From: an uncultured Agathobaculum sp.
GTDB lineage: Bacteria > Bacillota > Clostridia > Oscillospirales > Butyricicoccaceae
Reading direction: 5' to 3'
Assembly (NCBI GenBank): GCA_944384765.1
Contig: CALWUM010000006.1
Coordinates: forward strand, 17,799 to 81,798
Length of the DNA stretch: 64,000 nt
A program made the translations under genes and the position numbers. The notes under the pieces are model-generated. The model was not told where the DNA came from. It saw only the letters and a list, made by a program, of their open reading frames with translations, and did not search any database. This document shows positions 1 through 64,000 of the stretch, piece after piece. Each line of letters begins with the position of its first letter. Positions within the stretch are counted from its first letter, which is position 1.

Positions 1-93
1 ATCATCAGTGAGGTGCGCTACCACATGGAGCGCCTGACCGGCGTGGACGTCAAAAACGTGGACGTGTATGTCGAGAGCATCAAGGCCGACTAA
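1..93 (+). CDS. Asp23/Gls24-family protein, C-terminal fragment (5' end outside window)
   Basis: Frame 1 reads IISEVRYHMERLTGVDVKNVDVYVESIKAD*. The alternating V-x-V C-terminus and the position directly upstream of a DAK2/YloV gene are typical of the Firmicutes asp23-yloV pair. Confidence 0.6.
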   Translation: MISEVRYHMERLTGVDVKNVDVYVESIKAD

Positions 94-96
94 ATC

Positions 97-274
97 ATAC
101 AGGGGGTATCCAATACCCCCTGTATACAAAAATCCGTTCCAGAGAAACGGATTTTTGATACCCCCGGACGCCGCCCCGGGCGGCTGGGTCGGGGTGTAAA
201 AAGTCAGGCGCATGTCCTGACTTTTTACGGAAATCGCTCCGCGATTTCCCGATCTGTACGCGCAAAGCGCAGAT
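97..274 (+). repeat. Six-hairpin intergenic repeat module, copy 1 (forward orientation)
   Basis: Consecutive hairpins at 97-125, 127-157, 158-197, 197-227, 229-249 and 252-274. Homologous to the reverse complement of 40219-40399. Starts 4 nt after the asp23 stop and ends before the yloV RBS. Confidence 0.8.
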
Positions 275-320
275 GAAACCGTATAGAAGAGTAGTGAAGA
301 ATTTTAGGGAGAGTATGCAC

Positions 321-1970
321 ATGGCAGATCAAAAAATAACCGGTGCGCTGTTTCAGTCCATGGTGACCGAGGGCGCGCTCGCCATTGCGGAAAAGCAGGA
401 GCAGGTCAACGAGCTCAACGTATTCCCGGTGCCGGATGGCGATACAGGCACCAATATGTCCATGACCATGGCCGCGGCGATGACCGAGCTGGAAAAGCTC
501 GCCGAGCCTACGCTCGCCAAGGCGGCGGATACCACAGCGGCTGCGCTGCTGCGCGGCGCGCGCGGCAACTCGGGCGTCATCCTGTCGCTGTTGTTCCGCG
601 GCATGGCGAAAAAACTGCATGAGGAGCCGGAAGCCGGCGGCTGCACGCTTGCGCTCGCGCTGCGCGAGGGCGTGGAGACCGCCTACAAAGCGGTCATGAA
701 GCCCGCTGAGGGCACCATCCTGACCGTGTCGCGCGTATCCGCGCAGCACGCGGTTGAGGCGTGCCAGGCGGATCCCAGCCTGTCCGCCGAGCAGGTGCTC
801 GAGGCTGTGCTCGAGCGCGGCCGCACCGCGCTGGACGAAACCATCCACCAGAACCCTGTGCTGGAAAAGGCAGGCGTGGTAGACGCTGGTGCGTTTGGCT
901 TCCTGACTATTCTGGAAGGCATGCTGGACGCGGTGCGCGGGGTGCACCGGGATCGCAAACCGGCGCAGGCCGGCAGTCAGTCAGCGGCAGACTTCGGCGC
1001 GATCGCGGATGAGGACATCACCTTCACCTACTGCACCGAATTCATCGCCGCGCGTAAGGACAAGGCGCGCAACGTCGGCCGCCTGCGTGCGATCCTGAGC
1101 GAAATCGGCGACTCGCTGGTCGTAGTCGATGACGATGACATCGTCAAGGTGCATGTGCACACCGACCAGCCGAACAAGGCGCTGGAGGAAGGTCTCAAAT
1201 TCGGCCCGCTGCTCACGGTCAAGATCGAAAACATGCGCGAGCAGCACACCGCCAAGGTGATCGAAGGCACGGCGGACGAGCCGCGCGAGCGCGTAGTCGT
1301 GCCGCCGGAAAAGCCGTTCGGCTATGTCGCAGTCGCCGCAGGAGACGGCCTCAAGGCGCTGTTTGCCGACCTCGGCGTGGACGAGGTTGTGCAGGGTGGC
1401 CAAACCATGAACCCCTCGACCGATGACATTGTACGCGCGGTCGATGCGGTGCCGGCGGAAACCGTATTTGTGCTGCCCAACAACAAGAATATCATCATGG
1501 CGGCCGAGCAGGCCGTGCATCTGGCCGAGGGCAAAAAGATCGTCGTCGTGCCGACGCGAACCATCCCGCAGGGCATTTCCGCCATGCTGGCGGCCGACCC
1601 GGACTGTGGGGACGAGGCAACGCTGACCGAGGCCATGCGTGATGCCGCGCACCATGTGCGCAGCGGCCAGGTGACCTATGCCGCGCGCGACAGTGAGTAC
1701 GACGGCAAAAAGATCAAGCAGGGCGAATACCTGTCGCTGCTCGAAGGCCGCCTGTGCGCGAGCGGCCGCGAGAGCGCGGTGCTCAAAAAGCTTGTGCGCG
1801 AGATGGTGACCGACGAGAGCGCGTTTGCGACCGTAATCTATGGCGAAGGCGTGACCGAGCAGCAGGCCGCTGAGGTCGAGGCGCTGCTGCACAAGGAGAA
1901 CAAGGAGATGGAGATCTCGGTGGTCGACGGCGGCCAGCCGGTATATTACTATATCCTGTCTGTGGAATGA
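321..1970 (+). CDS. yloV: DAK2 domain-containing protein (YloV family)
   Basis: ORF 273..1970. N-terminus MADQKITGALFQSMV...NVFPVPDGDTGTNMSMT matches the Dak2 phosphatase-domain motif. GGGAGAG RBS at 306-313 favours ATG 321 (ATG 315 also possible). Confidence 0.9.
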   Translation: MADQKITGALFQSMVTEGALAIAEKQEQVNELNVFPVPDGDTGTNMSMTMAAAMTELEKLAEPTLAKAADTTAAALLRGARGNSGVILSLLFRGMAKKLHEEPEAGGCTLALALREGVETAYKAVMKPAEGTILTVSRVSAQHAVEACQADPSLSAEQVLEAVLERGRTALDETIHQNPVLEKAGVVDAGAFGFLTILEGMLDAVRGVHRDRKPAQAGSQSAADFGAIADEDITFTYCTEFIAARKDKARNVGRLRAILSEIGDSLVVVDDDDIVKVHVHTDQPNKALEEGLKFGPLLTVKIENMREQHTAKVIEGTADEPRERVVVPPEKPFGYVAVAAGDGLKALFADLGVDEVVQGGQTMNPSTDDIVRAVDAVPAETVFVLPNNKNIIMAAEQAVHLAEGKKIVVVPTRTIPQGISAMLAADPDCGDEATLTEAMRDAAHHVRSGQVTYAARDSEYDGKKIKQGEYLSLLEGRLCASGRESAVLKKLVREMVTDESAFATVIYGEGVTEQQAAEVEALLHKENKEMEISVVDGGQPVYYYILSVE

Positions 1971-1989
1971 AAAACGCCCGTCCTGCGGC

Positions 1990-2018
1990 TTGACAGGCAC
2001 AGGGCGGGCCGGTATAAT
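1990..2018 (+). promoter_or_regulatory. Consensus sigma-70-type promoter (TTGACA-N17-TATAAT)
   Basis: TTGACA at 1990-1995 and TATAAT at 2013-2018 with a 17 nt spacer, 20 nt after the yloV stop. Confidence 0.7.
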
Positions 2019-2024
2019 ACAAGT

Positions 2025-2120
2025 AAGAGGGACACCGCTGCAAAGCGGCTGGCCTTACAGGTTATTTGAATGAAAACAAGCTAACCGTCTGGCGGCAACC
2101 GGGCGGTTAGCGCGCTTTTA
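2025..2120 (+). ncRNA. Candidate ~95 nt sRNA, or attenuated 5' leader of pth
   Basis: Predicted start is about 7 nt after the -10. Stem GUAAG...CUUAC encloses hairpin CCGCUgcaAGCGG. A 12 bp terminator stem (2081-2092 with 2099-2110) is followed by CGCGCUUUUA. Confidence 0.4.
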
Positions 2121-2312
2121 TGGTAAAAATGGAAAGCAGAACTGCAATCCATATCAGAATCTGAAAAATCCGATACCACAAAGGCAATCACCCCCTTCCA
2201 TCAGGGGAGTGCCAACCGCGGATACAACGGTGTCCGCATACAGCATAGCAAAGTATGCACAATTTGTCAATTTCGCCGCCCAAACGGGAGGCGTTCTTTT
2301 TGGAGTGAAATC

Positions 2313-2951
2313 ATGTCAGTATTCGATATTTTCAAAAAGCTGGACGAGCAGAAGGCCGCACAGGCGGCGCAGCCGGTCGAGTGGCTGGTCATCGGGCTGG
2401 GTAACCCGGGCAGCAAGTATGACAACACCCGCCACAACGCGGGCTTCCGCGCGCTAGAAAGCTACTGCGCACGCACCGGACAGAAGATCGACCGGATGAA
2501 ATTCAAGGCGCTCGTGGGCGAGGGTATGCTGGGCGGTCGGCGCGTGCTGTTCCTCAAGCCGCAGACCTTTATGAACCTGTCCGGCGAGGCGGTGCGCGAC
2601 GCGGCCTCGTTCTACAAGATCCCGCCCGAGCGGATCATCGTCCTGTCGGATGATATCTCGCTCGACGTGGGCACGCTGCGCGTGCGCGCCAAGGGCTCGG
2701 CGGGCGGACAAAACGGGCTGAAGAACATCATCTATCACCTCGGCAGCGAGGACTTCCCCCGCGTCAAGATCGGGGTCGGCCACAAACCGCACCCGGACTA
2801 TGACCTTGCCGCGTGGGTGCTCAGCAAATTCACCGCGGAGGAGCAGAAAGCCATCGACAAGGCGTGCGAGGACGCGGTCAGCGCCGCAGCCTGCATCATC
2901 GCGGAGGGCTGTCCCGCCGCGGCGCAAAAGTTTAACGGCAAGCGGCTGTGA
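2313..2951 (+). CDS. pth: Peptidyl-tRNA hydrolase
   Basis: WLVIGLGNPGSKYDNTRHNAGF signature; length 212 aa. Confidence 0.95.
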   Translation: MSVFDIFKKLDEQKAAQAAQPVEWLVIGLGNPGSKYDNTRHNAGFRALESYCARTGQKIDRMKFKALVGEGMLGGRRVLFLKPQTFMNLSGEAVRDAASFYKIPPERIIVLSDDISLDVGTLRVRAKGSAGGQNGLKNIIYHLGSEDFPRVKIGVGHKPHPDYDLAAWVLSKFTAEEQKAIDKACEDAVSAAACIIAEGCPAAAQKFNGKRL

Positions 2952-2970
2952 GCCGCAGCCTGTGCAAAAC

Positions 2971-2997
2971 AAAAAGCCTGCTGATCGCAGGCTTTTT
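2971..2997. terminator. Bidirectional intrinsic terminator between pth and htrA
   Basis: AAAAAGCCTGC-tgatc-GCAGGCTTTTT, with A and T runs on either side. Confidence 0.85.
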
Positions 2998-3006
2998 GTT
3001 TTTTTG

Positions 3007-4575
3007 TTACCAGCCGAAGAACGGGAACGGGCTCTGGTAGTAGCCGCCGCTACTGCTGTCATCCTGAGTGCTCTGGTTGCTCTCGGTCGCCGGGTCGTCA
3101 CCCTCCAGGTCGTGCGCATCCATGAGCGTTACGGTGATGTTGAGTGTCTTGCCGGTCGAGAGACGGTAAACGGTCAGGGTGATCTTGTCGCCCGCCTGTT
3201 TATTCTCCTTGATCTCGTTGACATCGTCCATGGTCGGGGTCGGCGTACCATCGACTGCCGTGATCACGTCGCCGACCTGCAGGCCTTCGCTCGCCGCTGT
3301 GGCACGCGAGTCAATTGAGTATACCTGTACACCGGCGATGCTGCCATCGGCGGACTCCACATTGCGGCCCGTGATGCCGATAGTCGGACGGCCGCTGACA
3401 TAGCCGTTGGCAATCAGCTCATCGACAACGTCCTTTGCCGTGTTGATCGGGATCGCAAAGCCCATGCCCTCAATCGTGGTGTCACTGTATATACTGCTGG
3501 ACAGTTTAGCCGACGTGATGCCGACCACCTGGCCGTATTTATTGATGAGCGCACCACCCGAGTTGCCCGGGTTGATGGACGCGTCGGTCTGGATCAGGGT
3601 CATGACGCGGTCGTTGATGGTCACGTCGCGGTTGATGGCGGAAATGCGGCCGCCGGTGATCGTGTTGGCAAACTGCACACCGCCGGGCGAACCGATCGTA
3701 TAAGCGTATTCACCGGGTTCGAGGTCGTCCGAATCGCCGAACTCAGCCGGGGTCAGCTCGGTATCCGTGGTCACCTTGATGACCGCAAGGTCGGTCTGCT
3801 CATCCGTGCCGACGATCTCCGCATCCAGCTGGGTGCCGTCGCTCAGCTGAACGGCTACCGCCGTCGCATCCGCGACAACATGGTCGTTGGTGATGATGTA
3901 GCCATCCTTACTCATGATGACGCCCGAGCCACTGCTCGTGCCGCTGTCCATCGAGGCGATGACCGATACAACAGACGGGCTGACCTTCTTGTAGATCTCC
4001 TCGCCTGCCAGGCCGTTGACCACATCGTAGTTATCCGGGTCCAGCTCAGGAGTGTCGCTGATCTCCAGTGTCGGCAGCTCGCCGCTGTCTGTCTCCGCGC
4101 TCGCGCTGACGGCCGCGCCGTCTCCGTCGCCAATCACATGGCCGAGCACCGCGCCGCCTGCAAACAGCAGGCAGGCCGCTGCCACGCAGCACAGGCCGAT
4201 CACAACCGCCTTACCGTGCCCCTTCTTGTGAGGGGGCTGGGCGCCGCCGCCGCTCAGATCGGGCTGCGGCGCGGAATAGAAGGTTTCCGTCCGCGGCGCC
4301 TGGTAATCCGGATGCGCTACCGGCGTCTGATACGGGGTACGCGGCTCCTCACTCTGCGTGGAGGGCTGCTCACCCTGCGCGCCATACGGCTGCTGCGGCT
4401 GCGCTTCCTGCTCTCCCTGCGGGGTAACAGACGGTTCATCCGAGACACGATACGGCGCCTGTGCGGACTGCTGTCCGCTCTCCTGCGGCTGTGCCGCCTG
4501 CTGTGCTTCGGGCTGTTCCATATTGTCATCGCCGCGCGGGGCAGGCGTATAGTTGTTATTATTGAAGTCGTCCAT
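3007..4575 (-). CDS. htrA: HtrA/DegP-family serine protease (S1C) with C-terminal PDZ domain, one TM segment and a Q/P-rich N-terminal region
   Basis: GSGVIMSKDGYIITNDHVV (His region) and NPGNSGGALIN (Ser region). PDZ-like LQVGDVITAVDG. Hydrophobic segment VVIGLCCVAAACLLFAGGAVL. Confidence 0.9.
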   Translation of the reverse strand: MDDFNNNNYTPAPRGDDNMEQPEAQQAAQPQESGQQSAQAPYRVSDEPSVTPQGEQEAQPQQPYGAQGEQPSTQSEEPRTPYQTPVAHPDYQAPRTETFYSAPQPDLSGGGAQPPHKKGHGKAVVIGLCCVAAACLLFAGGAVLGHVIGDGDGAAVSASAETDSGELPTLEISDTPELDPDNYDVVNGLAGEEIYKKVSPSVVSVIASMDSGTSSGSGVIMSKDGYIITNDHVVADATAVAVQLSDGTQLDAEIVGTDEQTDLAVIKVTTDTELTPAEFGDSDDLEPGEYAYTIGSPGGVQFANTITGGRISAINRDVTINDRVMTLIQTDASINPGNSGGALINKYGQVVGITSAKLSSSIYSDTTIEGMGFAIPINTAKDVVDELIANGYVSGRPTIGITGRNVESADGSIAGVQVYSIDSRATAASEGLQVGDVITAVDGTPTPTMDDVNEIKENKQAGDKITLTVYRLSTGKTLNITVTLMDAHDLEGDDPATESNQSTQDDSSSGGYYQSPFPFFGW

Positions 4576-4607
4576 TGTGTTGACCTCCCTATCGATTTTC
4601 TGGTTTT

Positions 4608-4661
4608 ATTGTATTGCCCCATTGTGGCAGTTTGTTGAAAACAATATGAATATTTTTTGAA
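4608..4661 (-). promoter_or_regulatory. htrA promoter: three TTCA hexamers at 11 bp phasing, then N20, then TACAAT
   Basis: Minus-strand hexamers TTCAAA (5' T at 4661), TTCATA (4650) and TTCAAC (4639). Exactly 20 nt separate the last hexamer from TACAAT (4613-4608). No canonical -35 at 17 nt. Confidence 0.6.
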
Positions 4662-4685
4662 CACGCGCCTTACGTCTCAACATTT

Positions 4686-4715
4686 GCAGGCGCCGCCCTT
4701 TGAGGCGGCGCCTGC
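4686..4715. terminator. GC-rich hairpin downstream of the histidine kinase gene
   Basis: GCAGGCGCCGCC-cttuga-GGCGGCGCCTGC. The U-run is only on the plus-strand side, so termination of the minus-strand operon is uncertain. Confidence 0.35.
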
Positions 4716-4725
4716 GCGCTTTTCC

Positions 4726-6186
4726 TTATGCCTGCGGTTTGCTGCCCGGCAGCTGTGCCGGCGCGAGTGGCAGCGTGAACGAGAACTCGGTCTCACCGCC
4801 GTCCGAGCGAACAGCGATCTCGCCGCCATGCAGGTTAATGATGTTTTTAACGATGTACAGCCCCAGCCCCGCACCGGTCTTATCCATCGAGCGCGAGCGG
4901 TCGGCCTTGTAGAATCGGTCGAAGATGTGCGGCAGATCCTCCTCCGAGATCACCGTGCCCGTGTTGCTGATCGAGAACGCACAGAACGTGCCCTCCGGAT
5001 GCGCATGCAGGCACAGGCGGCCGCCGTCATCGATAAACTTGACCGCGTTGTCCACCAGGTTATACACCGCGCGGTACAAGTGGTCGCGGTCGCCCATGAC
5101 CATCAGGCGGTCCTCCAGATCGCACTCGACCGTAAGCTGCTTTTTCTCGATCTTCTGCTCAAAGGACAGCAGGATCTGCGCGGTCATTTCGGAGAAATCC
5201 ATCGGCGCGGGGTTGAGGATCAGCTCGCCCGACTGGATTTTGGCCGCGTCCAGCATACGGTTGACCATGCGGGACAGGCGGCGGGTCTCCTCGGCGATGA
5301 TGTGCAGGTATTTATCCCTCTGGTCCGAGGGGATGGTGCCGTCGATCATGCCATCAACAAAGCCACCGATCGTGGTCATCGGGGTTTTGAACTCGTGGCT
5401 GACGTTGGAGATAAAGCCGCGCGTCAGCTCCTCGAGCTGGTCGAGGTCACGCGCCATGTTGTTGAAGGAGGTTGCCAGCTCGTCGATCTCGTAGCAGTGG
5501 TTGTCCTCGGGTACGCGCACCTCAAAATTGCCCGCAGCAAACTCCTTGGCTGCCGCCGCCATCACCTTAAGCGGCCGCGTCATATGCTGGGACAAAATAA
5601 ACGAGATAATCAGTGCGACCACAAGCGTTACCACCAGGATAAGCACCAGCGTCTGTGTGGAGTGGCGCACCGTGCCGGCCGCGGCGGCATCCTGTGTGTT
5701 GATAAACACCATGGCGGTGATCTGGCCGCTGTCATCCAGCACACTCGTGCCGACCGTGTAGCTTGACTGTGCCCCGATCACGCCCAGCTGGCCGACCTCG
5801 GCATAGCTGCCGGTCTCTCGAACCTGCGCGACCGCGGAAGCGGGCATGGCATACTGACGGTTGTATTCCGCCACCGTGCCGTTTGTGTCTGCCGCCATCT
5901 GGATCACGCCGTCCGCATCGGTCACGCAAACCGAGATAACGTCCTCTTTGGCCACACGGCCGATGGACAGCATAAAGATCTGCCGGATAATGTCCGAATC
6001 CGTGCTTTGCATCAGCTTGGTCTGCTCGGCCAGGCTCTGCACGGTCGTGCGCAGCTCGGCCTGCTTGGAGGCAAGCGCGTAGTTGCTCATCTGATAGTAA
6101 AACACACCGCCCGCCACCGTGAACGCGCATACGATCAGCACCAGATGCGTGACATAATTTTTAAAGAAAAAACTGCGTCTGCCCAT
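4726..6186 (-). CDS. Sensor histidine kinase (two TM segments, periplasmic loop, HAMP, HisKA, HATPase_c)
   Basis: H-box FISNVSHEFKTPMTTI. N/G boxes VDNAVKF and DKTGAGLGLYIVKNIINLHGG. Two hydrophobic segments flank a ~150 aa loop. Confidence 0.9.
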   Translation of the reverse strand: MGRRSFFFKNYVTHLVLIVCAFTVAGGVFYYQMSNYALASKQAELRTTVQSLAEQTKLMQSTDSDIIRQIFMLSIGRVAKEDVISVCVTDADGVIQMAADTNGTVAEYNRQYAMPASAVAQVRETGSYAEVGQLGVIGAQSSYTVGTSVLDDSGQITAMVFINTQDAAAAGTVRHSTQTLVLILVVTLVVALIISFILSQHMTRPLKVMAAAAKEFAAGNFEVRVPEDNHCYEIDELATSFNNMARDLDQLEELTRGFISNVSHEFKTPMTTIGGFVDGMIDGTIPSDQRDKYLHIIAEETRRLSRMVNRMLDAAKIQSGELILNPAPMDFSEMTAQILLSFEQKIEKKQLTVECDLEDRLMVMGDRDHLYRAVYNLVDNAVKFIDDGGRLCLHAHPEGTFCAFSISNTGTVISEEDLPHIFDRFYKADRSRSMDKTGAGLGLYIVKNIINLHGGEIAVRSDGGETEFSFTLPLAPAQLPGSKPQA

Positions 6187-6192
6187 GTGGGT

Positions 6193-6873
6193 TTACTCCT
6201 TGGTTTCAAATTTATAGCCAACGCCCCAGACGGTCTTAAGCTCCCATTTATCCGAAACGCCCTCGAGCTTTTCGCGCAGGCGCTTGACGTGCACATCCAC
6301 CGTACGGGTGTCGCCGAAGTAGTCAAAGCCCCACACGTCATCCAGCAGCTGCGCGCGGGTGAACACGCGATTGGGGCTGGAGGCGAGGTAGTAGAGCAAC
6401 TCGATCTCCTTGGGCGGTGCGTCCACGCGCTTACCCTTGATGACCAGATCATACGCCTGCTTGTCGATCACCAGATTGTCGAACGACAACTTCTCGGGCG
6501 CGTCATCCGGCGCCATGCGGCGGAACACCGCGCGTACGCGCGCGATGACCTCAGGCATTTCCAGGGGCTTGACGATGTAGTCGTCCGCGCCCATCTCCAG
6601 ACCGGAAACGCGGTCTGCGGTCTCGCCCTTGGCGGTGATCATGATAATCGGCACGTCGCTTTCCGCGCGGATCTCCTTGCACACCGTCCAGCCGTCCATG
6701 ACCGGCATCATCACGTCGAGCAGGATCATATCCGGCTTTTCGCTCTTCCACTGCTTGATGCCTTCCACGCCGTTTTCGGCCTCGATCACGGTATAGCCTT
6801 CGCGCTCGAGATACAGCCGCAGCAGTTCGCGGATATTGGCTTCGTCCTCTACGATCAATATTTTCTTGGGCAT
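6193..6873 (-). CDS. OmpR/PhoB-family response regulator (receiver plus winged-helix)
   Basis: KILIVEDEANIRELL...DMILLDVMMPVMDG receiver domain. C-terminal FTRAQLLDDVWG...VDVHVKRLREKL winged helix. Confidence 0.93.
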   Translation of the reverse strand: MPKKILIVEDEANIRELLRLYLEREGYTVIEAENGVEGIKQWKSEKPDMILLDVMMPVMDGWTVCKEIRAESDVPIIMITAKGETADRVSGLEMGADDYIVKPLEMPEVIARVRAVFRRMAPDDAPEKLSFDNLVIDKQAYDLVIKGKRVDAPPKEIELLYYLASSPNRVFTRAQLLDDVWGFDYFGDTRTVDVHVKRLREKLEGVSDKWELKTVWGVGYKFETKE

Positions 6874-6905
6874 GTTATCCCCTGCTTTCCATGTAGTCTG
6901 TTACC

Positions 6906-6948
6906 ATTATACCGCCGTTTTGAAAAAAAAGCATTAACAAACTGTTAA
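6906..6948 (-). promoter_or_regulatory. Response-regulator operon promoter with two phased TTAA hexamers at the same N20 spacing
   Basis: Minus strand: TTAACA (6948-6943), TTAATG (6937-6932), 20 nt spacer, TATAAT (6911-6906). Confidence 0.4.
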
Positions 6949-7018
6949 AGGGTGCATTGTCCGCCCCGGGCGGACGTGCTATAATCAAAACATCCGAGTG
7001 AACGAAAGGGGCACACCC

Positions 7019-7714
7019 ATGTCCGAAACCATTCCCATGCACATCATCGCGCGCATCCGCAGCGATTTCCCAACCAAGTTCGGCATCCCGCGCCAGAGCG
7101 GGCTGGCTGATGCACCCGCGCGCATCGTTTTTGAACCGCCTTACCGCAATGCGGACGCGCTGCGCGGCATCGAGGACTTTTCCCATCTGTGGCTGCTCTG
7201 GCATTTCTCCGAGGCCGAGCGCGACGGCTGGTCGCCCACTGTGCGGCCGCCCAAGCTGGGCGGCAACAAGCGCATCGGTGTGTTTGCCACGCGCTCGCCC
7301 TTCCGGCCGAACGCGATCGGCCTGTCCTCCGTGCAGCTGGCAGGCGTCGATCTGCATACGCCCGAAGGCCCGGTGCTGACGGTGCGCGGCGCCGACCTGA
7401 TGGACGGCACGCCCATTCTGGATATCAAGCCCTACCTCGCCTATACGGACGCACATCCGGAGGCCGCGGGCGGCTTTGCCGTTGAGGCTCTGCAGCGCAC
7501 GCTGCCCGTGGACTGTCCGCCGGATCTGCTCGCGCTGCTGCCCGCAGACCGGCAGAAGGCGCTGCTGTCCGTGCTCGCGCAGGACCCGCGGCCGGGCTAC
7601 CAGCACGAGCCCGACCGAATCTACGGCTTTCCCTTTGCGGGGTTTGAAGTGCGCTTCACCGTGGCGGACGGCCGGCTGACCGTGGTCAGCATCCAGCCCG
7701 CCGAAGCGCAATAG
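7019..7714 (+). CDS. trmO: tRNA (N6-threonylcarbamoyladenosine(37)-N6)-methyltransferase TrmO (TsaA/YaeB family)
   Basis: ARIRSDFPTKFGIPRQSG, FSHLWLLWHF and FATRSPFRPNAIGLS motifs. AAAGGGG RBS precedes ATG 7019. Confidence 0.88.
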   Translation: MSETIPMHIIARIRSDFPTKFGIPRQSGLADAPARIVFEPPYRNADALRGIEDFSHLWLLWHFSEAERDGWSPTVRPPKLGGNKRIGVFATRSPFRPNAIGLSSVQLAGVDLHTPEGPVLTVRGADLMDGTPILDIKPYLAYTDAHPEAAGGFAVEALQRTLPVDCPPDLLALLPADRQKALLSVLAQDPRPGYQHEPDRIYGFPFAGFEVRFTVADGRLTVVSIQPAEAQ

Positions 7715-7727
7715 CCGGTTAACGCAC

Positions 7728-7757
7728 AAAACCGCTCCGGGTTTCCGGAGCGGTTTT
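7728..7757. terminator. Bidirectional terminator
   Basis: AAAACCGCTCCGG-gttt-CCGGAGCGGTTTT between convergent genes. Confidence 0.85.
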
Positions 7758-7767
7758 TGTATGTCAG

Positions 7768-9642
7768 TTAGATATTGGTCGGGGTGATTGCCTCGAAGTC
7801 CTCGAGCTTGCCGCCGTTCATGAAGCAGTCGATGATCTGCTTGCCGCGCGGGTCGAGATCCGGGGTGTCGAACTTGGCCAGCTCCTTGCAGAAGAAGTCG
7901 GTCAGGATCTTGGCGCCGGCGTCGTAGCCCTCGGTGCCGACACGGTCCTGCGTATCCACGCGCAGATACTTGGAACGGATGCGCTGGCCGTCGATGGTCA
8001 TGTCCTTCATCGCATAGCCGAGCAGCGGGCAGCGGGCGGGCTCGATGTGCTCGCGGCGAATGCGCGCGCCGCCGTGGCGGGCGAGATACTCACGCGAGAT
8101 CCACTCAGCTGCAAAACCGACCTTATAGACGCCGATGTGCTGGTTCGGGATGAGCACATAGCGGGTGTTCGGGCAGTTCATGATCTGGTCGAGCAGCAGG
8201 TTCGCCTGCTTGACACGCAGACCGGTTGCAAACGGCCAGTAGGAACCGACGCCCTCGCTCTTGAGCTCGTTGCCCGTGACGATGGACGGGTTATTAAAGC
8301 CGCGCGGCGCAACCAGGCGCCACAGCCAGGCGAGTGCGGGCGGGATGATGTGCATCATGCCCATGATGCCGTAGTTCGGGTTCTCGCGGGTCGTGGGGGG
8401 CATACGCACGCCGAACGAGCGCACGTCAACCTCGACAGGCTCCTTGACGATGTGCGGCACATCCCAGCGCGGCACGATGGCACGCGGGTTGGAGCAGGGT
8501 TTGCCGTTGGAGTCCAGGGTGTGCTCCCAGATCAGCAGGGTCGCGCCTGCATGGCCTTCCATGTTGAAGAAGCAGAGCGGCTCCTTCGGCTCGGTGCAGA
8601 TGCGCTCGTAAACCGGGTCGCAGCCGTAGTGGGTGACGCCGTCCATGCGCAGGAACCAGCCGTCCTCACCATCGACCAGCACGAGCTTGCCCGAGCGGTT
8701 CTGCAGCTGCGGATAGCAGGTAGCCATGTCGTCGCACACCGGCTCGATCGAGCAGGTGGCGCCCATGTTGATATAGGTCTCCTCGCCGGTTACCGTGTTG
8801 GTGGACAGCAGCACGCGGCCGTCCGGGTCGCGGGCGATGTCCTGGAGCATTTCGCTCTTGCCGCCGCCGGATGCGCCCTCGTGCATGATGACCATTTCGT
8901 TCTCATACGGGGTGACAAGGCGGCCGCAGGAAGCGTGCGCGGTGACCCAGCCCTCCTGCTCGCCGATGTCGAGCAGCACCGAGTAAACGCCCTTCTTGGC
9001 GGACGGGCCGGGATACAGGTTGTAGGAAAATACCTCGTGGCAGTCGTCCATGCGGTTGTGCACAACGACCTGCTTGCCCTCGAAGTGGGTGTGACGGAAC
9101 GGGGGCGCCACATATACAATCGAGCGCGGCTTGTAGCCCTCGCACTCCGCCGCGTTGACAAAGCCCTGCAGATGCGCCAGCGCAAACGCAAAGAACGCGC
9201 ACTTCTTCGGGCACACGAGCATGGAGCCGTAACCATAGATATTGCCGCCCGCATTGAACGGCATCAGAATCAGTTCCTGGGTCTTGAACCACTCCATGGT
9301 CTCCTTGCGGAGATCGGTGAACGGATAGCCGTAAACATCCGCAAAGCGCTTTTTGTCGGTCGGCTTATCGTCGGCAATGCGCATGCAGTCCGGCTCGCGG
9401 CGGCGCATATAGTCCTCCACAAAGTTGACCGAAGCACCGTTTTTGCAGCGGGTTACGTCCGCTTCCTTGACCGGACCCTTGCCCGGTACATCAAAAATAA
9501 CATCATAAACATCTGCATGGTCGGGGCCGAATACCATATCGTACAGCTCCGCCTTGCTGGTCGGCACGGATACGCCCTTACAATGCTCGATCACATCGGT
9601 GAGCTCATCCGTAAAAGTGAATTTCGTCAGCAGAGAATCCAT
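7768..9642 (-). CDS. Conserved hypothetical 624 aa protein with an HprK/PEPCK-like P-loop (possibly the DUF4914 family)
   Basis: Long ORF with normal composition. HEGASGGGKSEMLQD resembles the GxSGxGKSE P-loop of HPr kinase and PEP carboxykinase folds. The family name is from memory only. Confidence 0.7.
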   Translation of the reverse strand: MDSLLTKFTFTDELTDVIEHCKGVSVPTSKAELYDMVFGPDHADVYDVIFDVPGKGPVKEADVTRCKNGASVNFVEDYMRRREPDCMRIADDKPTDKKRFADVYGYPFTDLRKETMEWFKTQELILMPFNAGGNIYGYGSMLVCPKKCAFFAFALAHLQGFVNAAECEGYKPRSIVYVAPPFRHTHFEGKQVVVHNRMDDCHEVFSYNLYPGPSAKKGVYSVLLDIGEQEGWVTAHASCGRLVTPYENEMVIMHEGASGGGKSEMLQDIARDPDGRVLLSTNTVTGEETYINMGATCSIEPVCDDMATCYPQLQNRSGKLVLVDGEDGWFLRMDGVTHYGCDPVYERICTEPKEPLCFFNMEGHAGATLLIWEHTLDSNGKPCSNPRAIVPRWDVPHIVKEPVEVDVRSFGVRMPPTTRENPNYGIMGMMHIIPPALAWLWRLVAPRGFNNPSIVTGNELKSEGVGSYWPFATGLRVKQANLLLDQIMNCPNTRYVLIPNQHIGVYKVGFAAEWISREYLARHGGARIRREHIEPARCPLLGYAMKDMTIDGQRIRSKYLRVDTQDRVGTEGYDAGAKILTDFFCKELAKFDTPDLDPRGKQIIDCFMNGGKLEDFEAITPTNI

Positions 9643-9879
9643 CGATTCGTTCCTCCTTCTCGCACCGCCGCTGTCCCCGCGGAATCCGGCCGGCGTGCAT
9701 CAAGCGGCCTGTGGAAATTCATTTTCCGCAAGGCCAATTGTTCTTCATTTATAGCATACCTCAAAACAGGCTGTCCCGTCAACTGATTTTGCGAATTTTG
9801 CAGGATTTTAGACAAGTTCTTGCAAACTGTACAAAATCCTGCACCCTTTTCGCTGTTTTCTTCACGCGGACATTTGTTG

Positions 9880-11061
9880 CTATCCGGCAAATTGTACGGT
9901 AACGCGCACGACCTCGCTGCGCGTGCCCACGCGCATATCCGGCCCCCATACCCCCAGGCCGGAGGTCACAATCGAATGCATCGTCCCAACCTGCAGATGG
10001 CCGCAGGGGTTGTCCCAAATGAGCGGCATCAGCAGGTTGCCCGGGAACACCTGTCCGTCGTGCGTATGGCCGGAAAGATCCAGGTCTGCGCCCGCCGCAG
10101 CGAGTTCTTCCAGCTGTTTCGGCTGGTGATCGATGACAAAGATCGGCTTATCCGGATCGAGCGGCGCCAGCAGCTCATCCGGTGTCAAGCGCTGCTCGCC
10201 CAGCTTTTTATCGCGCGAGGGGTCTTTGCGGCCGACCAGCTGTACGCCGTTTTCCAGGGTCACCGCCTCATCCTCAAGCAGCTGCACGCCCGCCTGCGCC
10301 AGAAAAGCAGACATACGCGGGTCGTCCTTGTCCTCATCCGGATCGTCCCAGGTGAAGCCTGCGAGAATGGGCTCGGACAGGTCGTGATTGCCCCAGCATG
10401 CATAGGTGCCGTATGTACTCTGCATAGAAGCCAGCGCCGCAGCGATGCGGTCGGGTTCGGGAACTGCGTCAAATTCGTTGTCAAAAATATCGCCCGCAAT
10501 CACGATCAGGTCGGGCTGCATATTGTTCACCGTCTGCGCGGTCTGTTCCAGATAAGCCGGGTCCGTGCTGTATCCCAGATGCAGGTCAGCCAGCAGAACA
10601 ACCGTCATATCCGCCCCTGCGCCCTGCACCGTGACCGTGTAATCGGTCACGCGTAGCGTGTGCGCGTTTCCCATGCCGTAAATACACACCGCGCACACCA
10701 TCGCCAGCGCGATGCCGCCCTGTACCTGCCGCACGCGCTGCATCTGGGCAAAATCCTTTTTCCGCACCCGCTGCACGGCAAACAGCACGACCTCGACCGC
10801 GAGGATCGCCAGCACGAGATACAGCATCCAGCCCAGCCAGTCGTTGCTGAGCTGCTTGAGGGCGCGGTGCAGCCCCGCGGGCTCGCGGATCGCAAAGCTG
10901 GTCAGCGGGGACAGGGCCGCAACCGCATACACCACGCAAAACAGCACGCGGAATGCCCGCGTGCCGCAGATCCAGTGGCAGCAGCCGGTCCAGCGCAGCA
11001 CCCAATGGATGATATATAGGTTGACTAAGATGTAAAAAGGTGCGAAAATAAAAGCAAGCAT
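9880..11061 (-). CDS. Membrane-anchored metallophosphoesterase (calcineurin-like)
   Basis: N-terminal TM helices, then LLADLHLG, IAGDIFD, GNHD and SGHTHDGQ metallophosphatase motifs. Confidence 0.85.
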   Translation of the reverse strand: MLAFIFAPFYILVNLYIIHWVLRWTGCCHWICGTRAFRVLFCVVYAVAALSPLTSFAIREPAGLHRALKQLSNDWLGWMLYLVLAILAVEVVLFAVQRVRKKDFAQMQRVRQVQGGIALAMVCAVCIYGMGNAHTLRVTDYTVTVQGAGADMTVVLLADLHLGYSTDPAYLEQTAQTVNNMQPDLIVIAGDIFDNEFDAVPEPDRIAAALASMQSTYGTYACWGNHDLSEPILAGFTWDDPDEDKDDPRMSAFLAQAGVQLLEDEAVTLENGVQLVGRKDPSRDKKLGEQRLTPDELLAPLDPDKPIFVIDHQPKQLEELAAAGADLDLSGHTHDGQVFPGNLLMPLIWDNPCGHLQVGTMHSIVTSGLGVWGPDMRVGTRSEVVRVTVQFAG

Positions 11062-11114
11062 AACAAAACTCCACAGATTTTGTAAAAAATAAAAAAGGGG
11101 GAAATCAAATCACA

Positions 11115-12809
11115 ATGTGGGAAAGAAAAGAGGTAAAAACGCGCGGAAAGCGCCAATTCCTGCGCAACTGGGCCGCGATGATCGCCGTGTGCTTTCTGCT
11201 TGCCTTCACAGGCGCGGAGTTTTCCGGCACTGCGGATTTCATCAGCGATTTCAATCCAGCCGCTATGCTGCCGGATGACCAGGTCGTCATCCAGCAGGTC
11301 AGCCTGTCCAACTGGGAACTGCTGCTCGAATGGCTGCATATCGACCCAATGGACGGCACACACCCCATGTGGGCTGCGGCCAACCAGAATGTCGGCCCGC
11401 TGTTCGATACCATAACCGCGCCCTTTTCCGCGTTCTTTGCGCTGCTCGAGCGCTCGCAGTTTGCGGGCTGGCTGGATATTGTGCTCGCTGTCGCGGGCAT
11501 GGCGGGCGGCGTGTGGTTCTCGGTCTGGGTGCTGAGCGCACTGACCGTGGGCGCGCGGCGCTTTTTCCTGGAAAGCCGCGTGCGCGACAACATCAGCATC
11601 GCCGCGATGTTCGTCCCGTTCGGCCGGGGGAATTGGTGGAACGTGACCAAGGCCATGCTGCTGCGCGCGGTCTACATGATGTTATGGACCTGCACCATTA
11701 TCGGCTTTCCGATCAAGTATTACGCCTATCGCATGGTGCCGTACCTTCTCGCGGAAAACCCGCACCTGAAGCCCACGGAAGCGATCCTGCTGTCCCGCCG
11801 CATGATGGACGGGAACAAGTGGCGCTGCTTTGTGCTCGACCTGACGCTCTATCTGCACTGGTCGCTCATCCCGACCGTGCTCGCCGCCATGCTCGGCACG
11901 GGCGCCGGCCTGCTCACGGGCAAAATCGTACTGTGCCAGTCGATTGCAACCGTGCTGACCGGCCTGCTCAGCCTGCTGTTTGTCAATGGCTATAAATCCG
12001 CGGTCTATACCGAGCTGTACGTCGCCCTGCGTCAGGCGCAGATCGATGCGGCTGCGCCGCTGGCCGACCGGTTTACGGTTCCGGCCTTCGGCGAAGCCGC
12101 ACCCACCGGCGCAAAGCCGAGCCTGCCGGATGCGGACGTCCATCTGCCCGAGGACCCGGTGTTCCACTTCGCGCAGCACCACAAGCTCAACTACAACCGG
12201 CATTACAGCATCCGCACGCTCATCCTGCTGTTCTTCGCGTTCTCGATCGCAGGCTGGCTGTGGGAGGTCGCGCTGCACATCGTCACCAAGGGTATGTTCG
12301 TCAACCGCGGCACCATGCTCGGCCCCTGGCTGCCGATTTACGGCGCGGGCGGCGCGATTGTGCTGTTCCTGCTCCGGAAGCTGTTCACCAGGCCGGTCGC
12401 GACCTTTTTCGTGTCCATGGTGCTGTGCTCGATCATCGAATACTTCACCAGCTGGTATCTGGAGTTCACCAAGGGTATCCGCTGGTGGGATTACAGCGGC
12501 TATTTCATGAACCTGAACGGCCGCATCTGCCTGGAGGGCGCGGTCACGTTCGGCCTCGCCTGCTGCGCGGTCGTCTATTTTGCCGGACCGCTGCTCGGCG
12601 GGCTGATCGACAAGCTCTCCCCCGCCAAGCAGAACACCATCTGCGCCGTGCTGATCGCGCTGTTCGCGGCGGACGCCGTGTATTCGCACTTCCACCCGAA
12701 CGAAGGCGCGGGCATCACGGATTACAACGACTGGCAGCCGCAGGACGGCGGCAGCCAGCCCGCAGCCGAAGCGGCACTCAGTGCTTCCACTGCTCCCAGA
12801 CACGGGTGA
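11115..12809 (+). CDS. Polytopic membrane protein, apparent fusion of a DUF975-like N-terminal half and a CmpB-like (putative ABC-transporter type IV) C-terminal half
   Basis: N-terminus MWERKEVKTRGKRQFLRNWAAMI resembles DUF975. The C-terminal half (IAGWLWEVALHIV...GPWLPIYGAGG) resembles Pfam ABC_trans_CmpB. Many hydrophobic segments. Confidence 0.7.
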   Translation: MWERKEVKTRGKRQFLRNWAAMIAVCFLLAFTGAEFSGTADFISDFNPAAMLPDDQVVIQQVSLSNWELLLEWLHIDPMDGTHPMWAAANQNVGPLFDTITAPFSAFFALLERSQFAGWLDIVLAVAGMAGGVWFSVWVLSALTVGARRFFLESRVRDNISIAAMFVPFGRGNWWNVTKAMLLRAVYMMLWTCTIIGFPIKYYAYRMVPYLLAENPHLKPTEAILLSRRMMDGNKWRCFVLDLTLYLHWSLIPTVLAAMLGTGAGLLTGKIVLCQSIATVLTGLLSLLFVNGYKSAVYTELYVALRQAQIDAAAPLADRFTVPAFGEAAPTGAKPSLPDADVHLPEDPVFHFAQHHKLNYNRHYSIRTLILLFFAFSIAGWLWEVALHIVTKGMFVNRGTMLGPWLPIYGAGGAIVLFLLRKLFTRPVATFFVSMVLCSIIEYFTSWYLEFTKGIRWWDYSGYFMNLNGRICLEGAVTFGLACCAVVYFAGPLLGGLIDKLSPAKQNTICAVLIALFAADAVYSHFHPNEGAGITDYNDWQPQDGGSQPAAEAALSASTAPRHG

Positions 12810-13560
12810 CAGACGCGCACCTACCGTCCCGCCCGATCTCAAAGACCGCTCCCGCAAGCGCACAGTCGCCGGGGGCGGTTTTAAAATATTCGGTCAAATC
12901 GCCGCGGAACATGGCGATCGACTGGTCCACGCGCACGCCCAGCACGGACACCACCGGGCCGGTCATGCCGACATCCGTGATATAGCCCGAGCCCTTGGGG
13001 TTAATGCGGTTGTCCGCGGTCTGCACATGGGTGTGCGTGCCCCAGATGGCGGCGGCGCGCCCATCCAGATAATAGCCCATGGCGAGCTTTTCGCTCGTGG
13101 CGTTGGCGTGGATCTCCGCGAGCGCGATGTCGTATTTTCCCTCGGCCTCGCGGAAAATCCGGTCCGCGCACAAAAACGGATTGTCCGGCCCGTAGTGCAT
13201 ATCGCACCGGCCGATCAGGTTCATCACAAGCAGGCGCAGGCCCTGGGGTCCGTCGTAAATGCCCCAGCCCTGCCCCGGGCTCTGCGGGGCAAGGTTGGCC
13301 GGGCGCAGCACGTCCGGATGCTCGTCCAGATAGGGCGCGATCTGCTGCTTGGAAAATGCGTGGTTGCCTAGCGTAATCACATCCGCGCCCGCGGCAAAGA
13401 TGTCATCCGCCTGCTTGGGGGTGATGCCGCGGCCGGCGGCGTTTTCCCCGTTGACAATGACGAAATCCGCGCCGTGGTCGCGCTTGACGCGACGCAGCAG
13501 GCCGTGCAGGGTGTCGATCCCCGCCTCGCCAACCACATCGCCTATGGTCAGAACTTTCAT
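12778..13560 (-). CDS. ymdB: YmdB-family metallophosphoesterase (2',3'-cyclic-nucleotide phosphodiesterase)
   Basis: MKVLTIGDVVG...FVIVNGENAAGGRGITP and WGTHTHVQTAD motifs (TIGR00282-like). Confidence 0.9.
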   Translation of the reverse strand: MKVLTIGDVVGEAGIDTLHGLLRRVKRDHGADFVIVNGENAAGRGITPKQADDIFAAGADVITLGNHAFSKQQIAPYLDEHPDVLRPANLAPQSPGQGWGIYDGPQGLRLLVMNLIGRCDMHYGPDNPFLCADRIFREAEGKYDIALAEIHANATSEKLAMGYYLDGRAAAIWGTHTHVQTADNRINPKGSGYITDVGMTGPVVSVLGVRVDQSIAMFRGDLTEYFKTAPGDCALAGAVFEIGRDGRCASVTRVWEQWKH

Positions 13561-13640
13561 GGTTTCACCTCTTGTTTGTTTTGCACCGCTGCGGCGCGGT
13601 GCCGCACAATACCCCGCCGGGCATTGTGGTTATGCAGATA

Positions 13641-13671
13641 CAGCAAAGGGAGACGGCAAAGCCGCCTCCCC
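13641..13671 (-). terminator. Terminator after prs
   Basis: Minus strand GGGAGGCGGC-uuug-CCGUCUCCC followed by UUUGCUG. Confidence 0.6.
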
Positions 13672-13737
13672 CAGTTTCCGCGCAGCATGCGCTTGTGTCT
13701 TTTCAATGTGCCGAATGTTCGCTCCCCTGCCGGGCAC

Positions 13738-14697
13738 TCAGTCGAACAGCGTCGATACCGAAGTCTCCTCGTAGATGCGGGCGATCGCCTCGGTGAACAC
13801 CGGTGCCACCGACAGCACCTTGATCTTGTCCAGACGCTTTTCGCTCGGCAGCGGGATGGTGTCCAGAATTGCCAGCTCCTTGATCGGGCTGTTCGCGATG
13901 CGCTCGATCGCCGGGCCAGACAGCACGCCGTGCGTCGCACAGGCGTAAACCTCGGTCGCACCGCCCTTTTCAACCAGCGCGTCCGCCGCGTGCACCAGCG
14001 TGCCCGCGGTGTCGATCAGGTCGTCGACCAGAATGCACTTCTTACCCTCTACGTTGCCGATGATGTTCATAACCTCGGAGACATTCGCCTTGGGACGGCG
14101 CTTGTCGATGATCGCGAGCGGCATGTCCAGCTTTTCGGTGAACTTGCGCGCGCGGGTGACCGAGCCCAGATCGGGCGAGACAATCACGGTGTCCTCCGTG
14201 CCGACGCCGAACTTGCCCGCGATATACGGGATGAGCACGGACGAGCCGAGCATGTTATCCACAGGGATGTTGAAAAAGCCCTGGATCTGCGCCGCGTGCA
14301 GGTCCATGGTAAGCACACGGTCCGCGCCTGCGGCCGTGATCAGGTCCGCGACCAGCTTGGCCGAGATCGGATCGCGCGCCTTGCTCTTGCGGTCTTGGCG
14401 CGCATAGCCGAAATACGGGATTACCGCAGTGATGCGGCCCGCGGACGCGCGCTTGCACGAGTCGATCATGATGAGCAGTTCCATCAGGTTGTTGTTGACC
14501 GGGCCGCAGGTGGACTGCACCAGGAACACATCCGAGCCGCGCACGGACTCCGAGATGGAAACCGAGATTTCGCCGTCAGCAAAGGTGGAGATGGAAGCCT
14601 TGCCGATCGGCAGGCCGAGTGCGGACGCGATCTGCATCGCGAGCGCGGGGTGGGAGTTGCCGGAGAAAATCTTGATATTTTTTCCGTGAGAAATCAT
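13738..14697 (-). CDS. prs: Ribose-phosphate pyrophosphokinase
   Basis: IKIFSGNSHPALA, YARQDRK and the PRPP-binding loop ILVDDLIDTAGT. Confidence 0.95.
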   Translation of the reverse strand: MISHGKNIKIFSGNSHPALAMQIASALGLPIGKASISTFADGEISVSISESVRGSDVFLVQSTCGPVNNNLMELLIMIDSCKRASAGRITAVIPYFGYARQDRKSKARDPISAKLVADLITAAGADRVLTMDLHAAQIQGFFNIPVDNMLGSSVLIPYIAGKFGVGTEDTVIVSPDLGSVTRARKFTEKLDMPLAIIDKRRPKANVSEVMNIIGNVEGKKCILVDDLIDTAGTLVHAADALVEKGGATEVYACATHGVLSGPAIERIANSPIKELAILDTIPLPSEKRLDKIKVLSVAPVFTEAIARIYEETSVSTLFD

Positions 14698-14793
14698 TGG
14701 GTAGCCTCCGTCATTTTCTTCATTCTATCCGGTTGGTTTTTCTCTCTATTTCAGGACAGCGCCGCCGCCCATGCTGCCGCGGCGCCGTCTTTC

Positions 14794-16041
14794 TTATTTC
14801 TTTTCCTTCTCGTGCATTGCGCGGCGGCGGTCATTCCAGCCTTCCAGGTTGGTCTGACGCGCGCGGGCGACGCTCAAGGCGCCTGCCGGCACATCCTTGG
14901 TGACCGTGGTGCCCGCGGCGGTAAACGCGCGGTCGCCGAGCGTTACCGGCGAAACCAGATTGGTGTTGCAGCCAATGAAGCAGTCATCCCCGATGACGGT
15001 CTGATACTTGTGATAGCCGTCGTAATTGACCACAACCGTGCCGCAGCCGAAGTTGACCCGCTCGCCGACGGTTGCGTCGCCGATATAGGTCAGATGGGAA
15101 ACCTTGGTGCCGTTGCCGATGGTAGACTTCTTCAGCTCGACAAAGTCGCCGATGCGGCAGCCGTCCCCGACCACGCACTGCGGGCGGATATAGGCAAACG
15201 GGCCGACCGTCGTCTTTTCGCCCACCTTGGACTCATACACCTGCGAGTTGTTGACCGTGGTGCCCGCGCCGATCTCAGCCTTTTCGAGGATGGTGTTCGG
15301 GCCGATAACCGCGCCCGCGCCCACCTTGCAGCCCGGGCGGATATGGCAGCCGGGCAGGATGGTCGCACCCGGAGCGATGTCCGCGTCCGGCGCGATATAG
15401 GTGTTCGCCGGGTCAAACAGCTGCACGCCCTTGTCGATCAGCGCGAAGTTGACCCGCTGGATCATCGCCAGCTGGGCGACATAGGCCGAGCCGCCGTCGC
15501 AGATCTCGATGATCTCGTTGGTGACCGCGATGCCTTTCTGCGCGCCCGCGGCGACCGCCGCGCGCACCAGCGCATCGAGCGTATCCGCGCCCGCGTCCAG
15601 CGCCCGCATCAGCGCGTCCCAGGTGAACATGGCCGCGAGGATATGGGTATCCCGCGGGATGGGCTGGCCTTCCTCGTCAAAGCCCTGCTGCTCGGCCGAG
15701 AGCACGCTCACACCATAGCCGGTATTGATATGCGTATCGGCCAAGTGAGTCAGCGCGTCCGCCTCGGTCAGCGCGATCGGTGCGGCAATCACCAGCACGT
15801 GCGCACTTTCCGGCAGGTTTTTCAGCGCGGCAAAGCGGTTTGCCGGGTCGAGCGCAATGCTCTGCGCGCCTTCGAGCGCGTTTTCGCGCGCGTCGTGCAC
15901 AAAGCAGCACGCATCCACAGCATCCGGCAGCAGGCCGCGCACCGCGTCGCCCGCCGTGCCGAACAGCACCGGCCGCGCCCAGGCGGCGAAGCCGCCCTCG
16001 TCAAACAGGCCGCCAACCAGGGCGGCAGTAACATGATTCAT
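14794..16041 (-). CDS. glmU: GlmU-like protein: intact C-terminal left-handed beta-helix acetyltransferase, divergent N-terminal nucleotidyltransferase-like domain
   Basis: The hexapeptide-repeat region and NYDGYHKYQTVIGDDCFIGCNTNLVSPV match the GlmU acetyltransferase domain. The N-terminus (MNHVTAALVGGLFDEGG...) lacks LAAGxGTRM. GGAAGGA RBS precedes ATG 16041. Canonical glmU-prs context. Confidence 0.8.
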   Translation of the reverse strand: MNHVTAALVGGLFDEGGFAAWARPVLFGTAGDAVRGLLPDAVDACCFVHDARENALEGAQSIALDPANRFAALKNLPESAHVLVIAAPIALTEADALTHLADTHINTGYGVSVLSAEQQGFDEEGQPIPRDTHILAAMFTWDALMRALDAGADTLDALVRAAVAAGAQKGIAVTNEIIEICDGGSAYVAQLAMIQRVNFALIDKGVQLFDPANTYIAPDADIAPGATILPGCHIRPGCKVGAGAVIGPNTILEKAEIGAGTTVNNSQVYESKVGEKTTVGPFAYIRPQCVVGDGCRIGDFVELKKSTIGNGTKVSHLTYIGDATVGERVNFGCGTVVVNYDGYHKYQTVIGDDCFIGCNTNLVSPVTLGDRAFTAAGTTVTKDVPAGALSVARARQTNLEGWNDRRRAMHEKEKK

Positions 16042-16179
16042 CGCAGAAATCCTTCCGTTCCGTGTGGGCAAAATGCCCCAGATTCAATACAGATTTATTA
16101 TACATCAGACGCATGTAAATTGCATTAGCATTTTCGATAAAATTCCCAGCGCGGCAATAATTTTTTCGCCTTTTGCTGA

Positions 16180-16404
16180 CAAAAATGCTGTCCGCACACG
16201 GCGGACAGCCCTGCATCATTTTTTGCGGATGGTGTAAACCGAATGGTACGGCATGGGTGCGCCCTGCCGGTCCGCCTCCTCGGTTGCATTGGAAAAAGCG
16301 ACCTCGTGTGTGATTTCCAGCGCGCCGCACACCGCCTGCCCGGTTTCACTGGTGTCCGACGCTCCACCTCCGCTATATTCATCCCGCTCACCTGCCCTTC
16401 CTTT
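16180..16404 (-). ncRNA. Candidate ~225 nt structured RNA or leader upstream of glmU, with its own promoter and terminator
   Basis: TTGACT (16441-16436), 19 nt spacer, TATAAT (16416-16411). Nested long-range pairings GCGGGAUG/CAUCCGC and GUGAAACCG/CGGUUUAC-AC. Internal hairpins GGUG...CACC and GUGUG...CACAC. Terminator GCUGUCCGC-cgugu-GCGGACAGC plus AUUUUUG (16209-16180). No convincing ORF. Confidence 0.45.
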
Positions 16405-16500
16405 GCCTCCATTATAGGGGGGGAAGCGGGTTTACAGTCAAGCGTTTTCCTGCATTTTCCGGCAGAAAAACTTTTTCTGCCGCAGGCTGCACCGGACGGC

Positions 16501-16529
16501 TTGCGCCGTCCTGCCCGGACATGTATAAT
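16501..16529 (+). promoter_or_regulatory. Promoter for the yczE-like gene
   Basis: TTGCGC (16501-16506), N17, TATAAT (16524-16529). Confidence 0.6.
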
Positions 16530-16597
16530 GGACATGGAGACTGCGAACGGATCAGAAAAGCTGCGTCCGCCCCGCGGGGCGGGCAAAGGAGGAAACA

Positions 16598-17263
16598 ATG
16601 GAGCAATGCAAACGGTGGGCCGTTTACTTCGGCGGCCTGTTCCTGATGGCGACCGGGGTTTCGTTTTCCGTGCTTTCCGGTCTGGGCGTTTCGCCGATCG
16701 ACACCATCCCGTATGTGACAAGCGTGATCTTCCACTCGGATATGGGCCTGTGGACGGCGATCATTTTTGCCTGCTATGTCGGCCTGCAGGCGGTTATCCT
16801 GCGGCGGGATTTTCCGGTGCGCAACATTTTGCAGATCCCGATTGGGATCTGCTTCGGCTGGTTTGTCAGCGTGACCAACGCGCTGGAAAACGCGCTGCTG
16901 CCCGCGCCTGACCACTATGCGCTCGCGCTGCTGTATCTGCTGCTGAGCATGATGCTGATCGGCTTTGGCATTTCGTTCTATGTGGAAGCCGACCTGATGA
17001 GCATGCCCGCCGAGGGTGTAGCGCAGGCCATTGCAGCCAAAACCGGCTGGCAGCTTTCCAGTTCCAAGATCCTGTTTGACTGGAGCGTGGTGGCGGTTTC
17101 GCTGCTGCTGTGCTGGCTCGTGCTGCACCGGCTGGACGGCATCCGCGAGGGCACGCTGATTGCGGCCTTTGGCGTGGGGCTGTTCCTGCGCCTGTCCCAG
17201 CGGACCATGTGCCGCGGCGTGCGGCGTTTTCTGCGCCGGGAAGTCCGGCAACCGGCAGAATGA
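16598..17263 (+). CDS. YczE/YitT-like integral membrane protein
   Basis: GGLFLMATGVSFSVLSGLGVSPIDTIPYV pattern typical of YczE-family proteins. Multiple TM segments. Confidence 0.75.
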   Translation: MEQCKRWAVYFGGLFLMATGVSFSVLSGLGVSPIDTIPYVTSVIFHSDMGLWTAIIFACYVGLQAVILRRDFPVRNILQIPIGICFGWFVSVTNALENALLPAPDHYALALLYLLLSMMLIGFGISFYVEADLMSMPAEGVAQAIAAKTGWQLSSSKILFDWSVVAVSLLLCWLVLHRLDGIREGTLIAAFGVGLFLRLSQRTMCRGVRRFLRREVRQPAE

Positions 17264-17271
17264 GGCAAAAC

Positions 17272-17301
17272 AAAAAAGACGCGCCACAGCGCGTCTTTTT
17301 T
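17272..17301. terminator. Bidirectional terminator between the convergent yczE-like genes
   Basis: AAAAAAGACGCGC-caca-GCGCGTCTTTTTT. Confidence 0.85.
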
Positions 17302-17308
17302 GTTTGTT

Positions 17309-18031
17309 TCAGCTTGCCTTCTGGTCGGCCGCTGCGGACCGCACCGGCATCTGCACGGTTTCCGGCATCTGCGCCAGACCCGCGATGCGCGCGATCAGCG
17401 GCAGGCGGGCGTTAAACAGGTTGACAAACCGGCCGACAATCAGCGCGGAGATGACCGTGCCCAGGCCCAGGCCGTTGAGGCCGTGGAAGAAGATGAGCGA
17501 CAGGGTCAGCGAGATGGCGACCAGCGTCACGTCGAACGCCACCTTGACCGAACCGAAGCGGATCTTCGTGACCTGTGCCAGCGCGCCGACCAGGCCCTCG
17601 CCCGGCACGCGCAGCACATCCGGCGCAACCTCGACGCTGATGCCGAAGCCCAGCACCGCGCAGCCCAGCAGCAGCGCGATCAGCTCTACCACGATGTTCT
17701 GCGGCTCAAACCAGCCCAGCAGGTTCATGCTCACGTCGATAAACCAGCTGAACAGCAGGTTGACAAAAACCTGAAGCAGCTGTATCGGCTTGTAATCCCG
17801 GCGCAGCAGGATAGGCTGCAGCGCAATGAACGCCAAGTTCATCACGAACGTGAACTCGCCCAGCGTGGGCGTGAACTTGAGGCTGAGCACATAGGGCACG
17901 CTCGAGATCGGCGAGGTGCCCAGCGCCGCCTTGGTGATCAGCGCTACGCCAAACGAGTTGATCATAACGCCGATCACAAAAAACAGATAACGCACGGTTT
18001 TATTGGTTACTTTTCCCACTGTTTCCACCAT
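17309..18031 (-). CDS. YczE/YitT-like integral membrane protein (paralog)
   Basis: VIGVMINSFGVALITKAALGTSPISSVPYV parallels the 16598 gene. Start is uncertain (ATG 18031 or a nearby GTG). Overlaps the marR stop. Confidence 0.7.
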   Translation of the reverse strand: MVETVGKVTNKTVRYLFFVIGVMINSFGVALITKAALGTSPISSVPYVLSLKFTPTLGEFTFVMNLAFIALQPILLRRDYKPIQLLQVFVNLLFSWFIDVSMNLLGWFEPQNIVVELIALLLGCAVLGFGISVEVAPDVLRVPGEGLVGALAQVTKIRFGSVKVAFDVTLVAISLTLSLIFFHGLNGLGLGTVISALIVGRFVNLFNARLPLIARIAGLAQMPETVQMPVRSAAADQKAS

Positions 18032-18449
18032 TCCTCTGCAAATTTGCAATAATTTTCTGCATGGTCTGTAAAAATGCCGCGCGCTCCTCCGGCCCGATGC
18101 CGTCCCATGCCAGCGCGTCGACTGCTGCAAATCCCTGCCGCACAAAGGCCGCGTGCCTGCGTCCCGCTTCGGTCAGGCAGACGAGCGAGACCCGCCGGTC
18201 GTCCGCAGCGGTCTGCTTGCGCACCAGCCCCTGCTGGTCCATGCGCGTGAGCAGGCCGGTGATTGTGGACTTGTCCAGCGCGCAGCCCTCGCCTAGCTGC
18301 TTTTGGGTGCAGCCGTCGTGCTCATCCAGATATTCCAGCACCTTGGGCTGTCCGGGCAGCAGGCCGGTTTCCCGCACCTGCGCCAGCACTTCACGGTTGG
18401 ACGCGTGAAATGCGCGCATCAGCAGGTAATGCAGCTCCTGTTCCAGCAA
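18000..18449 (-). CDS. MarR-family transcriptional regulator
   Basis: Winged-HTH pattern PGQPKVLEYLDEHDGCTQKQLGEGCALDKSTITGLLTRMDQQGLVRK...DRRV. Probable TTG start after GGGAGGG. Confidence 0.85.
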   Translation of the reverse strand: MLEQELHYLLMRAFHASNREVLAQVRETGLLPGQPKVLEYLDEHDGCTQKQLGEGCALDKSTITGLLTRMDQQGLVRKQTAADDRRVSLVCLTEAGRRHAAFVRQGFAAVDALAWDGIGPEERAAFLQTMQKIIANLQRNGGNSGKSNQ

Positions 18450-18466
18450 TTCATTCCCTCCCCGGT

Positions 18467-18519
18467 TTATTTAGTTTGTATCCAAACTAAATAATAAAAC
18501 TTTGCATCTGGTTTGTCAA
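18467..18519 (-). promoter_or_regulatory. marR promoter with a perfect 12 bp-arm palindromic operator
   Basis: TTGACA (18519-18514), N17, TATTAT (18496-18491). Palindrome TTATTTAGTTTG-tatc-CAAACTAAATAA (18467-18494) overlaps the -10 and transcription start. Confidence 0.7.
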
Positions 18520-18533
18520 TACGCGCTGTTACG

Positions 18534-18563
18534 AAAAAAAGCACCCCGGACGGGGTGCTTTTT
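18534..18563. terminator. Bidirectional terminator
   Basis: AAAAAAAGCACCCC-ggac-GGGGTGCTTTTT. Confidence 0.85.
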
Positions 18564-18579
18564 GTTGAGTTTTTCAGGT

Positions 18580-19020
18580 CTACTTGATCTCCTCGACCGG
18601 GATCTGCTTTAAGATCTCAACCGGGCCGCAGCCGGCGCACTTGGCGCAGTCGTGCATGCAGGCCATCGGGTCGTCCGGGTCCTCCTCGCGGCCGATCTCG
18701 AGCAGGGTTGGGTCGCCCTGCTTTTCGCCGACGATGAACTTGGCCACCGCCTCCTCGGGCGAGCCTTCGCAGCCCGGCACGAGCACCAGGCCGATCATCT
18801 CGAGCGCATTGCGGATGGCAAGGCCGAGCGAGCCGCAGATCAGCACATCGAGCTTTTCCATGCTCGCCAGCTTGATCAGATCGGTTGTGCTGTCGCCCTG
18901 CACCGCAGCCAGGCGCTTGCCGGTGGGCTCCCTGCCCTCCACGGTGACGATCATGACCGTCTTGCAGCTACCCAGATTGGACGCAATCTGCCCGTTTTCG
19001 TATGCAACACCAATGTTCAT
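18580..19020 (-). CDS. NifB/NifX-like (dinitrogenase Fe-Mo cofactor biosynthesis domain) protein with a Cys-rich tail
   Basis: MNIGVAYENGQI...VLICGSLGLAIRNALEMIGL resembles the Nitro_FeMo-Co domain. C-terminal CMHDCAKCAGCG. Overlaps the upstream Mrp-like gene by 4 nt. Confidence 0.7.
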   Translation of the reverse strand: MNIGVAYENGQIASNLGSCKTVMIVTVEGREPTGKRLAAVQGDSTTDLIKLASMEKLDVLICGSLGLAIRNALEMIGLVLVPGCEGSPEEAVAKFIVGEKQGDPTLLEIGREEDPDDPMACMHDCAKCAGCGPVEILKQIPVEEIK

Positions 19021-19835
19021 CGCAATGCCTCCACAGCCTGCATCGCGCCCGCGAGCGCGTCCGGCAGCTTAACGTCCTCGATCTTGCCTGCGTCAACCGC
19101 CTCGGCCAGCTTGGGATCGATCGGCAGCTTGGCCAGCACGGACAGGTTGTACTGCGCGGCAACCTCGTCCAGGTGGCTTTCGCCAAACACCGAAATATGC
19201 TTGCCGCAGTCCGGGCACTCGAGATAGCTGTAATTCTCGACCACGCCGATCAGCGGGATATTCATCATCTGCGCCATCTTGACCGCCTTGCCCACGATCA
19301 TGGACACCAGATCCTGCGGCGAGGTGACAACCAGGATGCCATCCACCGGCAGGGACTGGAATACAGTCAGCGGCACGTCGCCGGTTCCGGGAGGCATATC
19401 GACAAACAGGAAGTCCACATCGTCCCATACCACGTCCGACCAGAACTGCTTGACAGTCTCCGCAATGATCGGGCCGCGGTAGATGACCGGGTCATCCTCA
19501 TTCGGCAGCACCAGATTGATCGAAACCATCTGCACACCGCCCTCGCTGCGCGCGGGCAGGATGCCGGCCTCGCAGCCCTCGAGCTTGTCGTGCACGCCGA
19601 AGGTCTTGGGGATGGACGGGCCGGTGATGTCCGCGTCCAGCACGCCGCAGGTGTAGCCCTTGCGGGTCATGCCGACCGCCAGCATCGAGGTGAGCAGGCT
19701 TTTGCCCACGCCGCCCTTGCCGGACACCACGCCGATGACTTTGCGAACCGTTGCCGCGGGGTTAGCCGCGACCTTGAGGCTTTTTTCGCCGCCGCAGCCC
19801 GCCGAACACGAATCGCAGTTATGCGAACAACCCAT
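19017..19835 (-). CDS. Mrp/NBP35/ApbC-family Fe-S cluster carrier ATPase
   Basis: Deviant Walker A VVSGKGGVGKS and CxxC motif CPDCG. N-terminal Cys cluster CSHNCDSCSAGCGG. AGGAG lies 9 nt upstream of ATG 19835. Confidence 0.88.
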   Translation of the reverse strand: MGCSHNCDSCSAGCGGEKSLKVAANPAATVRKVIGVVSGKGGVGKSLLTSMLAVGMTRKGYTCGVLDADITGPSIPKTFGVHDKLEGCEAGILPARSEGGVQMVSINLVLPNEDDPVIYRGPIIAETVKQFWSDVVWDDVDFLFVDMPPGTGDVPLTVFQSLPVDGILVVTSPQDLVSMIVGKAVKMAQMMNIPLIGVVENYSYLECPDCGKHISVFGESHLDEVAAQYNLSVLAKLPIDPKLAEAVDAGKIEDVKLPDALAGAMQAVEALR

Positions 19836-19875
19836 AGTTAACAACTCCTAACATATCTTTTCTCGTCTGTCTCTA

Positions 19876-19904
19876 AGTATAGCGCATTCCGCCCGCTTTC
19901 GCAA
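19876..19904 (-). promoter_or_regulatory. Promoter of the mrp/nifX-like operon
   Basis: TTGCGA (19904-19899), N17, TATACT (19881-19876). Confidence 0.6.
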
Positions 19905-20049
19905 GGTCGCGCCTTGGCCGTCCCTGCGAAATTTTTGTCAAATTTTCAGAAAGTACCCTTTCCCGCGCGACGGTGCGTATGCAATCGCTTTCCGCCGCGC
20001 AGCGCATCCGATTGTTCTGACCTGCCGCAGCAGGCTGGAACACAAAATC

Positions 20050-20073
20050 CGAGGGCGTGCGCCTCGTTTTTTT
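20050..20073. terminator. Hairpin terminator closing the sRNA array region
   Basis: CGAGGGC-gugc-GCCUCG flanked by an A-run and a T-run. Minus-strand reading is followed by GAUUUUGUG. Confidence 0.55.
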
Positions 20074-20154
20074 ACAAGAATGTGTTTTTGTGGGCCGCGC
20101 GCGGCAGAACCCGTCGGGCGGCATCTCTATGCTTGCGATACCTGCGCCAAAGCC

Positions 20155-20299
20155 GCAATGCAAAGCGCCGCTGCCCGTTGGGGGAAACGGGACAGCGGCG
20201 CTTTGCCGATTCACTACACAGATTTGAAAAAGGGGGGTAAAAGAGAAATAAAAGATCGGTTGGCTTGCCAGCTGCGGGATTGCGGCTTCCCTTGCTGAC
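20155..20299 (-). ncRNA. Array unit 5: candidate sRNA
   Basis: Promoter TTCACA (20359) / TTCAAA (20348) / TTCACA (20337), N20, TATACT (20311-20306). P1 GUCAGC/GCUGGC (one G-U). Same inner hairpin and C/U tract. Hairpin 20161-20205. Confidence 0.6.
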
Positions 20300-20396
20300 G
20301 TATTCAGTATACCCCAGCGCCGCCCGATATGTGTGAACAGATTTTGAATAGCCTGTGAAAGATTTGTTGCGTTTAAAACCACAGGCAGCTGCACAC

Positions 20397-20535
20397 AGGG
20401 AAGCGCCCTGTTTCCCATACAGGAAACAGGGCGCAAACCATGCAAAATGAAAAAGAGGGTAAAAAGAAAAGGTGAAAGAAAGAAAACAAAGTGTAAAAGG
20501 AGTTCGCCGGAGGGAAGGTGTTTTTCCCTTCCGAC
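20397..20535 (-). ncRNA. Array unit 4: divergent variant sRNA
   Basis: Promoter TTCAAA (20595) / TTCAAG (20584) / TTCACA (20573), N20, TATACT (20547-20542). P1 GUCGG/CCGGC. Inner hairpin AGGGAA-aaacacc-UUCCCU. Longer, different C/U tract. Hairpin 20403-20434. Confidence 0.55.
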
Positions 20536-20624
20536 AATGATAGTATACCGTATCCTGCCCACTTAATTGTGAACGATTCTTGAACATACTTTGAAAGGTT
20601 TTTTACAAATCCCGCGCCTGTCCG

Positions 20625-20768
20625 GATACGGCAGGGCGCCCCGCTCCATAGGGGGATGGAACCGGGGCGCCCTGCTGTCATTCACAAAATAGAAAAAAGG
20701 GGGGTAAAAGAGAAATAAAAGATCGGTTGGCTGTCTGCCGACTTGGGATTGCGGCTTCCCTCATCGAC
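20625..20768 (-). ncRNA. Array unit 3: candidate sRNA
   Basis: Promoter TTCAAA (20828) / TTCAAA (20817) / TTCACA (20806), N20, TATACT (20780-20775). P1 GUCGA/UCGGC (one G-U). Same inner hairpin and C/U tract. Hairpin 20631-20675. Confidence 0.6.
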
Positions 20769-20854
20769 ATACTTAGTATACCGCACAAAACGGCCGGATT
20801 TGTGAACCGTTTTTGAACAGTCTTTGAAGGTTTTTTGACCGTGGTTTCCCCGAC

Positions 20855-20995
20855 CGGACAGGAAAACACCCCGGCTGTGCAGCAGCTGCAAAACCAGGGT
20901 GTTTTCTGTCATTTCACAATTATAGAGGGGGTAAAAAAGAGAAAAAAGATCGGTAGGCTGTCTGCCGGTTTAGGATTGCGGCTTCCCTCACCGGC
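20855..20995 (-). ncRNA. Array unit 2: candidate sRNA
   Basis: Promoter TTCAAA (21055) / TTTACG (21044) / TTCACA (21033), N20, TATACT (21007-21002). P1 GCCGGU/ACCGGC. Inner hairpin GGGAAGCCGCAAUCCU (G-U only on the minus-strand reading). C/U tract, then hairpin 20861-20906. Confidence 0.6.
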
Positions 20996-21079
20996 ATTTT
21001 CAGTATACGCCTGGAGCGACAGATAAGTGTGAACGGGACGTAAACAGACTTTGAAAGGTTTGTGACCCGGCCCGCACGG

Positions 21080-21221
21080 GAACGGGAAAGCGCCCCGGTC
21101 CGTGGGGGAAACGGAACCGGGGCGCTTTCTGTCATTTCACAAAATAAAAAGGGGGGTAAAAGAGAAATAAAAAGATCGGTAGGCTGTTTGTCGGTTCGGG
21201 ATTGCGGCTTCCCTTATCGAC
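21080..21221 (-). ncRNA. Array unit 1: candidate ~140 nt sRNA
   Basis: Promoter TTCACA (21281) / TTCAAA (21270) / TTCATA (21259), N20, TATACT (21233-21228). RNA has P1 UGUCG/CGACA around AGGGAAGCCGCAAUCCC, then tract CUUUUUAUUUCUCUUUUACCCCCCUUUUU, then hairpin 21086-21129. Confidence 0.6.
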
Positions 21222-21289
21222 ATGCTTAGTATACCCCATTTCCCCGCCGAGTATATGAACAAAATTTGAACGGCCTGTGAAAGAATTGT

Positions 21290-22294
21290 TTACAATTCCC
21301 GCTGCTGCCGTTTTTTGATCAGACGGATGTCGTCCCCGAAAAAGCGCAGCGCCATAAACTCGCCCAGCAGGCGCGAGGCGACTGCTGGCGAATACTTTTC
21401 GCTCAGCGTTTCGGGCAGCAGGTTGGTGTTGATAATCATGGGGCGCCCGGCCATCAGGCGGGTGTTGATCAGGTTATACAGCGCGGACACCGTGAACGCT
21501 GTCCCCATCTCGGTTCCCATATCGTCGATAATCAGCAGATCGGCGCGCTCATACCGCGCTGCGCGCTCAGCGGCCGCCGCGCCGTCACCGCTGCCGAATT
21601 TGATGGTCTCATACGCCGCAACGATGTTGATTGCCGTGTCGTACGCGACCGAAAACCCGCGTTCGGACACTGCTTCGGCGATGCAGGTAGACAAAAAGGT
21701 TTTCCCCAGGCCGGTCGAGCCATACAGCAGCAGATTGGGCGAATGCTTGCCGAAATGCGCGGCATACGCCTTGCACTCGTCCAGGTTGTACTCCATGTTC
21801 TCGCGCGGGGACACGCCCAACCGCGCGTCCGGCCGGGCGGAATAGTAATCCATGTTGAACCGGCCGAAATTCTGATCCTGAATCGGCAGCACGGTCGACA
21901 GCTGCTCCTTGAGCAGCCGGGCATAGCGCGCCTTGACACAGTCGCAGGTGGCGCTGCCCTGATAGCCCGTATCCCCGCACTTGGGGCAGGCGGGCTTATC
22001 GGTCAGGTAATCCGCAGGCAGGCCAAGCTGCCCGAGCAGGGACGCCCGCTCGCGCTGCAGGGACTGGTTGCGCTCGCGCAGGCGGCTGATTGCCGCCTCG
22101 GGGTCGCCGCCCGATTTGAGCGCTGCGCTCAGCACGGCCGCTGCGGTGGAGGACAGCTCGCGGTCGATCGCGCGGATACGCGGCTCACGCGCGTAAACCG
22201 CGTGCCGGCGCTCCTCGATCTCGTCCGCGCGGGCGGTGCGCTCACGCTCGAGTTCACGCCGCGCGGCGGCAAGCAGCTTTTTATCGTATGCCAT
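21290..22294 (-). CDS. DnaC/DnaI-like AAA+ helicase-loader ATPase with an N-terminal zinc-ribbon
   Basis: Walker A LLYGSTGLGKTFL, Walker B LLIIDDMG, and CPKCGDTGY...CDC zinc-ribbon. Confidence 0.8.
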   Translation of the reverse strand: MAYDKKLLAAARRELERERTARADEIEERRHAVYAREPRIRAIDRELSSTAAAVLSAALKSGGDPEAAISRLRERNQSLQRERASLLGQLGLPADYLTDKPACPKCGDTGYQGSATCDCVKARYARLLKEQLSTVLPIQDQNFGRFNMDYYSARPDARLGVSPRENMEYNLDECKAYAAHFGKHSPNLLLYGSTGLGKTFLSTCIAEAVSERGFSVAYDTAINIVAAYETIKFGSGDGAAAAERAARYERADLLIIDDMGTEMGTAFTVSALYNLINTRLMAGRPMIINTNLLPETLSEKYSPAVASRLLGEFMALRFFGDDIRLIKKRQQREL

Positions 22295-22297
22295 GGC

Positions 22298-23224
22298 TTA
22301 TCCCTCCGATTTGCGGCGGTGGTTTTTGACACGCGCCGCCCAGTCCTGCTCCCATGCGGCGAGGGTCGCGCTGTCGGTCGGCTGTGCGGCGGTCTGCCCG
22401 ACCGCTGCCCGGGTCTCAGGCTCGAGCGCGGTGATCTCGCTGACCGTATGTACCCCGCTCTCGTCCCAGCGGCGCAGGATGCCAAGCGTGTAATCCAGAC
22501 TCTTGTGTCCCTGGTGCTTGTCCGTGCGCGCAGCGGCCAGCGCGACCGCCTCAGGCGGGAACCCGTGTGCGAGTGCGAACCGGCACACGCGCTGTTCTTT
22601 GGGCGCGGGCTGGGCGGGGTCCGCGCCGAGCGCCTTGTAGACCGCCTCGCTGAGCGGCTTTTCGCTGACCCGGCGGGACAGATAATCCTGCGCATCCTGC
22701 GCATTCCGGATGCCCATATCCGCCCACTGGTACGCCTCGCGGCGTAGATCCGCCAGACGCACAGTACCTTTCTCCCGCTTGAGATAGCTCAGCAGCTCGA
22801 TGATCGCCGCGGCCGACAGGCCGAGGTGATCGTAGGCAGTCAGCAGGCAGCGCAGCTGCCCTTCGGTCAGCGTGCGGCCGAGCACGCCCTCTGCGCTCGC
22901 GCATACGCCGGCAAAATCCTTATCATCCAGCCGCGCGCGGCGCAGCTCGTCCGCTGTGTACTGCGGGGCGGCATCGGGCTTGTCCTCTTTTTTCGGCTGC
23001 ACCGGTGCGGTGAGCTGATTGAGCGTGAACGCGGCGCGCTCATACCGCTCCGCTGACAGGTGCAGCGCCCGCGCTGCCGCTTTGCCGTCCGCCGCGCCGC
23101 CGTGGCGCAGGACATACAGATACAGCAGCGCCGCGTCGCCGTCGCCGACCGCGATCAGCTTGTCCAGCGTATCGCAGCGCGCGACGCGCAACTCGCCTTC
23201 CGGCAGCACAACAGTGGTGGGCAT
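22298..23224 (-). CDS. DnaD-domain replication initiation / primosome protein
   Basis: Paired with and immediately upstream of the DnaC/DnaI-like ATPase (3 nt gap). Repeated helical DnaD/DnaB-C-like segments (LSYLKREKG..., LDYTLGILRRW). Call rests mainly on context. Confidence 0.65.
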   Translation of the reverse strand: MPTTVVLPEGELRVARCDTLDKLIAVGDGDAALLYLYVLRHGGAADGKAAARALHLSAERYERAAFTLNQLTAPVQPKKEDKPDAAPQYTADELRRARLDDKDFAGVCASAEGVLGRTLTEGQLRCLLTAYDHLGLSAAAIIELLSYLKREKGTVRLADLRREAYQWADMGIRNAQDAQDYLSRRVSEKPLSEAVYKALGADPAQPAPKEQRVCRFALAHGFPPEAVALAAARTDKHQGHKSLDYTLGILRRWDESGVHTVSEITALEPETRAAVGQTAAQPTDSATLAAWEQDWAARVKNHRRKSEG

Positions 23225-23331
23225 GGCTTCATTTCCTTTCCAAGTGGGTATCGGTTTTTATTATAGCATACCGGGCGCAAAGGGGCAAATGAAAAGGAGG
23301 GCTGCCAGCCCTCCTCTTGACCTGATACAGA

Positions 23332-25455
23332 TTACTTGACCTTCTCTTCCGGCTTTACGTCCTTCATGGACAGGTTGACGCGGCCCTTGTCGTCGATCTC
23401 CATGACCTTGACCCAGACCATGTCGCCGACCTTGACAGCGTCCTCGACCTTGTCGATGCGGTGATCCGCCATCTTGGAGATGTGCACCATGCCGTCCTTG
23501 CCCGGCAGCAGGTTGACAAACGCGCCGAAGTTCATCAGGCGCACGACCTTGCCGTAGTAGATCTCGCCCGGCTCGGGCTCCTTGACGATCGCTTCGATCA
23601 TCTGCTTGGCCTTCTCCGCATCGGACGCCTTGACCGCCGCGATGGTGACCGTGCCGTCGTCCTCGATGTCGACCTTTGCGCCCGACTCCGCGACGATGTT
23701 CTGGATCACGCTGCCGCCCTTGCCGATGACCTCGCGGATCTTATCCGGATGAATATGCATGGTGGTCATCTTGGGCGCCCACTCGGATACGTCCGCGCGC
23801 GGCTTGTCGATGGCCTTGAGCATGATCTCGTCCAGAATGCCGTAGCGCGCGACGCGGCACTTCTCAAACGCCTGCTTGATGATATTCGGGGTCAGGCCGT
23901 CCACCTTGATGTCGACCTGGATCGCAGTGATGCCCTTCTTGGTGCCCGCGACCTTGAAGTCCATGTCGCCATAGAAGTCCTCCACGCCCTGGATGTCGGT
24001 GAAGGTGGTCTCCTGGCCGCCGTCCGTGATCAGGCCGCAGGAAATGCCTGCAACCGGCGCGGAAATCGGCACGCCTGCGTCCATCAGCGCAAGGGTCGAG
24101 CCGCAGACCGAGCCCTGCGAGGTCGAACCGTTGGAGGAAATGACCTCAGAAACCAGACGCAGCGCATACGGGAACTCGCTCACCGGCGGGATAACCGGCA
24201 GCAGCGCGCGCTCTGCGAGCGCGCCGTGGCCGATCTCGCGGCGGCCGGGGCCGCGGGACGGACGGGTTTCACCGACCGAGAAAGACGGGAAGTTGTAGTG
24301 ATGGATATAGCGCTTTTCCTTCTCCTCGAAGATGGTATCCAGCTCCTGCGCATCGCCCAGCGTGCCCAGGGTGCACAGGGTCAGCACCTGAGTCTGACCG
24401 CGGGTGAACAGGCCGGAACCGTGTACGCGCGGCAGCACGTGCACCTCGGCCGCCAGCGGACGGACTTCCTCCATGCCGCGGCCGTCTACGCGCTTGCCAT
24501 TTGCCAGCCAGCGGCGCACGATCTTCTTCTGAAGCTTGTCCACGCACTCGGACAGGTTCGCGCCGTGCTCTTCCTTGTATTCATCATCGAGGGTTGCTTC
24601 GAACTCGTCGACAATCGCACGTACGCCCGCGTCGCGGACAGTCTTGTCATCGGTGTCCATAGCAACCTCGAACTTGTCATTGCACGCAGCCTCGAGCTTG
24701 TCGAACAGGTCGTGGTCAATGTCGTGATGCTCATACTCAAACTTGGGCTTGCCGATCTCGTCCTTGATGCCCTGGATGAACGCACAGACCTTCTTGAGCT
24801 CCTCGTGCGCTTCCATCAGCGCGTCGAACATACGGTCCTCGGGCACTTCCTTGGCGCCCGCCTCGATCATGACAATCTTGTCCTTGGTCGCGCACAGGGT
24901 AACGTCCATCTCGGACACCTTGCGCTGCTCAGAGGTCGGGTTGATGACGGTCTTGCCGTCCACAATGCCGACCTGGCAGCCCGCTACGACGTAGTCGAAC
25001 GGGATATCCGAAATCGAAACCGCGATAGACGCGCCCAGCAGCGCCACGACCTCGGGGGAGTTATCGTAGTCGTTCTCGAGCACGGTGCAGACGATCGAAA
25101 CATCGTTGCGCAGATCCTTGGGGAACAGCGGACGCATCGGGCGGTCGATCTGACGGGAAGCCAGGATCGCCTTCTCGGAGGGACGGCCCTCGCGGCGCAT
25201 AAAGCTGCCCGGGATGCGGCCTACCGCGTACAGGCGCTCCTCAAAGTCGACCGAGAGCGGGAAAAAGTCGATGCCGTCGCGCGGCTTGGCCGAAGCGGTC
25301 GCAGTGACGAGCACAGCGGTGTCGCCATAGCGCACCAGGCACGAGCCGTTGGCCAGCTGCGCCAGCTTGCCGGTATCGACGGTCAGCTTACGGCCGGCGA
25401 TCTCGGTTTCAAAAACGCGGTGGTTTTTGAAGTCAAAGGGGTTGATGTTTGCCAT
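23332..25455 (-). CDS. pnp: Polyribonucleotide nucleotidyltransferase (PNPase)
   Basis: Two RNase PH domains, then KH (IREVIGKGGSVIQ) and S1 (GKVVRLMNFGAFV) domains; 707 aa. Confidence 0.97.
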   Translation of the reverse strand: MANINPFDFKNHRVFETEIAGRKLTVDTGKLAQLANGSCLVRYGDTAVLVTATASAKPRDGIDFFPLSVDFEERLYAVGRIPGSFMRREGRPSEKAILASRQIDRPMRPLFPKDLRNDVSIVCTVLENDYDNSPEVVALLGASIAVSISDIPFDYVVAGCQVGIVDGKTVINPTSEQRKVSEMDVTLCATKDKIVMIEAGAKEVPEDRMFDALMEAHEELKKVCAFIQGIKDEIGKPKFEYEHHDIDHDLFDKLEAACNDKFEVAMDTDDKTVRDAGVRAIVDEFEATLDDEYKEEHGANLSECVDKLQKKIVRRWLANGKRVDGRGMEEVRPLAAEVHVLPRVHGSGLFTRGQTQVLTLCTLGTLGDAQELDTIFEEKEKRYIHHYNFPSFSVGETRPSRGPGRREIGHGALAERALLPVIPPVSEFPYALRLVSEVISSNGSTSQGSVCGSTLALMDAGVPISAPVAGISCGLITDGGQETTFTDIQGVEDFYGDMDFKVAGTKKGITAIQVDIKVDGLTPNIIKQAFEKCRVARYGILDEIMLKAIDKPRADVSEWAPKMTTMHIHPDKIREVIGKGGSVIQNIVAESGAKVDIEDDGTVTIAAVKASDAEKAKQMIEAIVKEPEPGEIYYGKVVRLMNFGAFVNLLPGKDGMVHISKMADHRIDKVEDAVKVGDMVWVKVMEIDDKGRVNLSMKDVKPEEKVK

Positions 25456-25587
25456 GTTTTTTCCTCCTCATTTTTTGTTTTTCGGAGGGCGGCGCACACT
25501 TTTTTAGCACTTGAAGCAAGGGGGAATGCGTTTCCCCTCTCCTTCAACTGCTAAAAAGCGCTTTTGCCGCCTTCCTTTGGAAAACAC

Positions 25588-25616
25588 GAATAGGGGAGCA
25601 GACTGCTCCCCTATTC
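25588..25616 (-). terminator. rpsO terminator / pnp attenuator hairpin
   Basis: 13 bp stem GAAUAGGGGAGCA...UGCUCCCCUAUUC followed by GUGUUUUCC, between rpsO and pnp. Confidence 0.8.
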
Positions 25617-25625
25617 TCATGTTTT

Positions 25626-25892
25626 TTACTTACGGATGCCGAGCTTGGCAATCAGCGCGCGGTAGCGGTTGATGTCCTTCTTCTGCAGGTAAGCCAGCAT
25701 GGAACGGCGCTGGCCAACCATCTTGAGCAGGCCGCGGCGGGAGTGGTTGTCCTTCTTGTGGACCTTGAGGTGCTCGGTGAGCTCCTGAATGCGCGCGGTC
25801 AGGATCGCGATCTGAACCTCCGGCGAACCGGTATCGGTCGCGTGCAGGCGATTTGCCTCGATAACGGCAGTCTTGTCTTCCTTACGGATCAT
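25626..25892 (-). CDS. rpsO: 30S ribosomal protein S15
   Basis: [53 protein letters not shown] precedes ATG 25892. Confidence 0.95.
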
Positions 25893-26057
25893 GTTGTGTT
25901 TCACCTTTCGTATATATAGTATATTTGTCTTTCATACCCGCGGGCCGGGCTGCGGCGCAGGTGAAATGGGCGCGGTAGGGACGCGTCCGGTTAGTCCGTC
26001 AGCTAAGCACGGGGCGAAAGCACAATATATAATACCATGCACAGCCGGGTTTGTAAA
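25893..26057 (-). promoter_or_regulatory. rpsO promoter and ~130 nt GC-rich 5' leader
   Basis: TTTACA (26057-26052), N17, TATTAT (26034-26029). The leader contains several GC-rich inverted repeats. Confidence 0.5.
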
Positions 26058-26221
26058 GCAGTTTGCGCGTTTTCTTTGCACGCTTTTTCGGGTATTTTGA
26101 CCAGATTTTACGAGATTTTTTAGTGCATTTGTCGAATTGCCCAATTATGAACAAACTGTGAACGGGATTTTGTCAATTTTTCATCTTGTCTCTACAAGTC
26201 GAGCGGTGCTATAATTTAGCC

Positions 26222-26331
26222 ATCTTCGGTGGATAGCTTGAGAGCGACTCGCTTGAAGCCGTTTTTATTTATCGGTCAAAGACACGCGACGGGGCTGTGC
26301 AATAGTGTGGCCTGGAGTCGCGTTCTTTTTT
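26222..26331 (+). ncRNA. Candidate ~110 nt sRNA divergent from rpsO
   Basis: TTGTCT (26186-26191), N18, TATAAT (26210-26215). Hairpin CCAUCUUCGGUGG. Terminator ACGCGAC...GUCGCGU (26284-26323) plus UCUUUUUU. No ORF. Confidence 0.45.
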
Positions 26332-26372
26332 GTCTCCGGCCTTTTTCCAGGCGCCGGCCAACTGTATCGTTT

Positions 26373-26403
26373 ACCGCACGGCAGACAGCCGTGCGGTTTT
26401 TTT
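26373..26403 (+). terminator. Second, stronger terminator 40 nt after the first
   Basis: ACCGCACGG-cagacag-CCGUGCGGU followed by a U-run of 7. Confidence 0.75.
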
Positions 26404-26633
26404 GATGCAGGCATATCTTGATGAAACGCCGTCTGTCCTGCGTATATTCTGTCTAATCTGCACGTTTTTTCGACTCGCTCATGCGCAGATCGCACAAATA
26501 GCCTGCGGCCGCTTTTTGTGAAAAAACGCCTTTGTAATTTTTTCATTTTGCCCGTAAAATAAGGATAGATCCGCAAGATATAGATATTTACGCGGTGATA
26601 TCTCTATATATTGAGAAAGAGAGGCGTTCTCAC

Positions 26634-26873
26634 ATGAAACGAATCAAGGCGGCATGTATCTGCCAGACTGTACACTTCCTGCTCAAGGAAGATATTGCGC
26701 ACGACTTGGCGGTCCGCCAAGTACAGGACGAGGTCGCGCAGTACAAACGCACGCTCGAGCGCAACCGGACACAGCACAAGATCATTGAGGAGACCACGCA
26801 GCCGGACGGCTCGGTCATCATCAAGATCATCAAGCAGTATAACCAGAGCCCGGTCGGGCATTATCTGGACTAA
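26634..26873 (+). CDS. Small conserved hypothetical protein (79 aa)
   Basis: MKRIKAACICQTVHFLLKEDIAHD... AAGAGAGG RBS lies 9 nt upstream. Followed by a terminator. No family recognised with confidence. Confidence 0.55.
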   Translation: MKRIKAACICQTVHFLLKEDIAHDLAVRQVQDEVAQYKRTLERNRTQHKIIEETTQPDGSVIIKIIKQYNQSPVGHYLD

Positions 26874-26877
26874 CGCC

Positions 26878-26909
26878 AAACCCGGCGGAGCACAGGCTCC
26901 GCCGGGTTT
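26878..26909. terminator. Bidirectional terminator
   Basis: AAACCCGGCGGAGC-acag-GCTCCGCCGGGTTT. Confidence 0.85.
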
Positions 26910-26913
26910 TCTG

Positions 26914-28638
26914 TCAGGTAATATACGGTTTGCTGGTATCGATCGTGATCGTTTGCGCGGCATTGTCCCATGCAACGCTTACGCCCAGCATAAAGCACAG
27001 GTCACGCAGCTTAAAATAGTGATTGCCGTCGATGCAATAGGCTTTGCCGACCAGCGGCGTTTGGTCCACATATACATCCGCCGTGGCGCGGACCGCGGTC
27101 TGTGCACCACCTTCCAGCGGCGCAAGCTCGCTACCGACCGGCTGGTATTCGCCCGCGGTCAGCGTCACTTTTCTTGCATCCCCGTCCCAGCTCACGCGGA
27201 ACGCCGCCGGTGTTCCGCGAAATGCCATTGCCAAATCGCGCAGTTTGAAGTAGTTGTTGCCCCCGATGTTGTATGCGGCCGCTGCCACTTCAGTTCCATC
27301 TACCACAACGCGTGCGGATGACACCGATGCAGTGCAGGTCAGCTCCTGCCGGATCGCCGGGTGATCCAGAATGTACTGTACTGCCGTATCCACCCCAGCC
27401 ATATAGTCTGCAAAGGTCTGCTCCACCTCGATGTCCGGCCGAAAGCTCTCGATCCCATACGGCTGCGCCGCATCATAATAGCTGCCCAGATCGATAAACC
27501 GGTTGGAATACTGGCCGCGGATGCCGGAATGCGGCAGCTGGAAAGCCGTGACCGCGCCGAAATGATCCACGCTGCCGCCGGTCGGCGTGCCGACGAACAC
27601 CGCACCTGCGTCCTTGAGCTGCACGGTATTGATCAGTGCAGAAGAGAAGGTATTCTCGCCCGCCAGCACATAGGCTGCATGGCCGCTTGCAACAAACTGC
27701 TGCACCAGATAGGTGATCGGATACAACACGCCATCCGAGCCGCCGCCGTTGCTGCGCAGGTCGACGATGAATTTGTCATATGCGCCGGTATCCAGCTTGG
27801 CCTGCACTTGTGCGACAAATTTGTCCATCGGCTGGTCGGGATCCTCCCGACAGCTGTTATACTGCATATACAGCGTGCCGCCGCCCAGATCGAGCAGCTG
27901 ATAAATCACATTGCCGTCCGGCTCGGTCGTCGGCACGGCCGTGCGCAGCTGGCTGGCGCGCACAAAAGCCTGTGCGCCAAGCGCTGCGAAATCCTGCGCG
28001 GCATACACCGGTATGTCCAGCGTAGTTTCTGCGCCGGACGCGTCCCGCACCACAACCGGCAGGCTCTTCTCCTCACCGGCAATCATGCCGTAGTGCTGCA
28101 AAATCTCGGTGACATATACCACATCGCCAAACTGCCCGCGCAGGCGCATTTCATTGTCATGCGAGAGCATCGGCGCAATCGCCTGCATCAGTTCCTCCAT
28201 GCTATGGCCGTTGATCGAAACGATTTCCTGCCCGATGTAGTCCTGAAATTCCGCCAGCGTGCCGGTCAGCACCCAGCGCCCCTCATACCAGCCGGGCGCC
28301 AGAACCAGCAGATGGTATTCCGGCAGCGCGCTGCCGATCGACAGCATGGTGTGCGAATCCCCTGCCATCGCGGTAAGCTCGCTCAATGCAATCGCAAAGT
28401 CGACATCGCTCATCTCCGCCAATCCGGCACGGATCTCTGCGGTTTTGTCCGCCACCGCCTGTTCACTGGTGTTGGCGTAAAAATCCGGATGGTTTTCGGT
28501 CAGAATCTGCACCAGATCGTCCAGATCTTCCTGCCGCTGCTGCACAGTGCTGTCCACTGCCCCGGCAAAAGGCAGACATCCCGCCAGCATCACCGCACTC
28601 AGGCATCCGGCCAGCCATTGCTTTACTCTCATACCCAT
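26914..28638 (-). CDS. Secreted S41-family peptidase with C-terminal copper-amine-oxidase-N-like repeats
   Basis: Signal peptide, FIVDLRSNGGGSDG S41 motif, and two C-terminal repeats containing YFKLRDL...W(D). Confidence 0.8.
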   Translation of the reverse strand: MGMRVKQWLAGCLSAVMLAGCLPFAGAVDSTVQQRQEDLDDLVQILTENHPDFYANTSEQAVADKTAEIRAGLAEMSDVDFAIALSELTAMAGDSHTMLSIGSALPEYHLLVLAPGWYEGRWVLTGTLAEFQDYIGQEIVSINGHSMEELMQAIAPMLSHDNEMRLRGQFGDVVYVTEILQHYGMIAGEEKSLPVVVRDASGAETTLDIPVYAAQDFAALGAQAFVRASQLRTAVPTTEPDGNVIYQLLDLGGGTLYMQYNSCREDPDQPMDKFVAQVQAKLDTGAYDKFIVDLRSNGGGSDGVLYPITYLVQQFVASGHAAYVLAGENTFSSALINTVQLKDAGAVFVGTPTGGSVDHFGAVTAFQLPHSGIRGQYSNRFIDLGSYYDAAQPYGIESFRPDIEVEQTFADYMAGVDTAVQYILDHPAIRQELTCTASVSSARVVVDGTEVAAAAYNIGGNNYFKLRDLAMAFRGTPAAFRVSWDGDARKVTLTAGEYQPVGSELAPLEGGAQTAVRATADVYVDQTPLVGKAYCIDGNHYFKLRDLCFMLGVSVAWDNAAQTITIDTSKPYIT

Positions 28639-28645
28639 CGCTCCT

Positions 28646-28695
28646 TTGTATTATTATGATAATACAAATATACATCTCTGCTGCATAGTTGTCAA
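28646..28695 (-). promoter_or_regulatory. S41 peptidase promoter with an abutting 9 bp-arm inverted repeat
   Basis: TTGACA (28695-28690), N17, TATATT (28672-28667). Inverted repeat TTGTATTAT-tatg-ATAATACAA (28646-28667) lies between the -10 and the RBS. Confidence 0.6.
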
Positions 28696-28708
28696 CCCCT
28701 GCGTGCAT

Positions 28709-28739
28709 AAAAAAATGACCGCTTGTCAGCGGTCATTTT
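28709..28739. terminator. Bidirectional terminator after the aminotransferase gene
   Basis: AAAAAAATGACCGC-ttgtca-GCGGTCATTTT. Confidence 0.85.
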
Positions 28740-28752
28740 GCGTCTTTGCTCT

Positions 28753-29952
<1,200 letters not shown>

Positions 29953-30053
29953 TGGTAACGCACTCCCTTTTCGTCTCTCTATGGTCTCATTATATGCTTT
30001 CCGTGCGTGTTTTGCAAGTATGCGTCTGATAAATTGCAAAACTGTCTGGATAG

Positions 30054-30079
30054 AAAAAACCGCCGAATTTGGCGGTTTT
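30054..30079. terminator. Bidirectional terminator
   Basis: AAAAAACCGCC-gaattt-GGCGGTTTT. Confidence 0.8.
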
Positions 30080-30091
30080 GGTGTGGAATAT

Positions 30092-30754
30092 TCACAAAGC
30101 GGCCCGCTGGTCGCGCGAAAAGATGACCATTGCGCGCCCCTGTGCAATCGTGACCGTGAAAGTCTGCCCTGCGGCCGCCTCGTTCGAGATGCTGATCATG
30201 CCCGCACGGGTGACGACTGCATCCCGCAGGGGATATTTTGCATGTTCGATCGTGACGCCGCGCAACTGGGCATCCAGCGGCACGATGGAAAAATACTGGT
30301 ACTCCGGCGGCATGATGAATTTTTGACTGCCGCCCTCATGCAAAACGATGCGGTTCTGCCGGTCGAGCACGGTCAGGCGGCCGCCCATGTCGTGCGCCTC
30401 CTCGAGCAGGGACAGATTGGCCAGCTCGTGATCGATGCGCCCGCCGGTCGCGCAGACCAGCGTGGCCTCGGTACAGCCGCGGCGGAAAACCTCGCGCAGA
30501 CAGCCCTGCGTGTCCGTATCGTCCTTTTCCGGTTTCAGGCGGATGATCTCGGTCCCCTCGACCTCGGGCAGCGAGTCGCAGTCCGAGATCATGAAGTCCG
30601 GATGCAGGCCAAGCGCCCGCGCATGGCGCAGCCCGCCGTCCGCACACGCGATCAGCGCATCCGGATGCGCCGCGAGAAACGCGCGGATATAGCCGTATTC
30701 GGTTTCGGGCGCGGCGGCGAAAATCAGCGCGTGCCGCCCTTCGTAAGCTCCCAT
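30092..30754 (-). CDS. thiN: Thiamine pyrophosphokinase
   Basis: IACADGG...PDFMISDCDS...EKDDTDTQ TPK catalytic motifs plus a C-terminal thiamine-binding domain. Start overlaps the rsgA stop. Confidence 0.8.
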   Translation of the reverse strand: MGAYEGRHALIFAAAPETEYGYIRAFLAAHPDALIACADGGLRHARALGLHPDFMISDCDSLPEVEGTEIIRLKPEKDDTDTQGCLREVFRRGCTEATLVCATGGRIDHELANLSLLEEAHDMGGRLTVLDRQNRIVLHEGGSQKFIMPPEYQYFSIVPLDAQLRGVTIEHAKYPLRDAVVTRAGMISISNEAAAGQTFTVTIAQGRAMVIFSRDQRAAL

Positions 30755-31623
30755 TCCTTCAGATCCTTTACGCTTTCATACAGTTTCACATAGCTCTCGT
30801 GGCGGGATTTGGCAATCTCTCCCGCCTCGACCGCGGCGCGCACCGCGCAGCCCTTTTCCTTGACGTGCGCGCAGCCGGTGAATTTGCACCGGCCGATATA
30901 GGGCGCAAACTCCGGGAAGGCATACTGCAGGTCCTCCGCCAGCACGAGATCCATCTGCTCGGTGTCGAACGAGGAAAAGCCCGGCGTGTCCGCGATGTAG
31001 CCGCCGCCCTCGATCGGGTGCAGTTCGACATGACGCGTGGTGTGCTTGCCCCTGCCGATGCGGTCCGAGATCGCGCCGACCGCCGCACCGAAGTGCGGGT
31101 CAATGCGGTTGAGCACACTCGATTTGCCCACGCCTGAGTTGCCTGCGAACGCGGACACCTTGCCCCGGATGTACGCGCGCAGCGCGTCGATGCCGTCGCC
31201 GGTCAGGGCGCTGACGCGCAGGGTGTCGATGCCGCTTTTGCGGTAAATCTCATACAGCTCATCTCCCGGGTTTTCGTCGGTCTTGTTGATGACGACCAGC
31301 ACACCGATGTCCTTGTGCACCGCGATCGCGGTCACGCGGTCGATCAGAAACGGGTCTGTCACCGGCGGGGCCGCGGAGGCGACCGCAACCAGCAGATCGA
31401 GGTTGGCCACGGCGGGCCGTACCAGGCTGTTTTTGCGCGGCGCGATAGTGAGCAGGTAGCCGGTGCCGTCCTCAGGCTGGATCTCGAGCGACACGCGGTC
31501 GCCCACGATCGGCTTGCCCACGGTTTTGCGGAACCGGCCGCGCGCCTTGCATTCGATCAGCCCCTCGGGCGTGTCTACATAGTAAAACCCGCCGATGCCC
31601 TTGAGAATGATCCCTTCGGTCAA
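30724..31623 (-). CDS. rsgA: Ribosome small-subunit-dependent GTPase A
   Basis: Circularly permuted GTPase (NKTD...GNSGVGKSS). C-terminal zinc knuckle CKFTGCAHVKEKGCAV. Confidence 0.92.
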   Translation of the reverse strand: MTEGIILKGIGGFYYVDTPEGLIECKARGRFRKTVGKPIVGDRVSLEIQPEDGTGYLLTIAPRKNSLVRPAVANLDLLVAVASAAPPVTDPFLIDRVTAIAVHKDIGVLVVINKTDENPGDELYEIYRKSGIDTLRVSALTGDGIDALRAYIRGKVSAFAGNSGVGKSSVLNRIDPHFGAAVGAISDRIGRGKHTTRHVELHPIEGGGYIADTPGFSSFDTEQMDLVLAEDLQYAFPEFAPYIGRCKFTGCAHVKEKGCAVRAAVEAGEIAKSRHESYVKLYESVKDLKEWELTKGGTR

Positions 31624-31639
31624 ATAATCCTTCCTTCCG

Positions 31640-33691
31640 TCAACTGAACGTATAGGTGCTGGTGGAACTGCTGCCGTCCACCGAGACCGTCACTTCGTGC
31701 TCGCCTGCCGTGCTGCTCAGCGGCACGGATACGCTGCCCAGACTGGTATCGAGCGTGTTATCATACTGCACCACGCCGTCCACCGAGACGACCACATGCG
31801 CCATATCCGTCCCGCCCGGCAGCGTGACCTGCACGGTTGCCGAACCCTGCGCGGGTGCGGGCGGCTCCTCGGACACAAACTGATCGCCGCTCGAACCCTC
31901 ATCCGGGGTATCCGGCTCCGGGTCGGGCGTGGACTGGCTGGGTCCGGTCGAAATCTGAATATTGATCGACGTGCCTTCGTCCACCTCGGTGCCCGCGCTG
32001 GTGGACTGCCAGACGACCGTGCCCGCCGCGGCGCTGTTCGCCACACGGTCCGCCGAGCCAAGCGACAGGCCGCGGTCGGCCAGCGCCTGCCGCGCCTGCT
32101 CCTCGGTCATGCCGTACAGGCTAGGCACTTCGACCTTCTGTGTCTCCTTGCCCTTGCTGACATAGATGGTCAGCGAGGTGCCGGGCTCGATCTCGGTTCC
32201 TGCCGCGGGGTCGGTGCGGATGACCATGCCAGCTTCGACCTCGTCGCTGTATTCCTCTTCCACCGTGTAGCTGATCTCATGCTCGTCCAGCATGGTGGTG
32301 ACGTAATCGAGCGAGCGTCCCGCGAAATCAATTACCTTGTAGGTGTCGCTCACGTTCGCGCCGCCTGCCGAAACGGTCAGCGTGATCACTGTGCCTTTGG
32401 TCACGCGGCTTTTTGCGGCGACGTCCTGATCCAGTATCTCGCCCACCGGCCGGTCGGACTCGACCCGTTCGGAGGCTTCCTGCAAGGTGAAGTTTGCCGT
32501 ATAGGTGCTGTCTGCGAGCACCTCATCGATATCCATGCCGACAAACGAAGGCACTTCAACCTTATCGCCGCTGCTGCGGCCGGTCATCAGCAGGATGCCG
32601 ACCACGACCAGCGTGATCACTGCAACCACGGCCACCGCAATGCCGGCGGCCAGCGCAGGCCGCTCGGCCAGCCGGTCGAAAAAGCTATCCGGCTCGCGCA
32701 CAGCGGTCGCTGTGCGTCGCGCGGCGACGTGCTCGCCTGTGCCCGCGTGCCCCTGCTGCGCTGCAGTGTGGCTCTGCGCATGGCGCGCCGCCTGCTGCAC
32801 CTCGCGGCCGATCACCTGGGTTTCGTCATCATCGACGAGCGCGGTATAGCCAAAGCGCAGGCTGGGGTTGTTTTTCAGCTGTTCCAGATCGCTGTACAGC
32901 TCCTCCGCCGAGGCGTAGCGACGGCTGATGTTCGCGCACATCGCGTGCATGACGATTTCATCCAGTCCCTTGGGGATCTCGGGCACGAGCGCACTTGGCA
33001 CGACCGGCACCGTGTTCAGGTGCTGCATGACGATCTGCAGCGCGGTTTCGCCCTCAAACGGCAGCTTGCCGGTGAGCATTTCATACATCACCACGCCGAG
33101 CGAATAGATATCCGTCCGGTAGTCGATCTTGGAACCCTTGGCCTGCTCGGGTGAGATATAGTGCACCGAACCGATGGCCTCCTGCACCACGCGGGTCTCT
33201 TGCGTGGTGGCAAAGGACGCGATGCCGAAGTCGGTCAGCTTGGCGGTGCCGTCGCGCAGGATGATGACGTTCTGCGGCTTGATGTCCTGATGGATGATGC
33301 CGCGGGAATGCGCATGGATGAGCGCGCGGCAGATCTGTTCGGCAAAGAACACCGCCTCCTGCCAGGTCAGGCGGCCCTTCTTTTGCAGATATTCCTTGAG
33401 GGTGATGCCCTCGATCAGCTCCATGACGATATAATCCGTACCGTTTTCGCTGCCGACGTCGTAAACCGACACGATATTATGATGGCTGAGTTTGGCGACC
33501 GCCTGCGACTCGATTGAAAACCGCTTGCGGATATCCGGGTCTCTTGCGTATTCGTCCTTGAGAATCTTAACAGCGACATAGCGGCCCAGCACCACATCGC
33601 GCGCGCGGTAGACGACCGCCATGCCGCCCACACCGACCACGTCGATGATCTCATACCGGCCGCCGAGCATTTTGCCGATATATTTATCCAT
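31640..33691 (-). CDS. prkC: Ser/Thr protein kinase with PASTA repeats (PrkC-like)
   Basis: Hanks kinase motifs (VAVKIL, HQDIKPQN, DFG, SPEQ), one TM segment, and PASTA-like repeats. Confidence 0.92.
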   Translation of the reverse strand: MDKYIGKMLGGRYEIIDVVGVGGMAVVYRARDVVLGRYVAVKILKDEYARDPDIRKRFSIESQAVAKLSHHNIVSVYDVGSENGTDYIVMELIEGITLKEYLQKKGRLTWQEAVFFAEQICRALIHAHSRGIIHQDIKPQNVIILRDGTAKLTDFGIASFATTQETRVVQEAIGSVHYISPEQAKGSKIDYRTDIYSLGVVMYEMLTGKLPFEGETALQIVMQHLNTVPVVPSALVPEIPKGLDEIVMHAMCANISRRYASAEELYSDLEQLKNNPSLRFGYTALVDDDETQVIGREVQQAARHAQSHTAAQQGHAGTGEHVAARRTATAVREPDSFFDRLAERPALAAGIAVAVVAVITLVVVGILLMTGRSSGDKVEVPSFVGMDIDEVLADSTYTANFTLQEASERVESDRPVGEILDQDVAAKSRVTKGTVITLTVSAGGANVSDTYKVIDFAGRSLDYVTTMLDEHEISYTVEEEYSDEVEAGMVIRTDPAAGTEIEPGTSLTIYVSKGKETQKVEVPSLYGMTEEQARQALADRGLSLGSADRVANSAAAGTVVWQSTSAGTEVDEGTSINIQISTGPSQSTPDPEPDTPDEGSSGDQFVSEEPPAPAQGSATVQVTLPGGTDMAHVVVSVDGVVQYDNTLDTSLGSVSVPLSSTAGEHEVTVSVDGSSSTSTYTFS

Positions 33692-33697
33692 AGCTGC

Positions 33698-34450
33698 TTA
33701 CGCCTCCTCTTCCGCGCCGCGGGTGAACAGCGCAACCGTGATATTATCGCGGCCGCCGCCCTCCAGCGCGAGGGTAAGCAGCGCATCGCCCGCCAGTGCG
33801 AGCGTTTTTGCGGTCTTTAACGTCTGGGCGATCTGCTCGTCCTCCGCCATGCCGGTCAATCCGTCCGAGCACAGCAGCAGCACCTCATGCCCGCCCAGCC
33901 GGGCCTCAAACAGGTCGCCCTCGACCGACGGCTCAACGCCGACCGCGCGGGTGATCAGGTTTTTCTGCGGATGGGTGCGCGCGACCTCGGCCGTGATGCG
34001 GCCCTGCCGGCGCATCTCCTCCACATAGGAGTGGTCTTCGGTCAGCTGGTGCAGGCGGGCGCCGTCAAACAGATAGGCGCGGCTGTCACCGACGTTGATC
34101 ACGGTCGCCTCGCTGCCCTGCACGAGCGCCGCGACGAGCGTTGTGCCCATGCCGCGGAACTCTGGCTGCCGCCCGGCCAGACTGAACACGGTCTGGTTCG
34201 CCTCATCCAGCGCGCGGGTGAGCAGTTCCTGCCGGGCGCGGGCGTCCAGCGGGCCGCCCAGCGCGTCCCGGATCACCTCGATGAACGTCTGCGCGGCAAA
34301 GCGGCTGGCCACGTTGCCCGCGTTCGCGCCGCCCATGCCGTCGCACACGACGAGCAGCACGGTCTGGTTGTCCTCCCGCGCTTCGATCTGGTAAATATCC
34401 TGATTGGTCGGGCGCACGCGCCCTTTATCCGTTAAGCCGAAGTATTCCAC
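33698..34450 (-). CDS. stp: PP2C-family Ser/Thr phosphatase (Stp/PrpC)
   Basis: RPTNQD...VCDGMGG...GGRDNITV motifs. Confidence 0.92.
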   Translation of the reverse strand: MEYFGLTDKGRVRPTNQDIYQIEAREDNQTVLLVVCDGMGGANAGNVASRFAAQTFIEVIRDALGGPLDARARQELLTRALDEANQTVFSLAGRQPEFRGMGTTLVAALVQGSEATVINVGDSRAYLFDGARLHQLTEDHSYVEEMRRQGRITAEVARTHPQKNLITRAVGVEPSVEGDLFEARLGGHEVLLLCSDGLTGMAEDEQIAQTLKTAKTLALAGDALLTLALEGGGRDNITVALFTRGAEEEA

Positions 34451-34510
34451 TTACAGCACCTCCAAAGGAGTTTTTCCATGTACTGCCGCGCTGCCAAACG
34501 CGGTGCGGCG

Positions 34511-35548
34511 TTATAAGGCTGTGTTTTCGCGCAGTTCGCGGCGGCGCAGCTGGCCGCACGCAGCGTCGATATCTGGCCCGAGCTTGCGACGCACAGTCGC
34601 GGTTATGCCGCGCTTTTCCAGCGCCTGCTGGAAGCGGCGCACGGTCTCGGGCTTTGAGGGCGAGAGCGGGCTTTCCGCAACCTCGTTGAGCGGGATGAGA
34701 TTGACGTGCGCCGGGCGGCCGCGCAGCAGCTTTGCCAGCTGCTCGGCCTGCCAGGGACGGTCGGTCTTGTCCCGCGCCATCATATATTCATAGGAGATAC
34801 GCCGGCCGGTGGTGTCGAAATAATACCGGCATGCGCGCATCAGCCGCTCGACCGGATAGGCCTGGTTGACCGGCATGATCGAGGAGCGCGTCTCGTCGTC
34901 CGGCGCGTGCAGCGACACGGATAGGGTGATTTGCAGCTTCTCGCCTGCCAACGCTTCTATTTTATCAGCAATTCCGCTTGTTGACAAGGAAATATGCCGC
35001 TGGCCGATGTTGATTCCCTCCGGGCAGCTGACCAGATGGAGGAATTTGAGCACATTGTCATAGTTATCCAGCGGCTCGCCCGTGCCCATGAGCACGATGT
35101 TGGAAACCGTCTCGCCACTGTCCTTCTGCATAAACAGGATTTCGTCCAGGATTTCGCCCGCGGACAGGTGGCGCTTGAGGCCGCCAAGGCCCGAAGCACA
35201 GAATTTGCACCCCATGCGGCACCCGACCTGAGTGGACACGCAGACCGACACACCGTGCTCATAGTGCATGAGGACGGACTCGACGCAGTCTCCGTCCCGC
35301 AGGCGCCACAGATATTTGATCGTGCCGTCCACCCGGCTGACCTGCTTGCGCGCCACGGTGGGCACAGTCAGCACAAAGCGCTCGGCCAGCCGCTGCCGCA
35401 GATCCTTGGACAGGTTGGTCATCTCATCGAAGGACTCCACCCCGCGGTGCAGCCATCCGAAGATCTGACCCGCGCGGAAGGGCTTTTCGCCCATGTCCGC
35501 CAGCGCGGCCCTCAGTTCCTCGATTGTCAGAGATTTGATCTCGGTCAT
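34511..35548 (-). CDS. rlmN: 23S rRNA/tRNA adenine-C2 methyltransferase RlmN (radical SAM)
   Basis: CVSTQVGCRMGCKFCASG radical-SAM cluster and GMGEPLDN-like motif. Confidence 0.95.
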   Translation of the reverse strand: MTEIKSLTIEELRAALADMGEKPFRAGQIFGWLHRGVESFDEMTNLSKDLRQRLAERFVLTVPTVARKQVSRVDGTIKYLWRLRDGDCVESVLMHYEHGVSVCVSTQVGCRMGCKFCASGLGGLKRHLSAGEILDEILFMQKDSGETVSNIVLMGTGEPLDNYDNVLKFLHLVSCPEGINIGQRHISLSTSGIADKIEALAGEKLQITLSVSLHAPDDETRSSIMPVNQAYPVERLMRACRYYFDTTGRRISYEYMMARDKTDRPWQAEQLAKLLRGRPAHVNLIPLNEVAESPLSPSKPETVRRFQQALEKRGITATVRRKLGPDIDAACGQLRRRELRENTAL

Positions 35549-35559
35549 GGTGGTTCTCC

Positions 35560-36098
35560 TTTTCTGCCCGCTGTCCAGCGGGCGGGGGGCGGCCTACGCG
35601 GCCGCACTGCGCGCAAGAGGGGAGACACCGAAGGTTTCTCCCCTCTTGCGAATCACCCCTTTTCCTTTTTCGGTAAGAGCAAACACATAAATATCTGCCC
35701 GAAAATTTGCGGCATTTGCTGCCGCAAATCAGGACGCGCTCACGCGCGCAAAGGTGCGTTGCGCTAAAGGATTGCCGCCCACTTTCGAATAACAGCAAGA
35801 AGGGAAATCCCCGCCCCTCTGGGGTGGCAGCTAAACCATTCCTATTGCTTTGGCAAGTGGGTGGCATCCGCTTGGCGGGACTACGATAATCCGCGCCCGC
35901 GGCGCGCCTGAGGGAAAGAGGATGATTGGCAAGAAGGAGGAAACCGTAGGTTTCTTCCTTCTTGTCCGCCCGCCGCGCAGGCGAATTCCCGCCCGTGATG
36001 CGCGGGCACTCCGTTTCGCCCTGCCGGGCGAAAACCCAAATCGTGCGCCTGCGGTGTGCAGGCGACGAAATCCCCTTCGCCCTGTGGGCGAAAAAACA
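35560..36098. repeat. ~540 bp non-coding cluster of at least 10 short GC-rich hairpin modules
   Basis: Examples: hairpins at 35613-35649 and 35930-35963 (homologous, with compensatory changes), 35705-35729, 35811-35827, 36016-36035 (UUUCGCCC-ugcc-GGGCGAAA) and 36077-36094. Recurrent gaaatcc/gaattcc leaders. No credible ORF. Confidence 0.75.
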
Positions 36099-37445
36099 TC
36101 ACTTTCGCCGCATTTTGGCGATAAAAAAACCATCTGTATCATGTATGGGCGGCAGCAGTGTCACCATGCCGTCCGGCCGATCGCCGCACACTGGATGCGA
36201 CCATGCCTCGGCTGCAAAATCCGGGTTTTGCGCGAGGAATGCGCGTACGACGTCCTCATTTTCGCGCTGCAATATCGTGCAGGTCGAGTAGACCAGCGTG
36301 CCGCCCGGTTTGACATACTGCGCGCAGTTCTGCAAAATCTTCGCCTGCAAGGCGGGCAGACCGGCGATTTCTTCCGGGGCTTTGTAGCGGATCTCGGGCT
36401 TTTTGCGGATGATACCCAGGCCGGAACACGGCACGTCGCACAGCACGACGTCCGCCGTCCCGCGCCATTCCGCGCGCGGCGCGGCCGCGTCCTGCAATTC
36501 CGTGCGGATATTCGGCAGCCCCAGCCGGGCCGCACCCGCCCGGATGCGCTCCAGCTTATGTTCATAGATGTCGCAGGCGGTTATGCTGCCCTTCCCCTGC
36601 ATCCGCCCGGCCATGGCGAAACTCTTGCCGCCGGGCGCGGCGCAGCAGTCGAGCACCGTATCGCCGGGCGTGGGATCGGCCACCGCAGCGGCCAGCGCGC
36701 TCGCCGCGTCCTGCACCGTGATACGCCCCTCGGCAAACGCGGGCAGCGCGGCCACGTCCCCGCCGCTGCACAGCAGAATCTCCGGGAACGCGCGGTGCGG
36801 CGTGACGGTCAGCCCCGCCGCCTCAAGTTCGGCCTGCACGGCTGCGGGCGACGCCTGCATCGTGTTGACGCGCACGGAAATGGGTGCGTCCGCATTGTCC
36901 GCCTGACAAATCCGCTCGGTCATTTTCTGGCCGAACTGCTCGGACCACAGCCGCACCAGCCATTCCGGGTGGCTGTATCTGAGTGAATAATAGCTCTCCT
37001 TATCCGGGCAGTCGAGCACGGGCAGCTTGCCCTGCCCGGCCGCAGCCGCGGCTGCACGCATCACTGCGTTGGCAAACGAGACCGTGCGGGCACTCGCGTG
37101 GCAGTACTGCCGCGTCAGCGCGACCGTCTCCGCGACCGCGGCGTGCGCGGGAATCTTGTCCATCAGGATGAGCTGGTACAGCCCCATGCGCAGGCATGCG
37201 CGCACGCGCGGGGCGATCTTTTTCAGGCGCACGCTGGAAAAATGGCGCAGATACCAGTCGAGCAACAGCTCGTTCTGCACCGTGCCGTAGGTGAGCCGTG
37301 CGGCAAGCGCCGCGTCGCGGGCGGACAGCCCGGCGCGGTTCAGATAGTGGTGCAGCGCGCCGTCCGACCACGCGCCCTCCTCCTGCATGGAGAACAGCGA
37401 AAACGCCGCGACTTCGCGCGGCGTGCGCGGGCGTTTATCGATCAT
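36099..37445 (-). CDS. rsmB: 16S rRNA (cytosine967-C5)-methyltransferase RsmB (Sun)
   Basis: N-terminal NusB-like domain. DCCAAPGGKS SAM motif and DVPCSGLG, TCT catalytic Cys motifs. Confidence 0.92.
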   Translation of the reverse strand: MIDKRPRTPREVAAFSLFSMQEEGAWSDGALHHYLNRAGLSARDAALAARLTYGTVQNELLLDWYLRHFSSVRLKKIAPRVRACLRMGLYQLILMDKIPAHAAVAETVALTRQYCHASARTVSFANAVMRAAAAAAGQGKLPVLDCPDKESYYSLRYSHPEWLVRLWSEQFGQKMTERICQADNADAPISVRVNTMQASPAAVQAELEAAGLTVTPHRAFPEILLCSGGDVAALPAFAEGRITVQDAASALAAAVADPTPGDTVLDCCAAPGGKSFAMAGRMQGKGSITACDIYEHKLERIRAGAARLGLPNIRTELQDAAAPRAEWRGTADVVLCDVPCSGLGIIRKKPEIRYKAPEEIAGLPALQAKILQNCAQYVKPGGTLVYSTCTILQRENEDVVRAFLAQNPDFAAEAWSHPVCGDRPDGMVTLLPPIHDTDGFFIAKMRRK

Positions 37446-38145
37446 TTCGTCCCCGCCCTCCGAAGATCAGCAGCAGCCGCAGCAGCTGCGCGAGCGACAC
37501 CGCGAGCGCGGCCACATAGGTCATCGCCGCGGCGGTTAAGGTCTTTTTGGCCATCGGGTACTCGTCCGCCGTCAGCAGGCCGCCCTGCTCGATCGCCTCG
37601 AGCGCGCGGTTGGACGCATTGATCTCGACCGGCAGCGTCACCAGCTGGAACACAGTCGCAAGCGAAAACGCCAGGATGCCGATGTCGATCAAAACCCCTG
37701 AATTCATAAACAGGCCCAGGATGATCAGCGGAAACGCAGCCGCCGAGCCGAACTGGGTCACCGGGATGATGGCCGCGCGCAGACGGATGGGAAAATACCC
37801 GACCGCATACTGCACCGCGTGCCCGGCCTCATGCGCGGCCACGCCGATGGACGCGACCGAAGTCGAGGCATACACCGCGTTTGACAGGCGGATAGTGTTG
37901 GTGCGCGGGTCAAAGTGGTCGCTCAGTTTGCCCGCGACCCACTCGATGCGCACACCGGTCACGCCGTTCTGCCGCAGCACGGCCTCGGCCGCCTGCGCCC
38001 CGGTCAGGCCACGGCGGCTGAGCACCCGCTCGTAGCGGGAAAACGTGCTCTTGACCTTGCCCTGCGCCCAGAATGCCAGGATAACGCAGGGTACAACCAG
38101 CACAAGATAGTAGATGTCAAAACCGTAAAACCCGAAATAAGGCAT
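37435..38145 (-). CDS. Membrane zinc metallopeptidase (Zn_peptidase_2 family)
   Basis: HEAGHAVQ zinc motif and TM segments at both ends. Confidence 0.85.
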   Translation of the reverse strand: MPYFGFYGFDIYYLVLVVPCVILAFWAQGKVKSTFSRYERVLSRRGLTGAQAAEAVLRQNGVTGVRIEWVAGKLSDHFDPRTNTIRLSNAVYASTSVASIGVAAHEAGHAVQYAVGYFPIRLRAAIIPVTQFGSAAAFPLIILGLFMNSGVLIDIGILAFSLATVFQLVTLPVEINASNRALEAIEQGGLLTADEYPMAKKTLTAAAMTYVAALAVSLAQLLRLLLIFGGRGRNDR

Positions 38146-38167
38146 GGTTTACTCCTTTTCCACTCGC

Positions 38168-39091
38168 TTACTCGCCTAAAATGCTTCCCTTGGAGACTGC
38201 ATGGCCGCGCAGGAAATCCGCGCTCTGCATGCGCTTGCCGCCGACAAGCTGCACCTCATGCAGCGCGAGCGCGCCGTTGCCGCAGGCGACGACAAGGCCC
38301 TTTTTCGGCTCGCTCTCGAGCACCTCGCCCGGCTTGCCCGCGCCGGAAACCGGCTCGGCGGCGTAGATCTTGAGCCGCGCGCCCGCGAGCGTGGTCAGTG
38401 CAACCGGCCAGGGGTTGAGACCGCGCACTAGGCAGTCGATCTCGCGCGCGGATTTCGTCCAGTCGATGACCGCCATTGCTTTATCCAGCATGTGCGCATA
38501 GCAACTCTGGCTGTCGTCCTGCGGACGTGGGGTAATCTGGTCCAGCTTTTCCAGCGTCTCGACAAGCAGCTTTGCGCCCGCCTGCGCAAGCCGGTCGAAC
38601 AGCTCGCCCGCGGTTTCGCGCGCGCCGACTGCGGTTTCGTATGTGAGCAGCATATCGCCCGTATCCAGTCCTTCGGCCATCTGCATGGTAGTCACGCCGG
38701 CTTTCTCGTCGCCTGCGATCACCGCCCACTGGATGGGCGCCGCGCCGCGCCAGCGCGGCAGCAGCGAGCCGTGCACGTTGATGCACCCGCGCGGCGGGAT
38801 ATCCAGCACCGCCTTCGGCAACAGCTTGCCGTACGCCACGACAATGATCACCTCGGGCGCGAGCGCGCGCAGGCGCTCCTGTTCGGCCTCGTCCTTGAGC
38901 GTCTGCGGCTGATAAACCGGGATGCCCTGCTGCTGTGCCAGGATTTTGGCCGGCGGGGCGGTCAGAATCTGCTTGCGGCCCTGGGGCTTGTCGGGCTGGG
39001 TGTATACCGCGCACACCTCGTGCCCGGCGTCAAGCAGGGCCTGCAGGCTCGGCACGGCGAAGTCTGGCGTACCCATGAATACGATTCTCAT
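38168..39091 (-). CDS. fmt: Methionyl-tRNA formyltransferase
   Basis: MRIVFMGTPDFAV and HGSLLPRWRGAAPIQ. ATGA overlap with the def stop. Confidence 0.93.
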   Translation of the reverse strand: MRIVFMGTPDFAVPSLQALLDAGHEVCAVYTQPDKPQGRKQILTAPPAKILAQQQGIPVYQPQTLKDEAEQERLRALAPEVIIVVAYGKLLPKAVLDIPPRGCINVHGSLLPRWRGAAPIQWAVIAGDEKAGVTTMQMAEGLDTGDMLLTYETAVGARETAGELFDRLAQAGAKLLVETLEKLDQITPRPQDDSQSCYAHMLDKAMAVIDWTKSAREIDCLVRGLNPWPVALTTLAGARLKIYAAEPVSGAGKPGEVLESEPKKGLVVACGNGALALHEVQLVGGKRMQSADFLRGHAVSKGSILGE

Positions 39092-39597
39092 TCTGCTTTT
39101 GCCTCTTCCTCTTCGTTTTCGCGCTGAAGCTCCTCCATGTCCACATATTCCTCCACCTTTTCGGTGAACAGGTGGCCGTCCAGGTGTTCGGTCTCGTGGC
39201 AGAAGCACTGGGCGACAACGCCCTCGCCCTCGCGCTCAAACCAGTTGCCGAACCGGTCCTGCGCACGGATCTTGGCCCAGGTCGGGCGGGTGACATAGCC
39301 GTATACACCCGGCACGGACAGGCAGCCCTCAATGATGCGCTGCTCACCGCGCTGCTCGATCACCTCGGGGTTAACCAACTCGACCATTTCCTCGGGATCC
39401 TTGTTGATGTCCAGCAGCACGACCACGCGGCGCAGCACGCCGACCTGCGGCGCGGCCAGTCCCACGCCGCCCGAGTTTTCCAGCGTCTCGCGCATATCGT
39501 CGATCAGCGTGTGCAGGCGCGCGTCGAATTTCTCCACCTTGCGGCTGTGGCGGCGCAGCTGCTCGTCTTCCTGGGTTAAAATGTTGCGAAGTGCCAT
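39088..39597 (-). CDS. def: Peptide deformylase
   Basis: GVGLAAPQVG, EGCLSVPG and HETEHLDG motifs. Confidence 0.95.
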   Translation of the reverse strand: MALRNILTQEDEQLRRHSRKVEKFDARLHTLIDDMRETLENSGGVGLAAPQVGVLRRVVVLLDINKDPEEMVELVNPEVIEQRGEQRIIEGCLSVPGVYGYVTRPTWAKIRAQDRFGNWFEREGEGVVAQCFCHETEHLDGHLFTEKVEEYVDMEELQRENEEEEAKAE

Positions 39598-39598
39598 G

Positions 39599-40207
39599 TC
39601 AGTTCAGTCCTCCATTATTCAGCATATCCGTGTATTGTTGCAAACATCCCTGTATTTTTTTGCTGTCCAGCCGGGCGAACGGCGTGACCGGCGGCGGTGT
39701 GCAGCACGCGCCGACGCGCTTTTCAAACCAGCCCACGTCGTGCCAGCTGTTTTGCTTCCAGCCCGAGCCGTGCCACACGCCCACGAGCGAAAAGCCGAGC
39801 TTTTCGTGCAGGCGCCGACTTTTTTCGTTCGGCAGGGTGACGCAGCCGTACAGCACGCGCAGGTGCTGCGACACCAGCAGGTCGATCAGGCACTGGTAAA
39901 GCACCGTGCCCACACCCTGTCCCTGCGCTGCGGGCGCGAGATAGATGGACAGCTCGGCCGCCCAGTCGTATGCCGCGCGCTCGCGGATGCGGTGCGCGTA
40001 GGCATAGCCCACGGGCACGCCGTCCCGCTCGCAGACGAGATACGGATGGGTCGCCAGTGTCTCCTGGATGCGCGCGGCAAACTCCTCTGCCGCGGGCACC
40101 TCGTATTCAAATGTGATCGCCGTATCCGTGATGTACGGCGCGTAAATATCCAGCAGCGCGGCCGCGTCGTGCGCCGCCGCCAGCCGGATTGCAAAATGTT
40201 GTTCCAT
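39599..40207 (-). CDS. GNAT-family N-acetyltransferase (phosphinothricin-acetyltransferase-like)
   Basis: QGQGVGTVLY acetyl-CoA loop. GGAGGGGG RBS precedes ATG 40207. Confidence 0.8.
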   Translation of the reverse strand: MEQHFAIRLAAAHDAAALLDIYAPYITDTAITFEYEVPAAEEFAARIQETLATHPYLVCERDGVPVGYAYAHRIRERAAYDWAAELSIYLAPAAQGQGVGTVLYQCLIDLLVSQHLRVLYGCVTLPNEKSRRLHEKLGFSLVGVWHGSGWKQNSWHDVGWFEKRVGACCTPPPVTPFARLDSKKIQGCLQQYTDMLNNGGLN

Positions 40208-40218
40208 AGAACCCCCTC

Positions 40219-40399
40219 CGCGCCGCAGGCGCGCTTTTGATAGAGAATTGCGGTATACCGCAATTCTCATCCAAAGTCAGGACATGTGCCTGACTTTGGA
40301 TACCCCGACCCAGCCGCCTTGGGCGGCGTCCGGGGGTATCGGCAACAGGTTTCTTTGGAACCTGTTGCCGTATATAGGGGGTATGGATACCCCCTATAC
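40219..40399 (-). repeat. Six-hairpin intergenic repeat module, copy 2 (reverse orientation)
   Basis: Hairpins at 40373-40398, 40341-40369, 40299-40340, 40271-40299, 40243-40268 and 40219-40236. The reverse complement aligns with 97-274. Starts 1 nt after the priA stop and ends at the GNAT RBS. Confidence 0.8.
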
Positions 40400-42853
40400 T
40401 CACAAATCCGGGTTCTGATCCGCAAACACACTCACCCCGCGGTTTTTGCTGTCCAGCATGAACTCGCGGATGACGCCCGCAATCAGCGCGCGCCAGCGCG
40501 CGGTATCCGCCGCGCGCATGGTCAGGTGGTAGCGGTAGCGCCCCATCACTTTGACCACCTGCGCCGCCGCCGGGCCGAGCACAGGCGCTTTGACGTCCGC
40601 ATACTGTCCTTCCATCAGGCTTTGCAGCCGGGTTTTGAGCGCGATCAGACTTTTGAGTACCTGCTGCTCGACCTCACCCACCGCAGTCAGCACGGTCAGC
40701 CCACATACGGGCGGACACTGGAGCGCCTGCCGCGTCTCGATCTCGCGCGCGTAAAACGCCTCGTAGTCCTGCCGTGCCGCGGCAAGGATGACCGGATGCG
40801 TCGGGCTGTACGTCTGGATGACTGCCTTGCCCTTGTCAAACCGCCGGCCCGCGCGCCCAACCACCTGGGTGATGAGCGAAAACGTGCGCTCGCGCGCGCG
40901 GTAGTCCTGCGCATACAGGCTCTGGTCTGCGTCCAACACGCCCACAAGCGTGACGTTCTCAAAATCCAGCCCCTTGGTCACCATCTGGGTGCCGAGCAGG
41001 ATATCCGCCTCGCCCTTGGCGAACTGGCTGAGCAGCTTTTCGTGCGCACCCTTGGTGTGCATGCTGTCCGCGTCCATGCGCAGCACGCGCGCGGACGGGA
41101 ACCGGTCGTGCAGCTCCTGCTCGACCTTTTGCGTGCCCGGCGTTTCGGTAAACAGACTCTCCCCGCCGCACACCGGGCACTTGCCCGTGATCTTGATCGA
41201 CGCGCCGCAGTAGTGGCACATCGCCCGGCCGGACACCGAGTGATAGGTCATGGTCGTCGAGCACGAGGGGCACTCAGGCACCCAGCCGCACAGCGCGCAG
41301 CCGATCACCCGGCTGTTGCCGCGCCGGTTGAGAAACAGAATGGCCTGCCGGCCGCGCGTGAGCGTGTCGATCAGCTCGCTTTCCAGCTGCGGGCCGATCA
41401 CGCCCTCGCGCCCTTCGCGGGCGAGGCCGCGCATATCCGCAATCACCACATCGGGCAGGCTGGTGCCGAGAAAGCGCTCGGTCAGCCGGAACACCGGGTA
41501 TTTGCCCTGTTTCGCGCCGTAATACGTCTCGACCGACGGAGTCGCCGAGCCGAGCACAAGCAGCGCGTTCTGCTGGCTGACAATGTATTTGGCCACGTCG
41601 CGCGCATGGTAGCGCGGCGACTGCTCGGAGCGGTAGGCGCCGTCCTGCTCCTCGTCGATGATGAGCACGCCGAGGTTTTCCACCGGCGCGAACACCGCCG
41701 AGCGCGTGCCAATCACGACGCGCGCGCGGCCGGATTTGATCTTTTTGAAGCTGTCATACCGCTCGCCCACCGAAAGCGCCGAGTGCATGACCGCGACCTC
41801 GTCCCCGAACTGGGCGGCGAACTGCCGCAGCACCTGGGGTGTCAGCCCAATCTCAGGCACGAGCACGATCGCGCTTTTGCCCATCGCAAGCGCCTTTTCG
41901 ATCAGCTTGAGGTAGACCTGGGTCTTTCCGCTGCCGGTCACGCCGAACAGCAGCGCGGCGCGCGGCCCATTTTCGTCCATGAGCGCGGCAATGCCGTCAA
42001 ACACCTGCTGCTGCGCCGCGGAGAGCACCGGGGACGCGGCCTTGGGCACCTCGGAAAAGTCCGGTGTGCGCAGCCGCTCCTCATAATGCTCGCGCAAGAT
42101 GCCTTTTTTGACCATGTCGCGCAGCGCGGCGTCGCTGACGCCGGTCATATAAACCAGCTCTTTCTGGCTCATCCAGCCACCGTCCCCCAGCACCGAGACG
42201 ACATCCATCCGGGCGGGGCTGCGGCGGCTGATGCGTGCCATGGCCTCATTCGCCTCCATGTCCAGCGAGAGCATTTTTTCGGTTTTATCGTTTGATTTCT
42301 GCGTGGTGTTGCTGTGATAGGTCAGCACACCCTCGCCCGCGAGCGCATCCAGCACGCGGGTGACGCTTTTGCCGCCCAGCCGCTGCCGGATGTCGGACAC
42401 CGCAAGCGTCTGCCCTGGCCGATCGAACAGCGCGAGCACCGCGCCCGCCTCGTCCTCGCGCTGCCGCAGGGCGGCGAGGTCGGCGTCCGGCGCGAGGGTA
42501 TAGGTCTCGTGCCGCCGGAACCACAGCCCGGCGGGCAGCATGACGCGCACGCAGTCGAAATAGGTGCAGTACAGCCGCTCGCGCATCCACGCGGCGAGCT
42601 TAAGCTGCCCATGCGTGAGCACGGGCGCGTCGTCGAGCACCTCGACCACGGGTTTGAGCTTGTATTCGCCCGTGTCCTGCCGGAACGCGAGCACGACCGC
42701 TTCCGCCCGTTTATTGCCAAAGCCGAACGGCACGAGAACACGGGTGCCAATCTGCACCTGTTCCCGCAGCTCGTCCGGCACACGGTAGGAATATAGCTTG
42801 TCGATCGCATAGGTCGCCGCATCCACGGCGACCGCGCAGACTGTTTCCGCCAA
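40400..42853 (-). CDS. priA: Primosomal protein N' (replication restart helicase PriA)
   Basis: Walker A GVTGSGKT, DEEQD box and zinc-binding CxxC pairs (CALCGWVPECPSC...CHYCG...CPVCG). Confidence 0.93.
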   Translation of the reverse strand: MAETVCAVAVDAATYAIDKLYSYRVPDELREQVQIGTRVLVPFGFGNKRAEAVVLAFRQDTGEYKLKPVVEVLDDAPVLTHGQLKLAAWMRERLYCTYFDCVRVMLPAGLWFRRHETYTLAPDADLAALRQREDEAGAVLALFDRPGQTLAVSDIRQRLGGKSVTRVLDALAGEGVLTYHSNTTQKSNDKTEKMLSLDMEANEAMARISRRSPARMDVVSVLGDGGWMSQKELVYMTGVSDAALRDMVKKGILREHYEERLRTPDFSEVPKAASPVLSAAQQQVFDGIAALMDENGPRAALLFGVTGSGKTQVYLKLIEKALAMGKSAIVLVPEIGLTPQVLRQFAAQFGDEVAVMHSALSVGERYDSFKKIKSGRARVVIGTRSAVFAPVENLGVLIIDEEQDGAYRSEQSPRYHARDVAKYIVSQQNALLVLGSATPSVETYYGAKQGKYPVFRLTERFLGTSLPDVVIADMRGLAREGREGVIGPQLESELIDTLTRGRQAILFLNRRGNSRVIGCALCGWVPECPSCSTTMTYHSVSGRAMCHYCGASIKITGKCPVCGGESLFTETPGTQKVEQELHDRFPSARVLRMDADSMHTKGAHEKLLSQFAKGEADILLGTQMVTKGLDFENVTLVGVLDADQSLYAQDYRARERTFSLITQVVGRAGRRFDKGKAVIQTYSPTHPVILAAARQDYEAFYAREIETRQALQCPPVCGLTVLTAVGEVEQQVLKSLIALKTRLQSLMEGQYADVKAPVLGPAAAQVVKVMGRYRYHLTMRAADTARWRALIAGVIREFMLDSKNRGVSVFADQNPDL

Positions 42854-42900
42854 ACGCTATACCCCTCTCTTTCTGAAAATATAAATCCCGTCCCCGGGTG

Positions 42901-44106
42901 TTATTTGTGCTCGCTCTGCATGGCGAGCAGCCGGTCCAGGATGGTATCCGCGAGCGACTCCTTGCTCATCAGCGGCTCGCTCTCCTGATGGCCGTCTGCA
43001 AACAGCAGGGTCGCAACGTTGGTATCCGTGCCAAAGCCCGCGCCTTTATCGCGCAGCGAATTGGCGACCAGCATATCACAGTTTTTGCGCTGCAGCTTGT
43101 CCGCCGCGTTTTGCAGCAGGTTCTGGGTCTCCATCGCAAAGCCGCACAGCAGTTGGCCGGGGTGCTTGCGCCGCCCGAGTTCCGCCAGAATATCCGGGTT
43201 GCGCGCAAGCGCAATTGTCAGGTCACCCGCGCCCTTTTTGAGCTTTTCCGGCGCGGTTTCAGCCGGGCGGTAGTCGCCCACTGCGGCCGCTTTGATGATC
43301 ATGTCCTGCTGGTCCGCACGCGCGAGCACCGCGTCGTGCATCTCCAGCGCGGAAACCACGTCCACGCGCGTCACGTCCGCGGGCGTCTCGAGCGCGGTCG
43401 GGCCGGAGACCAGCGTCACCGCTGCACCGCGCATGGCTGCGCGCGCCGCGATCGCGTATCCCATCTTTCCAGAGGAATGGTTGGACAAAAAGCGCACCGG
43501 ATCCATGGCTTCCTGCGTCGGCCCGGCGGTCACCAGCACGCGCTGGCCGCGCAGGTCCTGCGGGGTGAGCGCTTTTTCAATGCCGTGAATGAGCACGGGC
43601 GTGTCCGGCAGCTTGCCGCGGCCGGTATCCCCGCAGGCGAGCCGCCCCGCCGCGGGATCGATGATATGAAAGCCCCGCGCGCGCAGGGTTTGCAAATTCT
43701 GCTGGGTCACCGGGTTGTCATACATGCCGGTGTTCATCGCGGGGGCGATCACGACCGGCGCGCGGGTTGCGAGCAGGGTGGTGGTCACCATATCGTCCGC
43801 GATGCCGTGCGCCGCCTTGGCGATCACGTTCGCGGTCGCGGGTGCGATCACGAACACATCCGCCGCCTTGGCCAGCGAGATATGCTCGACCTCCCAGGCA
43901 AAGTTGCGGTCGAACGTATCGACCACCGCGCGATTGCCCGACAGGGTCTCGAACGTCATCGGGGAGATGAACTGCGTGGCCGATTCGGTCATCAGCACGC
44001 GCACCGCTGCCCCGGCGTGGCGCAGTTTGCTGGTCAGGTCTGCGGCCTTATAGGCAGCAATGCCGCCTGTGACGCACAGAACGACCGTCTTTCCCGCAAG
44101 ATGCAT
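42901..44106 (-). CDS. coaBC: Bifunctional phosphopantothenoylcysteine decarboxylase / phosphopantothenate-cysteine ligase
   Basis: VTGGIAAYKA flavoprotein N-terminus, PAMN motif and C-terminal CoaB domain (SSGKMG). Confidence 0.93.
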   Translation of the reverse strand: MHLAGKTVVLCVTGGIAAYKAADLTSKLRHAGAAVRVLMTESATQFISPMTFETLSGNRAVVDTFDRNFAWEVEHISLAKAADVFVIAPATANVIAKAAHGIADDMVTTTLLATRAPVVIAPAMNTGMYDNPVTQQNLQTLRARGFHIIDPAAGRLACGDTGRGKLPDTPVLIHGIEKALTPQDLRGQRVLVTAGPTQEAMDPVRFLSNHSSGKMGYAIAARAAMRGAAVTLVSGPTALETPADVTRVDVVSALEMHDAVLARADQQDMIIKAAAVGDYRPAETAPEKLKKGAGDLTIALARNPDILAELGRRKHPGQLLCGFAMETQNLLQNAADKLQRKNCDMLVANSLRDKGAGFGTDTNVATLLFADGHQESEPLMSKESLADTILDRLLAMQSEHK

Positions 44107-44109
44107 GGC

Positions 44110-44520
44110 TCAGCGATCCTCTTCCGGCACATCGCCGTCGTCGAGCGAGTGGTCGTCAAACTCGTCGATGCGGCGCGCTTCCTCATCCTCGTGGTCCTCG
44201 TCCGCATCCGGATCGGTCTCGCCGTCGTGGGTCTGGTCATCGTCGTCCGCGTCCAGGTCGATCGAGTCATCCACATCCACCATCGCCGCTGCAATCGCGT
44301 TGTTCTGCGCGATCACCGGCTCGGTGCGCGGACCCGGACGGTAAACGATCTCGCCGGCTGCGATCTCGTCGAGCGCGAGCTTGACCGCCTTATCCGGCAG
44401 TTCCTCGCCGGTCGCCTCGGCCTGGTCGGCAATGTCGCGGGCGCGCTGCGCGGCCAGATTGACCAGCAGATAGCGGTTGCCCACGCGTTTCATCAGTTCC
44501 TGCATGGAAGGTTTCAGCAT
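44110..44520 (-). CDS. rpoZ: RNA polymerase omega subunit with a ~70 aa acidic C-terminal extension
   Basis: MLKPSMQELMKRVGNRYLLVNLAAQRARDI omega core. The tail is rich in D and E (DVDDSIDLDADDDDQTHDGETDPDADEDHEDEE...). Confidence 0.85.
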   Translation of the reverse strand: MLKPSMQELMKRVGNRYLLVNLAAQRARDIADQAEATGEELPDKAVKLALDEIAAGEIVYRPGPRTEPVIAQNNAIAAAMVDVDDSIDLDADDDDQTHDGETDPDADEDHEDEEARRIDEFDDHSLDDGDVPEEDR

Positions 44521-44572
44521 TGTAATCAAATCTCCTTATATAACCCTTTGTATTATTCTGTTGAATGCTATT

Positions 44573-45133
44573 TTATGCGCGCCGGGCGGCGAGAATACCC
44601 TTGAGCTCCTCCACCGCGCGGTCGATCTCATCGTTTATCACCACATAGTCGAACTCATCCTGATGCTTGAGCTCCTCTTTGGCGGTTTCCAGGCGTTTCA
44701 TCACCTTTTCCTCGTCCTCCGTGCCGCGCCCACGCAGGCGGGCCGCAAGCTCCTCAAAGGACGGCGGCGCGATGAACACCATCACCGCGTCCGGGCGCTT
44801 TTTGTGCACCTGCATCGCGCCCTGCACTTCGATCTCAAGGATCACGTCATAGCCTTCGTCCAGCTTCTGATTGACCGGCGCCTCGAGCGTGCCGTAGTAG
44901 TTATCCACATAGCGCGCATGTTCGAGGAAGGCGTTCTGCGCAATGCGCTGCTCAAAGTCCTCGCGCGTGAGGAAGTAGTACTGCACGCCGTCGGTCTCCC
45001 CCGGCCGCGGCGCGCGCGTGGTGGCGGAAATCGAGTAATACAGCCGGTCGTCCTGCTCGCGCAGGCGGCCCAGCAGCGTGCCTTTGCCCGCGCCGGACGG
45101 GCCGGTGAAAACATACAGGGTTCCTTTACGCAT
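44573..45133 (-). CDS. gmk: Guanylate kinase
   Basis: [16 protein letters not shown]-loop and TTRAPRPGE motif. Confidence 0.93.
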
Positions 45134-45389
45134 CCTCGCTCTCTCCTTCCTCTCCGTCGCCCGCAAAACGCGCGGCGACCGTTTCCGGCTGCAGGGCGCT
45201 GAGCACCACATGGTCGCTGTCCATGATGAGCACCGCCCGGGTGCGGCGGCCATACGTGCCGTCCACCACCATGCCGCGGTCGCGCGCCTCCTGAATGGTG
45301 CGCTTGACCGGCGCGGATTCCGGGCTGACGATCGCGATCAGACGCGACGACGCCACCATGTTGCCAAACCCGATATTGATCAGTTTCAC
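45126..45389 (-). CDS. remA: RemA/DUF370-family regulator
   Basis: [30 protein letters not shown]...[19 protein letters not shown]. Confidence 0.9.
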
Positions 45390-45534
45390 CCTGCTGCCCC
45401 CTTACGTTCCGTCTCATTCGGAAGCGCGCTTCCGAACAAATTCGCCGTATTCCCAAGCCGGGCAAAGCCCGTCTTTGGCATGCCGCTCACAGCGCGGCTG
45501 ACTGCACCGCGCCCAAGGCGCGGCACTGTTTGCA

Positions 45535-46410
45535 TTATTCGATGTTCTGGATCTGTTCGCGGATCTTTTCGATCTCGCTCTTGATGTCGACCACGATGCG
45601 CGCCATATCCACGTCGTTTGCCTTAGAGCCGATGGTATTGGCCTCGCGGTTCATCTCCTGCACGAGGAAATCCAGCTTGCGGCCGACCGGCTGAGTTTCG
45701 CGCAGCATACCGTCCATCTGCTGCAGATGGCTGCGTAGGCGCACGGTCTCCTCATCGACCGCGGTCTTGTCCGCGTAGATCGCCGCCTCGGTCAGGATAC
45801 GGGTCTCGTCGATGCTGCTGTCCGCGAGCACCTCCTGCATACGGGCGAGCAGCTTTTCACGGTATTCGCGCACCCGCTCGGGCGAGCGCGTTTCAACCTC
45901 TCCCACCATGCGCTCGATCGACGCACAGCGGCCGCGCACATCCTCGGCGAGCTTATCACCTTCGCGCAGACGCATCTGGTCAAACCCGTCGCACGCGGCA
46001 GAAAACACCGCGAGCACGTCGCGCGTCAGCTCGTCCGCGTCCTGCTCGATGCGCTCCGAGCCGAGCACATCCGGCATCTTGGCGAGTACGGCCACAGTCA
46101 CATCGTCCCGCAGACCATAAGTTTCGCTCAGATCGTGCAGCGCGTCCAGATAACGCTTTGCCAGCGTGTGGTTGACCGTAACGGCAACGTCGCCGCCCTC
46201 CTGCGTCTCCACGCTGACGAATACCTCCACCTTACCGCGCGCGATGCGGGCGGCAGCGGCCTTTTTGACCGCGTCATCCAGAAAAACATACTGGCGCGGC
46301 GCCTTGACCGTGCAGTCCAGATAGCGGTGGTTGACCGCGCGCAGCTCGACCGTGATCGTACGGCCGTTTCTCTCCTCCCTGGCTCGGCCGTAGCCGGTCA
46401 TACTCTTCAT
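45535..46410 (-). CDS. YicC/YloC-family stress-induced protein
   Basis: MKSMTGYGRA N-terminus and C-terminal EMNREANTIGSKA motif. Confidence 0.88.
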   Translation of the reverse strand: MKSMTGYGRAREERNGRTITVELRAVNHRYLDCTVKAPRQYVFLDDAVKKAAAARIARGKVEVFVSVETQEGGDVAVTVNHTLAKRYLDALHDLSETYGLRDDVTVAVLAKMPDVLGSERIEQDADELTRDVLAVFSAACDGFDQMRLREGDKLAEDVRGRCASIERMVGEVETRSPERVREYREKLLARMQEVLADSSIDETRILTEAAIYADKTAVDEETVRLRSHLQQMDGMLRETQPVGRKLDFLVQEMNREANTIGSKANDVDMARIVVDIKSEIEKIREQIQNIE

Positions 46411-46429
46411 GTTGTTTCTTCCCCTCTGT

Positions 46430-46939
46430 TCAGTCGGGCGGCAGGCTTCTGCGCAGCAGTGCAATCAGCCGTGACAACGCCACGTCGTAGATAATAAAGA
46501 CCACGTTGGCCACGAACCAGAGCATCGCCAGCCTAGCAAAACCGGGCAGGACGATCTGCGGGAACAGGCCAAACGCCACCAGCGCGCCCGCCACAGCGAG
46601 CACGAGGTTGAAATAGACCAGCTTGACGCCGGTCTGCACATGGCGCGGTAGATAACACTCCACGCCGAATTTGACTATCGGATACAGGCCAGTGAGCAGC
46701 ACATAGGCTGCGGCCACGCTTTTGCGCGGCACAATCAGCAGGCCCAGAATGGACGCCGCCGCATACATCAGCAGCGCCATGCGCAGGCGCGCGCGCCGCA
46801 AAAGCGGCACAGCAGAAGTGACGCCCGCCACAATACACGCCGCCGGGCCGAAATACGGCGCGGCGCCGCCAATATACAAAAGCGCCACGGCGGCAGCGGC
46901 CAGCAGGCCGCCGCGCGCAATTTCCTTCGCGTTCATCAT
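46430..46939 (-). CDS. Hypothetical integral membrane protein
   Basis: Five hydrophobic segments. Tightly packed between the yicC-like and J-domain genes. No family recognised. Confidence 0.55.
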   Translation of the reverse strand: MMNAKEIARGGLLAAAAVALLYIGGAAPYFGPAACIVAGVTSAVPLLRRARLRMALLMYAAASILGLLIVPRKSVAAAYVLLTGLYPIVKFGVECYLPRHVQTGVKLVYFNLVLAVAGALVAFGLFPQIVLPGFARLAMLWFVANVVFIIYDVALSRLIALLRRSLPPD

Positions 46940-46940
46940 A

Positions 46941-47570
46941 TCAGCACCCGGCGTTACAGCAGGCGTTCATACAGCAGTTGCAGATCGCCAGCTGCACACA
47001 GAAGTCGCACATATTGGACTCCTGCATGGGGCGGTAGCCGCCATAGCCGCCCGACATATTCAAGTTGTTGAGCGCGGTGCGGTATTCCATGTTGGAAGGG
47101 TCCATCTGGCACGCCTGCGTATAGGCGCGCGCAGCCTCGTCATACCAGCCCTTGCGGTAGTACACCGTGCCCATCAGATAAAACCACTCAGCGTCCCGCC
47201 CGTTCGCGCGCTGGAGCATCTGCTCGGCCATGCCGAGGTTGCCCTGGTTGATCGCCTGGCGCACCTGGCTGTACAGCGCGGCGTTTGCGCCCGTATAGGT
47301 GCGCTGCTGGCCGCCGTACTGGCTGCGGCCGTATTGCTGGCCACCATATTGCTGGCCGCCGGAAGCGCCGCCCGCCGTCTTGCCTGCGCGCTCGTTCATG
47401 ATCATATCATAGGCTTCGTTGATCTCTTTCATGCGGGCTTCCGCGAGATCGGCAAGCGGGTTGTTGATATAGTTGTCAGGATGATACTTGCGCGCCAGTT
47501 CGCGGTAGGCACGCTTGACGTCGTCGTCGCTTGTCTGTGGCGTGACGCCCAGCACCTTATAGGGATCCAT
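46941..47570 (-). CDS. J-domain protein with a Gly/Gln-rich linker, TPR-like region and Cys-rich C-terminal tail
   Basis: DPYKVLGV...YRELARKYHPD J-domain with HPD. Tail CDFCVQLAICNCCMNACCNAGC. Confidence 0.8.
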   Translation of the reverse strand: MDPYKVLGVTPQTSDDDVKRAYRELARKYHPDNYINNPLADLAEARMKEINEAYDMIMNERAGKTAGGASGGQQYGGQQYGRSQYGGQQRTYTGANAALYSQVRQAINQGNLGMAEQMLQRANGRDAEWFYLMGTVYYRKGWYDEAARAYTQACQMDPSNMEYRTALNNLNMSGGYGGYRPMQESNMCDFCVQLAICNCCMNACCNAGC

Positions 47571-48441
47571 GTTTGCCCCGTCCTCCGTTCGTTTGATAGG
47601 TTCCGTCCAGCACCTGTCGTGTCGCCAGCGGCATACCCAGAAAAATAATATTGCGGATCAGGTCCGCGTCCCGCCGGGCATCCAGCAGGTCATAGGCCAT
47701 GCAGATGTCGGCGAGCGACCGCTCGAGCGTGCGCTCCAGCGGCTGTTTTATCTCTGTCAGGTCGGGCGTGCGCAATTCGTAGCGCAGCACGACCGGGTTG
47801 TAGCTCCCCTGCTCCATATCCTCTTTTACGTCCTGCGCCGCGTCAAGCAGATAGACCCAGCGGCCGATGTGGTAGAACATCTGCCGTAGCACGCGCTCGC
47901 GCGCGTCGCCCGTGTGGGGCACGACCGCCGCGGTCATGCGCGCCGAGGCGTCCGCCGCGCGGTCCATGGACGCGCACTGCTCGCGCTCCAGCTGCTGCAG
48001 GTCGGCAAGCGCCGCAACCATCTCCCCATCCGCATCCGGCAGGCGGGCGCGCGCCTTTTCATATCCACGTCGGCCCAGCCGGCACAGCAACGCGGCCAGC
48101 AGACGCTTTGGCCCTGTTTCATCCGCGCGGCTGTCCTCCAGCTTGTGGTAGGAGAGCAGCACGCTCACGTCCGCCGCAAGCTCGAGCGCCGCATCGCTCT
48201 GCGCGCAGGCACGGCGAGTCAGCGGATGCGCATCGCACCGCTTTTTGCACGGCGGCGCGGTTTCGGTTTGGTCACAGCCCGCGACAAGCGCGAAAAAGGT
48301 CATGTCGTAGCTGAGGAAAAAGGTGTAAAACCTGCCGTACCTCGCGCGGATGGCGTGGCACAGGCCGCAGTACACCTGCTGGAAGCGGTCCGCCTCCTTG
48401 ACCCGCAGCTCGGGCTTCACCGGACGGATAAAGCCAAACAT
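47557..48441 (-). CDS. Conserved hypothetical protein (possibly DUF5685), translationally coupled to the J-domain gene
   Basis: MFGFIRPVKPELRVKEADRFQQVYCGLCHAI... The 14 nt overlap with the downstream J-domain gene suggests coupling. The family name is from memory only. Confidence 0.6.
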   Translation of the reverse strand: MFGFIRPVKPELRVKEADRFQQVYCGLCHAIRARYGRFYTFFLSYDMTFFALVAGCDQTETAPPCKKRCDAHPLTRRACAQSDAALELAADVSVLLSYHKLEDSRADETGPKRLLAALLCRLGRRGYEKARARLPDADGEMVAALADLQQLEREQCASMDRAADASARMTAAVVPHTGDARERVLRQMFYHIGRWVYLLDAAQDVKEDMEQGSYNPVVLRYELRTPDLTEIKQPLERTLERSLADICMAYDLLDARRDADLIRNIIFLGMPLATRQVLDGTYQTNGGRGKHGSL

Positions 48442-48561
48442 CACATAACCCTTTCCCACCGCCCGTTCGAGGGCGGCCATATTGATTCAATCTATTCTAC
48501 CGAACTTTTGCGGATAACACAAGGGATACCCGCGGAAAATCGGTAAAAATTCACAAAAAAT

Positions 48562-48975
48562 TCAGAGTCTTTTAGTAATTTCATACGGCACTTGGCCCTG
48601 TGCCTTCATCCGGCGGCTGTACCAGATCGCGCCGAGGATGCCAATGATGAACAGCACCCCGCCGCCAATCGCCCCGGCCGCGCCGCCGGTAAACAGCGCC
48701 GCGCCCAGCGCATAGCCGACGAAAAACAGCACGATCGGCAGCACATACACAAGCACCGCCATGCCGAGCACCTTTCCGGTCTCGCCCTCGATCAGCACGC
48801 GCTCGCCCACACCGGCGTCCGCCTTGTTGCGCGCGGTGACGTACAGCGTCTGGGTCTCCAGCCCACCGCAGCCGCCGCACTTGGCGCAGTCATGCCCGCA
48901 CGCCGAGCGCCGCGTGACCTCGATCTCGGCCATGCCATCCGGCAGCAGCTTTTTTATCGTTCCCTGTTGGGTCAT
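48562..48975 (-). CDS. rseC: RseC/MucC-family (SoxR-reducing system) membrane protein
   Basis: GTIKKLLPDGMAEIEVTRRSACGHDCAKCGGCG followed by two TM helices. Confidence 0.75.
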   Translation of the reverse strand: MTQQGTIKKLLPDGMAEIEVTRRSACGHDCAKCGGCGGLETQTLYVTARNKADAGVGERVLIEGETGKVLGMAVLVYVLPIVLFFVGYALGAALFTGGAAGAIGGGVLFIIGILGAIWYSRRMKAQGQVPYEITKRL

Positions 48976-49020
48976 GGTTTTCTCACCCTTCCACAAAGCA
49001 AATCTTTCTGTTATTGCAAT

Positions 49021-50610
49021 TCATTCCAATACCGGCGCGTATTCCGCCATGATGCGGTGTGCCGCCCGGATGCCGTCCACGGCGGCGGACATGATGCCGC
49101 CCGCATAACCCGCGCCCTCGCCGCAGGGGATGAGCCCCGCGCAGCCCAGGGAGAACAGGTCGTCCCCGCGCGTCATGCGCACGGGGGAGGAAGTCCGGGT
49201 CTCCGGGCCGGTCAGCAGCGCGTCCGCGGCGTCATACCCGCGGATTTTGCGGCCGAAATACGGCAGGCTGTCCCGCAGCATGTCCTGCGCAAAGGCAGGC
49301 AGGCTGGCTGCGGCCTCGCCGTAGACCACGCCGATGGGATAGCTCGGCTGCACCGCGCCCGCTTTGCGGCTGGGCGTTCCGGCGAGGAAATCGCCCACGC
49401 GCTGGCAGGGTGCGCGGTACGAGCCGGTCTGCACGAAGGCCGCGCGCTCGATGCGCCGCTGCAGCGCCACGCCGCCGAACGGCGTGCCATCTGCAAAATC
49501 CGCCGGGTCGATCGACACTGCAAGCGCCGCGTTGGCGTTCCTGCCGTCGCGCGCGTGCAGGCTCATGCCGTTGGTGACGACCGTGTCCGCCTCGCTCTGC
49601 GCCGCGACAACCGTGCCGCCCGGGCACATGCAGAACGAATAGCACGCCCGGCCGTCCGCCCGGCGGGACAAGTTGTATTCCGCGGGCGGCAGCAGCGGAT
49701 GGCCCGCATATTTGCCATACAGTGCGCGGTCGATCTCGCTTTGCAGATGCTCGATGCGCACACCGACCGAAAACGCCTTGGGTTCAAAGTATACCCCGTT
49801 TTCATGCAAAGCGAAAAAGGTATCCCGCGCCGAGTGGCCGACCGCGATCACCGCGCGCTCGCAGGCGATCTCGTCCCCGCCCGCGCGCACCGCGCGCAGC
49901 GCGCCGCTTTGCAGGTTCACGCCGGTCAGCGCGGTGCGGAAGCGCACCACACCGCCGTGCGAAACGATGTCACGCCGCATGGCGCGCACCACGTTTTTCA
50001 AAATATCCGTGCCCACATGGGGCTTTGCTTTTTTGACAATATCCGTCGGCGCGCCGTGTGCGGCCAGCGTTTCCAGCACGGTATCGCACAGCGGGTCGCC
50101 GATGCGGGTGGTGAGCTTGCCGTCCGAATATGCGCCCGCGCCGCCCTCGCCGAACTGGATATTGCAGTCCGGATCGAGCGCGCCGCCGCCCCAGAAGGCG
50201 TCCACCGCACGGTCCCGCTCGTCCAGGTCGCCGCCGCGCTCGAGTACAAGCGGTGCATAGCCGTGCCGTGCGAGCGTATAGGCCGCAAACAGCCCCGCCG
50301 GTCCCAACCCGACCACCACCGGCCGGTGCGCCAGCCGCTTTGTCCCGCGCGGAACCGCGGGCTTTTCATCCGGTTTATAACGCACGAAGGGCATTTGCAG
50401 CCGTTCTGCAAATGCCTTTTCGTCGCCCGGTGCGTCCAACCGCACCGAATATACCCGCGTGATGCGGCCGCGCCGCGCGTCGATACTGACGCGACACACC
50501 GCCGCCTGTACGTCGTTACCGGTCAGGCCGGTCAGGCGCCGCGCCTCGGCCAGCGCCTGTGCCTCAGGCTCGTCAAACGGCAGACGGATGTTAGTGACCA
50601 TCAGGCTCAT
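49021..50610 (-). CDS. FAD-dependent oxidoreductase (COG2509-like)
   Basis: VVVGLGPAGLFAA dinucleotide-binding motif and C-terminal GEGAGYAGGI motif. Confidence 0.85.
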   Translation of the reverse strand: MSLMVTNIRLPFDEPEAQALAEARRLTGLTGNDVQAAVCRVSIDARRGRITRVYSVRLDAPGDEKAFAERLQMPFVRYKPDEKPAVPRGTKRLAHRPVVVGLGPAGLFAAYTLARHGYAPLVLERGGDLDERDRAVDAFWGGGALDPDCNIQFGEGGAGAYSDGKLTTRIGDPLCDTVLETLAAHGAPTDIVKKAKPHVGTDILKNVVRAMRRDIVSHGGVVRFRTALTGVNLQSGALRAVRAGGDEIACERAVIAVGHSARDTFFALHENGVYFEPKAFSVGVRIEHLQSEIDRALYGKYAGHPLLPPAEYNLSRRADGRACYSFCMCPGGTVVAAQSEADTVVTNGMSLHARDGRNANAALAVSIDPADFADGTPFGGVALQRRIERAAFVQTGSYRAPCQRVGDFLAGTPSRKAGAVQPSYPIGVVYGEAAASLPAFAQDMLRDSLPYFGRKIRGYDAADALLTGPETRTSSPVRMTRGDDLFSLGCAGLIPCGEGAGYAGGIMSAAVDGIRAAHRIMAEYAPVLE

Positions 50611-51950
50611 GTGCCGCTGTCCTCCTCGCCGGCAGGCGTCTCTGCCGGTGTATCCGTATCCCCGGCAGGCGGCGCGTCCGCCTCGCTCTGGGTGATCTCG
50701 ATTTCGACCTCGACGTCCTCCTGGACCAGCGTCACGCCTGCGGGCAAGCCGGTCGCCGCGATCACGCCGCGCACGGTGTGCGTGCCTACGCCGAGTGACA
50801 CCGAGTCAAAGGTCAGGCCGATGCTCAAATTGCCGACATCCACCTCACCCAGCGCGCTCTCGCTGCCGCGCAGCTCGATCTCGACTGAGTCGGTCAGAAT
50901 GCTGACCGTATACGGCGTTTCACTCTGTGCCGTGTCGGTGGGTACAAACGTCGTCACCTGCACCGAGCGCGTCGCAATGCTCTCCTCTTCCTTGACCGAA
51001 ATAGTCACCTGCGCGGTCGAGGGCTGGCCGTCGTCCAGCCGCACGCCGTCCGGCAGCGGGATCTCCATCTCTATCGCAACGCCCGTGCGTACGGTATCCA
51101 GATCGATCGTGCCCAGGCTGATCTCGGTGATGCCCGCCAGTGTGTTCTGGTCGCCGATCAGCGTGACGTTCGGCGGGCTGATGGAAACATCAACCTGTTC
51201 GCTTGTCAGCGTGTCGCCATCGGTCAGGTTGACGGTCAGCGGCACGCTCTCGATCGGGTAGATCGGCACGCGCACCGTGACGGTGTCGGTCTGGCTGGTG
51301 ACGTGCGTACCCGTGATGGACTCGCCCGCATCGTTATACAGCGTGATCGAGCACTCGCTGGTGAAGGTCGAATTTCTGCCGCTCACATCCACTGTGCCAT
51401 AAGCGTATTCCACTTCCTCCAGCTCGGAGGTCGGGCCCTGGACCGTGATCTCCTTGGTCGAAGTCGGCTCGGGCGTGCCGGCGCGGTAGCCGTCCGCCGG
51501 GGTGCCGGTTGCGTCCACACGCACCGGAACGCTGGCGGTGGCCACTTCGTCAACCAGTACGCGCACGCGGCTGGGCGTGGTGCCGCGGCCTTCGACGCCG
51601 TTCATGCTCACATTGATCTCGGGCGTGAGCGTGTATTCTCCCGCGCCGTCCGTAATCTGGGATACGTCCACGGTAACGGATACGCGGCTGGGCAGATAGG
51701 AGTTGGTAACGTCGTTATTCTGGCCATAGACGGTTACGTTGACCGTTTCCGTGTATTCAATGACCGAAAGTTTGGTGTTGCTGAGCAGCTCGTCCGCCCC
51801 GGTGATTGTGACCGGGATGTTACGCAGCGTATAGGTTTCATACGGGTTGTTGGCGTCTCGCGCGATGATCCACAGGATGAACGCCAGCAAAATGGCCAGC
51901 AGGCGCAGCCAGATATCGTGCTGCTTCATAAATTCCTTGAGCCGGTTCAT
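50607..51950 (-). CDS. cdaR: YbbR-domain protein (CdaR, regulator of diadenylate cyclase)
   Basis: N-terminal TM segment and repeated YbbR-like beta modules. 4 nt overlap with cdaA. Confidence 0.85.
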   Translation of the reverse strand: MNRLKEFMKQHDIWLRLLAILLAFILWIIARDANNPYETYTLRNIPVTITGADELLSNTKLSVIEYTETVNVTVYGQNNDVTNSYLPSRVSVTVDVSQITDGAGEYTLTPEINVSMNGVEGRGTTPSRVRVLVDEVATASVPVRVDATGTPADGYRAGTPEPTSTKEITVQGPTSELEEVEYAYGTVDVSGRNSTFTSECSITLYNDAGESITGTHVTSQTDTVTVRVPIYPIESVPLTVNLTDGDTLTSEQVDVSISPPNVTLIGDQNTLAGITEISLGTIDLDTVRTGVAIEMEIPLPDGVRLDDGQPSTAQVTISVKEEESIATRSVQVTTFVPTDTAQSETPYTVSILTDSVEIELRGSESALGEVDVGNLSIGLTFDSVSLGVGTHTVRGVIAATGLPAGVTLVQEDVEVEIEITQSEADAPPAGDTDTPAETPAGEEDSGT

Positions 51951-52843
51951 TTGCCTGCGCCCCCTTTCCAGATGTTTCGGAGCGCGGAGATACCCTTTTT
52001 ATCCGGCTTGTTTTCCGTAATCAGCTCGGCTTCGAGCACTTTGCGCAGCACCTCAGGCGACAGATGCCGCTTGAGCATGCCGCCGATGGCGACCGAGATC
52101 GCGCCGGTCTCCTCCGAGACGACGACGAGCACGCTGTCGGAGGACTCGCTCATGCCGACCGCCGCGCGATGGCGCGTGCCGAGGTCGCGCGACAGGTTCT
52201 GGCTGCCGGAAAGCGGCAGCACGCAGCCAGCGGCATAGATGCGGCCTTCGCGCATAATCAGCGCGCCGTCATGCAGCGGGCTGTTTTTGAAAAAGATGTT
52301 TTTGAGCAGTTCGGGCGAAGGCGCAGCGTCCACAATCGTGCCGGTGGAGATGATCTCGCCCAGGCGCTCCTTGCGCTCGAACACGATCAGCACGCCGGTT
52401 TTGGTCTTGGACATATCCGCACACGCGGCAACGGTCGCGTTGATCGCAGCCTCGGCGGCATCCGGATCGTTCGCCGTGACCAGCAGGCCGCTGATATTGC
52501 CCTTGCCCAGCTGCTCGAGCAGACGACGCAGCTCGGGCTGGAAGATGACGATCGCGGCCGTAACGCCGATGCTCAGCGAGTTGCGCAGGATGAACGAAAT
52601 CGTGTTCAGTCCTGCGTAGCTGGCGATCAGGAAGATGAGCAGCAGCCAGATGACGCCCTTGGCCAGGCGCGCCGCGCTCGTATCCTTGAGCAGCTTCATC
52701 AGGCGGTAGATGATGTAGGCGACAACCAGGATATCAATGATATCCATCGGGCCTGCGGTCCGCATTGCGTTGAAGCTGTTGATGATGGAATTTCGCATAT
52801 TGTCGAAATTGCCGGGGTTGAAAAAGTTCAGAAATGCATCCAT
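51947..52843 (-). CDS. cdaA: Diadenylate cyclase CdaA
   Basis: Three N-terminal TM helices. DisA_N motifs HDGALIM, GTRHRAA and SEETGAISV. Confidence 0.93.
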   Translation of the reverse strand: MDAFLNFFNPGNFDNMRNSIINSFNAMRTAGPMDIIDILVVAYIIYRLMKLLKDTSAARLAKGVIWLLLIFLIASYAGLNTISFILRNSLSIGVTAAIVIFQPELRRLLEQLGKGNISGLLVTANDPDAAEAAINATVAACADMSKTKTGVLIVFERKERLGEIISTGTIVDAAPSPELLKNIFFKNSPLHDGALIMREGRIYAAGCVLPLSGSQNLSRDLGTRHRAAVGMSESSDSVLVVVSEETGAISVAIGGMLKRHLSPEVLRKVLEAELITENKPDKKGISALRNIWKGGAGK

Positions 52844-53006
52844 ATATTCACCTGTCCTGTGTCGTTTGCCTTCCTTATTGATTGGGGAGACAGGGATTTT
52901 TCCGCAGTCAACACCGCATAATTCCGCTCGCGCGGGATTATGCGGTGTTGATATACATTATACTATCACAAATCCGCCCCGGTGTATAGCGGATTGCGGC
53001 ATCTAT

Positions 53007-54134
53007 TCACAGATTTTTTACGACCGCGCGCAGGATTTCCGCAGCGTGCGCAGTCTCTTCCGCAGTCGAAAAAGCAGAAAAGGAAAAGCGCACTGTACCG
53101 GTCTGTTCGGTGCCCGCGGTGCGGTGGGCGAGCGGCGCGCAATGCAGCCCGGCCCGCACGGCCACGCCCTGCCGCGCGAGCGCCTCGGCCACGGTCTCTG
53201 CCCGCACGCCGCGCACCCGCAGGGACAGCACGCCCGTGCCTGTAGGGTGGAAAAAGCACGCGATGCGCGGCTCTTCTGCCAGCGCGCGCACGAACAGACG
53301 CGCAAGCCTGCGCTCGTGCATCAGGATGGCCTCCTCCCCTGTTGCCTGCACAAACGCAATGCCCGCAGCCAGCCCCGCAATACCGGGCACATTGGGCGTA
53401 CCGCTCTCGAGCGCATCGGGCAGGAAGTCCGGCTGGCGCATATCCTCTGAGCGGCTGCCCGTGCCGCCCGCGAGCAGCGGATGCTGCGCCAGGCGGTCGT
53501 CGAGCGCGAGCAGCAGCCCCGTGCCCTGCGGGCCGTACAGCCCTTTGTGGCCGGGCATGCACACCGCGGCCAGACAGGGATGCCGCCGCACATCGATCGG
53601 GATCACGCCCGCGGACTGCGACGCGTCCAGAATGAGCGGCACGCCCGCCTCGTCCAGCAGGTCGGCGATTTCATCCACGGGCAAAGCAAAGCCGAATACG
53701 TTGGAGACATGGTTCAGGATAAACAGCTCTGCCCCGTCCGCGAGCGCCTGCTTTGCCCGTGCAAACATCGCCGCACCGTCCCAGAGCGGCGTATCCAGCA
53801 CAACCGGGTCGATGCCGCGAAGCGCAAGCGGCCGCATGACCGCATTGTGCTCGTATCCGCTGACCACCACGCGGGTATCCGCCTGCACGAGCGCATGGAT
53901 CGCGAGGTTGAGCGCGTGCGTGGCGTTCATTGTGAACACCACCCGCGCCGGGTCGCGCACGCCGAACAGCGCCGCGGCCTGCGCGCGGCAGGCATATACG
54001 GCTTCGCCCGCGCGCATCGCGGCCGCATGGCCGCCGCGCGCATACCCCGCTGCGGCGTGCATGGCGCGGCGCACAGCCTCGTGCACTGCGCGAGGCTTAT
54101 GCAGGGTGGTGGCCGCATTGTCCAGATAGATCAT
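53007..54134 (-). CDS. Class V aminotransferase / cysteine desulfurase family protein
   Basis: MIYLDNAATT start and PLP-Lys region (CMPGHKGLYGPQGTG). Confidence 0.85.
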   Translation of the reverse strand: MIYLDNAATTLHKPRAVHEAVRRAMHAAAGYARGGHAAAMRAGEAVYACRAQAAALFGVRDPARVVFTMNATHALNLAIHALVQADTRVVVSGYEHNAVMRPLALRGIDPVVLDTPLWDGAAMFARAKQALADGAELFILNHVSNVFGFALPVDEIADLLDEAGVPLILDASQSAGVIPIDVRRHPCLAAVCMPGHKGLYGPQGTGLLLALDDRLAQHPLLAGGTGSRSEDMRQPDFLPDALESGTPNVPGIAGLAAGIAFVQATGEEAILMHERRLARLFVRALAEEPRIACFFHPTGTGVLSLRVRGVRAETVAEALARQGVAVRAGLHCAPLAHRTAGTEQTGTVRFSFSAFSTAEETAHAAEILRAVVKNL

Positions 54135-54370
54135 GCGCCCGCCCCCTCGTCCGGCTCAACACGGCAGGGCGTGATCCCCAGCTGCCGCAGGCGGTGCAGC
54201 GCCTGATCCGCCTGCGACGCACCCACGCGCACCGCCCAGCCGCACGAGTCCGTCCGCGCGTGCCGCGGCGGGCGTGTCACCTCGCCCGGCACGCCCATCT
54301 GTCCCAGATGCCGCCGCAGGCCGATGGCCTCGGTCTGGCTGCGGCATATCAAAAGCGCATATCGGCTCAT
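54131..54370 (-). CDS. Small DUF3343-like protein (putative S/Se carrier partner of the desulfurase)
   Basis: 79 aa with a 4 nt overlap with the desulfurase gene. The assignment rests on size, context and weak pattern memory. Confidence 0.55.
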   Translation of the reverse strand: MSRYALLICRSQTEAIGLRRHLGQMGVPGEVTRPPRHARTDSCGWAVRVGASQADQALHRLRQLGITPCRVEPDEGAGA

Positions 54371-54509
54371 AGTTTTTCCTCCTCAGGTCGGTCTACCCTC
54401 ATCCTATGTTGAAATGACCGCCAAAGTGTGCTATGCTGTTGCAGAACAAAAAACACGGACAACCCCGCGCCACGGCCGCGGCCTTGCCCGCACCCAGGAG
54501 TGAACTACC

Positions 54510-55715
54510 ATGGAGCTTTCCGCCCTTTCTTTGCAGCTGCGCGGGCTTTCCGTGCTGCGCGGCTTGCAAAACCACCCGCTTGTGCACGCGTATCTGGACA
54601 CGTTCGACGCGCTCGGCCAGGATGCCGCAGCCTTTGCCTCGCGCTACGGCGCGCTATGCGCGGCGCAGTTCGCCTGCCGCGACGCATCCCGCGCCCTGCT
54701 CGACGCGGTGCATTTTGACGTCAACACGCTCACCGACACGATCGCAGACCCCGCGCCCGCACTGCTCAACGCGGCTACGCACGACATCCAGGCACTGTGC
54801 GCCCTGCTCGCGCTGGACGGCGCTGCGCTCAAGGATACGGCCGCCGCGCGCCTGAACGCGCCCGCGCTGCGCGACCTGCCCGATTTCCCTGCCGCTGCGC
54901 CCCTGCCCTTCCGGGACGGCGCCGCGCTGGCAAGTTACTACCGCGCGCAGGGCTACGGCTTTTTCGCCCAATCCTCGGCCTTTGCCGTGCGGGACGACGG
55001 CGAGGTGCGCCCGATCACCCATCCGGACGCCATCCGTCTGCGCGACCTGCCGGGTTACGAGCGCCAGAAGCAGCAGATCCTCAAAAACACCCTCGCCTTC
55101 CTCGACGGACGCGAGGCCAACAATATCCTGCTTTACGGCGACAAGGGCACGGGCAAATCCTCGACCGTCAAGGCCGTGGTCAACGAATACGCCGAGCGCG
55201 GGCTCAAGATCATCGAGATGTCCCCGCGGCACATCACCTGCTTCCCCAAAATTTTCGCGGAGACGCTGCGCTCGCCCTTCCGCTTCATCGTTTTTCTGGA
55301 CGACCTGTCCTTCAGCCGGGAGGACGACAACTTCGCTGCACTCAAGGCGTTTATCGAGGGCGGTCTGGCCGGCAAACCGTCCAATCTGGTTATCTACGCG
55401 ACCAGTAACCGCCGCCACCTGATCCGCGAGACCTTCGCCGACCGCGAGGGCGACGAGGTGCGCGTGCGCGACAGCCTGGAGACCGTCACCTCCCTGTCCG
55501 ACCGCTTTGGGCTGGAGATCACCTTCTCGGTGCCTGACAAGAACGAGTATCTGTACATCGTCGACCAGCTTGCAGCAGAAAACGGCATTGACCTGCCTGC
55601 CGACCAGCTGCACCTGCTCGCCGAGCGCTTTGCGCTGCGCCGCAACGGCCGCTCACCGCGCACCGCGCGCCAGTTCATCAGCCAGCAGCTGGCGGAAAAG
55701 TATGACAAGCAGTAA
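54510..55715 (+). CDS. DUF815-family AAA ATPase
   Basis: NNILLYGDKGTGKSSTVKAV Walker A and FIVFLDDLSF Walker B. TTGAAA-N17-TATGCT promoter at 54409-54437. Confidence 0.8.
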   Translation: MELSALSLQLRGLSVLRGLQNHPLVHAYLDTFDALGQDAAAFASRYGALCAAQFACRDASRALLDAVHFDVNTLTDTIADPAPALLNAATHDIQALCALLALDGAALKDTAAARLNAPALRDLPDFPAAAPLPFRDGAALASYYRAQGYGFFAQSSAFAVRDDGEVRPITHPDAIRLRDLPGYERQKQQILKNTLAFLDGREANNILLYGDKGTGKSSTVKAVVNEYAERGLKIIEMSPRHITCFPKIFAETLRSPFRFIVFLDDLSFSREDDNFAALKAFIEGGLAGKPSNLVIYATSNRRHLIRETFADREGDEVRVRDSLETVTSLSDRFGLEITFSVPDKNEYLYIVDQLAAENGIDLPADQLHLLAERFALRRNGRSPRTARQFISQQLAEKYDKQ

Positions 55716-55729
55716 AACCGCAAACACGC

Positions 55730-55763
55730 AAAAAAAGAACGCCCGATCAGGCGTTCTTTTTTT
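55730..55763. terminator. Bidirectional terminator
   Basis: AAAAAAAGAACGCC-cgatca-GGCGTTCTTTTTTT. Confidence 0.85.
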
Positions 55764-55769
55764 GCGCTG

Positions 55770-56198
55770 CTACATCTCTTTTTCAAACTTGCACCGGAAG
55801 TAGATCGCATAACCGTGCACGAACAGATACGCGATCACCATCGGCAGGATGACCGTCCACGAAGCGTTCATCAGCGCAAAAGCGACCATGAGCGCGCCGA
55901 ACACATAGGTCATCATGTCATAGCCCTTGGCCTTGGCCAGACTGCCGATCATCACGTTGCGCTCGTCCGCCTGGTCGATCTCCATGCGGCGCGCGGTTTC
56001 CGGATCGACTATCGCTGCCTTTTTCGCCAGCAGCTCGCCCAGCCCGTGCCCGAAAATGCCGCACCCGAACCCGACCAGCAGGAACGGCAGCGCCCGCATA
56101 ATGCCCTGCGGATCGGGCACGGTTTTGATCAGGTAGATACCTGCGGCGATCAGCGCAAACCCCAGCACGCTCAGCCAAACATTTTTTGCCCGTTTCAT
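55770..56198 (-). CDS. Small four-TM membrane protein co-transcribed with an XRE regulator
   Basis: Four hydrophobic segments. 4 nt overlap with the upstream HTH gene. Confidence 0.6.
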   Translation of the reverse strand: MKRAKNVWLSVLGFALIAAGIYLIKTVPDPQGIMRALPFLLVGFGCGIFGHGLGELLAKKAAIVDPETARRMEIDQADERNVMIGSLAKAKGYDMMTYVFGALMVAFALMNASWTVILPMVIAYLFVHGYAIYFRCKFEKEM

Positions 56199-56398
56199 TG
56201 GTTCTCCTCCTCATAGATGAAAATATCCTCGATCTGCATCCCGAAATACCGCGCGATCTTGAACGCCAGCAGAATGGACGGGTTGTACCGCCCGTTTTCC
56301 AGCGAGCCGATCGTCTGCCGTGATACGCCCAGCACATCCGCCAGCTCCTCCTGCCGGATGCCGTGCGCCTTGCGCAGTTCCTCGAGCCGGTTTTTCAA
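56195..56398 (-). CDS. XRE-family HTH transcriptional regulator (67 aa)
   Basis: LKNRLEELRKAHGIRQEELADVLGVSRQTIGSLENGRYNPSILLAFKIARYF. Proposed TTG start at 56398, 7 nt after GAGGAGG. Confidence 0.8.
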   Translation of the reverse strand: MKNRLEELRKAHGIRQEELADVLGVSRQTIGSLENGRYNPSILLAFKIARYFGMQIEDIFIYEEENQ

Positions 56399-56570
56399 AC
56401 GCCCGCCTCCTCTCAAATGTAAAGTTTGCTTTCCATGGTTACAGTATAGCACGACGCAGCAAAATGTCAAGCACGCTTTCCATTTTTCCAAAAAAATTTT
56501 TCCAGCAGGCCGCGCGGGCAAAACAAAAAAAGAGCACAAAACGTGCTCTTTTTTGATCGTTTTTGCCGGT

Positions 56571-58016
56571 TTACAGCTTGCGGAACCAGGTGCGCGGCGT
56601 AAACAGCAGCAGCATGGGGAACAGCTCCAGACGTCCGGCGAGCATATCGAAGATCAGCACGATCTTGCTCAGCGGGTGCAGGAAGCCGAAATTCGCCGCC
56701 GGGCCGACCAGCTCAAGGCCGGGACCGACGTTGTTGAGCGCGGTTGCGACCGCGGTGAAGTTAGTGACCATATCCTCGCAGTTCAGGCTGACCAGCAGCA
56801 CCGAACCCGTGAAGATCAGCAGATAGGCAACCAGGAACGCGTTGACCGAGCGCATCACCTCGTGCTGCACGCGATGGCCGTCCATCTTGTGCACACGCAC
56901 GGCGCGCGGGTGGATGAGGTACTGCATTTCCTTTTTCACGCCCTTGATCAGCAGCAGCACGCGCGAACACTTGATGCCGCCGCCGGTCGAGCCGGCGCAT
57001 GCGCCGATGAACATGAGCACCACGAGCAGGGATTTGCTGAACGCGGGCCAGTAGTTGAAGTCCACGGTCGCAAAGCCGGTGGTCGTGATGATGGAAGCGA
57101 CCTGGAACAGCGCATGGTGAAAGCTCTCAAAAAAGCTGCCGAACATATCGCGCACGTCCAGGGTGATCAGCAGCGTAAAGCCCAGAATTACACCCAGATA
57201 CAGGCGGATCTCCTCAATGCGGAACGCCTCGCGGATCTTGCGCGACAGCACCAGGTAATAGGCGCTGAAATTGATGCCGAACAGGATCATGAAGATACTC
57301 GTCACACCCTGCAGATAGTAGCTGTGATAATGCGCCATCGAGTTGTTCCAGATGCCGAAGCCGCCCGTGCCCGCGGTTGCCATCGAGGTGCAGACCGCGT
57401 CAAAAAACGCCATGCCGCCGAGCACCAGCAGGATGACCTGCAGCAGCGTCAGGCCGGTGTAGATCGCATACAGCGCAAACGCCGTATCGCGCATGTGCGG
57501 GGACATCTTGGAAACCGACGGCCCCGGGCTTTCCGCGCGCATCAGATAGATGGTCTGACCGCCCGCAAGCGGCAGGATGATCAGCATAAACACCAGCACA
57601 CCCATGCCGCCGACCCAGTGGGTCAGGCTGCGCCAGAGCAGCGCGGCATGCGAAAGCGCCTCAACGTCGGCTACGACGGTCGAGCCCGTGGTGGTAAAGC
57701 CCGAAATGGTCTCGAACAGCGCGTCTACGATCGAGGGGATCTCACCGCTGAACAGGAAGGGCAACGCGCCCGTAATGCCGAGCAAAATCCAGCACAGCGC
57801 AACGGTGACAAAGCCCTCGCGCGCGTAAAACCGGGGGTTTTCCGGCTTTTTGCGGCAGAATACCGCAGCAATCGCCATACATAGCGCCGCCGTGCCCACA
57901 TAGGCGAGCACCACCGGCTCCTGATAAACGACCGCGGTCAGCGCGGGCAGCAGCAGAAAGACCGACTCCACGCCCAGCATCCAGCCGATCAGGTAGCGGA
58001 TCATCGCATAATTCAT
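56571..58016 (-). CDS. trkH: TrkH/KtrB-family potassium uptake membrane protein
   Basis: Repeated M1-P-M2 units with selectivity-filter-like GFTTTG, GFATV and GGG motifs. 481 aa. Confidence 0.92.
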   Translation of the reverse strand: MNYAMIRYLIGWMLGVESVFLLLPALTAVVYQEPVVLAYVGTAALCMAIAAVFCRKKPENPRFYAREGFVTVALCWILLGITGALPFLFSGEIPSIVDALFETISGFTTTGSTVVADVEALSHAALLWRSLTHWVGGMGVLVFMLIILPLAGGQTIYLMRAESPGPSVSKMSPHMRDTAFALYAIYTGLTLLQVILLVLGGMAFFDAVCTSMATAGTGGFGIWNNSMAHYHSYYLQGVTSIFMILFGINFSAYYLVLSRKIREAFRIEEIRLYLGVILGFTLLITLDVRDMFGSFFESFHHALFQVASIITTTGFATVDFNYWPAFSKSLLVVLMFIGACAGSTGGGIKCSRVLLLIKGVKKEMQYLIHPRAVRVHKMDGHRVQHEVMRSVNAFLVAYLLIFTGSVLLVSLNCEDMVTNFTAVATALNNVGPGLELVGPAANFGFLHPLSKIVLIFDMLAGRLELFPMLLLFTPRTWFRKL

Positions 58017-59380
58017 TTCTGCATCTCCTCCGGCTGGAAGATATCCTGCAGGTCGTTCATACCCTTGCGGGTGGAAACAACAATGACGGTGTCGCCCTCG
58101 CGCAGCTCATCCTTGCCGCGGGGAATGATGCGCTTACCGCGCCGGTTGATGCAGCACAGCAGCACATCCGGGCGGATAGGCATATCCTGCAGCGGCACGC
58201 CGGTCAGGTCATGCGCCGCCACACGGAACTCGAGCGCCTCCGCGCCGCCGCCCAGCTCGTGCAGGGTTTCGACGTTTGAGCCCATGGAGTTCTGCATCGC
58301 GCGGGTGTACTGACCGATCAGCTCGGCTGTGGTCTGCTTGGGGCGGATGATGGTGCCGATAGGCAGGCTCGAGATGACCTCCTCGAAGTTGACGCGGTTG
58401 ACCTTGGTGAACAGCTTGGCCTTGGAGTGCCGTCCCGCGTGCAGCGAGAGCAGGATGTTCTCCTCGTCCATGCCGGTCAGCGCGACGAACGCCTCGCACG
58501 AGGCAAGGCCCTCCTCGTCGAGCAGGTCACGGTCGGTGCCGTCGCCGTGAATGATGGTCGCGTCCGGCAGCAGATCGCTGAGCTGCTCGCAGCGCGCCAG
58601 ATCGCTTTCAATGATCTTGACCGCAATGCCCGAGGCCAGCAGCATTTTCGCCAGGAAATACGAGATCTTGCCGCCGCCGATCAGCATGGCCGAGTCAATG
58701 CGGTCATTCGGCACGCCGATCTTGCGGAAAAACTCCGCCTGCTCGCGCGGCGGAATGATAACCGTGATATCGTCCCCGGCCATCAGGATGAAATCGCCCT
58801 TGGGGATATAGGTCTGGCCGCCGCGGCGCACCATGCACAGCAGCACGTCCGAGCGCAGCAGCGGGTTGACTTCGCACACCGCCATACCATTTAGGCGGGA
58901 GTCCGCGGGGATACGGATGTCGAGCAGCTCGATACGGCCCTTGGCAAAGGTACCCACACCGATCGCGGATGGAAAGCGGATCAGGCGGGAAACCACGCGG
59001 GCGGTGGACAGCTCGGGATTGACCACCATGGACAAGCCGAGCTCATCGCGGATGAAACCGATTTCAGAAACATACTGCGGGTCGCGCACGCGCGCGATCG
59101 TGTGGCAGCCGGACGCCTTGCTGGCGATCAGGCAGGAGAGCAAATTGATCTCGTCGTGCGTGGTGACCGCGATCAGCAGGTCGGTGTCCTTGACCCCGGC
59201 CTCCTTGAGCACATGATAGCTGGTGCCGTTGCCGGCCACAGCGGCAACATCCAGCATATTGGACAGTTCGTCCAGCCGTCGTTCGGATTTGTCGACCAGT
59301 GTCAGGTCGTGTCCCTCTGCAGAAAGCTGCTCGGCAAGGGCCGAACCGACCTTGCCGCAGCCTACAATAATGATGCGCAT
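58013..59380 (-). CDS. trkA: Trk system potassium uptake protein TrkA (tandem RCK domains)
   Basis: MRIIIVGCGKVGS and a second GGGKIS Rossmann motif. 455 aa. TTGCAA-N17-TATAAT promoter upstream (about 59442-59470). Confidence 0.92.
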   Translation of the reverse strand: MRIIIVGCGKVGSALAEQLSAEGHDLTLVDKSERRLDELSNMLDVAAVAGNGTSYHVLKEAGVKDTDLLIAVTTHDEINLLSCLIASKASGCHTIARVRDPQYVSEIGFIRDELGLSMVVNPELSTARVVSRLIRFPSAIGVGTFAKGRIELLDIRIPADSRLNGMAVCEVNPLLRSDVLLCMVRRGGQTYIPKGDFILMAGDDITVIIPPREQAEFFRKIGVPNDRIDSAMLIGGGKISYFLAKMLLASGIAVKIIESDLARCEQLSDLLPDATIIHGDGTDRDLLDEEGLASCEAFVALTGMDEENILLSLHAGRHSKAKLFTKVNRVNFEEVISSLPIGTIIRPKQTTAELIGQYTRAMQNSMGSNVETLHELGGGAEALEFRVAAHDLTGVPLQDMPIRPDVLLCCINRRGKRIIPRGKDELREGDTVIVVSTRKGMNDLQDIFQPEEMQK

Positions 59381-59531
59381 GGTGCGCCTCCGATCTTTTT
59401 TCTTTATCCCTGAAAATATACATAGCGATTATAGTCTCTTGTCGGACAAATTGCAAGATGTATCTATGGGAAATTAGCGGACTATTAACACGGTTTTGCC
59501 GCAAATCCAAAACTTTTTCAGAGTAAACAGC

Positions 59532-59557
59532 AAAAGCGCCGGGAAACCGGCGCTTTT
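59532..59557. terminator. Bidirectional terminator
   Basis: AAAAGCGCCGG-gaaa-CCGGCGCTTTT. Confidence 0.85.
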
Positions 59558-59579
59558 GTCTCAAAGCTGTTTTCTACGG

Positions 59580-59930
59580 TTATTTGTCCTGCGTGCCGCA
59601 GCCCGCGCAGCCGTCGCAGCCGGATGCCGCGGCCGCCTGCCGGTCCTCATAGGCCCGGAGCGTGCCCTCGGTCATGTGGCTGAGCGCTGCCAGCCGCTCA
59701 TTGACCATATCCCACATACACATGGGCAGGTGGTCGCGGTGGCCGCGGTGGATGGTCACGCACTCAAAGCAGTTGCCGTGGTGCGGGCAGGCTTCCTTGC
59801 ACGGGCAGTGGTCGCCCGCCTCGCGCACCTGGCGCAGGAATTCCTGCTTGACCTGCCAGGCTTCCTGCTTTTTGCCCTCGCGGTCGAGCTTGTCCTGCAA
59901 AATTGCCAGCTCGTTTCCATCGATCTTCAT
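59580..59930 (-). CDS. Small Cys/His-rich putative metal-binding protein
   Basis: DHCPCKEACPHHGNCFECVTIHRGHRDHLPMC and C-terminal CDGCAGCG. Monocistronic, with its own terminator. Confidence 0.6.
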   Translation of the reverse strand: MKIDGNELAILQDKLDREGKKQEAWQVKQEFLRQVREAGDHCPCKEACPHHGNCFECVTIHRGHRDHLPMCMWDMVNERLAALSHMTEGTLRAYEDRQAAAASGCDGCAGCGTQDK

Positions 59931-60079
59931 GTAGGTTGCGCCTCGCTTTCTCTGTTTGCCTATTCAGGATAGCAAAAAGGCGCAGGGTGGTCAACGCTTC
60001 CCCCTATACGCCGGGTATTTTTGTGCAAAGTGGAGAATTTGGCCCTGGATTTTTGGCAGGTTGCGCCAAGGCGGCTGTC

Positions 60080-60302
60080 TTGAAAAAAACATGGCAGTTT
60101 GTTACAATGTTTACAACAAGCGAACATCGTCTTCGGACCCGAGCATTTCCGCATTGGCGGGCATCACAATCCCCTCCCAGCCGGCCTGATCAGGTGGCCC
60201 GGCGGCGCAGGGGTTTTTTCATTCCGCACGGTCCTGCGGTGCGCTTGCCGGAGAAATGCCAGTCATTTCGAACTGTTATGTATAGAAAGGAATGTGCAGT
60301 TT
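60080..60302 (+). promoter_or_regulatory. ptsH promoter and ~190 nt leader containing an intrinsic terminator
   Basis: TTGAAA (60080-60085), N17, TACAAT (60103-60108). Hairpin CCCCU...AGGGG (60171-60213) is followed by a U-run of 6 (60214-60219), about 85 nt before the ptsH ATG. Confidence 0.55.
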
Positions 60303-60560
60303 ATGAAAACCGTAGAGTACACCATCACCGACGCACTCGGCATCCATGCGCGCCCGGCGGGCATGCTGGTCAAGGAGGCCGGCAAGTTCAAGTCCAGCAT
60401 CAAGATCGCGGGCCCGAAGAAGGAAGTCGACGCCAAGCGCATCATGAGCGTGATGAGCCTGGGCGTGAAGCAGAATGACGTCGTCCGCCTGACCATCGAG
60501 GGTGAGGATGAGGATGCGGCGGCTGCGGCGCTCGAGCAGTTCCTCAAGGATAATCTGTAA
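60303..60560 (+). CDS. ptsH: HPr-family phosphocarrier protein (His15 present, Arg at position 46)
   Basis: MKTVEYTITDALGIHARPAGMLV (His15 motif). DAKRIMSVMSLG aligns with the canonical KSIMGVMSLG, with R in place of Ser46. Confidence 0.88.
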   Translation: MKTVEYTITDALGIHARPAGMLVKEAGKFKSSIKIAGPKKEVDAKRIMSVMSLGVKQNDVVRLTIEGEDEDAAAAALEQFLKDNL

Positions 60561-60620
60561 TAGACAAGGGCTGAATCCGCCCCGTGTTCCGTTTTGGAGC
60601 ACCGGGGGCGTCCTCCCTGG

Positions 60621-60656
60621 AAAGCGGAAGGCGGGCGCAGGCCCGCCTTCCGCTTT
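60621..60656 (+). terminator. Terminator after ptsH
   Basis: AAAGCGGAAGGCGGGC-gcag-GCCCGCCTTCCGCTTT. Confidence 0.75.
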
Positions 60657-60749
60657 GTGCAGGGCTTACAGGACAAGGGAAAGAAGGAATCCGAATGAAA
60701 CGCATGCGCATCAAGCCATGCGGCAGCGCCGGAACAGAGGTGCCGCGGC

Positions 60750-61865
60750 ATGGAATTTAGAAACCTCAGGATCTATCAGCCGGACGGCAGCTTCCGCACC
60801 GGCGGGCTGACGCTCTCGGGCGACCGTATCGCCGCCGCACCCCCGTCGCTGGACGCGTGCGATATGGGCGGTCTGTATGCCATCCCCGGCCTGATCGACA
60901 TCCACTTCCACGGCTGCGCGGGACACGACCTGTGCGAAGGCACGCACGCGGCGCTGTCCGCCATGGCGCGTTATCAGGCGCAGAGCGGCATCTGCGCGAT
61001 CTGCCCGGCGACCGTGGCGCTGCCCGAGGTCGAGTTGGCCTCGATCATGGCGTCCGCCGCCAGCTATACGCCTGAACGCTGCGACGCGGCGCTCGTGGGC
61101 CTCAATCTGGAGGGGCCGTTCCTTGCAGAAAGCCGCCACGGCGCGCAAAATGCCGCGTATTTCCAGGCGCCGGACGCGGCGCTGTTCCGCCGTTTGCAGG
61201 AAAAGGCGCAGGGGCTGATCCGTCTGTGCGAAATCGCCCCCGAGCTGCCCGGCGCGCTCGATCTGATCAGCGAGCTGGCGGGCGAGGTGCGCCTGTCGCT
61301 CGCGCACACGGACGCGGACTACGAGACCGCCTGCGAGGCGTTCCGCCGCGGCGCGCGCGAGGTCACCCACCTGTTCAACGCCATGGCGCCTATGACGCAC
61401 CGCGAGCCCGGCCTGATCGGTGCGGCGCTGGACAACGACCAGGTCGGCGTGGAGCTGATCACGGACGGGGCGCATGTGCATCCGGCCGCGGTGCGGGCAG
61501 CGTTCCGCCTGTTTGAAAACCGCATTGTGCTGATCTCGGACAGCATGTCCGCCACCGGCGCAGAGGACGGCGACTATACGCTCGGCGGCATCCAGATCAC
61601 CGTGCAGGGCGGGCGCGCAACCGCCAATGGCGGCCGCACACTGGCCGGTTCGGTCGCCAATCTGTTCGACTGCATGCGCAGTGCGGTCGGCATGGGCGTG
61701 CCGCTCGGACAGGCTGTGCGCTCGGCCACGACCAACCCGGCGCGCGCCCTCGGCATCCAGTATGACTACGGCTCGCTCGAACCGGGTAAGCTGGCCAACA
61801 TCCTGCTGCTGGATGACGACCTGAACATCAATACGATCATCCTGCGCGGGCGCATCATCGACTGA
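60750..61865 (+). CDS. nagA: N-acetylglucosamine-6-phosphate deacetylase
   Basis: IPGLIDIHFHGCAGHD metal-binding motif, HLFNAM and DSMSATG motifs. Confidence 0.92.
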   Translation: MEFRNLRIYQPDGSFRTGGLTLSGDRIAAAPPSLDACDMGGLYAIPGLIDIHFHGCAGHDLCEGTHAALSAMARYQAQSGICAICPATVALPEVELASIMASAASYTPERCDAALVGLNLEGPFLAESRHGAQNAAYFQAPDAALFRRLQEKAQGLIRLCEIAPELPGALDLISELAGEVRLSLAHTDADYETACEAFRRGAREVTHLFNAMAPMTHREPGLIGAALDNDQVGVELITDGAHVHPAAVRAAFRLFENRIVLISDSMSATGAEDGDYTLGGIQITVQGGRATANGGRTLAGSVANLFDCMRSAVGMGVPLGQAVRSATTNPARALGIQYDYGSLEPGKLANILLLDDDLNINTIILRGRIID

Positions 61866-62006
61866 GTGCCCGCCCCGCTGCCCCTTGCGCGATGCGCGCA
61901 GGGGGCGCGCTATATGCGCCCCTCTTTTCCTTTGGGGCAAAACCGTGTATAATAAAAGAACAGCAAAAAGCCCAATCGTACATGATCCACAAGGAGGTTT
62001 TCGGCA

Positions 62007-62933
62007 ATGGCGGACTTTGTATCCCATCATCTGTTTGGCGGGCAGGCGCTCGCGGTGTTCCCTGCCTCGGTGCAGACGCTTGCGCAGGCACATCCAGCGT
62101 GCTTTTTCTGGGGCTGCCAAGGGCCGGACCCACTGTTTTACCGCAAGATCTGGCTGGGCAGCCCGCTGCACAAGCTGGGCAACCGCATGCATTCGGAAAA
62201 GACCGACGAGCTGTTCGCGGCGCTCGCGCGCGGCGTACACTGCCTGACCGACGAAGCGCACCGCATTGCGGGCGCGTATTTCTACGGCTTTCTGTGCCAC
62301 TATGCGCTTGATAGCACGATCCATCCCTATGTTTACTGCCGGCAGGAGCAAATCCGCGGCACGGACGAACGGCTGTCCGGCTCGGCGGTGCACTGCCAGA
62401 TCGAGAGCGACATCGACTATCTTCTCTACGAGCGCATACACCACGCACCCGTAACCGAGTTTGACCCCACCCTGCCCTACACACTCACCGTAGAGGAAAA
62501 GGCCGTGCTGTCCGTGCTGCTGCACGCGGTGCTGCGCCATGTTTACGGCGAAACCGTGCCGGTGCGCGAGCTGCGGCGCGCGTTTGACGAAATGCTCACC
62601 TGGGAGCGGTTCCTGTATTCGGACAGCCGCGCGCTTTATCGCGGCGCGCAGCAGATCGAGCGCCTAGCCGGCCGCGGCGCACTGCTGACCGGCCACATGA
62701 AAGTCGAGCGCCCGGGTTGGGATGCGCTCAACGAGCAGCACATCCCCTGGTGCAACCTGTGGCGGACCGAGGAGACGCGCACCGAGTCCGTGCCCGAGCT
62801 GTTCGGGCTGGCGCGCATCCGTGCAGCTTCGCTCGCCGGGCAGTATGCCGCCCAGTTTGACGCCGGCTGGCTGCTGCACTACCACTTCGCGCACCCGTTC
62901 GACAACGGCAGCCCCAAACGAACACGGACCTGA
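62007..62933 (+). CDS. Zinc-dependent phospholipase C-like family protein
   Basis: MADFVSHHLFG N-terminus and His-rich motifs spread through the sequence (HKLGNRMHSE, YFYGFLCHYALD). Confidence 0.7.
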   Translation: MADFVSHHLFGGQALAVFPASVQTLAQAHPACFFWGCQGPDPLFYRKIWLGSPLHKLGNRMHSEKTDELFAALARGVHCLTDEAHRIAGAYFYGFLCHYALDSTIHPYVYCRQEQIRGTDERLSGSAVHCQIESDIDYLLYERIHHAPVTEFDPTLPYTLTVEEKAVLSVLLHAVLRHVYGETVPVRELRRAFDEMLTWERFLYSDSRALYRGAQQIERLAGRGALLTGHMKVERPGWDALNEQHIPWCNLWRTEETRTESVPELFGLARIRAASLAGQYAAQFDAGWLLHYHFAHPFDNGSPKRTRT

Positions 62934-62947
62934 CCGCAGCAGATGAC

Positions 62948-62976
62948 AAAAAAGACCGCTTTCCGCGGTCTTTTTT
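62948..62976. terminator. Bidirectional terminator
   Basis: AAAAAAGACCGC-tttcc-GCGGTCTTTTTT. Confidence 0.85.
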
Positions 62977-62988
62977 CATGTGGTTCGG

Positions 62989-63540
62989 TCAGGCAATGGT
63001 TTTGATCAGGCGCGCGGGTACGCCGCCAACGACTGTGTTCGCCGCCACGTCGCGCGTGACAACCGCGCCCGCCGCGACGACCGCCCCGTCCCCGATGGTG
63101 ACGCCCGGGGTGATGGTAGCGTTGGCGCCGATCCACACATTTTTGCCAATCACGATCGGCGCGGGGATGGTCTCGTTGCGGTTGGCGGGGTTCATATCGT
63201 GGTTGAGCGTGGCGAGCACCACGTTGTGGCCGATCAGCGTGCCGTCACCGATCGTGATGCCGCCCTGGTCCTGGAAATGGCAGCTGGTGTTGATAAACAC
63301 ACCCTTGCCAATCGTGATATTCTGGCCGTAGTCCGTGTAAAACGGTGGGAACAGGCAGAAATCCTCGCCCACCGGCCGACCGATCAGCTCGGAAAACAGG
63401 CGCACGACCTCTTCCGGCTCGTGGTAGGTGTTGTTGAGCGCGCAGGTCAGCCGAAGTGCGCGCTGGCTCGCGATGCGCATGTACTGGTAAACCGGCAGGC
63501 CCATTTTGGCCGCCTGCTGTTCGATTGCTTCATAACCCAT
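62989..63540 (-). CDS. Sugar O-acetyltransferase (maltose/galactoside acetyltransferase-like hexapeptide protein)
   Basis: Mac N-terminal region ([15 protein letters not shown]) followed by hexapeptide repeats ([31 protein letters not shown]). AAAGGAG RBS precedes ATG 63540. Confidence 0.85.
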
Positions 63541-63691
63541 GGTTGGGGTGCTCCTTTCGCTTTGCATATTATCCGCCTTTATTATAGAGGATGCGGACGC
63601 CAGATAGCAAATATATATAAGATATGCAAAATATATTTGAAAAATATAGATCTCGGCGCTATACTGGTCTCAGAAAGGGGTGAGACCGGAT

Positions 63692-64000
63692 ATGGACATC
63701 CGTGTGTTGCAATATTTCCTCGCAGTGGCGCGCGAGCAGTCAATCTCAGGTGCAGCCGAGGCGCTGCACATGACCCAGCCGCCGCTGTCCAAGCAGCTCA
63801 AGGCGCTCGAGGACGAGCTGGGCAAGCAGCTGTTCGTGCGTGGCAGCCGGCATATCACGCTCACGCGCGAGGGTGTGTTGCTGCGCCGCCGGGCGGAGGA
63901 GATCGTCGCGCTGATGGAACGCACGCGTGACGAGATCCGCACGGCGGACGAGGCCGTGACCGGGGACGTATACATCGGCGGCGGCGAGACCGAAGGCATG
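63692..64000 (+). CDS. LysR-family transcriptional regulator, N-terminal fragment (runs off window)
   Basis: MDIRVLQYFLAVAREQSISGAAEALHMTQPPLSKQLKALEDELGKQLFVR is a canonical LysR HTH. Divergent from the acetyltransferase gene. Confidence 0.85.
   Translation, partial: MDIRVLQYFLAVAREQSISGAAEALHMTQPPLSKQLKALEDELGKQLFVRGSRHITLTREGVLLRRRAEEIVALMERTRDEIRTADEAVTGDVYIGGGETEGM

Follow-up and report, generated by a model that had tools for sequence, protein, structure and literature searches.

In Streptococcus, CiaR activates htrA together with five csRNAs, and the promoters on which it acts lack a -35 element but carry directly repeated hexamers, with a period of 11 bp, immediately ahead of the -10 element (PMC3091779). 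In Listeria monocytogenes, the LisRK-dependent multicopy sRNAs LhrC1-5 bind Shine-Dalgarno regions through C-rich motifs located in loops, in single-stranded RNA and in the terminator loop (PMC4132741), and LisRK is among the systems reported to regulate htrA (PMC12826053). CssRS of Bacillus adjoins an htrA paralogue and activates htrA/htrB (PMC12826053), and the canonical CssR box is TTTTCACA (PMC6749698). C-rich regions are also found in RoxS/RsaE, RoxS having a duplicated CCCCUUUGUU (PMC4409812).

In this study, we found that a window from an uncultured Agathobaculum sp. (the whole 64-kb stretch of DNA that was analysed) contains a previously uncatalogued tandem array, of which the family is new and the kind is known. 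We consider it likely, judging from sequence comparison, that the array encodes sibling sRNAs which act by base pairing and belong to a stress regulon of the CssRS/CiaRH/LisRK type, and it probably serves as the RNA arm of a response to envelope/secretion stress.

Anatomy and conservation of the array

The minus strand of positions 20140-21290 consists of five head-to-tail units of ~230 bp, which align with a mean column identity of 71%. In each unit, three TTCA(A/C)A boxes spaced at 11 bp are followed, 20 nt on, by TATACT. Next come a two-tier hairpin at the 5' terminus of the predicted RNA, a C/U tract that is long and unpaired, and, last, a strong GC hairpin. The units, their neighbouring genes and the mrp promoter are as follows.

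20140..21290, minus strand: whole array, five putative sRNA units in the order A-A-A-B-A, starting 1 bp past the dnaI-like stop codon
21080..21281, minus strand: unit 1 (type A); boxes 21254-21281; -10 TATACT 21228-21233; 5' hairpin P1+P2 21189-21222; unpaired C/U tract 21130-21188; 3' GC hairpin 21086-21129, loop UUUCCCCCA
20855..21055, minus strand: unit 2 (type A); boxes 21028-21055; -10 21002-21007; 5' hairpin 20963-20996 (a G-U pair closes P2); C/U tract 20911-20962; 3' hairpin 20857-20910
20625..20828, minus strand: unit 3 (type A); boxes 20801-20828; -10 20775-20780; 5' hairpin 20736-20769; C/U tract 20679-20735; 3' hairpin 20628-20678, loop UCCCCCUA
20395..20595, minus strand: unit 4 (type B); boxes 20568-20595; -10 20542-20547; 5' hairpin 20504-20537; C/U tract 20444-20503 with UUUCACCUUUUCUUUUUACCCUCUUUUUCAU; 3' hairpin 20395-20443
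20156..20359, minus strand: unit 5 (type A, 'last-unit' subtype, ending in CCCCCCUUUUUCAAAUCUGUGUAGUGAAU); boxes 20332-20359; -10 20306-20311; 5' hairpin 20267-20299; C/U tract 20207-20266; 3' hairpin 20160-20206, loop UUUCCCCCAA
21290-22294, minus strand: dnaI/helicase-loader-like AAA+ gene (Pfam, NCBIfam)
22298-23224, minus strand: dnaD-like gene with DnaB_2 domain (Pfam, NCBIfam)
19904-19876: mrp promoter TTGCGA-17-TATACT, beyond an extra terminator-like hairpin at 20050-20066

An nhmmer search matched exactly the five units and nothing else in the window, and Tandem Repeats Finder, owing to the divergence of unit 4, detected no more than 2.5 copies of a 227-bp period. The first-pass annotation had described a promoter-like block in each unit, and its (G)TATACT end is indeed invariant (at 21233, 21007, 20780, 20547, and 20311). 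What had been missed is that the block consists of three direct repeats, TTCAMA-N5-TTYAM-N6-TTCAYA, which occur in the 64 kb only at the five array sites (chance expectation 0.00).

In the MFE folds, the P1 helices have unit-specific sequences and pair in all five units exactly as that annotation had proposed. Its inner hairpin starts with AGGGAA, as described, but the assignment of one common sequence to four units was slightly generous: the exact 17-mer AGGGAAGCCGCAAUCCC is present in three (units 1, 3, and 5), with a final U producing a G-U pair in unit 2 and a different loop in unit 4. The C/U tract is present and unpaired over 50-60 nt, and the 3' hairpin is long and unit-specific, both as claimed; the loops of the 3' hairpins, which had escaped notice, mostly contain a C-run (UUCCCCCA). 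Relative to dinucleotide shuffles, the folding z-scores of the whole predicted transcripts are -4.9 to -7.2. When 38 distinct homologous 5' ends were aligned with MAFFT, 96.8% of the cells of the 5' hairpin paired, and double-compensatory cells numbered 39 where 11 were expected. As a control, displacing the 3' partners by 1-3 columns lowered pairing to 24-53%. This covariation contradicts a DNA-level element lacking structure-preserving substitutions, which the annotation had named as a finding that would speak against an RNA. The minus-strand reading also holds, with frequent G-U/U-G pairs in the 5' hairpin, in place of which the plus strand would have A-C mismatches.

The 3' hairpins of the units were not called in a terminator scan, their tails having only ~3 U (GCGCUUUCC); the hairpins are strong, but fall short of an intrinsic terminator defined as a GC hairpin with a U-run of at least 5. 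U-tails are present in the relatives L040 and L042 and in the AT-rich sRNAs described below. Termination in the array may be leaky, with read-through of the array possible.

Homologues with variable copy number, as had been anticipated, were found, with 1 to 5 units per locus. Arrays of 3-5 units are present in ~27 Agathobaculum genomes, always in the order pnp-dnaD-dnaI-[array]-mrp, and in all relatives examined the sRNA locus has the dnaD-dnaI pair as its conserved neighbour on the upstream side. Relatives with 62-72% DnaI identity have a single unit 3' of dnaI, which retains the full promoter-hairpin-tract-terminator design, and the unit is kept in distant relatives even where the downstream gene differs (Metallophos, HAD, PTS EIIB). 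The type-A tract is near-invariant, with ACCGATCTTTT in 57 of 59 units, TTTCTCTTTT in 58 of 59, and TTTTACCCCC in 56 of 59, whereas DnaI encoded beside the arrays shows only 75-93% identity. The type-B tract is also that of the middle unit in other species. The units are putative homologous non-coding genes, and each has a predicted promoter and a terminator-like hairpin of its own, as befits sibling sRNAs.

In agreement with the earlier remark that this is not a described RNA family, neither the whole window nor eight related loci matched any Rfam family at gathering score among the 4227 models of Rfam 15, a comparison that extends to csRNA and LhrC provided that they are among these models. 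Permissive Rfam scans gave chance-level matches and a weak RsaE match only, and a known RNA family was rejected. An IMG/VR pattern scan for the units and a blastn search of the units against plasmids and phages gave no match; a mobile element, phage, or plasmid was rejected, the surroundings being chromosomal housekeeping genes. A replication origin or iterons, suggested by the dnaD/dnaI neighbours, were also rejected, since the covariation is at the RNA level, the skew does not switch, and the boxes differ from DnaA boxes.

The htrA promoter, a candidate regulator, and described systems

In the 394 kb searched, the only further match to the array-type box architecture is the htrA promoter, where the chance expectation is 0.003 per window. 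This architecture is kept in the orthologous loci L047-L049. The features of the htrA region are as follows.

3007..4575, minus strand: HtrA/DegP-family serine protease gene (Trypsin_2 + PDZ; Pfam)
4608..4661, minus strand: htrA promoter with array-type architecture, TTCAAA-N5-TTCATA-N5-TTCAAC at 4634-4661, 20 nt, TACAAT at 4608-4613
4726-6186, minus strand: HAMP/HisKA histidine kinase (Pfam) of the two-component system 4726..6873
6193-6873, minus strand: OmpR-family response regulator (Pfam) of the same two-component system

The OmpR-family two-component system lies directly upstream of htrA, 14 kb from the array. Its response regulator gave generic OmpR-family matches only in NCBIfam, with MtrA, PhoB, and YycF sub-threshold, and its closest solved structures are RegX3, MtrA, and BaeR. 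As judged from the co-occurrence of sites, the array and htrA share activator-type promoter sites, and the HtrA protease gene is presumably the co-regulated protein member of the regulon. Considering this one shared promoter architecture and the adjacency to htrA, the two-component system is a candidate CssRS-like regulator of both htrA and the sRNA array. ResD or PhoP/WalR, considered as regulators on the basis of their consensus sites, were dropped for a CssR-like regulator in view of the match at the htrA promoter and of the CssR box in the literature. In L040, the two-component system close to the sRNA was rejected as an orthologue of the window's regulator, with only 27% identity.

As with CssRS of B. 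subtilis, the gene of an HtrA-type protease adjoins the genes of this two-component system. The array boxes ((C/T)TTTCA(C/A)A, GTTCACA) match the CssR box, with CTTTCACA, TGTTCACA, and CGTTCAAA agreeing with it at 6-7 of its 8 positions, both throughout the five units and at htrA. The csRNAs (ccnA-E) of CiaRH resemble the array as several paralogous sRNAs of ~90-150 nt, controlled by an OmpR-family system that also activates htrA, a control that is presumptive for the array. The likeness extends to the periodicity of the repeats and the missing -35 element, to pyrimidine stretches complementary to translation-initiation regions, and to a copy number that varies between species, and the htrA promoter at 4608-4661 agrees with the array, at the level of sites, in its three boxes, its 20-nt spacer, and its -10 element. 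The designs are alike but the sequences are not: the csRNA box is NTTAAG-N5-TTTAAG with 10 nt to the -10 element, whereas the array has TTCAMA three times and 20 nt. In addition, the csRNAs show no sequence similarity to the array and no Rfam match, the array is hosted by Clostridia (Oscillospirales), and, in contrast to the csRNAs, its copies are all gathered in tandem at a single, constant position 3' of dnaI.

LhrC1-5 are likewise multicopy, and their control by an envelope-stress two-component system would correspond to the one presumed for the array, which has C-runs both in single-stranded RNA and in the 3' hairpin loop. However, the array has no detectable sequence or covariance-model similarity to LhrC; its 5' loop AAGCCGCAA lacks UCCC, which is instead the 3' side of stem P2; and its tract is much longer (~55 nt) and U-rich, while the promoters are not comparable because the LisR box is undefined. 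RsaE/RoxS (RF01820) shares with the array C-rich stretches followed by U-runs in unpaired RNA (array motif ACCCCCCUUUAUUUU) and OmpR-family control, the latter presumptive for the array. C-rich regions are exposed here too, with ACCCCCC in the unpaired tract and C-runs in 73 of 85 3' hairpins. In a cmscan of four divergent units, RsaE was the only sRNA family to recur, weakly but over its full length, scoring 19.8 (unit 1), 15.8 (L040), 18.0 (L044), and 20.4 (L098) bits with E values of 0.13-1.8, far from the gathering score of 79. Unlike the array, RoxS has a different secondary structure and is single-copy, ResD/Rex-controlled, and linked to redox rather than to htrA.

An independent parallel was found in AT-rich gut Firmicutes, where a different C-rich sRNA gene lies directly 3' of htrA in 38 of 51 HtrA loci. 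Among these 38, a box pair is present upstream of the sRNA in 34 and at the htrA promoter position in 34. The 5' hairpin of these sRNAs covaries, and the htrA promoters contain the exact CssR box as TTTTCACA-N3-TTTTCACA. The distance from boxes to -10 element is 9 nt in these AT-rich relatives as compared with 20 nt in the array. Homology between the two groups of sRNAs was rejected, as an nhmmer profile of 59 Agathobaculum-type transcripts gave no match with E <= 10 in 80 HtrA loci; what the two groups have in common is limited to the boxes and a short motif, CCCCUUU(U)AUUUU. The AT-rich htrA-adjacent sRNAs may thus be analogous only to the Agathobaculum family.

Predicted mechanism, candidate target, and alternative explanations

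In the mechanism that we favour, the five paralogous genes would give rise to trans-acting small RNAs of ~140 nt, each transcribed from its own activator-dependent promoter in which the three boxes substitute for a -35 element. The boxes would be bound by the htrA-adjacent OmpR-family response regulator, belonging to a secretion/envelope-stress system like CssRS (Bacillus), CiaRH (Streptococcus), or LisRK (Listeria), so that a common regulator would induce the sRNAs along with htrA. The 5'-terminal two-tier hairpin probably protects the 5' end, and each transcript is predicted to expose ~55 nt of unstructured C/U-rich RNA and the C-run of its 3' loop. These regions would then base-pair with mRNAs at purine-rich sites of translation initiation and so keep ribosomes from binding. 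For the best-conserved seed, GCCUACCGAUCUUUUAUUUCUC, the predicted partner is the Shine-Dalgarno region in the mRNA of trkAH, which serves K+ uptake.

The candidate site in the trkA leader is as follows.

59385..59404, minus strand: candidate target site AAGAAAAAAGAUCGGAGGCG, spanning the Shine-Dalgarno sequence and complementary to the type-A seed GCCU(A)CCGAUCUUUU

The conserved sRNA seed GCCUACCGAUCUUUU is complementary to the trkA ribosome-binding site, and the candidate pairing segments are GCCUACCGAUC and GAUCGGAGGC. trkA ranks first of the 57 leaders in the window, at -22.9 kcal/mol versus -16.4 for the second (z = -4.3). Energies for five orthologous trkA leaders are -17.5 to -23.0 kcal/mol, each equalled or bettered by at most 3% of shuffled leaders, and the energy summed over trkA leaders was attained by none of 500 shuffled seeds. 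Since the trkA leaders are homologous, their complementarity could in part be inherited sequence kept for another reason. The earlier suggestion of an anti-Shine-Dalgarno-like C/U tract gained one candidate that is conserved across species, trkA, but no general support: over the 57 window leaders, real tracts average -10.1 kcal/mol and shuffled C/U-rich sequences -10.9, so the idea has no statistical support beyond trkA. The neighbours mrp, nifX-like, dnaD, pnp, and htrA were rejected as targets (z ~0, no complementarity enrichment in 2-23 orthologous leaders each), and neither the second seed (UUUUACCCCCCUUUAUUUUGUGAA) nor the type-B tract had an outstanding target candidate among the window leaders.

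That real tracts pair with ribosome-binding sites in general no better than shuffled ones would also accord with RNAs that, although real, served mainly as decoys for a protein with a preference for C/U-rich single strands, such as a KH-domain protein (e.g. KhpA/B or PNPase), a cold-shock protein, S1, or Hfq, with several copies and several C/U motifs per RNA raising binding capacity. RsmY/Z and CsrB are protein-sponge RNAs with repeated motifs, which the copy number and repeated motifs of the array recall, and over ~45 nt, a length exceeding that of a typical seed, the tract hardly varies between species. We nevertheless regard a decoy role as unlikely, considering that its protein partner is still hypothetical, that the trkA-leader complementarity is specific and conserved across species, and that the closest characterised analogues of like anatomy (LhrC, csRNAs, and RoxS) act by base pairing (PMC4132741, PMC3091779, PMC4409812). 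A function in DNA, in which the fifteen boxes titrate or buffer the regulator or insulate dnaD-dnaI from mrp and the transcripts are by-products, would accord with the boxes being the best-conserved part of every unit type (86-unit consensus TTCAnAGnnnGTTnAAAnnnTnTTCACA) and with a locus that always abuts dnaI with no terminator between. It is highly improbable, however, as the transcribed part is as strongly conserved as the boxes, P1/P2 pairing is kept through compensatory changes and G-U pairs that make sense for RNA alone, and single-unit relatives preserve the whole design.

The units might also be cis-acting parts of the neighbouring operons, either 3' UTR/terminator modules of dnaD-dnaI or a processed long mrp leader. 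The dnaI stop codon leads into unit 1 without a terminator, and the weak U tails make read-through plausible; against this, every unit has a conserved promoter, mrp has its own promoter past the extra hairpin, the unit persists next to different downstream genes, and the mrp and dnaD leaders lack complementarity to the sRNA seeds, which makes this explanation very unlikely. Finally, an ATG lies 5 nt past TATACT in units 1-3, which can be read as ORFs of 25-30 codons starting MS(I/M)REAAI, as if the units encoded small hydrophobic peptides from leaderless mRNAs. We give this hardly any credence: TTG or ACG replaces the ATG in units 4 and 5 and in many homologues, linker and T-run indels (1, 2, or 4 nt) put close homologues into different frames, and GC3 of the ORFs crossing the array is 0.47-0.58, compared with 0.70-0.86 in the real genes of the window. 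The low GC3 means that the first-pass statement that no unit has a credible ORF holds, and a coding role was rejected, with neither frames nor start codons conserved.

Implications for gut Clostridia and the HtrA regulon

Agathobaculum and related butyrate producers are common gut commensals and are studied as live biotherapeutics, and our literature search found no described regulatory RNAs for them. The array offers a first sRNA lead in this group: a testable family for which a regulator and a co-regulated protein, HtrA, are likely and trkAH is a candidate target. To our knowledge, no sRNA has been assigned to the Bacillus CssRS regulon. The arrangement known from streptococci and Listeria, in which a two-component system drives HtrA and multicopy C-rich sRNAs, apparently also exists in Clostridia in two unrelated sequence forms, implying either deep conservation or repeated convergence. 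The shared box provides a simple handle for finding further regulon members in complete genomes of these groups.

It is possible, though in our view doubtful, that the array is one branch of an ancient Firmicutes-wide module in which the HtrA-controlling system (a single CssRS, CiaRH, and LisRK lineage) always drives at least one C-rich sRNA. The Agathobaculum siblings, the AT-rich htrA-adjacent sRNA, csRNAs, LhrC, and perhaps RsaE-like RNAs would then be a single diverged class with a CCCCUUU-type seed. If so, the sRNA arm would be a general and overlooked half of the secretion-stress response, tied to ion (K+) homeostasis.

Anatomy and genomic setting of the array

Five units of 227-236 bp each lie head to tail on the minus strand, from one base past the stop codon of the dnaI-like gene (21290) to ~20140. 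Tandem Repeats Finder reports a 227-bp period with only 2.5 copies because the fourth unit has diverged, and an nhmmer profile of the units gives exactly five matches in the 64 kb, all within the array. The units belong to two types, A and B, which differ in the C/U tract, in the order A-A-A-B-A.

Parts of each unit, read on the minus strand
Boxes: three TTCA(A/C)A direct repeats with 11 bp spacing
Spacer and -10: 20 nt, non-conserved and G+C-rich, leading to an invariant (G)TATACT
5' hairpin: begins 5-7 nt past TATACT; outer stem P1 of 5-7 bp around inner stem P2 of 4 bp (GGGA/UCCC), with an 8-nt loop
C/U tract: 50-60 nt, predicted unpaired; type-A sequence CCUACCGAUCUUUUAUUUCUCUUUUACCCCCCUUU
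3' hairpin: 14-20 bp, G+C-rich, unit-specific; loop usually of the UUCCCCCA type

The pattern TTCAMA-N5-TTYAM-N6-TTCAYA has five sites in the window, namely the five units (chance expectation 0.00), and the predicted transcripts fold far better than shuffled sequences (z = -4.9 to -7.2). The 3' hairpins are followed by only ~3 U and were not called by a terminator scan, and therefore transcription may run through them and the RNAs may be processed from a longer precursor. Between unit 5 and the mrp promoter, at 20050-20066, there is a short GC hairpin that has A-runs and T-runs next to it on both strands, resembling a bidirectional terminator. The first-pass annotation described the units accurately apart from one small point: the 17-mer AGGGAAGCCGCAAUCCC, assigned to four units, is exact in three, and unit 2 carries a C-to-U change giving a G-U pair.

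Could the units encode proteins? An ATG stands directly past the -10 in units 1-3; units 4 and 5, like many homologues, have TTG or ACG instead. The frame is shifted by small indels between units of close relatives, and third-position GC of ORFs across the array is 0.47-0.58 versus 0.70-0.86 in the 57 plausible genes of the window (61.6% G+C). On these grounds coding units were rejected, which bears out the earlier view that no credible ORF is present. A mobile-element origin was likewise rejected, since the neighbours are chromosomal housekeeping genes (rpsO, pnp, dnaD-like and dnaI-like upstream, an Mrp/ApbC-type Fe-S carrier downstream) and phage collections, plasmid collections and IMG/VR gave zero matches to the array. 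The MrpORP-like carrier (18580-19844, minus) consists of two ORFs with overlapping stop and start.

19904-19876, minus: mrp promoter, TTGCGA-17-TATACT, separate from the array
19017-19844, minus: ParA/NUBPL ATPase half of the carrier (NCBIfam NF041136)
18580-19020, minus: Nitro_FeMo-Co domain half of the carrier (NCBIfam NF041136)

Relatives of the array and selection on RNA structure

Scanning one genome per GTDB species for GGGAAGCCGCAATCC-N10-30-CCGATC yielded ~28 loci, nearly all from the genus Agathobaculum (Oscillospirales), plus chance matches elsewhere. The slot is constant (pnp-dnaD-dnaI-array-mrp-nifX-like), with three units in 19 loci, four in 5 loci, and five in this window only; four more loci have a single unit, being cut by the locus or contig end or, in one (L010), interrupted past unit 1. 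Homologues with varying copy number (1-5 units), which the first-pass annotation had suggested looking for, are thus found in related genomes. L010, which was binned under 'Candidatus Bacteroides intestinigallinarum', has a pnp-dnaD-dnaI stretch like that of Agathobaculum and the first unit, and then continues in unrelated AT-rich sequence; on L038, a contig labelled Coprococcus eutactus, the Agathobaculum-type array is complete. Misbinning or chimeric assembly is the probable explanation for both contigs.

The usual order is A-B-A, where the middle type-B tract differs (UUUCACCUUUUCUUUUUACCCUCUUUUUCAUUUUGCAUUGG), and the type-A tract is near-invariant (ACCGATCTTTT in 57/59 units, TTTCTCTTTT in 58/59, TTTTACCCCC in 56/59). 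By comparison, the DnaI protein next to the arrays shows only 75-93% identity. Contigs with DnaI 62-72% identical contain one unit directly 3' of dnaI, with a different downstream gene but the same boxes; this unit has TATACT, AUCAGC/GCUGAU as its P1 and the motif UUUUACCCCCC...UUUAUUUUGUGAAGAAUGCG. Such single units show that the linkage of the sRNA with dnaI is old and that the tandem amplification is confined to Agathobaculum.

Covariation was assessed on a MAFFT alignment, fitted to no structure, of 38 distinct type-A 5' ends. Under the P1+P2 model 96.8% of cells are paired, with both-side changes in 5/10 pairs and 39 double-compensatory cells versus 11.0 +/- 3.5 in shuffles (0/500 reach 39); sliding the 3' partners by 1-3 columns lowers pairing to 24-53%. 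Two recurrent alleles, GUCGAU/AUCGAC and GUCAGC/GCUGAC, account for a large share of this signal, albeit further stem combinations occur (GCCGGU/ACCGGC, GUCGAC/GUCGGC, GGAA/UUCC) and type-B helices pair too. A purely DNA-level element, which the first-pass annotation held should lack structure-preserving substitutions in homologues, is therefore contradicted by the P1+P2 covariation. As that annotation argued for the strand, G-U and U-G pairs are frequent in the minus-strand stems, where a plus-strand RNA would have A-C mismatches. Covariation, G-U pairs, copies and homologues together support its proposal of a minus-strand multicopy sRNA family with predicted transcripts.

Promoter boxes, htrA and a candidate stress regulator

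The unit promoters have no -35 element at 17 bp; three helically phased hexamers stand in its place, a hallmark of activation by OmpR/PhoB-family response regulators. When the three-box pattern was searched in 394 kb with two substitutions allowed, the single match outside the arrays was at 4634-4661 (minus) in the window, TTCAAA-N5-TTCATA-N5-TTCAAC, with TACAAT after a spacer of exactly 20 nt. Markov simulations gave 0.003 such triplets per window, none with a -10. The site precedes htrA, and three orthologous metagenome loci keep this promoter.

3007-4575, minus: HtrA/DegP protease gene (Trypsin_2 and PDZ), downstream of the boxes
4726-6186, minus: HAMP/HisKA kinase, immediately upstream of htrA
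6193-6873, minus: OmpR-family response regulator, upstream of htrA; NCBIfam places it at family level only

The promoter of the response-regulator gene (6890-6960, minus) has TTAACA-N5-TTAATG-N5-TTTTCA, ~10 nt and TATAAT; it resembles the same boxes in degenerate form and could mean that the gene is autoregulated, as Bacillus cssRS is. A two-box match, TTCACAgtttgTTCATA, lies at 26146-26162 (minus), ~240 nt upstream of rpsO, with no convincing -10 at 20 nt. At 40335-40415 and 52900-52985 (both plus), TATACT is followed by (C/AT)CACAAATCCG, with a hairpin-forming palindrome upstream of each; the two sites are possibly copies of another small repeated element, either promoter or RNA.

Three published systems show a comparable arrangement. 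In Bacillus subtilis, htrA and htrB are activated by CssRS, which is encoded beside an htrA paralogue (PMC12826053), and the CssR box, given as TTTTCACA in PMC6749698 (citing Darmon et al. 2002), resembles the boxes described here, (C/T)TTTCA(C/A)A and GTTCACA. Streptococcal CiaR likewise serves htrA and several sRNAs, activating htrA and five csRNAs via NTTAAG-N5-TTTAAG (PMC3091779), although its boxes lie 10 nt from the -10 and those described here 20 nt. Listeria resembles the array and window htrA in combining multicopy sRNAs, LhrC1-5, which require LisRK (PMC4132741), with evidence for htrA regulation by LisRK (PMC12826053). From these systems, the htrA promoter match and the adjacent two-component system, we infer a CssRS/CiaRH/LisRK-like stress sensor, whose response regulator would switch on htrA and all five sRNA genes via the TTCAMA boxes. 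Six loci from other high-G+C Clostridia (L054, L063, L065, L074, L077, L115) have htrA within a few tens of bases after a histidine-kinase gene, with no recognisable boxes seen upstream of htrA; this adjacency suggests that such operons are widespread in Clostridia.

A metagenome scan for HtrA relatives also gave many distant loci (35-48% identity, 25-29% G+C) from uncultured gut Firmicutes, with one protein cluster named 'Clostridiaceae bacterium'. Directly 3' of htrA, on the same strand, 38/51 of these AT-rich loci have a ~90-nt predicted sRNA gene (for example L098:4487-4640 and L080:4879-5030, among loci L055-L124). Its promoter has CssR-like boxes in the layout TTCACT-N5-TTCACA, 20 nt, TAAAAT; a box pair precedes the sRNA in 34/38 loci, and one occupies the htrA promoter position in 34/38, where TTTTCACA-type repeats lie 9 nt from the -10. 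The RNA has an invariant CAUCCCCUUUUAUUUU and a covarying 5' hairpin, AAUCAGUA...UACUGAUU (pairing in 84% of cells; double changes in 12 cells versus 3.5 expected), then AAAAUAAAA-AACAUCCCC-UUUUAUUUU, whose C-run can be exposed in a loop, and finally a terminator that does have a proper U-tail. Rfam matched no family to these sRNAs. Because the nhmmer profile of the Agathobaculum transcripts does not detect them, we keep them apart, as the same regulatory design and possibly distant homologues rather than demonstrated members.

Probable mode of action and candidate targets

The predicted Agathobaculum RNAs combine a protected 5' end, a long C/U stretch lacking structure, a 3' hairpin with a C-run in its loop, and several near-identical copies. 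C-rich base-pairing sRNAs of Firmicutes such as RsaE/RoxS and LhrC have this kind of anatomy and bind G-rich Shine-Dalgarno regions (PMC4409812, PMC4132741), and by this analogy the Agathobaculum RNAs probably act in the same way. In a permissive cmscan of four divergent units, RsaE was the only recurring sRNA model, centred on UUUCUC...CCCCUUU.UUU and the terminator; this is resemblance, not membership, because the scores are 15.8-20.4 bits versus a threshold of 79.

Occlusion of ribosome-binding sites by the C/U tracts, as proposed at first, found no support as a general preference, since shuffled C/U sequences pair at least as well as the real tracts with the 57 initiation regions of the window; a single candidate, trkA, is suggestive. 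The trkA leader is the best predicted partner of CAGCCUACCGAUCUUUUAUUUCUC, the segment of type A that is most conserved (-22.9 kcal/mol; next -16.4; background -10.6 +/- 2.9), and the predicted duplex GCCU(A)CCGAUCUUUU : AAAAGAUCGG-AGGC spans the Shine-Dalgarno sequence. Five orthologous leaders (TrkA 73-85% identical) score -23.0, -17.5, -18.5, -18.8 and -20.3 kcal/mol, each matched by <=3% of shuffled leaders, while 0/500 shuffled seeds attain the summed energy. In two of the five, the complementary block GAAAUAAAGAUCG is retained but displaced to 15-16 nt upstream of the Shine-Dalgarno sequence. Orthologous leaders of mrp, dnaD, pnp, nifX-like and htrA are not enriched in complementarity (z ~0). 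Since the trkA leaders are homologous, the pairing is suggestive rather than conclusive, and we give trkAH slightly less than an even chance of being a target of type-A sRNAs. For the longer invariant tract part (UUUUACCCCCCUUUAUUUUGUGAA) and for type B, the window yielded no target that stood out. A gene for a DUF975/CmpB-like membrane protein (11115-12809) is a possible second target, its leader (11086-11101, plus) having the sequence AAAAUAAAAAAGGGGGAAA, which is almost complementary to CCCCCCUUUUUAUUUU in unit 1; in L080, too, a CmpB-like gene lies near htrA and the sRNA.

Rfam 15 at gathering score gave nothing in the window or eight related loci, in line with the initial impression that no described RNA family is involved, and a literature search found no publication on this sRNA family in Agathobaculum. 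The array represents a new sRNA family that Rfam does not contain, of a kind already known: sibling sRNAs that an envelope-stress two-component system would drive. HtrA would be their protein partner, and trkAH is the candidate target.

Follow-up and report, generated by a model that had tools for sequence, protein, structure and literature searches.

Five tandem small-RNA genes predicted in Agathobaculum share a three-box promoter with htrA, which points to control by an HtrA-linked two-component system

We analysed a 64-kb stretch of Agathobaculum DNA, referred to below as the window. Its minus strand carries, at 21281-20156, an array of five tandem units, each with its own promoter, that are probably separately transcribed small-RNA genes. 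Our main reading, to which we assign a probability of roughly two in three, is that the OmpR-family two-component system encoded beside htrA activates itself, htrA and these small RNAs, and that the RNAs pair with ribosome-binding sites. Control of both htrA and the array by this regulator had been suggested in a preliminary description of the DNA, and it is the best-supported reading of the sequence, given that the boxes are conserved in 104 array units, in htrA promoters and in 26 of 67 regulator promoters.

The two-component system and htrA lie on one strand in the order regulator, kinase, htrA:

Positions 6193-6873, minus strand: OmpR/PhoB-family response regulator (Response_reg 4.9e-34, Trans_reg_C 2.9e-27), the proposed activator
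Positions 4726-6186, minus strand: sensor histidine kinase with HAMP, HisKA and HATPase_c domains and about 195 residues N-terminal to HAMP
Positions 3007-4575, minus strand: htrA, encoding a 522-aa trypsin-like serine protease that has a PDZ domain (Trypsin_2 8e-35, PDZ_2 1e-12)

The regulator gene is 14 kb from the array, and no second regulator of this type is encoded in the window. This synteny of regulator, kinase and HtrA is found in the window and in about half of 80 related loci. An attempt to name the regulator from NCBIfam and PDB was abandoned, as it yielded only generic PhoB/MtrA/RegX3-type similarity: its best solved relatives in the PDB are RegX3, MtrA, BaeR and PhoP, the PhoB, MtrA and YycF models score almost equally, and no NCBIfam equivalog among the 25 best models reaches its cut-off. 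Among 62 orthologues, the regulator's recognition helix, TRTVDVHVKRLREKL, is conserved to at least 90%. In the kinase, no PAS domain was found.

The array promoters consist of three direct repeats of TTCA(C/A)A, spaced 11 bp (one helical turn) apart, and the htrA promoter has the same layout of three boxes, an 11-bp period and 20 nt to the -10 box:

Positions 21228-21281, minus strand: unit 1 promoter, TTCACA-N5-TTCAAA-N5-TTCATA-N20-TATACT, hexamers starting at 21281, 21270 and 21259
Positions 21002-21055, minus strand: unit 2 promoter, TTCAAA-N5-TTTACG-N5-TTCACA-N20-TATACT, hexamers starting at 21055, 21044 and 21033
Positions 20775-20828, minus strand: unit 3 promoter, TTCAAA-N5-TTCAAA-N5-TTCACA-N20-TATACT, hexamers starting at 20828, 20817 and 20806
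Positions 20542-20595, minus strand: unit 4 promoter, TTCAAA-N5-TTCAAG-N5-TTCACA-N20-TATACT, hexamers starting at 20595, 20584 and 20573
Positions 20306-20359, minus strand: unit 5 promoter, TTCACA-N5-TTCAAA-N5-TTCACA-N20-TATACT, hexamers starting at 20359, 20348 and 20337
Positions 4608-4661, minus strand: htrA promoter, TTCAAA-N5-TTCATA-N5-TTCAAC-N20-TACAAT, with the htrA ATG (4575) 32 nt downstream

The preliminary description had placed the hexamers and their 20-nt distance to TATACT correctly to the base and had recognized the shared layout at htrA. It had counted two hexamers that deviate from TTCA(A/C)A, but there are three, the third being TTCATA in unit 1 (21259-21254). The degenerate middle box of unit 2, TTTACG, also occurs in unit 2 of another locus (L003). 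The description had further argued that six occurrences are unlikely to be coincidence. The pattern TTYA-N7-TTYA-N7-TTYA-N22-TANANT indeed has exactly six matches in the window, namely the five array units and htrA, and 0.00 matches in 100 dinucleotide-preserving shuffles of the window. However, the six are not independent: alignment shows the five array promoters to be paralogues that arose by duplication of a single unit, so there are really two independent occurrences. The significance of the pattern therefore lies in the htrA match and in conservation across species, rather than in the number of copies.

It is also misleading to describe these promoters, as had been done, by a non-sigma70 spacing. 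The -10 box of the array promoters is of the ordinary, housekeeping type (GGTATACT), and the hexamers are activator boxes abutting the -35 position, a placement typical of activators of the OmpR/PhoB type. With a transcription start about 7 nt after the -10 box, the hexamers would lie at about -38, -49 and -60. No usable -35 box is present: 17 nt upstream of the -10 box the sequence reads ACAcaT instead of the consensus hexamer, and a sigma-70 scan called none of the five array promoters. A fourth repeat, degenerate and A-rich, lies further upstream of the three boxes.

Two additional sites in the window have a pair of boxes:

Positions 6906-6948, minus strand: promoter of the regulator-kinase operon, a two-box version, TTAACA-N5-TTAATG-N20-TATAAT
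Positions 26146-26162, minus strand: TTCACA-N5-TTCATA pair, about 240 nt upstream of rpsO and kept in four other genomes

The two-box promoter suggests that the regulator-kinase operon is autoregulated. The pair upstream of rpsO has no -10 box 20 nt downstream, as had already been remarked, and is a possible extra binding site. Another two-hexamer site, at 48550 on the plus strand, was dropped; it has no -10 box, it is inside the end of a gene, and the count of such sites is at chance level.

Conservation of the array promoters was assessed with 104 non-identical units from about 30 Agathobaculum-type genomes and two more distant relatives (L005 and L006). All 104 units have three hexamers with an 11-bp period and 20 nt to the -10 box, all in register. 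The hexamers and GGTATACT are fixed, while the 20-nt spacer drifts freely: the best-conserved hexamer positions, and TATACT throughout, have 1.8 bits or more of information, and the spacer has about 0. No further occurrence of the motif was found in 340 kb of Agathobaculum DNA.

Beyond the array, the boxes accompany the two-component system itself. Upstream of the regulator gene, TTTACA-N5-TTCAnn-N19/20-TATAAT is present in 26 of 67 orthologous loci, compared with 5 of 5039 control stretches, and within the orthologous loci nearly all box matches precede either the regulator gene or htrA. The three-box htrA promoter is kept in three other Agathobaculum-type loci (L047, L048 and L049; four with the window), and similar boxes with the 20-nt spacing are found upstream of distant htrA orthologues beside five orthologous regulator-kinase pairs (L059, L065, L095, L101 and L114).

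The small RNAs, which are of two types, A and B, are predicted as follows:

Positions 21082-21222, minus strand: unit 1 small RNA, type A, with predicted ends; a 5' hairpin, a C/U-rich single strand with ACCGAUCUUUUU...ACCCCCC, and a terminator hairpin with UUUCCCCCA in its loop
Positions 20858-20996, minus strand: unit 2 small RNA, type A, carrying CCGAUCUUUUUUCU
Positions 20627-20769, minus strand: unit 3 small RNA, type A
Positions 20391-20536, minus strand: unit 4 small RNA, type B, which differs in the loop of its 5' hairpin and has a C/U tract that is longer and ends in ACCCUCUUUUUCAUUUUGCA
Positions 20156-20300, minus strand: unit 5 small RNA, the terminal variant of type A, ...UUUUUCAAAUCUGUGUAGUGA

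Each predicted RNA is about 140 nt long and comprises a 5' hairpin, an invariant C/U-rich single strand of about 55 nt (ACCGAUCUUUUAUUUCUCUUUUACCCCCC in type A) and the terminator hairpin. Two C-rich motifs are kept while the stems co-vary: the single strand has ACCCCCC(U)n, and the loop of the terminator has UUUCCCCCA. The 10-nt loop of the 5' hairpin (AAGCCGCAAU) is nearly invariant in type A. Using the type A alignment, we found that both hairpins are backed by compensatory changes, with 89.8% of cells paired as against 40-55% when the partners are slid; the covariation score is 0.497, compared with at most 0.141, and none of 500 shuffles reached 0.497. When RNAalifold was applied to a mixed alignment of types A and B, it proposed an AGGGA/UCUUU pairing, which we take to be artefactual, given the C/U richness and the poor alignment. 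The terminator hairpins have predicted energies of -26 to -40 kcal/mol. However, because the T-tracts that follow are short, with 3-4 U (UUUCC, UUUUCC), and because a consensus terminator scan did not call these hairpins, the 3' ends of the RNAs and the extent of read-through are uncertain.

A search of the whole window with Rfam at gathering thresholds gave no match, and at E-values up to 10 the array gave only noise, with no match to LhrC. The best match, RsaE/RoxS (RF01820) to unit 1, was rejected, with 19.8 bits against a gathering score of 79 and E = 1.8.

The array is found downstream of dnaI, at one chromosomal position, in about 30 genomes, with 1 to 5 units per genome. The distant dnaI neighbourhoods L005 and L006 have one unit each, and a Butyricicoccus assembly (L004) has no unit at the dnaI site. 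The cultivable strain A. desmolans ATCC 43058 also carries an array (L046). Small RNAs of this family were not found near orthologous regulator loci of other lineages. In the four arrays that were read completely (those of the window, L001, L002 and L003), the type B unit is always last but one and the terminal type A variant is last.

The best candidate target in the window is the leader of trkA, involved in potassium uptake:

Positions 59387-59403, minus strand: trkA leader, AGAAAAAAGAUCGGAGG, which overlaps the ribosome-binding site and may be a target of the type A small RNAs

In unit 2, CCGAUCUUUUUUCU is a 14-nt perfect complement of this leader over the ribosome-binding site. Four orthologous trkA leaders retain the core, AAAGAUCG; in L129 and L130 it is about 20 nt upstream of the ribosome-binding site. 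We consider this evidence modest: 6.7% of composition-matched shuffles of the five RNAs have a 14-mer complement anywhere in 128 kb (both strands). Any purine-rich initiation region gives good scores with C/U-rich RNAs: scores of the RNAs against initiation regions average -15.7 kcal/mol, versus -13.0 kcal/mol for intragenic controls. The gene at 11115 has a ribosome-binding site that matches unit 3 over 11 nt. Unit 4 matches the start of a hypothetical frame at 26551 over 13 nt, but 21.6% of shuffles do as well, and this match was set aside as not significant.

According to our main reading, the phosphorylated regulator (6873-6193) would bind the hexamer repeats head-to-tail and recruit RNA polymerase, and the same regulator would act at the htrA promoter through three boxes and at its own promoter through two. 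In that case a single regulon would comprise the kinase, the HtrA protease and the small RNAs and would respond to misfolded secreted proteins or envelope damage; this presumed role in envelope or secretion stress is drawn from the parallel with CssRS, CiaRH and LisRK. The C/U motifs of the RNAs would pair with G/A-rich ribosome-binding sites and block translation, and the presence of multiple copies would raise dosage and, with types A and B, widen the target range.

Different explanations can be imagined for both halves of this proposal. As to the regulator, the boxes could be real activator sites of a different OmpR-family protein encoded elsewhere, e.g., a PhoP-, ResD- or WalR-like paralogue, with the likeness to htrA reflecting overlapping specificities. 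The PhoP box of Bacillus subtilis consists of TT(A/T/C)ACA repeats in 11-bp phase, and because PhoP recognizes such similar repeats, another paralogous regulator could use the boxes described here. This alternative also draws on the nearly equal scores of the PhoB, MtrA and YycF models, none of them at cut-off, and on the fact that the box scan covered only part of the genome. We nevertheless consider it unlikely, since the box and its spacing travel with the regulator-kinase-htrA cassette in many lineages, both upstream of the regulator (the 26 of 67 loci, versus 5 of 5039 controls) and at neighbouring htrA genes; moreover, the kinase lacks a PAS domain, unlike PhoR and WalK, and the DNA-binding helix is kept among orthologues.

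As to the RNAs, regulation might be as proposed while the RNAs bind or titrate a protein, or act via the loop AAGCCGCAAU, instead of pairing with mRNAs. The near-invariance of this loop in type A is indeed not explained by pairing of C/U seeds, the target prediction in 64 kb is weak, and multicopy arrays are typical of protein-sponge RNAs, e.g., the RsmX/Y/Z family. However, the longest invariant stretch is unstructured and C/U-rich, the loops have no repeated GGA motifs, unit 2 has its 14-nt perfect match over a ribosome-binding site, and there is a second C-rich motif in the terminator loop, an arrangement through which LhrC has been shown to pair with mRNAs (PMC4132741); we therefore give this explanation a low probability. 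It is very improbable that the units are small-protein genes or leftovers of a repeated mobile or duplicated segment that share a promoter through recent duplication. An ATG does occur within 12 nt after the -10 box in 70 of the 104 units, and genomes carry between 1 and 5 copies. On the other hand, 34 of the 104 units have no such ATG and the frames range from 10 to 56 codons, and we reject the small-protein reading on these grounds; a ribosome-binding site is also absent, and indels do not come in multiples of three. A mobile segment is at odds with the single site downstream of dnaI in about 30 genomes and, in the three loci for which genes were called, with the lack of a transposase gene adjoining the array. 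That the boxes, -10 box, stems and seeds are kept while spacers and stem sequences diverge indicates selection rather than recency.

Small-RNA regulation is almost unexplored in strictly anaerobic gut Clostridia, including butyrate producers such as Agathobaculum, and a literature search on Agathobaculum small RNAs found nothing relevant. The regulator box, a regulon core consisting of the regulator-kinase operon, htrA and 1-5 small RNAs, the conserved seeds and the candidate target trkA together offer a ready experimental system. Since the TTTACA-N5-TTCAnn box, 19-20 nt from the -10 box, is common to orthologous systems across many Clostridia, scanning for it could reveal further lineage-specific families of small RNAs.

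The array and htrA promoters look like a new example of a design known from Streptococcus (CiaRH-csRNA) and Listeria (LisRK-LhrC). In Streptococcus pneumoniae and other streptococci, the OmpR-family regulator CiaR directly activates htrA and five csRNAs (PMC3091779; PMC12826053). The CiaR box, (N)TTAAG-N5-TTTAAG, consists of direct hexamer repeats 5 nt apart; the promoters have it 10 bp ahead of the -10 box and lack a -35 box (PMC3091779). The Agathobaculum promoters likewise have direct hexamer repeats with 5-nt gaps upstream of a -10 box and no -35 box, and the predicted RNAs, like the csRNAs, are short, with a terminator hairpin and sequences complementary to ribosome-binding sites (csRNAs: PMC3091779; PMC12826053). 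However, there are three TTCA(C/A)A boxes at 20 bp from the -10 box instead of two TTTAAG boxes at 10 bp, and the recognition helix is TVDVHVKRLREKL in the Agathobaculum regulator, versus VVEVYVSKVRKKL in CiaR (VVEVYVSK(V/I)RKKL, PMC3091779). The RNAs have no sequence in common with csRNAs and no Rfam match, all five genes are in one tandem array, and the host is a high-GC gut anaerobe of Clostridia.

In Listeria monocytogenes, the OmpR-family system LisRK induces LhrC1-5 under cell-envelope stress and has been implicated in the control of htrA (PMC4132741; PMC12826053). LhrC pairs with G-rich ribosome-binding sites through its C/U-rich motifs, which are found in a single strand and in the loop of the terminator (PMC4132741). 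Here too there are five copies, with redundant C/U-rich motifs in the single strand and the terminator loop, but the resemblance is functional only, with no similarity in sequence or in Rfam: the motifs are CCCCC(C) and CUCUUUU, versus CUCCC...UUUU in LhrC, and the 5' hairpin loop is, unlike that of LhrC, not C/U-rich.

The secretion-stress system CssRS of Bacillus subtilis controls htrA and htrB and is autoregulated, according to the title of Darmon et al. 2002 as cited in PMC12826053; this autoregulation matches the boxes upstream of the Agathobaculum regulator gene. As with CssRS, the regulator-kinase pair adjoins an htrA-type gene, whose control is predicted here from the boxes. The published CssR box, TTTTCACA (PMC6749698; PMC12826053), includes TTCACA; the TTCACA/TTCAAA core agrees with it at 6 of 8 bases, or at 7 of 8 in cTTTCACA. 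The Streptomyces CutR motif, TAWATAAA, was also compared and is unrelated to the boxes. Differences from CssRS are the gene order in the window, regulator-kinase-htrA on one strand, and the small RNAs, since we know of none that depend on CssR. Among more distant parallels, OmrA and OmrB of Escherichia coli are adjacent duplicated small-RNA genes, driven by EnvZ-OmpR, that act on envelope functions; they are Hfq-dependent and have only two copies. NsiR1 of Nostoc forms a tandem array of copies, every one with a promoter and a terminator of its own; it depends on HetR and has no link to envelope stress. The phyla, sequences and regulators of both differ from those described here.

We tentatively raise the possibility, itself somewhat doubtful, that Agathobaculum represents a third, independently evolved Gram-positive case, in which an HtrA-linked two-component system drives a set of multicopy C/U-rich RNAs that directly repress the mRNAs of trkA and membrane proteins. 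If so, the RNAs would lighten the envelope load and reset ion uptake during secretion stress, and the host of the third case would be an abundant butyrate-producing gut anaerobe. Taken with CiaRH and LisRK, the array suggests that placing a periplasmic-type quality-control protease and multicopy RNAs directed against ribosome-binding sites under one envelope sensor is a recurrent, convergent design.

Five units of 225-235 bp, delimited by alignment, lie in a gene-free stretch of about 1.1 kb in this Agathobaculum-type genome (Butyricicoccaceae, Clostridia; G+C of the window about 62%). Agathobaculum species are the closest named relatives of both the DnaI-like protein and the small-RNA motif. 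We put at roughly 0.85 the probability that the units are regulator-dependent small-RNA genes. The minus-strand gene order is pnp, a DnaB_2-domain gene, a dnaI-like gene, the gene-free stretch 3' of it and an mrp/parA-type gene, and Tandem Repeats Finder detects only part of the array.

Array and flanking genes
25455-23332, minus strand: pnp
22294-21290, minus strand: dnaI-like gene
21281-20156, minus strand: units 1-5 (type A, units 1, 2, 3 and 5; type B, unit 4)
19844-19017, minus strand: mrp/parA-type gene

Each unit carries three TTCA-type hexamers in 11-bp phase, 20 nt before a -10 box. The preliminary description gave exact coordinates for all of these elements, and its claim that the htrA promoter (4661-4608) has the same layout is borne out. 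Its two deviant hexamers stand, but the list was incomplete, as TTCATA in unit 1 also deviates. The pattern TTYA-N7-TTYA-N7-TTYA-N22-TANANT occurs at only six places in the window, namely the five units and the htrA promoter, against 0.00 matches in dinucleotide-preserving shuffles. These six occurrences had been treated as independent; however, within the array all five promoters are paralogues of one another and so do not count as five events.

Other genomes keep the array in this position immediately after dnaI, and three loci reached via DnaI homologues have 5, 3 and 4 units. When one genome per species was scanned for the RNA motif ACCGATCTTTT...CTCTTTT...YCCC, 40 stretches were found. 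Agathobaculum, together with assemblies under the loose labels Butyricicoccus, Clostridiales or Eubacteriales, accounts for about 30 of them, and the others are single matches by chance in unrelated phyla. Copy number across the arrays (L001-L046) ranges from 5 to 1, the latter in the more distant relatives L005 and L006 (DnaI 72% and 64% identical), where one unit with the same promoter follows dnaI. The Butyricicoccus assembly L004 has no unit at this site. In all four arrays that were read from end to end (window, L001, L002 and L003), the first, type B and last units come in the same order, with type B last but one and the unit 5 variant last. The L001 array has five units, of which the middle two are near-identical; this suggests that it is the middle type A units that have been duplicated. 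Two short tandem repeats elsewhere (39412-39453 and 63602-63636; periods 21 and 18, about 2 copies each by Tandem Repeats Finder) appear unrelated to the array.

Similar promoters might simply reflect recent common ancestry. A profile search gave 113 units, of which 104 are non-identical and alignable in register on the -10 box, with the consensus aAcAAatC-TTTCAcAG-N4-TTcAAA-N5-TTCACAcaTt-(~14 variable nt)-atGcGGTATACT. The best-conserved hexamer positions, like TATACT throughout, carry 1.8 bits of information or more, and the spacer carries about zero. This marks the unit promoters as a phylogenetic footprint, not a product of recent ancestry. At 11 bp before the first hexamer, A residues are near-invariant in these 104 units, which would suit an A-tract or a fourth, degenerate repeat (nnnAnA). 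No further site of this type was found in 340 kb of Agathobaculum-type DNA. The TATACT variant also occurs in a block upstream of the mrp/parA-type gene (19845-19960, minus strand; …CCTTGCGAAAGCG…GCGCTATACT…) that is kept across species (window, L001-L003) and looks like an ordinary promoter, TTGCGA-17-TATACT.

The predicted fold of each unit consists of a 5' hairpin, about 55 unpaired nt and a G+C-rich terminal hairpin (-26 to -40 kcal/mol). In type A, the 5' hairpin consists of an outer stem UGUCG/CGACA, an inner stem GGG/CCC and, closed by the latter, the loop AAGCCGCAAU; type B differs in its hairpin loop, and its C/U tract is longer and ends in ACCCUCUUUUUCAUUUUGCA. Compensatory stem substitutions are seen in 73 non-identical type A RNAs, e.g., at two 5'-stem pairs (GC 51 / AU 22 and AU 45 / GC 21). 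A formal count used 27 diverse sequences, with slid pairing partners as control; 0/500 shuffles reached the observed values.

Pairing and covariation in 27 diverse sequences
Cells paired: observed 89.8%; partners slid, 40-55%
Covariation score: observed 0.497; partners slid, at most 0.141

The unpaired stretch AGCCUACCGAUCUUUUAUUUCUCUUUUACCCCCC and the terminator loop UUUCCCCCA are almost invariant, the latter within a variable stem. The units have neither a conserved reading frame nor an Rfam match. T-tracts after the terminal hairpins are short and a consensus terminator scan calls none of them, so 3' ends and read-through are uncertain.

The only OmpR/PhoB-type response regulator encoded in the window shares a locus with a kinase and htrA, and we consider it likely to be the regulator of the units.

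Regulator locus
6948-6906, minus strand: regulator-kinase operon promoter, TTAACA-N5-TTAATG-N20-TATAAT
6873-6193: response regulator
6186-4726: HAMP-HisKA-HATPase kinase, directly after the regulator
4575-3007: htrA, after the kinase

A metagenome scan with the regulator gave 80 loci, many in the order regulator-kinase-htrA. In three loci with 96% regulator identity, one of them with htrA inverted, the htrA promoter is kept as TTCAAA-N5-TTCAYA-N5-TTCAAC-N20-TAYRAT. Distant orthologues (62-66% identity; L059, L065/66, L095, L101-103 and L114) have their own htrA promoter with two to three TTnAnn hexamers in 11-bp phase, 20 nt from the -10 box; in L109 this distance is one turn longer. Where htrA directly follows the kinase, the sole promoter lies upstream of the regulator gene. 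In the regulator promoter, TTTACA-N5-TTCAnn-N19/20-TATAAT was found in 26/67 non-identical loci vs 5/5039 control stretches (160 nt, same loci), and nearly all box matches in these loci sit upstream of the regulator or htrA. The window's own regulator promoter, missed by the preliminary description, has the array geometry minus one box, with two degenerate boxes. Because this architecture recurs upstream of orthologous regulators, it points to autoregulation of the operon. The DNA-binding domain is highly conserved (identity of TRTVDVHVKRLREKL 90% or more across 62 orthologues), and a shared box is therefore expected. Jointly, this comparative evidence ties the box to this regulator family, predicting autoregulation, htrA activation and, in Agathobaculum, small-RNA gene activation. 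It thus supports the earlier proposal that the adjacent regulator drives htrA and the array, although activation itself is something we infer.

A pair TTCACA-N5-TTCATA (26146-26162, minus strand), followed by ATTG..CAATTCGACAA, precedes rpsO by about 240 nt. It is part of a conserved block that reaches this gene at 25904, and is kept in L001-L003 and L004. It has no -10 box 20 nt downstream. It could be a site where the regulator acts on the rpsO-pnp operon, or a conserved element of another kind. The window and L001-L003 also share a conserved ATTATAGCAC, some 40-50 nt upstream of the pair.

As to function, LhrC, csRNAs and RsaE/RoxS pair with G-rich ribosome-binding sites through C/U-rich motifs that are unpaired, a terminator-loop motif among them (PMC4132741; PMC3091779). 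On balance we favour a similar action here, in which the RNAs would base pair at ribosome-binding sites through their unpaired C/U-rich motifs. Among 52 crude gene starts in the window, the unpaired stretch binds translation-initiation regions somewhat better than intragenic controls (-15.7 vs -13.0 kcal/mol).

Candidate target sites
59387-59403, minus strand: trkA leader site, overlapping the ribosome-binding site
11086-11101, plus strand: unusual ribosome-binding site AAAAAAGGGGG of the gene at 11115

The best match is trkA (start 59380, minus strand), in whose leader unit 2 has a perfect 14-nt complement (CCGAUCUUUUUUCU with AGAAAAAAGAUCGG, 59403-59390), extended by three further pairs into GGAGG. 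When the five RNAs were shuffled with matched composition, 6.7% of shuffles gave a 14-mer match anywhere in 128 kb (both strands), and chance is less likely still because the match falls on a ribosome-binding site. Four other Agathobaculum genomes retain the core AAAGAUCG(G) in trkA leaders that otherwise diverge (AAAGATCG; L127-L130, positions about 1455-1490); in two of them it precedes the ribosome-binding site by about 20 nt. We regard trkA as a reasonable but tentative candidate, not an established target. The second candidate is a DUF975/CmpB membrane-protein gene (11115-12809) with a poly-G ribosome-binding site, which the unit 3 motif CCCCCUUUUUU matches over 11 nt; L001 and L002 lack this gene at the syntenic position. 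A hypothetical 94-codon frame without a Pfam match has, across its ATG (26539-26551, minus strand), 13 nt perfectly complementary to the conserved unit 4 tail UUUUUCAUUUUGC; we rejected this match as not significant (21.6% by shuffling).

The preliminary observation is confirmed and its interpretation supported by the comparisons between genomes; we infer all steps of binding, induction and target repression. The arrangement has the same design in function as CiaRH with csRNA1-5 and htrA, and as LisRK with LhrC1-5. Its regulator-htrA core looks like CssRS in its arrangement; the Bacillus subtilis CssR box, published as TTTTCACA (PMC6749698), contains a core also present in the Agathobaculum boxes. 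However, the RNAs are not members of the csRNA or LhrC families, because they have no Rfam match, the box differs (TTCA(C/A)A, three copies, 20 nt vs TTTAAG, two copies, 10 nt) and so does the regulator's recognition helix. Nothing relevant on sRNA in Agathobaculum turned up in a search of the literature. In these little-studied yet abundant gut bacteria, the units form a new family of small RNAs and add another example of an already known regulatory design.
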